From: Gekko japonicus
Lineage: Eukaryota
Direction of reading: 5' to 3'
NCBI RefSeq assembly: GCF_001447785.1
Contig: NW_015165833.1
Location: 196,837-260,836 of the forward strand
Length of the DNA stretch: 64,000 nucleotides
Shown: positions 1 to 64,000 of the stretch, in pieces
How positions within the stretch are numbered: the stretch's first letter is position 1
Layout of the letters: every line of letters begins with the position of its first letter
Notes under the pieces: model-generated
What the model was told of the DNA's origin: nothing
What the model saw: the letters and a program-made list of their open reading frames with translations, nothing else
The model's database searches: none
Program-made: the position numbers and the translations under genes

Positions 1-492
1 AGTGCCTTCCTTGGCCTGAGTTTTGTGGGTCTCTGGATCAGGATAGAAGTGGGGTGCCCTTGCTATGGGGCTACCTAAGAGTAAAGGCAGCGCCTCTAGC
101 AACAACACGGCGGGCCAATCTCATCCTAAGGTACTGATGCTGACTCAGCATCAGTGCCACCAGTCTGTATGCTACCCTCACTTGATAGTGGAGAAACAGA
201 GTGGGAAAGATCGCCTAATCCCAGATTGCAGAGGCCATAGCAATTGCACCAGAGTTCTCTGTAACCCTACTGCAACCCACCAATCATGCTGTGGCATGCC
301 GGCAATGCCCCTGTGACAGACACTCAGAAATGTCCAACCAGTGCATGCTGACACAGCTATGACCCCACCCATTATTTGACCTAAGGGTGTCTTGGTTTGG
401 GTTTATACAGTACACAGTAGGACTGTGATGGGCTGTAGACACAAGTTGGTATTCTAAGCATTGCTGGGATGTGTGATTTGTTGCTGTGCCCA

Positions 493-828
493 TAGGGTTG
501 CCAAGTGCTTACCTGTTCCGGAGTGGGGGAGTCCAGCCTTGCTCTGTGAGTCTTCGCGCGTGCGCCGCAAGCACGTCACACGGAAGTGATGCAAGCACGT
601 CGGGGATGTTGGGGGCGGGGCCACAATCATCTGAGGGAAATCCATAGAGTTTTCCCTCGGATGATTGTGGCTGTGGCCCCGCCCCCAACATCCCCGACGT
701 GCTTGTGTCACTTCCGTGTGATGTGCTTTGGGGGTGGGGTTCCCCCGGGGGGCCCGATCCGGCGACAGCGGGGAACGGGCCTCCTGGGCGGGGATTTCCC
801 CGCCCCCCGGGGGGACTTGGCATCCCTA
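493..828. mobile_element. hAT-type MITE with long internal palindrome
   Basis: TIR TAGGGTTGCC/GGCATCCCTA, perfect 8-bp TSD TGTGCCCA (485-492, 829-836). Confidence 0.88.
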
Positions 829-971
829 TGTGCCCACCATGTCATGTCAGAATTCCAAATGCGGCTGCAGGCTCAAAAACGTTGGGGTTTTTTTTTTGCT
901 GGTGTACATGATGGCATGGGTTGCTGGTACTGAGGATTGGCTAGGTTCTCCTTCCCTCTCTGTGCCTGCAG

Positions 972-1069
972 GATATGCCTCTACACTCACCGGAGAATGG
1001 CCATCACTGCCGAGGATGTTGGCCTGGACAGGGTTCTACTCATCCAGGAGGGATTTGCAGTGGAAGAAG
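972..1069 (+). CDS. INPP5B: INPP5B exon ([21 protein letters not shown]...EE)
   Basis: cag| acceptor, |gtaga donor; matches human [19 protein letters not shown]. Confidence 0.92.
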
Positions 1070-4000
1070 GTAGAGGCTGTTCGGCCCCTCCAATGTTTGC
1101 CTCCTCCCCTGTGGCTGCCGTACATCCCAGAGGATATCTGTGTGTGGGGGGGAGCTTCCTCTGTTTCCCTTTTGCCTATGTGAAATTTTCAAATGATTCA
1201 GTCCAGCTGAGGAGAGGGATCCATGCCAAATAACAGCTGACAGGCAGCGGGTAGATGCCTTTCTTTTCCCAACAGGTTCAGTAGAAGGCATCGTCCATTC
1301 TTCTGGTTTTTGGGGCAGCCTTCACCCCAAGGCAAGGATTGATCAAGGCAACTCTCTTGTAGCTCCTCCACCAGTAACTGCTTTTCTCTGTATCTTTTGA
1401 CAGTCACTCTGGAGGACGGCCTGCAGATTCCAGGTGAGTGGCTCCGTTAGTACTGTGGTTCCTAACAGGATGATTCCTAAGAAGGGTAATGCCCCCAGAA
1501 TCTTTCAATCAATCTACTTCCTGGCAGGTTAGGCTGCAAAAATTATATGACTATACACATTCTCCACTGAGAGCCAATATGATGGAATGGTAAGAACAAG
1601 AATCTCCAAGGGGGTGCCCCTGGGCTCTCTGGTGCCTGCCAACACCTTTTCTGTGCCCCACAAAATGTTTTTAGAAAGTGGGTGGGGCTTTTGTCAAGCA
1701 AGGCTTCTGACTGGCCATTGGAGATTTGATTGGCTGTGCAGATTTTTAAAGATTGTTGCTTGGGCAGCAGCTGCTACTCCAGCTCTGGGATCTTCACTGT
1801 GTGACTGAAGGTAAGCTGCCCACCATGCTGTGGCAGAATTTGCCTGCCGGGCTCAAAAAGTTTGGGGATCCAGGATTAGAGTGTCAGACCGGGATCTGGA
1901 AGAACCAGGTTTGAATCCCCACTCCTGCCATGAAAGCTGGTCACACACTCTCAGCTTAATCTACCACGCAGGGCTGTTGTGAAAATAAAATGGAGGAGGA
2001 GAATGATGTAAGCCACTTTGGATCTCCACTGAAGAGGAAAGTGGGGTATAAATGAAGTAAATAAATAAAAGAAAATATACATTTTGCACAAAAAGAAACC
2101 CAGATTGTACAGTAGGAATAATTCAGGCCAGCCTGTCTCAGAGGCAGCTGCAGATTCTTCTTAATCTTTATTTATTTATTTTTGGATTTATATCCCGCCT
2201 TCCCCGAAGGCTCAGGGTGGCTAATAACGAGGCACTAGTGCCAGAATTAAAACAGATAAAACAGTCTAAAACAGTAAAACAATATAATACAACAACAAAG
2301 TGTCAGTGCAAGATGGGGTAGATCTTAGTCGAATGGCATTGGTCCCGCAACTTGTCATCCCCTCTCCTTTTGTGTGTGTGCGTGTGTTTGTGAGCCTGGA
2401 AGTCATGGTGACTTCTGGTGACCCCTATTGGAGATAAGAGGTTTCAGAGAGGTGGCTTGATTACCTGCCTCTGTGTCCTGGCCCTGGTATTCCTGGGAAG
2501 TAGGGTTGCCAAGTCCGAATTACCTTTTAGCAGGGAGTCCCGGTCCCCTTCTAGGAGATCTTCGTGCACCGCGATGACATCACCCGGAAGTGACGTTATT
2601 GCGCTGGGCACGTTGGGTTTTCCCTTGAATGATAGAGTGCCCCCCCTGCAACGTACCTGGTACTGGGCACATCTCTGCGATCCCGGCATTTTGGGGATGG
2701 GGGTCCCCCCGGCAGCTCGATCCAGGCTGGTGGGGAACAGACCCATCAAGCGGGGGTTTCCCTACCCCCCTGGGGGACCTGGCAACCCTACTGGGAGGTC
2801 ACCCTTTGAAGTACTAGCCAGGGTCGGCCCTGCTTAGCTTCCAAGATCTGATGAAATTGGGCTTGCCGCAGGGCAGCTGCAGGTTCATAGCTGAAGGTGC
2901 TACATGGCCCCTGCTTGTAACAAGCTCAAGGGCCTTCATTCAGCATTGCCCCACGGTTTAGTTTTGGAGCTGCAGTTGTGTTTAGTGAAGGTCACTTTAG
3001 TCTGCAGTGGGCAAGTGCCAACCATAATAATGTGCATGCTACTCTCCTCTTGTCTCCTCAATGCGCAGGCTCTGATGTTACAGTCCAGATCACCTCAGGC
3101 GGTACCAGCTTGTTGGTGCAGCTGCCTTTTGGCTCACACACCCAGATGTTCCTGCGGGAGGTCAGGAAGCGCTGCGGTCCAGGTAGAATTCCTCACTACT
3201 TCTAGGTGGTGTTGGGCTCATGCTTGCCCCTGACCCCTACCCTTTAATGAGAGGTTCTGAGGTTCTCACCTGTCTGGAAACTCTACTGTCCAGTGTCGAA
3301 ACCTGGGCATGTGAGAGTGAGCGCATGTTACTGGCTCAGTAGTAAAGACATTAAGTCCATGCTGAAAAGCACTGCATACTTTGCCCAGTCTAAGGCTGCA
3401 ACCAAAACCAGTTCTGGAACAAAAGCCCTGGGCTGGCAGCTTGTCTGGGGCCACACAAGGAGCTCTCAACAAAGGTGGCACTTGCAGACAGGTGCCGCCC
3501 AACCCTTCCTTTCTAACTAAAGGGGTTCTGCAAACAGCCTGGGCGGGGCTTGCGGCTTCTTCTGGTCTGTCATGGGGGAGTTCTTTGTCCAGCTGCATGC
3601 CTCTTTCTCCTTGGCCTTCCTGGAGAGCGGAGTCCCTGCAGGATGGCAGGCCTCTTGGGAGGTGAGCAGAGTAAACAGCCTTCCCTGGGAGAAAGCCCTG
3701 CTGGCAAACAGCTGCATACCACAGAAAAGGCCACAGAGGGATTTCTTTGGAGTTGCAGGGCACAAAGATGCAACGGCAGTGGACTCAGAATGGAGCACCA
3801 GTGGTGAGGTCAAGGCTGCCCCCAGGTATGGGCACCAGAAGCATGTGATGTGGTGTGCCTGTGTGTATGGAGAGCACTGCTTGTCGTGGACTGCCTACAG
3901 CCCACTTCCATCCTTCCGGGTTAGGAGACCCAGGGGCAGGCAGTTTGCATCTCAGCCTGGCTGTGTGAAAGAGAAAACGTGGTTGTCTCAGGATTGAACC

Positions 4001-7000
4001 AAGCTGTGGGACCCAGAGTGGGCCTGGCTTGTCAGCCCCAGCTCTCTGTCAGTTTAAGCATCTGACTCCTCTCCTCTCTGCCCCCCTCCCTTGACAGGCC
4101 GAAGACTGCCAGGGAGACGGTCCATTTGTCCCACGTGCCAGCATCTGAGTGGACACAGGACCTGCCCACTCAGTTGTGTGGGCAGAGAGACGGCCTCCTC
4201 CAGTCTTGGCTCAAGCAGAAGGAAGATTCATACACAAACCTCCAGAGCTTTAGGTAATGGCAGTCTGGAGGGATTGGTGGGGAGGGACGTGGCTTTGTGC
4301 CTAAAGAGGTGAAGGTTGTTTGAGGGAGAATGATTCTTTTCCCCTCTACAGTAGCAAGTGGCTGTTCTGCTTAGGCATAGCAGAGGCTGGTGTGGAGAGA
4401 GCAGAGGCTGCTTGCTGGGCCTGTCATGCGGCCAGTGGGGGTGGGCAGAACCCTGCTGCTGCTTGTGACTCTGGGCAGCTCTTCTGTTTCTCTGCAGGTT
4501 TTTTGTTGGGACGTACAATGTGAATGGTCAGTCACCTCGGGAGGGTCTGCAGCCCTGGCTCAGCCAAGAGGAGGAGCCTCCTGATGTCTACTGTGTGGGG
4601 TACGTAAGCCTCGCCTTCCATTTGTAGGCATTTGCTTTCAGACACTCTTAGGGGAATTGGGAGCACCTCAGATCCAGAGTGGGTGCTCTCCAGGGGTCAT
4701 TTCATAGAAAAAGAGGTGCAGGAGCTCATTAGCATAACTCATTAGCATAACTTATTTGCATATCTGTCCTGGCAGAGGAGGAGAGCTTGTACCTGAATAA
4801 AACTTGGTATTAAAGGTGTCACTGGACTGTTTTGGAGGGGGGGCGGGGGGGAGCTCTGCAACTTACCTGGCTGCTTCTTGTTCTGCTTGAGGGCTGCTGG
4901 GAGCAGGGGGTGGGGCTTGTTGCATGTGCCCACCCCCTAGGCTCTTTACTGCCGGAGCTCTGCTCCTGTGCGCTCCTGCAGGAAATGACCCCTGGCGCTC
5001 TCTATGGTAGTGCTTGTGTGTTGCAGTCTGTGGAACTGTGGCCCAAGCTGGGAGTCCTTACCACCACCAAAGTTTCCTGATCCTTCCCAGAAGAGGGAGG
5101 GATCTCCTGCGATATGCGGAAAGACTTCAGAGGGAAGTCAGGTTTTGACACACTCCAGTTCTGAATTGCATTCTAGGAGGGCTCAGCTGCAAGTCCCTGG
5201 GATGCAATGGAGGAACTTTGCATTTGGAAGGGGAAGTCATAATGCCACCTCTCTGGCTGCCCTCCACAACAAGATTTTTTCCATTGCTTCCAAGGCTTGG
5301 TTTTCAGTCTAGCACAAAGTCCCCCGGATATGATGGGGAAATCTCCCATCCTGGGGAGGGGAAGGTCAGACAAGCAACTTTCAAGCCCCCCCCCCGAAAC
5401 ATCTTCACTCAGAAAAGCTGGGGGGNNNNNNNNNNNNNNNNAGAGAAAAAAAAGGGGGGGGGGGGGGAAGAGGCGCAGCTCTGGTCAAGTTTCATCATGC
5501 CCCACATATAGAGGTGTGGCTCATTTCAGTCACTTAAATTCTAATCAGATTGCATTATATATGTACATGCCACTGACTTATAGCAACCCAAGCAAGAGGC
5601 TTTCAAGACAACTGAGAAGCAGAAGTGGCTTGCTTCCAAGATTTCACTAGATCAGATTATACTGTGTTGCCTTTGTGCCCCCCAAACGGCATTGTACATC
5701 TATAATGCAGTGGGCAGATGACAGTCCAGTTTATTTTCTACTGAGGAAGTGATGGGGGGGGGGGCTGCATGTGCCAGGGCTTCTCACCCACAACTTCCTC
5801 TCCTGGATGCAGCTTCCAAGAGCTTGACCTGAGCAAAGAGGCCTTTTTCTTCAATGACACCCCCAAGGAAGAGGAATGGTTCAAGGCTGTCACAAAGAGC
5901 CTTCACCCAGGAGCCAGATATGCCAAGGTAAATTGGGATTAGGCTGCTGAGTGGGCAGGGTTCCCTTGTTTCCTTTCGGTGTCCTGTGACCCACTCACTT
6001 CATTGCATATAGAGTGCAAGAGAAAGTTGACATTTCTGACTACAGCAGGGGAGTGTCTTAAGAGCATGAGGTATACAAAAGGGGGTTAGAAAAAGGCACC
6101 TTGCTGCAGTGTCATTGTGGCATGCCAGCATTTTCTGTTCGATTCACTGGTATGGTATAGCCAGGAATCTCTATCATGTAGCAGAGTGCACAAGGCTTAC
6201 ATGCAACAGCAGCAGTGTGTGCTAGCAAGGTTACATGGTTACACGGAGCCACTTGTCAGTTTCAAACTAATAAGAGTCCTTTATTTAGGGGAACTACATT
6301 TTAGATAGCATAGGTGGGAGAGACAGGGATGGGGTCTACTCTAACTAGCTAGGATGGACGCAGATGCAGAATGCCTGTCCTGCATCCATGGTGCTAAAGA
6401 TGCAGGTTCCTCTTTTGTGTGTGTGAGAGAGATGTGTTAAGCTGGATGGAAGGAAGGAAGTCTTATCCCTAAGAATAGCATTCTACTTCAAAGGGACAGA
6501 ATCACATAGCAGGAAGGAAAGGATGCTCAGTGTATCCTGACCCTCTCTATCTAAATCTATGGTGCTGTCTTTGAGGTCAGAAGACAGCGGGCCCTCCTCC
6601 ACTTCCAAGAAGTTTGTAAGCCGCTCTGAGACTCCCAAGTGAAGGGCGGGGTATAAATCCAATCTCTTCTCTTCTCTTCTCTTCTTCCTATCCCCCATTC
6701 CAAGGTTGCATAGAAGGGCACATGAGGCTGATCCCTCCTTCCCTGCCTCTACCTGGCAAAGAAGCCTAAGGGTTTGTAGTAGAGCATCTATGAACTGGCT
6801 CTGCAGGCAGTTGGAGTTGTCTTGTCAAGGCCCATAATCCCTAGCAGAGCTCTGGGTCTCCCTTTGCACCCTTCTCCTGGGGAGGGGGGTGCAGCAAGCA
6901 TAAACCTTCCCTGCCCCCTTCCATGTTAACAGGTGAAGCTTGTCCGGATGGTTGGGATCCTGTTACTGCTGTACGTGAGGACAGAGCTGGCCATGAACAT

Positions 7001-10000
7001 CTCAGAGGTGGAGGCCGAGACGGTCGGTACAGGCATCATGGGCAGAATGGTGAGGGCTGCCAGGCAGTGTGTGTGCGGGGATTGGGGGTGGCAGGGTCTC
7101 AATCCTGGCTACGCAGGATGGCCTTGCTTGCAATGCCGTGCCTAGACCCTGCCTCAAAGCAGGGCATGGAAGATACAGGCATGTGGATGGATTGTGGCGG
7201 GGTGGAAGAAGACCTTCACGTGCATTATGGACCATTTGTCCCTGGACATATTTAATTGCTCCCTATGGTGGCTGGGATCTAGTTGAGTCCTATAGGGGAC
7301 AGGTGTCAATTGCTGTGTGGAAGGCACTCTGGGTCTTCTCTGGCCTCTGCTAGGCCCCTCCGTGCACCCTCCTGCACACTTCAGAGGCACTTGGAAATCC
7401 TGGACTTCTCATTAGAGCTTCAGCTGCATGGCAAAGATTCTCTGATCTGTGTTCATTGCCATTGCAAATGTGGAGCCATTCATGCTGCCAAGGGAGTAAC
7501 CACAAAGGTGTTTTCTGCACATCCTCCCCCCCCCCCCCCCCCGGGAGGGCTTCCCATTTCTCCTGCAGGTTTTCTCAACACATCACTGGAGAGCTTTCTG
7601 AGGGCTTTTTAAAAATATCAGTCATTGCTGTAGTGATCATGCTATGCCAATTACTGTGTGTGTGTTTTAAAAGACCTGTGGGTGGCCCAGGAAAGCCTGA
7701 TCTTGGCAGATCTTGGAAGCTAAGCAGGGGTGGCCATGTTTAGTACTTGAATGGGAGACCACCAAAGAAGTCCAGGGTCACTATGCAGAGGCAGGCAATG
7801 GCAAAGCACCTCTGAATGTCTCTTGCCTTGAACACCCTATGAGGCCATAATAAGTCAGCTGCTACTTGATGGCACTTTCCACCACTGCTGGTGGCATGGT
7901 ATGGAAAATGGCTTAGTGCCACTTTCCCATTAAGGCAACATGCCAATAAGCTTGGACTTCCTTCTTTCAGACAAGATGGTTAGTAAAACCAAGTTTGATA
8001 GAGGGTGCACCAAAGATGGGGAAACCCAGGAAAATGGAGAATTTCAGGACGGTGCTGTGTGGGTACTCCCATAAACAGTACTCCAAGGTAGAAACAAAGT
8101 CAGAGGAAAAATATCCATTTAGAAGCCACCCACGGCTGTATTCCTGCATGGTAGTGTGCAGGGGGAAAGCATTTGTCTGTCTGTCTGTCTCCCCTACCCC
8201 CGATCCTGCTGCCCAGGGCAACAAGGGTGGGGTAGCCATCAGGTTCCAGCTCCACAACACCACTGTCTGCGTGCTCAACACCCACCTGGCAGCCCACCCT
8301 GAGGAGTATGAGCGGCGGAACCAGGAAGTCCAAGACATCTGTGCCCGCATGCAGTTTCACCAGCTGGAGCCTGGCCACCCACTGCTTGCCATTAATGGAC
8401 ATGAGTAGGTTGGCGAAGGTGGGGAGGGGTCTTATTAGATTGCTTGAGGATGCTGTGCTGTTGCTTGCAAGGAGGCAATTGAAAAGTGTGTTTGTGAATG
8501 TGGGAGCAAACAGCCATCCCTTCCTTTTAAATGATGTCTCCAATAACTCTTTCTCCCCTTGCCTCCTCCTACTTACACAAAACCACACTAGTTGTTGCCT
8601 GGGGAGGAAGGTGGCAGGGTCTAGCCTGATCTCATTAGATCTTGGAAGCTAAGCAGCGCCAGTACAAAGGAAGTACGTCTTCACTAGGGATAGGTATGAA
8701 CCAGCTCATGAACAAAAGTTCATGACGAATTTTGGGCAGTTCACGAACTGAAGAGCTGCTATGAACTTCCACGAATTTTAAGGCTCTGAGCCATTTAAAC
8801 CCCTGCTTTCTGCTCTTCAGGGGGAAAAAAAACAGCTGAGCAGCAGGGAGCAGAAAGCAGGGGTTTAAATGGCTCAGAGCAGGGGTTTAAATGGCTCAGA
8901 ATGCCGCCCTACTTTCCCACCTCCATGGCAATCTCCACATGGGCAAAAGCCACTTGGAGAGAAGATATTTTAGCAGTAAAACTACCTGAGGGAAGAGGGT
9001 GATGCCACCCTCTGCTCAAGATTTCAGCCTCCCGCAGCTGCTTTTCACTTTTTAAAAAAGCCAACAAGAGACTGTTGGATTCATCTGCAGAATAAAGCCT
9101 AGTTTGGACCCCAGTTGCATTTCGCACTTACAGCCACAGGCAGGAATGACGGATGAAGGAAGAAGGCTTTAGGGGCTGCATGGGGGGGGGGGGTGTTTCC
9201 CTCCCTGCTTTGCCTCCTCTCTTCCCCAGCAACCTGCTCTAGTGGAGCAGTGTGTTCACCGTCAGCCTGCCAAAGGCATTGCTTGTCTTCAGCGCCTTTC
9301 TTTTTCTCAGTGTTGTCTTGTGGTTGGGAGACCTGAACTACCGGCTGGAGGAGCAGGACACAGAGCAGGTGAAGAAGCTGGTCCAGGCTCGGGACTTCCA
9401 AGTCCTTCATCAGCACGACCAGGTACCCAAGGAGTTTTTCTGGGGCAGGCAGCTGTGCTTTCTTCTTGGGTGCAGGGCAGAGGAGGCTACTTGGGAAGCG
9501 GCTGGAGTGCCATGGCTGCTTCAAGGCTTCTTTGCTTTATTTAACCTGGACCAGAGAACGAGTCTTGCATAGGGGTTACAGCAGCGGTCTTCAGTGTGGG
9601 ACCACTGATGTGCTTCTTGAGTCTCAGGGACAAATTCTAAATGGGCCTGAATGGACCAGAAACAGCCCTGGGATACTCTCAGACCGATGGCTGTCAAACA
9701 ATGAACTGAGCTCACCCCAGACAGGCACACTGACACATAAGAAGAGCCCTGCTGGATCAGACCAGTGGTCCATCTAGTCCAGCATCCCATCTCACACTGT
9801 GGCCAAATAGGTCCTCTGGAGGGCCAATAACAGGGCATAGAGGCTGAGACCTTCCCCTGATGTTGCCTCCAGGTTGGTGTAGTGGTTAAGTGTGCAGACT
9901 CTAATCTGGGAGAACCGGGTTTGATTCCCCAGTCCTCCACTTGCACCTGGCTGGATGACCTTGGGCAAGCCATAGTTCTGTCAGAAGTGTTCTTGAAAAA

Positions 10001-13000
10001 GATCAGTTTCTCTCAAAGTTCTCTCAGCCCCACCTACCTCACAGGGTGTCTGTTGTGGGGAGGAGAAGGGAAAGGAGTTTGTAAGCCGCTCTGAGACTCC
10101 TTTGGGTAGTGAAGGGCGGGGTATAAATCCAATCTCTTCTTCTCCTGGCACTGGGATTCAGAGATATACTGCTTCTGAATGTGGTAGCCACTGACAGACC
10201 TCCATGAATTTGTAAACTTCAGTGAACTACATGCTGCTGCTATTAAATCCTGGAGATTGCAGAATGGGTACAATGATGAAGAATTCAAATTGGAAGGGTA
10301 TGGATGTCTTGGGGAAATGTATTTGCATTCCAGCCTCCCAACTGAGGCTAGTAGAAGGTAAAGTGCATATTCCTCCAGCTGGAGCTGGCTTTAGCCTGCT
10401 GGCCATTCTCCTCCAGAGCAAGAGAAGAGGGCAGGTCAGAGCTCCGTCTGGTATTTCCGGTCCTCATCATTTTGTCCTCTCCTGCTCCTAGCTGAAGATT
10501 CAGATGGATGCCAAGCTGGTCTTTGAAGGCTTCCAGGAGGGAGAGATCTCCTTCCAGCCAACCTACAAATACAACCCTGGCTCTGATGACTGGGACGACA
10601 GGTAGGCCAAGCTGGAGTGTGGCGTAGCATCATGGTTACTTTGCTTTTTGAGTGTTGCCTTCTCCAGTTAAAAGACAAAATGTGAGAACAGCTATAAGAT
10701 GGTCAGAAAGGCATTGAAATCACTGCAGTGTTTTGCACAGGAAAAGAAGACTTAAAGCAAGGGAAGTCCTAACGCAACAGCCAAGTTCTTGCACCCAGCT
10801 GGAATCTTGGTGTTTAAATGCCGCTTTGGAGAGGACGCACCAAGCGAGCTTATGGTGCCCCTGATCGGTTGGGGGTGGAGGGGCAAGGGAAGCTGAGAGA
10901 CAAAAACACAAATGCTGTGTATTGAAAGTGACATTCTTGATGGTGGGAGGCTGGCCTTTCCTGCTAGAGTTTATGGCAGCCTCCTGCTGGTGGAAAGTGC
11001 CCTTGAGTCAAAGCTGACTTATGATGACCCCATAGGGTTTTCAAGGCAAGAGGTGGGTTGCCATTGCCTGCCTCTGCATAGCCACCCTGCATTTCCTTGG
11101 TGGTCTCCCATCCAAGAATTAACCAGGGCCAACCCTGCTTAGCTTCCAAGATCTGATGAAATAGGGCTATAGACTCCCTGGGACAGTTCAAAATCAGGAC
11201 TGGAAATAAAATATGTTATGCTGCAGCAGACAAAATTCACTGCTGGTGGTGAAAAGTGCCATAAAGCCTCAGTTGACTTATGGTGATCCTGCAAGAAGTT
11301 TTCAAGGCAAGAGACAGAGATGGTTTACCATTGCCTGTAGGTGTAGCAACCCTAAGGTTGCCTTGGTGGTCTCCCATCCAAGTAGTAATCAGGGCTGGCC
11401 CTGCTTAGTGCCCCAGCTCTGATGAGATCGGGCTAGCCTGGGCCATCCAGGTCACCAGTAAGAATTTGCACCCAGGTGTAAATCTGCACCTTGCTTGCTT
11501 TTGCCCAGGGAGATGAAATGGGCAAATTCCTCTGCTGTGACTAGCCCAGGGCTAATGTTTGTATCACATATGCATTCAAATTAGGCAAGTTCATGAGTGC
11601 CAACAAAAACCAGCGCAACAGCATTCATAGCCATTTCCATGTGTCCCTAGAATCACTTCTGCCACCATCCATCATGGTGACCTATACTGTTAATATGGCC
11701 TCATTAGCCACCCACAGAAGGCACCAATCAGAATTCAGCTTTGGCCACAACCAGTAAAGTTCTAACAATGGCCACTCATCTCACTAGCTGGCTGTAAGGG
11801 AACAGCCAGCAGTATCTCCCCTGACTGCTGCCATATGCAGGTCAGCAGCTGGCAATTCTACAACTACTAGCCCTGCAAGCCTCCCAGTCAGGAGCTCGAA
11901 TGCCCTAGCAGCAGCCTCCAAACAAACCTTCCTTTTGCCAGGGAAAACTTACAGGGCCACTCAAAACTGACCAGAGATAAGTAATATTCAAGGTTAATTA
12001 CTTGGAATCTACACACAGCTTTATAAATATTTGTCCAAGCCAGGAAAGGCTGAGATAGTTGGAAGTGACCTGGAGGCAGCATCTGATCTTTCCAAGGGAC
12101 TTTCCCAAACAAGCATAACCCACTTTATTTAAGATGGGTAACCATGTAAGTCTGTCTGTAGCAGTAGAAAAGAGCAAGATTCCAGTAGCACCTTAAAGAC
12201 TAACAACATTTGTGGCAGGGGCGGAGCTTTTGTGAGTCACTGCTCACTGTGAGCAGTGACTCACAGTCACAAAATGTCATACCATTCCACAAATTTTGTT
12301 AGTCTTCAAGGTGCTATTGGACTCTTACTCTTTTCTACTTCCACTTCATTTAGCATTTTATCAATAAGTACACAGACTCTGACCTGGATAGCCCAGGCAA
12401 GCCCAATCTCATTGGATCTTGGAAGCTAAGCAGGGCCGACCCTGGTAAGTATTTAGATGGGAGACTGCCAGAAAATACCAGGGCCGGGAGGCAGAGGCAG
12501 GCTATCAAGCCACTTCTCTGAATGTCCTCCATGCCCCAGTAGGAGTCACAGGAGGTCACCACACACACACAAATACCTTTTAAAAACAAAAGTACACAGG
12601 AAGCTGCCTTCTACTGGGTCAAACCATTGGCCTATCTAGGTCAGTCTTGTCTCCTCTGACTGGAAGCGCCTCTCCAGGGTCTCTATTCAAGGTCTTTCAC
12701 ATCACTTGCTACCTCATCCTCTTAACTGGAAATTCCAGGTATTGAACTTGGGACCTTCTGCATGCCTAGGAGATGCTCTCCCGCCCTCCCCTAAGTAGGA
12801 ACATTCTTGTTCTTTTAGCATTGAGCTGTGGGCCGTTGCTACCAATGAGCCATGTGATTAGTCTCCCCTAGTAACAAAAGACACAGTGAAGGGTTCAGTA
12901 CATCTCTGACCTGTGCAGTTTCAAACGCACATGACTGCATGTGCTTTAGTCTCCACCAGAGCTAGTCTGTATCCCTTCTCCTAGTTCTATATCAGGAGGG

Positions 13001-16000
13001 TCTGGAGGAGGGGAGAGCAAGAGGGCCCCCCTGCAATAGTGCAGTGTTACCACCTCGCTGAGAAGCAGACAGGGGGTACCCCAGGCTATGAATGCTTTTC
13101 AGTCTCTCTGCCTTTCCCCCTGTGGACCAGTGATAGGGAAGTGAGGGCTTCCACAGCCCAAAGAGAGGGAGGCTTCTTTTTGTTGGGCTGCAAAATGCCT
13201 GCTTATGGCTGGGAGGGGGCTATATACACTCTCTCCATTTCCCTTGCAGTGAGAAGTGTTGTGTCCCAGCCTGGTGTGACAGGATCCTCTGGAGAGGGAA
13301 GACTGTCTCTCAGCTGGGCTACCGAAGCCACATGGCCCTGAAGAACAGTGACCACAAGCCTGTCAGTGCGGTCTTTGACATTGGGGTAGGCACCCAGTAC
13401 TGGTTCTGGGGTGGGGGTGGGCAGAGTGTGCCCAGGGCTCCCCTGTGCCCAGGACAAGGCCCCTCTTCTTACCCATCCACCCATGTGCCCTCACTTACTG
13501 GTACATTGTTCTCCTGCCCACTGGCAAGATCTCCCACCATCTGCAGGGACAGCTGCCCACAATTGCCTGTGCAACCTTTCCCTGATGGTGCTGGGTGGTG
13601 GGTGGAGTTAGGAGTGGCACTGCTACGGCCAACAGGAATAATGATGTCTTGTGCACCACAGCTCTTGGAAGGCAACATACGCAGCAGCCGGAGGCACAGG
13701 TGGCAAAGCACTCATGAGCAGGCAGTGGAAGGGCGTGTGAGTGCAAGCATCAAAGGAGACACGTAACATTTCAGTAACATTCTTTGCTGCCAGTCACATG
13801 ACCACTGTCTCAGGCAGGGGAGCCAGGCTTCTGTGGGCAGCCTCTTGTGTAACCAGGATACCTTGGAAGAGGACTGCTTTGTATTCCAGTTTGTTTAGTA
13901 TGGCTCTCCTCGGGACAGGTGAGGGTGTTGCTCAGTCTTCTCCACAGCCCAGATGTTGGGTACTTAATTTTACATGGCAGGCTCTGCAGATGTCTTCCCA
14001 GCAGACTACAGGCTCACTGATGAAGCCAAATCTATCTTCCAGGTAAAGGTGGTGGATGAGAAGTGCTATCGCAAAGCTTTCGAGGAAACTGTGCGTTCCT
14101 TGGATAAGATGGAGAACGCCAGCATCCCATCAGTGACTCTGTCCAAAACAGAGGTAGGATGTGCTGCCTTGTCCAACATCACCTTAAAGACTAACAAAAT
14201 TTGTGGTAGGGTATGAGCTTTCGTGAGTCACTGCTCACTTCTTCAGATACAGCTGTATCTGAATACATGAGAAGTGACTCATAAAAGATCATACCTTACC
14301 ACAGATTTTGTTAGTCTTTAAGGTGCTACTGGACTCTTACTCTTTTCTACTGCAACAGGCAGACTAACAAGGCTGCCCATCTTCATCATCCAGCATGATC
14401 CACTCAATGCTGAAGATTCTGACCATATTAAGAACCTGGAGAGAGAATCTCGAAGGGTTCTGCTTAGCCTGTCTAGGACTGCATCTGGGGGGGGGGGGCT
14501 GGTCCATTTCCTTCCATGGAGGAATCTAGGCAAGACTCGTACAGCTCTGAGCCGTACATCAGAGCAGAGCACTGGCAGGCGTAGGGTTACCAACTCCGGG
14601 TTGGAAAATTCATGGAGATTTGGGGGTGGAGCCTGGGGAAGGTGGGGTTTAGAAAAGGGAGGGAACTCAGTGAGGTATATTGAAATAGAGTCTCCAAGCA
14701 GCCACTTTCTCCAGGGGAACTCATATCTATAGCTTGGAGATTAGTTATAATTCCAGGAGATCTCCAGGCCTCACCTGCAGATTGGCAACCATAGGCAGGA
14801 GGCTTTGGAACAGGCATTTGGTCTTTTGGGTTGTTTGCGACCTCCCTGCTTGGGAGGCCAATGGCTGAGCAAGAGGACAAAGCGAGAGCCACCAAGAGCT
14901 CTGGCCAAAGTAGGGTTGCCAGCTCTGGGTTTGGAAATATGTGGAGATTTGGGGTGGAACCTTGGGGAGAGTAGTGTACTGCCCCTAGCAGATTCTAGTA
15001 AGACAGTCAGAAATAGATCAATAAATAGTTCCGTAAAGCCTTTGCATGCTTGGAGATGTAGTTTAGGTACCTTTGTAAGTCACGTATTTCTACGCTAGGT
15101 CGCTAAGTAGGGTTTGGGGGGGGGGGGGTTCCTCAGCAAGGAATACTGCCATAGAGTCCACCCTCCAAAGCAGCCACGTTCTCCAGGGGAAGTGATCTTG
15201 TTTGTTTGGAGATCAATTGTAATAGTGGGAGATCTCCAAGTGCCACCTGGAGGTTGGCAACCCTAGGGCAAACGGAAGAGCAGACTGTGACCATTCTTGC
15301 TGTGTATTATCCCCCTCCACCCTTCAGTTCCTTTTCAAGGATGTGAAGTACCTACAGCTTCAGGTGGAGTCTTTCACCATCTGCAATGGCCCAGTCCCCT
15401 GCCAGTTTGAGTTTATTAACAAGCCCAATGAAGACAGCTATTGCAAGCCATGGATGACTGCAAAACCAAGAGAGGGCTTCCTGTTGCCAGGTGACTTGGC
15501 TACCATGTGTGTATGTCTAAGTGCCTATGTCTGCATGCACAATGCTTCAATTTGTGACCTGTGGAGTTGTGGGCTGTCAATAGGATGGGGATGCAGCAGC
15601 CCCTGCACATGGGAAGATCATCCCTTTCCCTCTGCATTCATTATTCATCCTCTCACTTTCTATTATTTCAAGGGGGCAGTGTTGTATACTGGGTTCGTTG
15701 CAGGAAACACTCAGTGATTCAGCATAGTGATCAGCTCAGTTTATTAGCACACGTACACACAACAACAACAACAACTAGCCTGCGAGGTCCTGTATTTATG
15801 GGTCCCCAACGCATTCCTAGTCCGCTCCCCTCTTCCTACTGGTGGGTTTGAATTTCCCTCCAGGGATCCTATTGGTGTTCCTAGGATCCTTGGTCCCTTT
15901 GTTATTCAGGACCAAGCTTGGACTAAGGTGCTGGCTTCCTAGTGACTCTCTGCGGACACAACACCCCTCCCCCCATAGTTCAAATTGTGCCAATGGCACA

Positions 16001-19000
16001 AAGTCCTTTGAGTAGGCCGGGGGGCAGCGCTCCCTAATGGAACACCTGGGTAACGTAATTGGGGTTCCTGGTGCTTCTGGGGGTGAGCCGTCCCTTTGGC
16101 TCTGAAGGGGGGGGGGAATCCACTCCGGCCTCAGGAGCGGCGGGTGAAGATGCTTCCTGGGTCTCTGGGAACGGAGGTCGTGAGGGCTCGCTGGCCCTCA
16201 CCTCGGGGATGTCATCGTCCAGCTCCTCTGCACTCAGCTCGTCGGGCCCCCCAGACGGTTCTGTCTCCGGGGATACAGGGAGCTGGTGCCTTCGCGGCTG
16301 ATCCACATGCTTTCGCAGGTCCTTGCCGTCCTCTGTGGAGACCTCGTATGAGACTTGCCCAGTGGGACGAATGACCCGGCCTGCCAGCCCAGGGGGTCCC
16401 TTTCCGAAGTTCCTTAGGTAGACAGGGTCTTCCAGAAAGAACCCCCGGGGAGCTTCCACTTGTTTGGAGAGCCTCCATGACTCGGGGGCTCTATCTGGGT
16501 GCAGCCTGTCCAGTAGCACGGTTGGCCTCCGTCCCATCAGTAGCTCGGCTGGGCTGCCGCCGCTTACTGAATTGGGAGTGGTGTGTTGAGACAGCAGGAA
16601 CTGGGCCATGCGGAACTCCCAGTCACCCTCCGTGATACAGCTGAGTACCTCTTTAGCAGTCCTCACCATGAACTCTGCCTGTCCATTTGTGGCTGGGTGG
16701 GTGCTGACCTCACGTGCCGGATAAGGTTTCCCCGGAGGAACGCCTGGAACTTGTCCAACGTAAAGGCCGTTCCGTTGTCGGAGACGATGGTTTCCGGCAA
16801 CCCATGGGTTGTGAAGATCCGGCGCAGCGCGCGCATGGTAGCCTTGGAGGACGTTGTAGCGACGGGAGTTACCTCTGGGCGAGGTCCAACTTCCCGAAGA
16901 CCTTGGCTCCCGTCAAGGTAGCTAACACATGGCTCACGACTGGGATGGCATGATACTGTAGGGTACATTCAGGGTACATTTGTAGTCCGCACAGATGCGG
17001 ACGTCACCGTTGGGCTTCACCAGTGTGACTATCGGGGTCTCCCACGCAACGTGGAGAGACTGGTTCCAGGATCCCTTGAGCTACTAGGCAGCCCAGCTCG
17101 GTGTCAATCTTAGGTTTCAGAGTGAAGGGAACCCGCCGGGCTCGCATGTGGATGGGTGCTAACCTGGGGTCGAGCTGCAGGGAGACCGGGGGACCAGTGT
17201 AGCGCCCCATCGATCCATCGAAAATGGATGGAAATTCCTCGCAGACCTTGCTAAAGTCCAATCGGTCGCATTGCTTCACCCCCTCGATGGTTATTCCAAG
17301 GGGGGAGAACCAGGCAAATATTGTGGAGCTTGGACTCATTTGTTCCTGTTAGACCTTTAATTAATTAATTAAATTACTTCATTTATACTCCACTTTTCTC
17401 CCCAATTGGGACTCAGAGTGGTTTACAACATTATCCTCATCACCATTTTATCCTCACAGCAACCCTGTGAGGTAGGTTAGGCTGAGCATGTGCGACTGGT
17501 GCAAGGTTACCCAGCAAGCTTTCATGGCAGGGTAGGACTTCAAACTTGAGGGTTCCATCCCTGACCTGGATACCAGGACACAGAGGCAGGTAATCAAGCC
17601 ACCTCTCTGAAAAACGTCCTAGCCCCACTATGAGTCACCAGAAGCCACTATGACTTCCAGACTCGCAAGCGTGCACACGGACACACACACACACACACAA
17701 AGTATTCACACAAAAAAGCAACCACTAGGCCATGCTGAATTTCTGAGGCCTTTGATACCATTGGTCTTAACAAGTGGGTGTCTTTTTCAGTGGGATCTGG
17801 GAAGAGTTGGGGGGGGCATGTTCTTGGGATTGCTTCCATTTGTTTCTTTCGGAAGGTCACAGAAAGTTATTGGTTGTCTTCCCTGTGGAGTTTTATGGAA
17901 TTCCATCTTGCATCTCACACTTTTCAAAGCAAACATGAGAACGAATGCCATCCCCCCCCCGGTGGTTGTGTTAGTAAGCATTTGTTTAGTATAAAGAATT
18001 AAATTTTGTACTTTATTTTAAATAATTTAAATAGTTATAAAAAGAAATATTATAAATGGTGAGTCAACAAAATAACTGTTCAAAAGGCGATTCTACAATA
18101 ATTTAAATGACAAGAGCTACCCAAGCAAAACTGGAAAATCAACCAAATTGTAAAAATCTCTGTTCTTCCTACAAACTCTGAATGGAATAATCTGCATCTT
18201 TCTTTTCCCTGAAGATTCCAAGGTGGTGATCGAGTTGGAACTATTTGTGAATAAATCAACAGCAACAGCCTTGAACTCTGGAGAGGACAAGCTGGAGGAC
18301 ATCTTGGTGCTCCACCTGGATAGGGGGAAGGATTATTTCCTGTCTGTATCAGGGAACTACTTGCCCAGCTGTTTTGGGTGCCCCATCCAAACACTCTGCT
18401 ACATGAAGGAGCCCATCCGTGAGATGTTGCCAGAGGCCATCAGGGAGCTGGTGGGTTCCTCCTGTTGAGTAGTTGATTGTGTGCCACCCTGGATGTGGCA
18501 CTGGCAGCACCTTTTTTTGGGGGGGGGGTTGCACATGATGAGGAGCATCCATCCATCTAGAATGTTGTGTTGCATGGAGTTATGCCCATTTAAAGCAGTG
18601 CTCCCTTTTAGACCTTGATGCCGTTGTTGACAGACGATGCTTTTTGGGACGAGAAGCCCTTGGACATCCCCAAGGAGTTGTGGATGTTGGTGGACCACCT
18701 CTACCGCAATGCTTGCCAACAGGTTAGGATGCCTCTGGGTCTGGATTTTAGCGTTCCTTTTTCAACAGAGCTAGTATTGGCTGCCCTGACCTGGATAACC
18801 CAGGTCAGTCTGATCTCTATCAGATCTCGGTAGCTAAGCAGGGTTGGCTCTGGTTAGTGCTTGGATGGGAGATCACCAAGGAGGACTAGGAGTGGTACAC
18901 AGAGGCAGGTAAACTGCCTCTGTTCTTCTCTTGCCTTGAAAACCCTAGTCAGTTTCCACCACAAGTAGTTAGCTGCAGTAGCTAGGATCAGGATGCTTTG

Positions 19001-22000
19001 GGCAGTGCCGGAGGATGCCTCCGTGGTGTCATGTGATTATGTACCATGCCAAGGTTCCGATCTTATTCTGGTGTTATCAACCCTTTTGCTTGCTCTGTGC
19101 CCGGGATCCTCCTGTGCCAGGCAGCCCAGACGATTTGAAATGTTATGCAGAGGGGTCTATGCCAAGGGGGATCCGAGTGTGAGCACAGGATATATTGTTT
19201 GACCCAGGGATGGAGAAGTGAGACAAGCTGTTTTTCTTCTCATCCCTCCCCATGATGTAGCTGCTTATATATCCTTTCTTGCAGGAAGACTTGTTTCAAC
19301 AGCCAGGCTTGAGGCCAGAGTTTGAACAGATCTGTGACTGGTTGGACACAGGGACCCTGGATGTGCTCGGTATCCTTTGATGAGTCTCTTTGAAAGGTCT
19401 CTCCTGCTTTTCTAGTGTCAAGTACTTTTTAATTGTTTGTATACTTTTAATATACTGTAAATTGCCTGGATGTCTCACTGCAGCAAAGGTGTATATAATT
19501 TTGTAAAATACCTCTATTTATTTGTTTATGTGCTATCAAGTTGTTTCCGACTTCTGGCAGCCCTATGAATTAATGACTTCCAAAATATCACATCATTAAC
19601 AGTCTTGCAAACCTGAGGCCATGGCTTCCTTTATTGGGTCAATCCATCTCACACTGGGTCTTTCTCTTTTCCTACTGACCAACTTTCCCCAGCATTACTG
19701 TCTCTTCCAGTGAGTCTTCTCATGAAGAGCCCAAAGTACGGTAGCCTCAATTCAGTCATTTTAGCTTCTAGGGAGAATTCAGGCTTGATTTGATATAGAA
19801 CCCTCTTATTTGTCTTTTTGGAAGTCTGTGGTATCCATAAAATTCTCCTCCAACACCAAATACACAAATGTTATATGGGTTTCAAAGCAAAGACATGGGG
19901 AGATCTAGAGCTCTCTGGCCTTTCTATTCAGTCCTTGGGCTCTTTTTGTAGCAGGAACTCCTTTGCATATTAGGTGACACACCCCTAGCTAATCCTCCAA
20001 GAGCTTACAGTAGCCCCTGTAAGAAGATGTCTGTAAGATCTTGGAGGATTGGCTACATTAGGGGTGTGTCGCCTAATATGCAAAGGAGTTCCTGCTACAA
20101 AAAGAGCCCTCCAGCCATCTCTGAGCATAATGTAATGTTGTCCCCAGAAGTCTGTTAACAACTTAAAATATAGAAAAGTACATTTTCTAGAAATTTTGTA
20201 GGCAAAACTGGAAATTCAGGGGAAATTTAAATATGCAATACTGTTCTAAGAAAACATCTTAGAAATCCTTACTGCACTGATCAAGATAAAGAAGTGAGCA
20301 GTGATTCACAAAAGCTCATACCCTGCCACAAATTTTGTTAGTCTTTGAGGTGCTACTGGACTCTTGCTCTTTACTCCTTACTGTATTGAGTTTAAGAATA
20401 TTAAATACATCACTCATAATTTTGTAAGCATATAAAATTACCCTAGTTATGCTGCAGCTATGTTCAAACAAAAGTCTAAATATACCTAATGCTAGAGAAA
20501 GCTCAGGGAGGGAAGGCAGTATGGTTATAGCCCAATCTCATCAGATCTTCGAAGCTAAACAGAGTCAGTACTTGGGAGACCACCAAGGAGGGTTGTGCAG
20601 AGAAAGGCCATGGCAAACTACATCTGCTTCTCATCTGTCTTGAAAGTCCCTTGTTGGAGTCGCCATAAGTCAGTTGTGACTTGGTGGTACATACATATAG
20701 ATGTAGAGAGAACTTGGTGAACTGAAGGTCTTGCCATGTGGGAACTAGGGAAAAGATAAATATTGAAGCTAGAAGCCATAAATATGGTAGTAAACAAAAG
20801 ATAAAACAATCACATGGAGGTGGATTCACCCTTCCTCCAACCCGGCTCTTCCTCTAGTGGAAGAGTCATTTCAGAGGAAGGCTTCAAACTTGAGCCAAAA
20901 GAGTCCATTTTCTCCAGGGGGACCTGATCTCTGTAGTCTGGAAATGAGCTGTAATTCCAGGGGATCCCCAGGTCCCACCTGAAGGTTGGCATCCCTGCTT
21001 TAGAGAGCTGTTGCCAATTGGAGTAGAGAATACTGGCCTTGGTGGACTCGAGGGTCTGATTCAGTGTAAGGCAGCCTCATGTGATCACTTGGTGTGATGC
21101 CCTTCCCTGGACCCTTCCGCCTTGCACTACAAGCGGGTGTTCACGATAGGAGTGATTAGCATTAGTTACAGTTGGAGCGGGGAGTCCCATCTTGGTGGTT
21201 GTTTCTTTAACCCACCCTTCCCAGGGCCAGTGGGCAGCAACCACTCTGTGGCTGAAGCGCTGCTGCTCTTCTTAGAGAGTCTTCCTGAGCCAGTTGTCTG
21301 CTACAAGCTGTACAGAAGCAGCCTGGAATGTGCCAACAGCTACAAGATGAGCAGTCAAGTAAGGCAGGTGCTGGGAGAGGGGCAGGGCTGAGCGGCAAGA
21401 CATACCACTTGCCTGCATGTGAAAACCGGTGTGCAACACTAAAGTGCTCCCAATCTCCTGCAGGTTATTTCTGTGCTGCCCAAGTGCCATCAAAATGTAT
21501 TCCGTTACCTGGTAGCTTTTCTGCGGGAGCTGCTGAAACACTCTGGGAAGAATCATTTGGATGTGAATATTCTTGGTAAGGAGAACTGAATGAGGGACGA
21601 AGCCACCCCTTTTGGTACATGGTCCTTACCAGGGTTGTGGGGGAGAGGGAAGGGACAGGAAGAACTCAGTTACATATCTCCCATCCCTTTCTTCGGAGCT
21701 CAGGGTGGTGTCCATGATCCTCTCAATTTTATTCACACTGTGGGGTAGGTTAGGCTGCTGTCCAGCGTTGTCTCCCGTCTCCGACTTAGACCCTCTCCCA
21801 CCGGGCAAACCATGAATGACCCAGTGCCCTGAAGGCCCTTACTCAGAGGGGGGCAGCAGAGAACAGGAACAGTGGCTAGTTTGGCGGCTCACGCAGTGAC
21901 AGGCCCCAATCAGGTAGTAGCCCCCACCACTGAAAGAGAGGAGATTGGAGAGTTGTACAGCCCAGCAGCAGCCTTATACCTGGTGAAGGCCAGCAGCTGG

Positions 22001-23042
22001 GAAGGGCCAAGGTAAGAAAAAGATGGAGGAGGGAGGTTTGGGCCTGATACCTTTAAAGCCCAGGAGGGACAGCAAAGGACAGGCAGCCCTGACAGTGGTA
22101 CCCACCCTTCTGAGAGTCAGCCTGGTGTAATGGTTAAGATAGGTGGACTCTAATCAGGGAGAACCAGGTTTGATTCCCCACTCTTCCACATGCAGCCAGC
22201 TGGTTGACCTTGGGTCAGTCACAGCTCTCTCAGAGCTGTTCCCTCAAGAGCAGTTCTCTCAGAGCTCTCTCAGCTCCACCTACTTCACAGGGTGTCTGTT
22301 GCAGGGAATGGAAAGGAAGGTGATTGTAAGCCGATTCGAGACACTTTCGGGTAGTGAAGGGTGGGGTGTAAAACCAACTCTTCTTCTTTTATCACTTCCG
22401 GGAAGAGGTGGGGCCAAAGTCCAGGGAGTGGGGCCAAGGGTGGTATATAAGGGAAGCTTCCACGCCAGGCCTGGGGGGGGATATCAGGTGGATCAAACAG
22501 GGCCAGAGAGTGAAAAGTTGTGTTCACTTAGGGGAACGAAGAGGGCCAGGGTGCCCGAACTCCCTCTCCTTCCCATTCTGAGGCTGGCAGGGAAGCTGGC
22601 CCAGATCCATCCAGGATATTACAGGGCGGGCAAACCAGTACAGCAAAGGGGAAGTCTCACAATTGCAAGAGAGTGAGACAACAATGTTTGATGTTAAAGC
22701 CTTGAAACACTTATTGTGTGGCTTGAGCAAGGAAATAGTGAACCATAATCTTAATTCTGAAGCATTCAAATAATCAGGACACCATGCTCCAACCTCCCTA
22801 GCTTCTTGATTGAATCCAGTGGGTGGGGTGTAGGAAGGGGGAGAGTCTTTCTCAGGGCCTGGATGGCCATTTTTGTTGGTTAAAGTATGAATGCGTATTC
22901 TTGGCTTTCCTGTGCAGCTAGCATCTTTGGAGGCTTGTTGCTGTGCCCACCCCCTGGCCACACCAAACCAGGCACAGTTGAAAAGCAGAAGGCTCAGCAG
23001 TTTATCCAGCAGTTCCTCTGCCAGGAAGAGAGCACAGTGTGA
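972..23042 (+). CDS. INPP5B: INPP5B type II inositol polyphosphate 5-phosphatase, spliced gene span (5' exons outside window)
   Basis: Phase-consistent GT-AG exons encode PH-like N-terminus (YTHRRMAIT), 5-phosphatase motifs ([48 protein letters not shown]), ASH and RhoGAP-like domains; adjacent to MTF1 as in human. Confidence 0.97.
1404..1433 (+). CDS. INPP5B: INPP5B 30-nt exon ([11 protein letters not shown])
   Basis: ttttgacag| and |gtgagt, phase 1-1, same length as human VSPDGELYILG segment. Confidence 0.85.
2501..2790. mobile_element. hAT-type MITE nested in a 5S-headed SINE
   Basis: TIR TAGGGTTGCC/GGCAACCCTA, TSD CTGGGAAG/CTGGGAGG. Confidence 0.85.
3069..3182 (+). CDS. INPP5B: INPP5B exon (GSDVTVQ...[15 protein letters not shown])
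   Basis: Matches human GSDVTVQ...QLPFGSQTRMFLHEV; GT-AG. Confidence 0.92.
3294..3491 (+). CDS. INPP5B: Candidate INPP5B linker exon (3' end 3474 or 3491)
   Basis: ctgtccag| acceptor in correct phase, open frame, weak YWLSS ~ human LWLSR similarity. Confidence 0.45.
3759..3825 (+). CDS. INPP5B: Candidate INPP5B linker exon (GHKDATAVD...KAAPR)
   Basis: ttgcag| and |gtatgg; supplies the phase 1-to-2 change needed before exon 4098; ends PR like human LQPR. Confidence 0.5.
4098..4253 (+). CDS. INPP5B: INPP5B exon (...[24 protein letters not shown])
   Basis: Aligns to human LRDTIVKSHLLQKEEDYTYIQNFR; GT-AG. Confidence 0.9.
4498..4599 (+). CDS. INPP5B: INPP5B exon ([13 protein letters not shown]...PDVYCVG)
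   Basis: 5-phosphatase first motif; GT-AG. Confidence 0.96.
4691..4994. mobile_element. hAT-type MITE with octamer-like repeats
   Basis: TIR CAGGGGTCATTTC/GAAATGACCCCTG, TSD GTGCTCTC/GCGCTCTC. Confidence 0.82.
5426..5441. other. Assembly gap
   Basis: N run. Confidence 1.
5813..5927 (+). CDS. INPP5B: INPP5B exon ([22 protein letters not shown]...YAK)
   Basis: Near-identical to human; GT-AG. Confidence 0.96.
6933..7049 (+). CDS. INPP5B: INPP5B exon (VKLVRMVG...VGTGIMGRM)
   Basis: Conserved motif; GT-AG. Confidence 0.96.
7673..7885 (+). mobile_element. 5S rRNA-headed SINE copy
   Basis: GGAAGCTAAGCAGGG...TAGTACTTGAATGGGAGAC (5S A/C boxes) plus shared tail. Confidence 0.75.
8217..8404 (+). 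CDS. INPP5B: INPP5B exon ([10 protein letters not shown]...[14 protein letters not shown])
   Basis: Conserved motif; GT-AG. Confidence 0.96.
9311..9422 (+). CDS. INPP5B: INPP5B exon ([11 protein letters not shown]...HDQ)
   Basis: Catalytic GDLNYR motif; GT-AG. Confidence 0.96.
9870..10145 (+). mobile_element. tRNA-headed SINE (Squam3/CORE-like)
   Basis: TGGTGTAGTGGTTAAG A-box, GGTTTGATTCCC B-box, (CTT)n tail. Confidence 0.75.
10492..10601 (+). CDS. INPP5B: INPP5B exon ([14 protein letters not shown]...[13 protein letters not shown])
   Basis: PTYKY motif; GT-AG. Confidence 0.96.
10988..11453 (-). mobile_element. Two 5S rRNA-headed SINE copies (10988-11170, 11245-11453)
   Basis: Reverse-complement 5S internal control region plus shared tail. 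Confidence 0.72.
12131..12339. mobile_element. Fold-back Penelope-derived element
   Basis: Inverted arms TAGCACCTTAAAGACTAAC... / ...GTTAGTCTTCAAGGTGCTA; ribozyme core deleted at centre. Confidence 0.72.
12378..12560 (+). mobile_element. 5S rRNA-headed SINE copy
   Basis: 5S-like GATCTTGGAAGCTAAGCAGGG...GATGGGAGAC...AATACC. Confidence 0.72.
13250..13385 (+). CDS. INPP5B: INPP5B exon ([14 protein letters not shown]...[13 protein letters not shown])
   Basis: Catalytic motifs; GT-AG. Confidence 0.96.
14043..14153 (+). CDS. INPP5B: INPP5B exon (VKVVDEK...[19 protein letters not shown])
   Basis: Matches human; GT-AG. Confidence 0.95.
14179..14383. mobile_element. Fold-back Penelope-derived element
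   Basis: Inverted repeat centred on CAGCTG at 14250-14255. Confidence 0.78.
14211..14250 (-). ncRNA. Minimal type I hammerhead ribozyme motif (Penelope-associated)
   Basis: Reverse complement GUAU-CUGAAGA-A-GUGAG(CAGUGA)CUCAC-GAA-AGCU-C/AUAC: complete core, helix I 4 bp, helix II 5 bp, palindromic helix III. Confidence 0.75.
14582..15265. mobile_element. Two hAT-type MITEs (14582-14793, 14911-15265)
   Basis: TAGGGTT(G/A)CC TIRs with near-identical 8-bp flanks; second copy carries a ~140-bp insert. Confidence 0.78.
15328..15490 (+). CDS. INPP5B: INPP5B exon, ASH domain ([10 protein letters not shown]...GFLLP)
   Basis: Matches human; GT-AG. Confidence 0.95.
15680..17340 (-). mobile_element. 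Truncated Ty3/Gypsy LTR retrotransposon (3' LTR 15680-15963, PPT 15964-15974, integrase and RT remnants)
   Basis: LTR bounded by TGTTGT/ACAACA with adjacent polypurine tract; [30 protein letters not shown] (IN) and [13 protein letters not shown]...GILEPV (RT start); frameshifts and deletions. Confidence 0.88.
18215..18450 (+). CDS. INPP5B: INPP5B exon ([14 protein letters not shown]...[11 protein letters not shown]...IREL)
   Basis: Matches human; GT-AG. Confidence 0.95.
18612..18722 (+). CDS. INPP5B: INPP5B exon (TLMP...[19 protein letters not shown])
   Basis: RhoGAP-like start; GT-AG. Confidence 0.95.
18783..18962 (+). mobile_element. 5S rRNA-headed SINE copy
   Basis: AGCTAAGCAGGGTTGGCTCTGGTTAGTGCTTGGATGGGAGA. 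Confidence 0.72.
19285..19369 (+). CDS. INPP5B: INPP5B exon ([10 protein letters not shown]...LDTGTLDVL)
   Basis: Matches human; followed by U12-type donor GTATCCTTT. Confidence 0.94.
19530..19860 (-). mobile_element. RTE/BovB-like LINE 3' fragment
   Basis: [10 protein letters not shown]...TNKRVL...[15 protein letters not shown]. Confidence 0.78.
19937..20109. mobile_element. Palindromic MITE
   Basis: GGGCTCTTTTTGTAGCAGGAACTCCTTTGCATATTAGG... with reverse-complement right arm. Confidence 0.8.
21231..21358 (+). CDS. INPP5B: INPP5B exon ([21 protein letters not shown]...SSQ)
   Basis: Matches human; alternative in-frame acceptor would start at 21225. Confidence 0.93.
21464..21575 (+). CDS. 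INPP5B: INPP5B exon (VISVLP...NHLDVNIL)
   Basis: Matches human; GT-AG. Confidence 0.95.
22118..22390 (+). mobile_element. tRNA-headed SINE (Squam3/CORE-like)
   Basis: A/B boxes, same body as 9870 copy, (CTT)n tail. Confidence 0.72.
22918..23042 (+). CDS. INPP5B: INPP5B last coding exon (ASIFGGLLL...FLCQEESTV*)
   Basis: Matches human ASIFGSLLL...KKAQEFIHQFLC; TGA at 23040-23042. Confidence 0.95.
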
Positions 23043-23290
23043 AGGTCATGGACGTGCCCGGTTATAGATTGCTGCAATGATAACATTTTATACATTCCAA
23101 GTATTAGAACTGATAGAACATTAATACCTCTTCATGCGAATACAAGCATGTTTTCTCGAATACAGGTCCAGTATGACATACTGCTTTCGCAACTACTTGC
23201 AGGCTCATGTGATAAAGCAGTCTAGTCTGTGTATTGCTGCCTCCTTGGTTAACTGCTTGTAAACTTAAATCAGTAAATTTTTGTAATGAC

Positions 23291-23296
23291 ATTAAA
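23291..23296 (+). terminator. Probable INPP5B polyadenylation signal ATTAAA
   Basis: Hexamer ~250 nt after stop followed by U-rich sequence. Confidence 0.5.
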
Positions 23297-23516
23297 GGTA
23301 CAATTTTTCTTAAGTATACATGTAACTGGTTATTAACTTTATGCTCTTTCTGTCAGCCCCGTAGTCAATGGGGCATATTCTTCATCTGTTGTGGCTCACC
23401 CTTGCATACCCGCTATGTAGCAGCAGGGATGCCGAAGCTGAGGGAGACAATTTTAGGAGAGTAGCTGCCTTGGTGTGCAGTAGAAGAGCTAGATTGAAGT
23501 CCACTAGCACCTTAGA

Positions 23517-23804
23517 CAGGGCCGCGGTGGCTCAGAGGTTAAGATGCTGAGCTGCAGACCGGAAAGTCTGTAGTTCGGCAGTTCGAGACCGTCTCTGGCC
23601 CCAGCTCCTGCCAATCTAGCAGTTCGAAAGCAAGAAATTGCAAGTAGATAAATAGGTGCACCTCAGTGTTTAGTCATGTCAGCCACATGACCACGGAAAC
23701 GTCTTCGGACAGCGTTGGCTCTTTGGCTTTGAAACAAAGATGAGCACCGCCCCCCCCTAGAGTCGGATTCGGCTGGCTTTCGAGCAAGGGAAACCTTTAC
23801 CTTT
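23517..23804 (+). mobile_element. Sauria SINE inserted in a Penelope-like fragment
   Basis: tRNA head, CTAGCAGTTCGAAAGCA...GTAGATAAATAGGT body, (ACCTTT)n tail, TSD ACTAGC(A/C)CCTTAGA. Confidence 0.82.
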
Positions 23805-23919
23805 ACTAGCCCCTTAGATAGCAACAAGATTTCCAGGCTTTGCCTGATGAAAACTCCTCTTTTTTTTGGCTCCGGAGGGCTTTAGACACGGAAGGATATT
23901 TGGGAAGCTAACAGAAAGA

Positions 23920-24130
23920 GCCGCCCTGACCTGGATAGCCAGGCTAGCCTGATCTTGTCAGATCCTCAGAAGCTAAGCAGGGCCAACTCTGGTTAGTACT
24001 TGGATGGGAGACCACCAAGGATCTTGACATGAAGGCAATAATGGCAAACCACCTCTTAACGTCTCTTCTCCTGAAAACCCCACGGGGTTGCCATAAGTCA
24101 GCTGTGACTCAATGGCACTTCCACCACCAA
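23920..24130 (+). mobile_element. 5S rRNA-headed SINE copy
   Basis: GAAGCTAAGCAGGG...CTGGTTAGTACTTGGATGGGAGACC, tail ending (CCA)n. Confidence 0.78.
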
Positions 24131-24360
24131 CACGGAGAGCATCTCTCTTGCTACTTGTTTCCCTATGGCTCCTCTGCCCCACACTTTCACTGAGTGGCAC
24201 ATTGAGCCACAGACTTCAGACCAAGAACTAAATGCCACACAGCTTGAAAGAAGGGCAGAAGAAGTGACATAACATGGCTTGCCATTACAGCCTTTCAGAG
24301 CCAGAGGTTCCATTGCTCCAAAATGCCACCCCTCCCCCCACATGACAGTACAGATTGATC

Positions 24361-24540
24361 AAGATGGGTAGCCGTGTTTGTCTGTAGCAGTAGAAAAAAG
24401 GAAGAGCCCAGTAGCACCTTAAAGACTAACGAAATTTGTGACAGGGTATGAGCTTTTGTGAGTCACTGCTCACTTCTTCAGATACAGTTCATACACATAT
24501 TTTGTTAGTCTTTAAGGTGTTACTGGACTCTTTTTCTACT
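24361..24540. mobile_element. Fold-back Penelope-derived element
   Basis: Same family as 14179; minus-strand hammerhead 24446-24485 with GAAA>AAAA. Confidence 0.72.
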
Positions 24541-24899
24541 ATTACAGTATAGAGCTTAGCAGAAATAGCCAATGACTTGTATGAGAAGCCAGCTTAGTGT
24601 GTTTGTTGTGTATCTCCAAGTCACTACTTATGGCGATCCTATGAATGAATTACCTCTTTGAAACGTCCTATCGTTGGCAGTCTTGTTCAGGTTTTGCAAA
24701 GTGACGGCCATGGCTTCCTTTATTGAGTCAATTCATCTCATGTTGGGTCTTCTTCTTGGACTACTGTCTTAGAGAGCCTGTTTTTGCATCCACCTGCAGA
24801 GCGACCCAGCATTTGAGTTGTGCGTAAGGAATACGGCAGGCGTGAGGAAGGGATGACACGCATTTGATGACTGTATTCCCGTGACTGCACAAGCCAGGG

Positions 24900-25610
24900 A
24901 GGGGCAGAAACAGTGCCTCCGGCGGCCCAGGCTTCTCTTCTGGGTCTGAGTTCCCTCTGGAAAGCCTGGAAGGAGCGAGGCTCAAGCCGGCGCCACCAAA
25001 ACAGCCCCTCACGGTTGGCACGGCGGAGCTCCAGCCTCGCGCCTTACCCCTAGCGTTGTGACACGCGCCATCGAGCAGGAGCTGCGCGCGCAGGGGGAGA
25101 CCCGGCAGAGGTGCCGCTCTAGCCCGCCACCTTCCAGTGACCGGAAGTGAGGTCTTGGCGTGCCCCGCCTAGGCGGAAGCGGAAGCGTCGATGTCCGAGG
25201 AAGCCCCCGGCGGACCGAGTCGGAGCCAGGGCTGCGCGGGGCCTGCCGGCGGGTGCCATGGCACCGACGCGGGCGGGAGTCGGCTTGGCCTTACTAGGAG
25301 CCGGTGAGGCAGCTGCGTAGGGAGGGAGGGTCTTTTGCGCTCTGTAGTGGGGGGTGGCGGTGGCGACGGTGAGAGGAGGGACAGGTAGGAGCGGGTCCTT
25401 CCCTCCCCCACACGGCGGGGCTCCCCCTCGCAACGCCGGCCGAACTGTCGGCAGGCCTGGGCACAGCAAAGACAGGCAGTCGTGTGGAGGCGGCGCTCGG
25501 CCTGTGCTTGCCCACAGCCCCGCGCGAGGACTCCGCTTTCCTCCTGCACGGGCCAAGCTGGGTCGCCCCGTGCGCCGCTGTCTCCTGACAGGCCGACCCT
25601 AGCTTCGACG
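24900..25610 (+). promoter_or_regulatory. MTF1: MTF1 CpG-island promoter and non-coding exon 1 (donor 25303/25304)
   Basis: CpG-dense; ETS motifs CCGGAAGT (25141) and tandem GCGGAAGCGGAAG (25173); ccg|GTGAGG donor; TSS not determinable. Confidence 0.8.
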
Positions 25611-26077
25611 TCTTTGAAATAAACTTTCCAGCTTATTTTGAGTTGTGTCTGTTCTTGTGTTTTTAATTGCATTGCAAGTCACTTTGAGAGCCTTTGGCGG
25701 AAAAATGCTTTAAGCGAGTATGCTTTATTGTGGACACTTCCTGGATGCAAGGTTGGGCCTGCACACTGAATGCTACTGGAAGCAAGTTTGGGTTGTGATT
25801 ATTCTATTAGAATTTATTGTTATTTATAAGCCACTTTTTTTTGCAAAGCAGATATACTAATAAAAATGAATAAAGCACCACCCAAATGAGTTAAAGTATA
25901 ACAATATGAGGTAACATCCAAGAAAAATAAAGCAGCACACTAAATTGTCAGAAGATTGGATTTCTTGGTTTGTGGTGAAGCACTGCTTAGACTGTCATCA
26001 TTGTCTTTTGTATTATTCTGCTTAAGGTAAGCTGTTGCTTATTTATCCTGCGACCCTACCTTGAATTCCTCTGAACC

Positions 26078-43712
<17,635 letters not shown>

Positions 43713-45188
43713 CGCCCTCCTGATCCCGAGGAGAAGGTTCAGCAAGAGCCTGCTGTGCTCCCTGGCCATTGAGTCCTGTTCTTAGGAGAAGAGGCCTGTC
43801 TGGAGGAAAAAGGCAAAGATGCGTCGGAACCGCTGGGCCACTATCTCTGTCGTGCCCCCTTCAGCTCCCTGTGAATGAACGGGGGAATCGGAGTCGTGTG
43901 GAAAGGACTGTTTGGGCTGGCGCTGCCTATTTGCACATAGCTTGGTGGAGGCTGGGGAATGGTGCGGGCAGCAGGTCGAAGTCCTTGTTACAGTCTTCAG
44001 CAGAGTGTGCACTATTATGGGGGGGGTGAGGGGAACGGCGAGACGGGCTTCCATTCGAGAGGCAACTGCACTTTTCAAGATGGTGTCACCAACTTTCAGG
44101 GCCAGGGAGGAAGCGAGCTCACACTCCTTCCCAAAGGAGTTTTCCTCCCTGCTTGGAAGATCTAGAAGTCTAAGCGAGGCACATCTCCTCAGAGTTTGCA
44201 CTGGAGTAAAACACTCTGTAGAGGCAGCCAGGTCTTCAGACTCACTCTCTCTTTCTCTCTCTCTCTTTCCTGCTTGGTAGTTGAGTGCCACTCTCAGGAG
44301 CAGCGGCCTGGGTGTTTACACAGACATTGGTGGCTCATTTGCACTGTTTCAGCTTTACCAGAACCACTTGCCCAAGCACAGTCGCTTTGCAGTGTAGCAA
44401 ACACAGCCATAGGCGCTTGGCAGGTTTCTTTCTGTAGGTGTGCAGCTTTGACTGTGGAAGCCTATCTGTCCTACAGGTAGATGTTGCTCTTGCCACATAG
44501 GAATTGCCCAGCCAGTTGGGGAAAAGCCCTCTTAGACGATGCTGCCCAGCCCTTGGGCAAGTGAATGCCAGTCTCTCTCCAGGGAGGAGTAGGTATTGAC
44601 AGCTTCCCACTTGCTTCCTCTAGGCTGTCAGGCAGTTCCATGCCTGCTCAGTTCTGCCCTCCGCATGCTGCTATGGAAATTGCATCCACCTTTCCTTCTA
44701 ACTTTACTCAGGGTAAAATTGTAACACAGATTCCCTTCACACCAAAGCCTGTAGTGCTCTGGGAAGCATCCTCTCCTTTTCTAGCATTCGAATATCCAGT
44801 CACTAATTAGGAAGTAGGTGCTGTTTTGAGGGCTCTGCCCAACTGCGTCTGGGTTTGTGGCTAGTCCTTTTCTCTTCTAGGCACTTCATTTTGCATGCAG
44901 AATAGTTTGACAGAAGGTGGCTATTGGGCAGTTTCTTGTCTACTGAGGGCCAAATAACATCGACTGCTCCAGGAAGCTGGGGGCAGACTTAAGCTTTCTC
45001 TGGAATTTGCCCTGGTGTAGAAAAGATGAGGCTAGTGACCCCCACCCCTAGCAGCCTGGAGTGGGTGGTTTCCAGTGAACCTCATTACAGCCAGCCATTA
45101 AGAAGGGTCTTAAGTATTTTGGTAGATCTGAGACAACCTTGGGGAGGGGAAGAGATTGTCTGCACTAGAAGAGTGGATTCTGGCTCTT

Positions 45189-45489
45189 GGAGTGCTTTCA
45201 CACACTGTAAATAATGCACTTTCAATCCACTTTACGTGCACTTTGCAACTAGTTTTCACAATGTGAAATTGCAAAATCTACTTGCCAACAGTTGCTAAAG
45301 TGCATTGAAAATTGAAAGTGCCCTCTAGGGTGCTTTCACACATGCTGAAAAATGCACTTTCACTTGACTTTTCATGCACTTTAGCGATAATTTGCAAGTG
45401 GGTTTTGCTGTTTCACACAGTGAAATCCAGTTGCAAAGTGCTTTGAAAGTGGATCGAATGTGCATTATTCAGCATGTGTGAAAGTGCCC
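45189..45489. mobile_element. Inverted pair of MITEs in the MTF1 3'UTR
   Basis: ~30-bp TIR GGGTGCTTTCACACATGCTGAA.../...TTCAGCATGTGTGAAAGTGCCC (45328-45489); 45189-45323 is a reverse-oriented copy. Confidence 0.8.
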
Positions 45490-48451
45490 AGTTTTTAGTG
45501 TAGGAAGGGGCAGCCTGGGTTGCACAGAGTTGTCTCGAAGCATTACCTAATTTAAACTAGATTATAGCACAGTAGAGAGCAGAGAGGGCAGTCCTTGGCC
45601 TGGAAATGGTTGTGCTGTATTGTTTGCCTTGGAGTCCCACACAACACAGCACAGAGGCGGAGCTCTTTTTCTCTGGCCTTGCTGCAATCTGCTGTTGATT
45701 TCTCAAAAGGCCTCCTTGGTCCTCCAACTGCAGCAGACCTGGGTTCAACCTTTCAGCTGCCCCCTTGGTACAACCTAGAAAGTTGCTAGCTATACTGCCT
45801 CCTTTGGCAGTTAGTCAGAGGCTTATGGCAGTAGACATTCACAAGCAGGCTCTGCATTGCTGCTGCTGCTGTCCTTGGTTCCCTTCAGCGGTGGAAAGCA
45901 GAGCAGCTGTTGAGAAGGTTCCTTTTTGGGGGGTATTCTCTCTTCTGCTCCTTTAATTTTATTTATTATTAAACTGAACTGAACCCATCACTTTGAGAAT
46001 CGCCATCTCCTTCCCATGAGTGGGTGAGGCTCGGTGTGCCTGGAGGGCTTCTTGGTTGGACACAGGGAGAGGCCCCCATGCTGGGCTGTCAGGGATTGGG
46101 CTTTCCACAAGGACACCACCTTTTTGTTGGTTTTGTCTGTGTTTGGAACAGCTGTTGGGGGCCCTCTAATGAGCCTGGATGCTGCTGCCACCTGACTGAC
46201 CTTGCTGCTCTGCTGGGTGCCCTGGGCTGGGTGATTTGGTTGTGCTAAGAACCCAGGGCAAGAATAGCATCATGCTGGGGGACTGAAGGGAATGTTTTTG
46301 GAATCTGCTGCATTTGCTGGAAGCTGCTAATGGGAGTCTAGAGAAGGAGAGTTACTTTGCTAGGGCTGCTCCATTTACACGGACATGCTGGGCTATATAA
46401 TGCACTTTAGTTCTCTTTAAAACCGACTGCTGCAATTTTCATTTGTAAATATTTTTCAGAAATTTTTTTTCTCTCCTGTCTCCATTTTTTCGGTCTGACT
46501 TTAATGTGGTTGTGCAAAAAGAAGAGCACTTAACCTCCGTGCAATACGTGTATCTAGAAGCGGCATTCACATGCACTCCGGGTGTTTGTGTGACTGCAGA
46601 TGTGTGAGATGGATAGAATTGGTGTAGGAATCAGCTCAGTGATGGGTGCTCTGCCCCCTTCTGATTTATGCATTCTTAAGCAAATGTCCAGTCTATGCAA
46701 AAAAAAAAAAAGGGGGGGGGGAGATTCAACTGTATAGAATCAGACTTGAGTCACTCGCATTTTCTGAGGTGACTCTGGCCACCGTTGAGATACAGACTCT
46801 AGTTTGATACATCTGCCTTCCTCCTTTAAAAGCCTCCCAGAGAGGAAGGGGCCAGAGGGGAAAGGAAGAAGGCTGTCTTTTATTGGATTTGTAGCACCTT
46901 CTGCTCTTCTGTCATATTCTGGCTTTATTTCACTGTAAGGGATTCTCCATCCAAAGTGACGAAATCCTTCAAAGAGTTTGCAGTCTCTTCTGGCGCCTTC
47001 TCACAAACATGCCAGAGGTTGATCCGTAAGGGACCTAAAGGAACCCAACAAAAGGAGTTTCATTTGACAGACATAGAGGAGATGCCAGCCATTTCACTGA
47101 ACAGCTCCCTCTTCTTTGCAACCCCCCCCCCCCCAACCACCACCACCAAAGCTTCTTGGTGATTGGGTTAATTGGGCTAGGAAGAAGAACTGTGGATCAC
47201 AGGTGTTTAATGGGCATTTTTGGTATCCTCTTTTGCAAGTGGTCTCTCCAGATTTTTCACAAGCATCCTCTGTAGTTGGGGACAGGGCTAACCTTTAAAC
47301 TTTTGCAGCTTGTTCTGCTGTTTCTTTCTAGGGTTTGGGCTCTGGTTCTGCATTGCCTAATGCCAAGCAAACTGGATAGTTACACATGGGTCCATGTGTG
47401 CTCATTTGTGGAAACTATTTTAGTGGTGTGCACACTGGCCAAAAAAAAGAAAGGTTTCTATGCAGGAGACGCTTTCAAATTTCTACCCTCCCCTTTGTTT
47501 TGCTATTTTCTCCCTTCAGTCTTCCCCACTAAAGCCCCAGGGGAGGTCTTCAGATGGGAGGACAGGGCTGTCTATTAACAGAAAAGGCTCCATTCTTTGC
47601 CATGCCCCGTTGTCTCTTCCCATCCACTGAGATACTGAAGCTTTTTATGCAGGGAAAGAGGAGCTTCTGTTCTCTCCATCGCTGGCTAGAAAAGCTGGGA
47701 GAGTGGGGCTAAGGCTTGATGCGGTGCCTTAAGGGGATTTTGGCTTTCCCTTTTGCATAGCTTGGGGCATATAAGAGAGAGAGGTTGCCTTGCCCTTAGA
47801 AGACAGTCATGGAAATTTGCCTGTTCTCACTGTGCAGGGAGATGACAAGCTGTTATCCCCCACCCTGGAAGTGTGAGATGGAGGGCAAAATTGGGGAAGA
47901 AGACCCCTTATTGCTGTCGCACTAGAGGGGGGACTGGGGACCCCCCCCAGGCCTGTCAGATACCTTGCAAGGGGACTTTGGTTGCACCCATTTCCAGCCT
48001 GGATCTGAACAGGTGACCTGCAGACCCAGCACATCTCTGGCTCCCTCCCTGACAAAGAGGCCCAGAATTTAGTCTCCTGCTGCCTGCATCTCCAGACAGA
48101 CACTAGAAATGGAGATGATTTGAGGTCAGCTTCTCTCAGGAGTTGTGTGTATTGTGTTTAAACAAACTTAATTTAACTCTGAACATGGGAACAAATGTCC
48201 TTGCATTGAGTGATGTGAAGATGTTAGTTACAGGTACAGTACTTCCAAAGGAAGAGTCTCTCCCAACCCCCCCAACCCCAAGTGTAAACATGAATTTGTA
48301 TTTTTGAAGAATGTAAAATGTGAAATAACAGTGTTTGCTTAAAACGACTCGATTTTGTATAAAACATTAATATTGTACTTTGCAATACCTGCAAGGAAGT
48401 GAAAATTAATTTTTTTTAATTGAAAGCAATATTAATACGAATGGAATCCTA

Positions 48452-48457
48452 ATTAAA
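48452..48457 (+). terminator. Probable MTF1 distal polyadenylation signal ATTAAA
   Basis: Hexamer at the end of an AU-rich block with upstream TGTA motifs, directly before the YRDC CpG island. Confidence 0.6.
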
Positions 48458-48479
48458 CGCTTATTTAAACCTGGTAGCT

Positions 48480-48671
48480 TCGGGGAAGTTATTTCTGGCT
48501 AAACGGGGGTTGGTGGGTCGAGCGAGTGCGCGCAACTCAAAACCGCCCGGCTGGCAGTGAGGGGGCTCTTTCTGCGCCTGCTCAGAGCATGCTGAAGGCA
48601 GCGCGCTAGGCCTGTGCCTATTGTTGGTTCTGCCGGAAGTGTATGTTTACGGCACCGGAAGAGGTGTTCGT
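48480..48671 (+). promoter_or_regulatory. YRDC: YRDC CpG-island promoter
   Basis: CpG-rich from ~48480 to ~49130; ETS motifs CCGGAAGT (48633) and CCGGAAG (48655). Confidence 0.75.
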
Positions 48672-48801
48672 ATGCTGGGCAGCGTGAGGCGCCGGGGTCT
48701 GCGGGCGGTGGCAGGTGCGCTGAGCGGTGCAGGGGCCGCCCGGGGCGGCTCCGCAGCAGCCGTCATTCCCCTTCTTCCGCTGGCCGGGCCGAGCGCGGAA
48801 G
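48672..48801 (+). CDS. YRDC: YRDC exon 1 (MLGSVRRRGLRAVAG..., targeting-peptide-like)
   Basis: ATG 48672, donor GTTGGT gives the phase needed by the next exon. Confidence 0.7.
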
Positions 48802-51800
48802 GTTGGTGAGAGACACGCGGGCGGGCTCCCTGCTCCCTTTCGGCGGGGGGCGGAGGATCGGCATCCGACCGGCGCCCTCTTGCTCTCTCTCTCGTTCTGT
48901 CTCTGCCAGGCCGGGAGCGCGCCCTGTCTTCCGCTGTCGTCGCCTTGCGCGAGGGGGGCCTGGTGGCCGTGCCCACCGACACCGTCTATGGCGTTGCCTG
49001 CCTAGCGCAGGACTCGCGAGCCCTGCGGGCCGTCTACCGGCTGAAGGGACGCGACGGCGCCAAGCCGCTGGCCATCTGCCTCGCCGACGTGGGTCAGGTG
49101 CACAGGTGGGGACGGGCGTCCTCCCGCAGCTGGGGTTACCAACTCCTGGGAGGCTTTGGGAGGGGGAGGAGCTCATCAGGGATGTCATGTCTGGGAATCC
49201 TGCTTCTAAAGCTGCCCTTGCCTTCAAAAAAAAAACTGATCCTTGTAGACTGGAGATCATCACTCATAATTAGGGAGATCTCAAAGACAAATCTGCAAGT
49301 TGATATCGCTTCCAACATTTCCTCCCCCTCTTATTGTCTGGCTGCTGACTGACCCCTTCATCCTTCCTACTTTTCTCCCTGGCAGATACTGTAAGGTGGC
49401 TGTGCCTGATCAGCTCCTTCATGATCTCTTGCCGGGGCCCGTCACGCTGGTCCTAGAGCGCTCTCAGACCCTCAACCCAGATCTCAATCCCTTCACGCCT
49501 GTGAGTCTCATTTTGCTGGGTGGTGGTGGGGTCTGCCTTTCAGATCTGGCCAACCCAACTGATAATTGACATTTGGGACCACAAAGCCAGTTTACCCACT
49601 TGCCGGGGTGGGGCAGTGGGAGGTGATTGCTGTGAAAGCTCTTGGCAGTCTTGGCTGTGAATGCGCCTTTCTTCTTCCTTCACAGCTGGTTGGTGTCCGC
49701 GTCCCCAGTCACTGGTTCGTTAGGGAACTGGCCAGGGTGTGTGCCGCCCCCTTGGCCTTAACAAGTGCAAACATCAGTGCCCAGGCAAGCAGCTTGTCAG
49801 TCACGGTAAGGGCCCTCTGAACTACTAGGTATGGGCTGAAGGTGGAAAGAAAGAGAGAAGACCTGGAGAAGACAGAGGGGAAATTCTCAGGAGAACATTT
49901 AAAAAACCTCAAACATACTTGTTTTGGGGGGTTTTGGAATCAGTGAAGAGCTTCTCCTTAATGTGTAGGGTAAAGAACTGTGGTGGCTCAAGTGGTTAAG
50001 ACGCTGAACTGCAGGCTGTGGAAGGTCAGTAGTTCAGCAGTTCAAGACCCGGGTGCCGCAAGACGGGGTGAGCTCCTGTCTCTAGTTCCAGCTCCTGCCA
50101 ACCTAGCAGTTCGAAAGCAAGAAATTGCAAGTAGATAAATAGGTACCACTTCAGTGGGAAGGTAACAGCATTCCGTGCGCCTTGGTGTTTAGTCATGCTG
50201 GCCACATGACCACGGAAACGTCTTCGGACAGCGCTGGCTCTTCGGCTTTGAAACGGAGATGAGCACCGCAACCCTAGAGTCGGATTCGACTGGCTTTCGA
50301 GCAAGGGAATCTTTACCTTTTTAAAGAACTATACCAACATGCAGCACTAAGGAACATTAATTCCTGTGTGTATTATAGACACGATATATTTACAACACAT
50401 ATTGGCCCCATTCACATGGAGCATGATAGGCGGATTTTCCGGGCGCGATCACACCGCAACATCTGGGAAGTGTAGTGTACCTGTAGCTAACCCGTGGCTT
50501 CTTGCTGAAGATACGGAGTAAAAAACTAGTACATACGATGTGCTAGTTTCTGGAAAACGCGGGGCAAGGGCGGGCGTCTTATCGCGTTTCTGCTGGAATC
50601 CTGTGGCATCCGGTGCCCGCCCATGTCCCGTCACAAACCGGATGTTTGGGGGGTTTTTTAAGTCTCCACAGGATGCGCACAAATGCCCACCGGCACATGT
50701 GCACACTGTGATGAGGGGGAAAAATTCCTGTTTGCCACAGAAGTGGCGCCTAGCGATTGCCAGTGTGATCGCGCCGCGCCGCTTCTTTGCCGTGCTTCAG
50801 GATAGCCATGTGATCGGCACCTAACGGCATACCCATGGGACCTCCACGGGACATGTGATCGGGCTGCCGCACATTACTTTGCTCCGGGGCAAACAGCAAC
50901 GCTTCCCCCCCTTCCCCCCCCCCCCCGCATTTTCCGGCCCGTGTAACCAGGACCATTGTTTAATTGTGACTGATTTTGCCTGGAATTCTGTCCATTACTC
51001 ATTTTCCTTTTCTAAGAAATTAGTTTTTCAGATTCTGTTTTTTCATACTAGTTAGAAATTAAACATGTGCAGTATGCACCCAGTTTATCTCCACTGTTAA
51101 TAATTTTGGTCGTGGAAAACTTATATTCTCAAGGAAATGGCTAAACAGTTCAGTTTTATATATGAAGTATGTTGTGTTAAAGCAGTATAGTAAATATAGG
51201 TTTGATAAAGTCAGTATTGCATGTGTTTCAACTTTTTTTGGTAAACATGGCTTCAAAAATTCCCCAAAATGTTGTCTCTCTAGGTGCAGTGTGGATCTCT
51301 CTTCAGTCCCATAGTGAGCCACTGAGAAGGGCAACTGTTCCCATTTAACCCTTGCAGCAAAATTGCTTTGCTGCAATAAAACTATTTTTGTCATTCAGTA
51401 GCTTTGGATGGATGCTCTTCCAAATTAATATTTCTGTTTCTTTTGTCATTTCTTTGTCCTTCTCAACCTGTACGTTGAATGATTCTGCCCTTCTTCCTTC
51501 CAGGAATTCCAAGAGCTTTGGCCTCATCTAGCACTGGTGGTAGATGGAGGCCCGATTGGGGACCTACAGAGGCCAGAGTGCCGTCTGGGCTCCACAGTGG
51601 TTGACATCTCTGTCCCTGGCAAGTTCAAGGTCATTCGTCCAGGCTGGTAAGGCCTCCCAGAACTTGTGGTCATGCATTGCCTTTTGGAGCAGAGATCAAA
51701 AAAAAATAGTGCAGTTATTTTTCCCAGTGAATTTTTTTTTCTTTGCTTCATCTTTGGGGTGGCCCTTTTCTCCTGTATTGACTTTTGAAGACCTTAAGGA

Positions 51801-52207
51801 CTCCTTTCTGGCTCCTTGCCTTGCAAATGAAGAGGATGGAATCCTGCAATCTCCAGAATATTGGGGGGCCCAAGAGAGCCCTCTGAAATGACTAATTATG
51901 AACCACTGTGTTTGTTCTCACTTGTAGTGTGGGACGCACTATCTTAACTGACGCAAATCTTGCACTCTTCCCTCTAGCTTGCTTCATTGGCATGGGCTTG
52001 GGACTGGGAGACCTGAGTTCAGATTTGCACTGATATAAGAATTTAGCACTACTAAACTGGCACTGTCAGTGTTCAAAAATAATATCAGTGTGAAACTAAG
52101 GTTACTCAGTTCTCACACCCTTCTCTCTATATTTGTCTTTCCACAGTGCGCTTACCCAGACTGTTGAAATCCTGGTAAAGAAACATGGCTTGACAGCAAT
52201 ATCCTGA
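48672..52207 (+). CDS. YRDC: YRDC threonylcarbamoyl-AMP synthase (Sua5/YrdC), spliced gene span (6 exons, 765 nt, 254 aa)
   Basis: VAVPTDTVYG, KGR, LPGPVT, GVRVP, LTSAN, DGG, STVVD motifs; exon lengths sum in frame. Confidence 0.97.
48910..49105 (+). CDS. YRDC: YRDC exon 2
   Basis: Pyrimidine tract + cag|; LVAVPTDTVYGVAC...RLKGR...KPLAICL. Confidence 0.92.
49386..49500 (+). CDS. YRDC: YRDC exon 3
   Basis: YCKVAVPDQLLHDLLPGPVTLVLERS...LNPFTP; GT-AG. Confidence 0.96.
49686..49805 (+). CDS. YRDC: YRDC exon 4
   Basis: LVGVRVPSHWF...PLALTSANIS; GT-AG. Confidence 0.96.
49980..50321 (+). mobile_element. Sauria SINE
   Basis: Typical body and ACCTTT tail; TSD TAAAGAACT. Confidence 0.85.
50404..50954. 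mobile_element. CpG-rich palindromic MITE-like element
   Basis: Degenerate inverted ends, internal GCGCGATCACAC/GTGTGATCGCGC. Confidence 0.5.
51504..51646 (+). CDS. YRDC: YRDC exon 5
   Basis: EFQELWPHLALVVDGGPIG...ECRLGSTVVDISVPGKFKVIRPG; GT-AG. Confidence 0.96.
52147..52207 (+). CDS. YRDC: YRDC exon 6
   Basis: ALTQTVEILVKKHGLTAIS*; matches human ALESTTAILQQKYGL. Confidence 0.92.
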
Positions 52208-54429
52208 TCTATAAAACTCATGAGGGGGTGCAACTGAGTGCTCCTTGGCTCTTCAGGAAATCACTCTCAATGGTCTTGTTTATGAAGGGATAAGGGGGTT
52301 AATTCTGCCCAGGGAAAAGCTGTTTGGTAAAAAGGGAACCTTCTTTCCCCCCCTTTCCACTAGCCCCCATGTCTCCTTATGGCTTAAAAATACCCTTTTT
52401 GTGACTGAGGCAATGATCCCATAGGTAATGGGACCTTTTTGAAATGTGGAGTTTTTAGTATTGGACACAACTAAAATGGAAGAATTCTTCAACGTGAAGT
52501 AGTCAGTTCTCTCCACTGACAGAACTGATTATTTGTATGAGCCAAAGATTGAGGGATTCTATCAGAAGCCTTCTTTATTGACTGCTCTGTTTCCTTGGGC
52601 ATGTGTGAACTGGGGGGGGGGGGTAAGCAAGTGCAACTTGGAGAGATGCAAAGAAATGGAAGGTGGGTTGGGAGTATGCCCCTTAGTTAGGGACCAATCT
52701 GTCTTTAACCCCACGTCTGCTGAGCAGATGTGGTCTATAGCATGTAACAGGCTGCATTTGAACCAGTGTAATTAAAATGGAAACTCTGTGTTGAAAGTTG
52801 CCTCTGTCTCCATTCTTCCAGTCACATGGCCCCTGGGTGGGGAGAGGTGGTGATCTAAAGCTCTGTATCAGGTAGGTGTGACATGCAGCCCCCCCCCCCC
52901 TTTGCTGTTGACCACACCCCAGCTTCACCAGGTTGGAGCCAGCTATGTGCCAGAAACCCACAGCTAAGGTGGTTCCTGTTGGATCCCCAGGCATTCGAAA
53001 TAACTCCACATTTGGATCAAAGTAAGGTTTATTTCAAAGCGATGGTTCAAACAGGAACAAGGACATTGTTAGGAATGACTACCAATACACATGTGTAACA
53101 TAATAAAGGGATTTGAACCAGGTTAGGGCCAATGAGCCCAGTTCCCGCTGGCGGGAATAGAACTTGCAAATGCGCGCCCATTTCATGGGAACATAACAGT
53201 TCTACACAATCAACACAGGTTCAGTTCACAGGCTAGATACCCATAACAAGCTGAGCGAAGCACCGACTCCCACCACCAGCTGCATGACCTTGGCCAGTTC
53301 CGCAAAGTACAGAGTAAGCATAAAGAAGCAAAAGGAACCGGGGGGGGGGGGGGGGGGAGGGCAAAAGATGTGTTAAGCAGGTAACACCAGACACAATGGC
53401 AGCTAGCTGACAGTTCCCTCTTCTCAATCAGCGGACTCTCTTTTTGCCCTCATCACACCCCTCCATGTATTCCTCGGATTTTCCTGACTTCTGAGTGCCC
53501 TCTCCTCTGGGGCCTTCCTTACCATGTTCAATCATGCTACTGCTTTCCTTCATTCACCAAAATCCATCAAATGACCTATACTCTATGTTCAGTTTCCTTG
53601 TAAAATCCTAGAGCATATTGTTACTTTTTCAGTTCTCAACTCTTCTCTCAAGCCTTTAGAAACTAATTTTCATCCCCTTTACTGCACTGATACTGCTTTA
53701 ATCAAAACTATTGAGAAATTAGGTCTCTTCTTTGTTGTCATTCCCCTAGCCTCCTCTACTGCCTCTGAGACAATCATGCTTTCCTGCTTAGCTCCCTTAA
53801 TGCCCACGGTTTCTGCAACTGTCCTCAGTGAGTTCCCTTCTTGCCTGTGGAATCACAAATGAAATGCCTGTAGTCTGGGCAGATGAGAAATGTATTCTGC
53901 GGGAAGGGTGATTTCAGAGGTGCTGCCCGGGACTAAGAGGTGCTGAAATGTGATCTGGTTTAATGTGCTGGGCTTTCAATCGTGAGGCGCTAGGACGATG
54001 CCTAGAAATTATTGATAAAGCAAGCACACCTGACTGTATGTGCCCAACAGCTGCCTGGTATTCATCCTGGTCTACATACTTGGATCTAGGTCAGGATAAC
54101 AAGATTTGGAGGGCACAGTGATTTGAGGCATCAGAGATTTTCATGCTGGAAGTTGGTTTATCATTCCGAGGCCTTGACTCCCCCAAGCACAGAGATTCAT
54201 TGTTTCCATCTGTCTAAGCCACTTCTTTGGCTGCAAAGGTGTGTACTTTTCCAGGACATGGGAATGTTTAAATCTTCACACTGCCTCCTTAATTAGTTCG
54301 TTATGTACCTTAACTTTATTGCACTTTATCTTTACCACACGCAAGAGAAGCCAGAACCTCTGACCTCTCTCATTATCCATTAAACTACCCAAGTGGCTCA
54401 AGCCCCCATCATATAGCAGGGCACCTAAT

Positions 54430-55840
54430 TTATGTATCATTTATTTAAAATATTTATTAGTTGCCTTTCTGCCTTACGGGAACTGGAGGTGACTTACAAT
54501 GCAAACAGCAAAAAAACCCAGTAAAATACCTTAAAAAAACAATTTAAAACTACCAATAAGAACTGAAACTAATCAACGGCCATCACACATAAAACCATCT
54601 TCAGTTGCCTCCTAAGGCTCCCTGCAGAGGTTGTTTCAGATTCATGATGCTGCCACTGAAAAGGCCCTTTTGCGCGCGTACCCACCATGAGCTTCTTTGG
54701 TGATTCCTGGCCCCAAAGATAATCGGCTAGCCAGGGTCAGGGCTTCCTCAGCCTTGGCCCCAGCCTGGTGGAACTCGCTGCCGAATGACATCCATGCCCT
54801 GTCTGACCTACTAAAGTTCTGCAGGGCATGCAAGGCAGAGATGTTCCGCCAGGCCTTTGGTTGAGGCCAGCAACGGTTCCCTTACATCTACCCGGCACCC
54901 TCCCCTCCCCCTTATGAAAATCTGAATGCTAAAAATCTATAGGTGAAATATGCCATCTTGTTAAAGTGCTTAAATACTTATGCTGAATGTTTTAATATGG
55001 AATTTTGTAGTTTTAACTGGTATTAAAATTGGATTTTATGTTGTTGTAAACCGCCTGAGCCCCAAGTAAGCGGGGGAAGGGCGGTTAAGAAATCAAACTA
55101 AATAAATAAGACTGTCCTTCAGATAACCCAGTCCTAAGCCATGTAGGACTTTAAAGGTCAAAACCAACACCTTGAATTAGGCTTGGGAGTAGATCAGAAG
55201 CCAGTGTAATTGCTGTTGCATTGGAGTCATGTGATCCCAGTACCTGGCTCTGATCATCAGTCCAGCCACAGCTTCTGAACACTCTTCAAGGGTAGCCCCA
55301 AGTATGGTACACTGCAGCAGTTCAGCCTAGATGCAACTAAGGCATGTCACTGTGCCTAGATCAGGCTGAGCCAGGAATAGGTGCAAGTGGTACATTGGCT
55401 GAAGCTGGGCCAAAAGCAGTCCTAACTACAGCAGCCACCTGATTTTCTAAGGTGACTGCTGTGTCGAGCGGCGCTCCTGAGCTGTTTTTCAAGGGGCGTG
55501 TAACTCCCATCGAAGCCGGGAAATCTGAAATCCCTGGTCTGTACTTCTACTAACCCAGAGCACCTCTGTCTTGTCAGGACAGATTGTTTCAACTTGTTCA
55601 CCTACATGCAGTCCATTACTGACCTCAAGAACTGGTTTTGCACATCAACAGCTTCCTTGGAATTAGATGGCGGATGGAGAAAAGGTTAGCTGGATATCAT
55701 CCACATATTGGTGACACCACAGCCCAAACCTCGAGTCCTGATGACGTCTTGATATTAAATAGCATGATATTAAATAGCATGGGGAATAAAAATGACCCCT
55801 GCAGAACCCCACAGGCCAGGCCCTTCTTTGCTCAACTCCT
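54430..55840. mobile_element. Nested L2-like fragments (minus-strand host, plus-strand insert ~54690-55110)
   Basis: CCAGCCTGGTGGAACTCGCTGCC (PAWWNSLP), TAAATAAA tails in both orientations. Confidence 0.6.
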
Positions 55841-56249
55841 CCCTCTTTCCCCCTTTTCTGTGTAAAAATGTGGGAAATTATTTTCTTCCTGTTATATCTG
55901 AGGAAGTGAGACAGATGAGGGGAATGACTAGGGGATCCCTTGCAGCACTAGACTGAAATGAATGTTCCTGAGAGCAGCAACCCAGTGGGCACAAAGGGCA
56001 CTCTGCAAAGCTGTCTGTGCAAGGGCCAGGAGCAATGCTCCTGAACCCAAAAAAACTAGGCCACAATCCACATAATACCTTTTATTATACATGTGCCATA
56101 AAGTCGCAACCAACGTATGGCAAGGAAACCCAGACAGGGGCTTTCAGGGCAAGCGAGAAGTAAAGGTAGTTTGCCGTTGCCTTCTTCTGCAGAGCCTTCC
56201 TTGGTGGTTTTCACCCAACCCTGCTTCGCTTCTAAGATCGGACCATACC

Positions 56250-56900
56250 ACACCGTTCTACAGCCCAATGATTCGCACCAGCCAAGCGACATAAAACGGT
56301 ACGAATTTTCCTGAATTCTCAGGCCGGATGTCAAACTCCGCCCCGGGTGTAAAAAGAGAACAATCCCTCCCGGGTGCTAACAACGCCTTTCTAGGCTCTC
56401 GAACAGAGTCCGCTCCCCAGCGCGCCGCACCACTTTGCGGAGGGCGACCGCTCTCAGCCGGCCTGCGTGCTCCTCTAGCACGACCGGGTCACGGGAGCTG
56501 TAGGGGCCCCGGATGCACGCTGCTGGTGGCTGGCCCGGCGAACTGCCACGTAAAGGCGCCCTTCCTTGAGCCCGGACGCCGCTGGAGGGAGCCGTCTGCG
56601 CAAAGGCCGGCGGCAGGACACGGTGTAGGTTCTCCGACGCGGCCCCCTTGCTTCGGCGGGATAGCGCGAAACGGCTCTCTATACCGCTCATCTCTCTGAT
56701 CTCTCCGGCAGAGCGTCATGACTGCGGCCCCGGAACTGTATTGGACAGCGCCGGGCGGGTGTTGGCAGGTGAGGCAAGGGATTCAGCGGGCTGGTTCTGG
56801 GGCGCTCCCGGGATTTCAGCTCCTTCGCGCCCTGAGTTTCGGTGTCGTGCAGGTCGGGGCGGCGGAGCTGGGACACTTTTGTCCCTGGTCGACATGTAAT
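56250..56900 (+). promoter_or_regulatory. CpG island, probable C1orf109/AIRIM promoter with 5' exon (donor 56768/56769)
   Basis: CpG-dense; cag|GTGAGG donor; the next gene's ATG exon begins with a splice acceptor and so needs an upstream exon. Confidence 0.7.
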
Positions 56901-57595
56901 GCACCGTGGAAGGTTCCGGTGTTTTCACCGTCCAGGACAAAAAAGTTCAGCCCAGCATCCCACTAGGCAGTTTGTCCTGCGGTGACTGTAGGAAGCTGTC
57001 TGCCCGAATCAGAGGTTGTGACGGTGGCGTTTGCATTTACTCAGCCAGTGGGCACATGAGCTGGCACAGCTTCAGGCACAGGAGAGGCAGAAAGGGGGGG
57101 GGGGGGGATGGCTGTCCTAGTAGCAGATCTCGCAGCACTCAAGCCGCCCCTCCAGCTGGTGCTGTGTTTTGAGAAGACAATAATCTATTTTTTCTAGAGC
57201 TTGTTAGGGCGACAGTGATGAGCAGAGCCCAGTAAAGTGCTTTCTGGTCAAGCCCCTCCAGTGAACTGGCATCCTGGGAAGAGAAGGGACGAATCTGGCA
57301 GTGCATGACTAGGATGTTCTCCACAATGATGGTGGTTCAAGGCTGACGCCTGAGTTGCTGAAGCAGTTAGCTTGGCCAGGATGCTGCCTTCAGTAAACAA
57401 ACAATGTGTTACTTAGACAAACTGCCGCATGCAGTCATAAGAGTTCTAGGAGTAAAACTTTCTAGCAGTAAAAATATTTTTTGTATTGTGGGCAAAATTA
57501 GTCACATTTAAACAACAAGCACATCTTTAAAATATGTTGTGTATGTATTACAGTATGTACAGGAGTGATCACTATCTGACTAGCCAATGCAGACC

Positions 57596-59920
57596 TTTTA
57601 AAAAAAGAATATTTTATTGATTTTCAGAAAGAAAAAATAAAAAACCCGAGTGTTACAATGTATCTAATCAAATTTCTTATACATAACAACGTTAACTAAT
57701 ATTTTACCATATCAGAAACTTCCATCTTAGCAACACTATATATTAAAAGCTGCTTATTTCTTTAGTCTAACACAAATCTAAATAAACTACTAGCATTTCT
57801 ACTATATATAATCTAAAATCAGGTTAAGCTTATATATTTCTACTATGTATGACAAAAAAGGACATGTTAACCATCTTTTTACTTGACATCTTTGATCTAG
57901 AGTTAGTACAATCGAAATTTCTCAGAGCACTCTTCAACGCCCCAAAAGGTACTGCAAATTTGGGCTTAAGACAAGAAGCAGGTTTATCTACTGTTACATT
58001 GAATATTTGGATACAGAGGAGTAACTATTGGGTTAAGTCCCATCTGAATCCGGTGGGACTTATTTCTGATCTTTTGTCATCAACACCATATCCCCAATGG
58101 GCTCTTAGAGTAGTAGATAAATTGAAATCAATTGGGTTAGATCCTGAAAATTTGCTAGAGGGAGGGTTGCAGCATGCAAAGAACTTAATATATCAAAGAT
58201 TTAAGGATATTGAAGCACAAAACGACTATGCAGCCCTGCCTTCCTATTATAAGAGACTAAAGCTGGGACCAAGTTTAAATGCCGCATCTTACCTTGGTCT
58301 CATAAAAAACCCTAACATAGATGGGTGTTTACTAGAGCACGGCTTGATGCGTTACCCTCAGCAGTACCTTATGGTAGATATACCCGGACTCCCATGCACC
58401 AGAGAATTTGCTCTGTCTGTTAGAGCAGGTGGAGTCGGCCTCCCATATATTACTCCATTGTCCTAAGTACGACGAAGAGAGACAGCAGTTGTTGATACCC
58501 CTTCTCTCACGTTTTAAACCCTTGGCTAATTATCTTACATATGCCGAGGAATGTTTGATGAAGTTTTTATTGGCTGATACTTATGATTCTGTCTCACGCA
58601 ATGTTGCTAAATATTGTTATTTGGTAATTAAAAAGCGTAGAATGTACTGTAACCCGAGCCATTAATGACGGAATTGACCGGTTTCGTATTTAAGGCTGCA
58701 AGGATTCTATGTCGTAGACTCGGTGTTGTACTATTTTGGTTTATTTTGCTGGTCTTATGACTGTTCTTAATAAATTTGATTTGTATTGACATCTTTAAGG
58801 GGGGAAAAGCAGTATGTAAATAAAAACCGGAATAAAGGTATTACCAGTTTCCATTCTAACTTCATGTTAAACTCTTGTATAAGATCCAGTTCAGTTTCAG
58901 CTAAAGTTCATTTGAATCAGTCACACCTAAACCAGAGTTCCCTATATTACTCTACATGAAAACATAATGTAAATAGCAACGTTCTCATAACATACTGATA
59001 TCTTCATTAAAATCCAAATCCGATAAGATTTTCTTAATGGGTTACAGCTGTAAGTTACATATTTATTACTATACACAAATTATCTATACTTTTATTTTTA
59101 TATTTTTGTTTTTACTCATAATATCACATATTTACTTCATATTTTAATTGACATTCATAATCTTTACTATTGTGTTGTTAAATCAATTTCAGCTATAACT
59201 CATTTTAGTCAGTTACACATAGACCAAAACATTTTATATCACTCTAGTTATATTTAATTCTTTTTTTCTTTTTCTGTGCTCTTTTTTCCATTACAGTCAT
59301 AATCCTATGCCTTTTCTCTTTGTATGTGGAAAAATTTGCCTTTGCTTCTTCCCATCTGTATTCATTTCTTGGAGTAGTTAAGGATTCCTGTCTTGTGTAG
59401 CTTCTTGATTTCTCTTTACAATAGATCCTCTTGTATCTTCTTTACCCTTTGAAAAATTAAAGTTTGTCATATTTTTCATAGGTCCGTTAATTTGTCCTGT
59501 GTATCTTCTTATATTCTCTTTGGCTGGAAAGGAAATTCGATAGGCTGAATCATCTTGCTTGGAGTCCTGCTCTTTGGCTAGGCTCTGTTGTCTCTCCTTT
59601 CTGTATCATTTTGGAGATTTAAAGGGGCTTATTCAAAGATATCATCATACTCTTCAATGTTGCTGTTGTTGTTACAGGTACTCACAGGTGCATGTCTTCA
59701 TCGGTGTTCTGGATGAGGCTCAAAATAACTCTCTTGCTTTGGGGGCAACATCTGGTGCTGTTATGGCTGCCATAACTGGTATTCTCCATTCCCTGCTTCT
59801 GGGACGATTCAGGGCTTCCACCTGCTTGTTGCCTCAAGCAAAGGGCCCGAATCAAGTCCCTTGCTCCAGAACTCCCTCCAGGAGGTTCAGTAGGGTTCAG
59901 GATCCCCTGAAACCCCCCTA
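57596..59920 (-). mobile_element. Degraded L1-like element
   Basis: T-rich 3' end, strand-biased AT-rich body. Confidence 0.5.
57894..58785 (+). mobile_element. 5'-truncated LINE (RTE-X-like) nested in L1
   Basis: LELVQSKFLRALF...LRQEAG, C-terminal CxxC...HILLHC knuckle, AATAAA, 11-bp TSD TTGACATCTTT. Confidence 0.72.
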
Positions 59921-59964
59921 GAAAGAATGAAGAATCAGTCGTAGCCAGGAGCAGTTCCTGGTGT

Positions 59965-61095
59965 CAGAATGTTAGAGTTGGAAGGGACCTTGCAGATCAT
60001 CTAGTCCAACCCCCTGCACTCTGCAGGAGCATAGTCTGAAGATAGCCCTACAACATACCTGAAAGATGGTCATCCAGCCTCCGCTTGAAAATGTCCAGCG
60101 AAGGAGCACCCACCACCTCCCGAGGCAGACTGTTCCACTGCTCAACCACTCTTACAGTTAGGAAGTTTCTCCTGATATTTAGCCGGTAACAACTCCCTTG
60201 TAATTTCCACCCATTAGATCTAGTCTTGCAATCCAGAGCAAGAGAGAATAGATCCAATCCATCTTCTACATGACAGCCCTTCAGATACTTGAAGACTGCA
60301 ATCATGTCCCCTCTAAGCCTTCTCTTTCCCAGGCTAAACATACCCAACTCTTTCAGCCTTTCCTCATAAGACTTGGATTCCAACCCTCTCACCATCCTGG
60401 TTGCCCTATTCTGGACACACTCGAGCTTGTCAACATTCTTCCTAAAATGTGGTGCCCAAAACTTGACACAGTACTCCAGGTGAGGCCTGACCATAGCAGA
60501 ATAGAGCGGAACTACCACCTCCCGTGATCTGGACACAATGCTTCTGTTAATGCATCCTAAGATTGTATTAGCTTTCTTCACAGCCACATCTCACTGCAGG
60601 CTCATGTTTATCTTGTGATCAACCAGAACACCCAGATCCCTTTCACATGTGCTGCTGTCAAGCCAAGTCCCTCCCATTCTATATCTGTGCTTTTGATTTT
60701 TTGTACCTAAGTGTAGGACTTTGCACTTCTCTCTATTGAAATTCATTTTATTTGTCTCCGCCCACTGCTCCAGCCTATTTAGATCATTTTGAATCCTGAC
60801 TCTGTCTTCTTCAGAATTAGCAATCCCACCCAGCTTCGTGTCATCTGCAAATTTGATAAGCATCCCCTCTATGTCTTCCTCCAGGTCATTTATAAAAACA
60901 TTGAACAACACCGGGCCTAGGACCAAGCCCTGCACCACTCCACTCGAGACTTCCCTCCACGTAGATGCAGAGTCATTTATGAGCACTTGTTGGGTACGAT
61001 TTTTCAACCAACCATGAATCCATCCAACGGTTGCACCATCCAGCCCACACTTAACCAGCTTATCCTCAAGGATGTAATGAGAAACAGTGTCGACT
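59965..61095 (-). mobile_element. CR1 LINE 3' part (RT C-terminus)
   Basis: FADDTKL, RPHLEYCV, KRRLRGDMIAVFKYLKG, WNSLPREVV; CR1 3'UTR. Confidence 0.95.
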
Positions 61096-61763
61096 GTCTC
61101 GATGCGCCGAAGCCCCTCCCTCCTGAGACTAGCCAATGCAGACCTTGATGCACCAGAGGCCTGACTCTGCATGTCAGCTTCATATATCATGTTAAAGTCA
61201 CAGAGAAGGCCCAAGTGCCAGCCTCTGCACTTTCCTCTTCCTTGTTACTAGTACTTACTTGTAGTAATTAACTTAAAATAATATATTAAGTTGTGGAACC
61301 ACAAAGGCAAGATGGTGTCCTACTTCCTATTTAGCAGTAGGTAAATTCTGTAAATCAGAATTTAGTGAGCCTGCTGCACTTCTGCTGTCTTCCAGGGATG
61401 CAAGCAGGATGCCTTTAGTGCTGCCTTCCCTGTCTTGGATGCCCAAATGCCAGCAGTTGTAAAGCTGTCTGTTTCTTCCACAAGATACAAACAATGCCTA
61501 TGGTTTGCCCTGACTTGAGACTTCTAGTGGCCAGCCATGGCTGATTTCTTGGGTTGCCAAATGCCTCTCTGGGCCTGCCTTGCAAATCAAACTTGTAATT
61601 TAAATTTAAAAGTGCAGCTCATTGTGTTGCCTGTCTAAACTTTGGCAGGTGGCACCCAGGAGTTGGTGCGTCTCTGCAAAAAAAAACACCCCAGTTGGAT
61701 AGGAAACAAAGTCAAACCTGGCAATGTTTCCTGTATAAATCAATGGAAATAAAAATGTAATTC

Positions 61764-62045
61764 AGAAGAAGAAGAAGAAGAGATTGGATTTATACCCCGC
61801 CCTTCACTACCCAAAGGTGTCTCAGAGCGGCTTACAAACTCCTTTCCCTTCCCCTCCCCACAACAGACACCCTGTGAGGTGGGTGGGGCTGAGAGAACTC
61901 TGACACAAACTGCTCTTTTTCAAGGACAGCTGTGCCAGAGCTTGTGACTGACCCAAGGTCACATCAGCAGGTGCAAGTGGAGGAGTGGGGAATCAAACCC
62001 GGTTCTCCCAGATTAGAGTCCGCACACTTAACCACTACACCAAAC
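61764..62045 (-). mobile_element. tRNA-headed SINE (Squam3/CORE-like)
   Basis: Reverse complement of the 9870 family with (GAA)n. Confidence 0.78.
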
Positions 62046-62173
62046 CACTACAGCAAATGGGGATAACATCAACCCAAATCTAGAAAATCACAACTTGCAT
62101 GTTCTGCTATCATAACCAGCAGCTTTTTGCCTATGGCTCATTTTAGCCCCAGTTCTGTTTGTTTGCCCCTAGG

Positions 62174-62451
62174 ATGGCCTCAGATGACTCACTTCTCCCT
62201 CACACCCTACGCTGCTTCCTGCAGAAGTGTTTTCGTGCCCTCCAGGAGCAGCATGAAACCTGGAAGACTGCACTGGCTGCGTGTACGTCTCTTCTGGGTT
62301 CTCTGAGCAACCTGGCAGAGCAGATGCAGGCATCCCAAAAAGTGGCCTTTGCCAACACTCCACTGCGAGACTTCCCAAGTCTGCCAGAGAGACTTAGATG
62401 CCGCCAGCAATGTGCAGCGGAAGCTTTGATGGAAGAGCTATGGGGAAAACT
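62174..62451 (+). CDS. C1orf109: C1orf109/AIRIM first coding exon
   Basis: LQKCFRALQEQHETW...LLGSLSNLAEQMQA...LRDFPSLPERLR matches human LKKCFPVVEEQQGLW...LLSSLSNLAEQLQA; |gtaaga. Confidence 0.92.
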
Positions 62452-63298
62452 GTAAGACTACCTTTCGTGTGGTGTGATGTACAGTGCAGGGTGGGGGATT
62501 TCAGGGGCTGGTGCACGTTTGTCAGAAGGATTTGGCAACTCCTGAAAGTCACCAGTTTTTACTGACATTATAAACTATTTCATTACTACTTCTGTTGGCA
62601 GGGTATATCACTTTTGCAGCATTGAGGTAAATTTGACTGCTTATTCTACAGCGGTTTCTAGTGTGTTTAGAAGTCTCATCATAGAACCCCATGAGACAAT
62701 TTACTGAGTATCAGTGACTTTGCACATGGCCACTCAATGAGCTGTCCAAGCCCATTACAATACGTTGAGTCATTCCAAAACTGCTGACTTTTTTTTCCTT
62801 GAAGAAGAAGAAGAACGTGCTTTTGAGTCGCAACTGACTCATGGCAAGCTCATCCACAGGGCGTTCCAGCCAAAGATCAGCCGGGCTGGGAGTCTGATGT
62901 TAATCTGAGTCCCACTTGCTGTTGAGGGACACAGTGAACCAACACAGATTCATTGAGCTGGTGGAAGGTGCCGTCAAGGTGCAGTCTGACTGCAATGCCT
63001 CATGGGGTTTTCATTACCTTTCACTGCATAGCAGCCCCGTTTTTCTTGGTGGAAGTATTGACTATGGCCGACTCTGCTTAGCTTCCAAGTTCTGACAAGC
63101 TTTTTCTTTGAGGAATGCTAGCAAGCATTGCCCACAAGGGTCAGCTGGACTTGCCCAGGAAGTGACGCACACCTTATCCCCTACATGAGCTTGCACGTAC
63201 GGGGGGGTGTTCAGCATGTGATTGTAGGAACTTCCTGCATTGTCCAGAGTTGCTCCATATAGCTGCATTTTATGATGTGTTTTCTGTTTTGTATGTAG

Positions 63299-63475
63299 AC
63301 TTGACCTGCAGAAAGTGCGGGATACAGTTGGCGTTCACGTAGCCTCTATTTTCCAGCTCTATGAGCAGCAAGAAGGCCTGTGCCAGGAGAGTGCTTTCCA
63401 GCGCTCTGTGCTTTGCCCATCATTGGCAGATATGCTAGAGTGGCTGCTGGACATGGAAGCTTTTTATCACAGCAT
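63299..63475 (+). CDS. C1orf109: C1orf109/AIRIM second coding exon (gene continues beyond window)
   Basis: KVRDTVGVHVASIFQLYEQ...PSLADMLEWLLDME matches human; U12 donor GTATCCTTT. Confidence 0.92.
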
Positions 63476-64000
63476 GTATCCTTTGAACAAGTTCTCCCCG
63501 TGATGTCCTTTGAAGCCAGACTGTGTTCTGACTGAAGGGGAAAGGGAACAACGCCTGTCTTGTGCTGAAGGACTGTAGATTAGGGGCAATGCTGGGGGGA
63601 GCTGCAGGCCCTCAAGCCCTTCCTGGCTGTCACCTGGAACATCTGGAGCAGTTTGAAAAGGCAACTGGAGCCCAGTATCATCTGCTTTGACTGGCAGTAG
63701 CTGGCTAAGGTCTTTGATAGAGAAATGCTTTTCCTGGCACCTCATGACTGGAGATGTTTGGAACTGGAGCTCTTTATTTATTAGATTTTCTTCTTAGTTG
63801 CCGCACACTCGAAGGGTCTCGTGGCGACTTACAATATTAAAACCAATAAGGAAAAAACAACATAGAAACAAATAGCAAATATAAAATATTAGCATTAAAA
63901 TATTGAAATATGTGACTATCACCGACCGTACCACTTTTACAGCAGTCTGAATGTGGTTACCCTTCAAAGGCCAACCTAAATAAATCAGCTTTGCATTCCC

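What the first reader, a model, noticed from the sequence alone, without database searches (positions are those of the whole stretch)
14179..14383. Fold-back element with an intact antisense hammerhead ribozyme and a selectively wrecked sense-strand twin in an INPP5B intron
Seen: the minus-strand arm (14211-14250) reads GUAU-CUGAAGA-A-GUGAG/CUCAC-GAA-AGCU-C^AUAC, a complete minimal hammerhead. The plus-strand twin (14255-14294), which lies in INPP5B pre-mRNA, differs at 7 of 40 positions including core G8, G12 and the helix III palindrome, while the adjacent ~31 nt of the arms differ at only 2. The other sense-strand copies in INPP5B (~12250 and ~20290) also lack the CUGA box. The hairpin starts ~26 nt after an exon donor. 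Known: Penelope-like elements carry minimal hammerheads with palindromic helix III that can act as dimers. Inference: selection disables self-cleaving copies on the transcribed strand; three copies is only suggestive.
Basis: partly seen in the sequence, partly recalled or inferred. Interest (0 to 1): 0.7.

Follow-up and report, generated by a model that had tools for sequence, protein, structure and literature searches.

The report
Decaying Penelope fold-back with hammerhead motif
This hairpin in an INPP5B intron is an old two-armed scrap of a very common Penelope-type jumping gene; one arm still spells a minimal self-cutting RNA motif that is predicted to be folded shut, and the worn arm is likely ordinary decay rather than selection to protect the host gene.

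Summary
The sequence facts hold. The minus arm is a complete minimal hammerhead, and the plus twin differs at 7 of 40 positions. The element is the 3' end of a Neptune-type Penelope-like retrotransposon plus its inverted truncated copy, a published insertion pattern. The genome holds 344 exact 35-nt cores and an estimated 40,000 arms.

Selective wrecking is not supported. 7/40 vs 2/31 gives p=0.28. In 1.56 Mb of introns of known direction, non-CpG core substitutions were 14/212 sense vs 17/240 antisense, and G12 loss 9/26 vs 8/26. Paired fold-backs carry fewer private changes in the sense arm (80 vs 104). Intact sense copies exist: at 42305 in this window, and a mirror case (L190) with a worn antisense twin. 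The hairpin is predicted to lock both arms.

One hint remains. Loci with an untruncated hammerhead on one strand only are 6 sense vs 20 antisense (post hoc p=0.009), but ribozyme-free control repeats also skew, up to about twofold. Cleavage and RNA were not tested. The scan has reported similar fold-backs in other genomes with the same verdict.

The parts
14043..14153 (+). INPP5B-like coding exon upstream of the element; donor GT at 14154-14155
   Evidence: translation and PDB match to the OCRL/INPP5B linker; gene identity from neighbouring exons
14172..14179 (.). possible target-site duplication, left copy (7 of 8 nt match 14389-14396); suggestive only
   Evidence: sister copies diverge from the window at 14180 (loose ends)
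14180..14252 (-). inverted arm of the Penelope-like 3' end (73 nt), no private change against the family majority sequence
14211..14250 (-). complete minimal hammerhead motif; predicted cut between 14215 and 14214; cleavage untested
   Evidence: features as in PMC4209133
14253..14388 (+). sense arm with the full 3' tail of the element; 16 of about 130 positions differ from the family majority
14255..14294 (+). decayed hammerhead twin: G8, G10.1, C11.1, G12, extra A, loop II and palindrome changed; CUGA itself intact
14389..14396 (.). possible target-site duplication, right copy
12131..12344 (.). sister fold-back in INPP5B; both arms truncated before the CUGA box
20289..20378 (+). solo 5'-truncated sister copy, G12 lost at the CpG
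24356..24540 (.). sister fold-back between INPP5B and the next gene; whole minus arm with G12 lost at the CpG, plus arm truncated
42229..42358 (.). fold-back of a second hammerhead family in the last intron of a + strand zinc-finger gene (MTF1 by recall); sense arm core intact at 42305, antisense arm has a G-U wobble at C11.1

Best explanation
The element is the 3' end (pseudo-LTR) of a Penelope-like retrotransposon inserted together with an inverted truncated copy of itself, and it is likely inert and decaying neutrally. Shown: the same hammerhead and tail follow a GIY-YIG reading frame in longer copies, half of the intact copies examined have an inverted partner, and sense and antisense arms decay alike. 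Inferred: both arms arose in one insertion (they share a subfamily variant, and a possible 8-nt target duplication flanks them), before three related species split. Predicted: in the INPP5B pre-mRNA the two arms pair into a long hairpin, so neither arm could fold as a hammerhead even when new; the motif also needs a same-strand partner or the element's protein to cut.
For: Copy number: 344 exact cores, 168 forward and 176 reverse, control 0; about 40,000 arms by extrapolation from 25 in 1.56 Mb. Parent: GIY-YIG Pfam hit over cut-off about 120 nt upstream of the hammerhead in L034; turtle homologues with RT plus GIY-YIG at 59-64% identity. Fold-back is common: 35 of 71 exact-core loci have an inverted partner, core-intact in 6 of 35; described for PLEs in PMC8557442 (passages). 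No strand effect on decay. Core-intact arms 6 sense vs 8 antisense of 127; fold-backs with only the sense core intact 4, only antisense 2, of 28. Mirror case L190. P(>=7 of 40) = 0.07 under family rates, and 4 of 17 arms reach it (gaps counted), 3 of them antisense. Exact cores are 1.4% of estimated arms against 3.1% expected, so no excess conservation. Folding: -121.6 kcal/mol hairpin; stem I and II pairing 0.5-0.65 alone, 0.0 in the fold-back. Monomer inactive in vitro (PMC4209133); the anole PLE hammerhead does not cut without protein (PMC11167929).
Against: 0 vs 9 private changes between the two arms (p=0.004-0.016). Only 1 of 15 near-complete partners of exact arms differed at 7 or more positions. 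Whole hammerheads are fewer on the sense strand, 15 vs 30 arms and 6 vs 20 single-strand loci, while truncated arms are 35 vs 32. T/A skew around 68 exact cores leans antisense (-0.0099 +/- 0.0056, p=0.08). Genome-wide, the dead CpA variant outnumbers the wobble TpG variant 403 to 347 (p=0.045). The target duplication has one mismatch. No RT was seen in this genome's own copies.
Confidence: 0.85

Rival explanations
1. Insertion-level filtering: new copies that place a whole, active hammerhead on the transcribed strand are partly removed before fixation; survivors then decay neutrally. This can hold alongside the best explanation but would not explain the seven changes here.
For: Single-strand whole-hammerhead loci 6 sense vs 20 antisense, p=0.009; fold-backs with one whole arm 0 sense vs 5 antisense of 28; truncated arms 35 vs 32. 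Skew around intact cores p=0.08. Hammerhead retrozymes are depleted from Xenopus introns (bioRxiv 10.64898/2026.07.22.740005, passages).
Against: The measure was chosen after seeing the data. Of 10 control repeats, 3 skew at p<0.05, in both directions (5S-SINE 22:43, another 79:52, another 23:10). In the focal family alone the count is 6 vs 9. Host direction at exact-core loci was 4 sense and 4 antisense (3 by tool, 5 by recalled protein identity). The longer end pieces reach further into the element, so splice, polyA or promoter signals could give the same bias.
Confidence: 0.2
2. One reading: after insertion, selection favours mutations that break the catalytic core of sense-strand copies.
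For: 0 vs 9 private changes at this locus; CpA 403 vs TpG 347; G5 mutants 77 vs loop-G mutants 66 in the same trinucleotide, not significant, p=0.40.
Against: Equal core decay by strand; sense arms less decayed in pairs, hammerhead part 28 vs 41; intact sense copies at 42305 and L190; hairpin sequestration; changes after the first core hit are neutral (inference).
Confidence: 0.05
3. The hairpin itself, 26 nt from the splice donor, disturbs INPP5B splicing or draws RNA editing, and selection or hairpin-driven mutation loosened it.
For: Long predicted duplex next to the donor; the 4-nt replacement at 14264-14267 creates a short local inverted repeat, as template switching would (seen sequence; inference).
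Against: Loosening would be served by changes on either arm, yet all 9 sit on one; the hairpin is still -121.6 kcal/mol; the insertion persists in two other species. No RNA data were obtained.
Confidence: 0.07
4. The minus arm is younger than the plus arm (a later insertion beside an older copy, or gene conversion from a sister copy).
For: 0 vs 9 private changes; PLEs tend to insert beside existing copies (PMC6765202, passages).
Against: Both arms share the same subfamily variant in the tail; head-to-head junctions at this position are common; the left arm is present at the orthologous site in two other organisms.
Confidence: 0.1

Closest known systems
Minimal hammerheads (min-HHR) in pLTRs of metazoan Penelope-like elements (Cervera and De la Pena 2014, PMC4209133; parts 1-2 of 4 of the text read)
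   Same: [quoted passage not shown]
   Different: Stem II is 5 bp, shorter than the 7-8 bp of the schistosome examples; no activity test exists here for this family
Endonuclease-bearing PLE insertion unit with inverted 5'-truncated copy and tail, Neptune clade (Craig et al. 2021, PMC8557442; passages)
   Same: Inverted copy adjacent to the 3' end piece; parent frame with a CX4CXXC motif just upstream of GIY-YIG (L034)
   Different: Here both arms are tiny (73 and 136 nt) with no coding part; clade assigned by motif only, without an RT tree
PAc Poseidon element of the green anole (Frangieh et al. 2024, PMC11167929; parts 1-2 of 4 read)
   Same: Reptile PLE whose hammerhead lies in the pLTR with a downstream tail
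   Different: Other clade (Poseidon); there cleavage was measured, needed the element's protein and was dispensable for insertion in vitro
Non-LTR retrozymes of animals (bioRxiv 10.64898/2026.07.22.740005; passages)
   Same: Non-autonomous pLTR-derived hammerhead repeats; two tandem same-strand arrays were seen here (L231, L232)
   Different: The finding is a head-to-head pair on opposite strands, not a tandem array; that paper reports intron depletion and its main text has no occurrence of 'antisense'

Membership tests
Minimal hammerhead ribozyme of metazoan PLEs | Core CUGANGA, GAAA and NUH in register with stems I and II | tested here: met
   minus arm
Minimal hammerhead ribozyme of metazoan PLEs | Extra nucleotide between 9 and 10.1, G10.1-C11.1 pair, palindromic 15.2-16.2 | tested here: met
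   against PMC4209133
Minimal hammerhead ribozyme of metazoan PLEs | Match to a curated Rfam hammerhead model | tested here: not met
   no hammerhead family among 25 matches at E<=1; the minimal form lacks helix III, so a miss is expected (inference)
Minimal hammerhead ribozyme of metazoan PLEs | Self-cleavage as a dimer | not testable with these tools
   no assay; cofolding two arms favoured a stem II swap and does not test catalysis
Minimal hammerhead ribozyme of metazoan PLEs | Can fold in its genomic context | tested here: not met
   predicted stem pairing 0.0 inside the fold-back; equilibrium model only
EN+ Penelope-like element | C-terminal GIY-YIG endonuclease upstream of the hammerhead in longer copies | tested here: met
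   L034 Pfam PF01541 28.2 bits, cut-off 22.6; homologous frame ends before the exact core in L015 and L017
EN+ Penelope-like element | Reverse transcriptase in the same frame | tested here: inconclusive
   not seen in this genome's fetched copies; homologues at 59-64% identity carry PF00078 with PF01541
EN+ Penelope-like element | 5' truncation with adjacent inverted copy | tested here: met
   35 of 71 exact-core loci; 28 of 77 intronic loci are two-strand pairs
Neptune clade | CX2-5CxxC motif between RT and GIY-YIG | tested here: met
   CX4CXXC read in the L034 frame; motif defined in PMC8557442, where Nematis and Naiad share it
Neptune clade | Placement in an RT phylogeny | not tested
   no RT sequence from this genome
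Non-LTR retrozyme | Tandem same-strand monomers bounded by hammerheads | tested here: not met
   arms are head-to-head at this locus; tandem arrays exist elsewhere (L231, L232)

The most novel reading that the evidence does not exclude
Complete Penelope hammerheads are active enough in host pre-mRNA that new sense-oriented insertions are purged two- to threefold from introns, while ribozyme-less pieces are not. Tens of thousands of copies would then give a genome-wide, in vivo readout that minimal hammerheads cut, which in vitro work has struggled to show.
Probability: 0.2. Interest if true: 0.6.

Novelty: new member of a known kind. Interest (0 to 1): 0.17.

Why it matters
As it stands the locus is one of tens of thousands of decayed Penelope ends and matters little. 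The useful residue is a testable question: whether minimal PLE hammerheads, nearly inactive in vitro, cut in cells. A ribozyme-specific strand bias in introns would answer that from sequence alone.

Tried and rejected
Rfam scan: no hammerhead model matched; the miRNA hits are generic hairpin matches below cut-off.

Titin-dominated I-set search gave few long introns.

Host-gene direction at exact-core loci: of 876 candidate exons from my own finder, 434 were kept and 300 scanned with Pfam; 1 gave a convincing hit. Four PDB look-ups for exons I recognised by recall found nothing, so five of the eight direction calls rest on recall.

The 70-aa endonuclease tail alone had no Pfam match; the Atlas could not read the sequence.

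15 of 127 profile hits belonged to an unrelated composite repeat and were dropped before the counts. In one search the focal-family set kept 25 of 51 assigned arms (duplicates, arms under 86% identity or score 78 dropped); the table with the diverged arms gave the same core rates (15/223 vs 21/303).

Luense et al. (PMC5785218) was not held and is known only through a review passage.

A microRNA or a functional antisense ribozyme was considered and rejected: no excess conservation and no evidence of antisense transcription.

Literature searches for a strand test of PLE hammerheads in introns listed none; subscription papers and preprint supplements were not visible, so absence from print is not shown.

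Full report
Observation. The arms meet head-to-head at 14252/14253 and are 85% complementary over 82 nt. The minus arm holds a complete minimal hammerhead at 14250-14211, with the predicted cut between 14215 and 14214. The plus twin differs at 7 of 40 positions and at 2 more in the next 31. The host is INPP5B-like on the + strand, and the element starts at 14180, 26 nt after the donor. The three further differences at 14176-14179 fall in a possible 8-nt target duplication, 14172-14179 and 14389-14396, with one mismatch.

What it is. The exact 35-nt core occurs 344 times in the genome, evenly on both strands, against 0 for the control. Extrapolating 25 arms in 1.56 Mb gives about 40,000 arms. 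Longer copies run upstream into a decayed reading frame (L015, L017). In L034 a 242-aa frame carries a CX4CXXC motif and a GIY-YIG domain over Pfam's cut-off, about 120 nt before the hammerhead. Of 409 candidates, 38 longer proteins matched it, nearly all from turtles, several with RT and GIY-YIG at 59-64% identity. This is the layout of Neptune-type Penelope-like elements (PMC8557442, passages), which also describes the adjacent inverted truncated copy. Of 71 exact-core loci, 35 have an inverted partner, core-intact in 6. Contigs of two other coded organisms run from the unique flank into the element at about 5-6% difference, so the insertion predates those splits. The hammerhead features match the min-HHR of PMC4209133 (parts 1-2 of 4 read).

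Test of selective wrecking. I took 159 stretches of 10 kb, chosen without regard to the element, inside 19 genes whose direction came from Pfam exon hits (fetched). They hold 1.56 Mb, and T exceeds A on the assigned sense strand in 19 of 20 blocks. BLAST found 45 sense and 51 antisense arms. For the two best-defined families (64 arms), non-CpG core substitutions were 14/212 sense and 17/240 antisense, G12 loss 9/26 and 8/26, and flanks 134/1778 and 148/1613. A profile search gave core-intact arms 6 sense and 8 antisense of 127. In 24 pairings of opposite arms, private changes were 80 sense and 104 antisense, 28 and 41 within the hammerhead (one locus paired twice, one pairing had no shared columns). 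Under family rates 7 or more changes in 40 has probability 0.07, and 4 of 17 arms reach it with gaps counted, 3 of them antisense. Genome-wide, single mutants at catalytic G5 number 77 and at a loop G in the same trinucleotide 66 (p=0.40).

Counter-examples. At 42229-42358, in the last intron of the next + strand gene (zinc-finger exons by Pfam; MTF1 by recall), a sister fold-back has an intact core on its sense arm. L190 is the mirror image of the finding: a complete sense hammerhead about 900 nt after a laminin-G exon donor, with a worn antisense twin; I fetched it because two lists crossed there, and left it out of the counts. At ~12250 both arms lack the CUGA box, and the minus arm at 24356-24487 has lost G12.

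How it likely works. Inferred: one target-primed insertion left the 3' end piece and an inverted copy. Predicted: in the pre-mRNA the inverted arm is made first and pairs with the sense arm in a hairpin of -121.6 kcal/mol; hammerhead stems that form at 0.5-0.65 in the isolated arm fall to 0.0 in the fold-back. From papers: a single min-HHR showed no cleavage (PMC4209133), and the anole PLE hammerhead cut only with the element's protein, with no RNA reads ending at the site (PMC11167929, parts 1-2 of 4). Selection for inactivation would also stop after the first core hit. The seven changes read as two at the CpG, one local replacement at 14264-14267 and two C-to-A changes, one in a loop.

Results against this reading. 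The arms differ 0 to 9 in private changes (p=0.004, or 0.016 as events), though the locus was chosen for its intact arm; only 1 of 15 near-complete partners of exact arms differed at 7 or more. Untruncated hammerheads are fewer on the sense strand: 15 vs 30 arms, 6 vs 20 single-strand loci (p=0.009), while truncated arms are 35 vs 32. T/A skew around 68 exact cores leans antisense (p=0.08). The dead CpA variant outnumbers the wobble TpG variant 403 to 347 (p=0.045). These measures were chosen after seeing data. Three of 10 control repeats skew at p<0.05 in either direction, and direct host-direction calls at exact cores were 4 to 4 (L003, L190 sense and L024 antisense by tool; five by recalled protein identity). 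Strong purging is therefore unlikely, and a two- to threefold insertion filter stays open at about 0.2.

Comparison and novelty. It works like, and by every sequence feature tested is, a PLE end with a minimal hammerhead; catalysis and an RT of its own were not shown. It is not a retrozyme array. A 2026 preprint reports retrozyme depletion from Xenopus introns without a strand analysis in its main text (passages; its supplements were closed). Four literature searches listed no strand test for PLE hammerheads. Earlier notes of this scan reached the same ordinary reading in other genomes; I saw them after my tests and count them as no evidence. Verdict: a new member of a known kind, interest 0.17.

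Noticed in passing
window 42229-42358: Fold-back of a second hammerhead family with an intact sense core in the last intron of the zinc-finger gene; the family tail carries an AATAAA hexamer in the sense direction.
   Followed up: partly
L231:2447-2600 and L232:2449-2700: Tandem same-strand hammerheads 113 and 92 nt apart (two and three copies), the arrangement that could form active dimers; retrozyme-like.
   Followed up: no
L047:9590 and L062 (sense strand): A third hammerhead family with an ATG at the start of stem II, as described for the anole Poseidon element; intact cores on the sense strand of long introns; 3 sense and 4 antisense copies in the sample.
   Followed up: partly
L055 and 14 other intron loci: A composite repeat that has captured about 50 nt of the second family's tail without the ribozyme; 11 sense vs 4 antisense by profile, 23 vs 10 by BLAST.
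   Followed up: no
L005, L021, L027 junctions: The inverted arm joins the forward arm at short microhomologies inside the hammerhead (stem I or stem II), suggesting template switches at the ribozyme's own stems.
   Followed up: no
window 16034-16970, minus strand: A 292-aa frame that looks like a Gypsy-type integrase remnant inside an INPP5B intron (by recall); no Pfam match.
   Followed up: partly
window 7679-7799, 11049-11168, 12383-12505, 18793-18913 and others: Abundant 5S rRNA-derived SINE; 22 sense vs 43 antisense in the intron sample.
   Followed up: partly
window 569-728, 8782-8881, 45195-45484: Other long hairpins (small inverted-repeat elements) unrelated to the Penelope family.
   Followed up: no
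window 36169-36240, minus strand: tRNA-like head of a SINE, 54.5 bits to the Rfam tRNA model.
   Followed up: no
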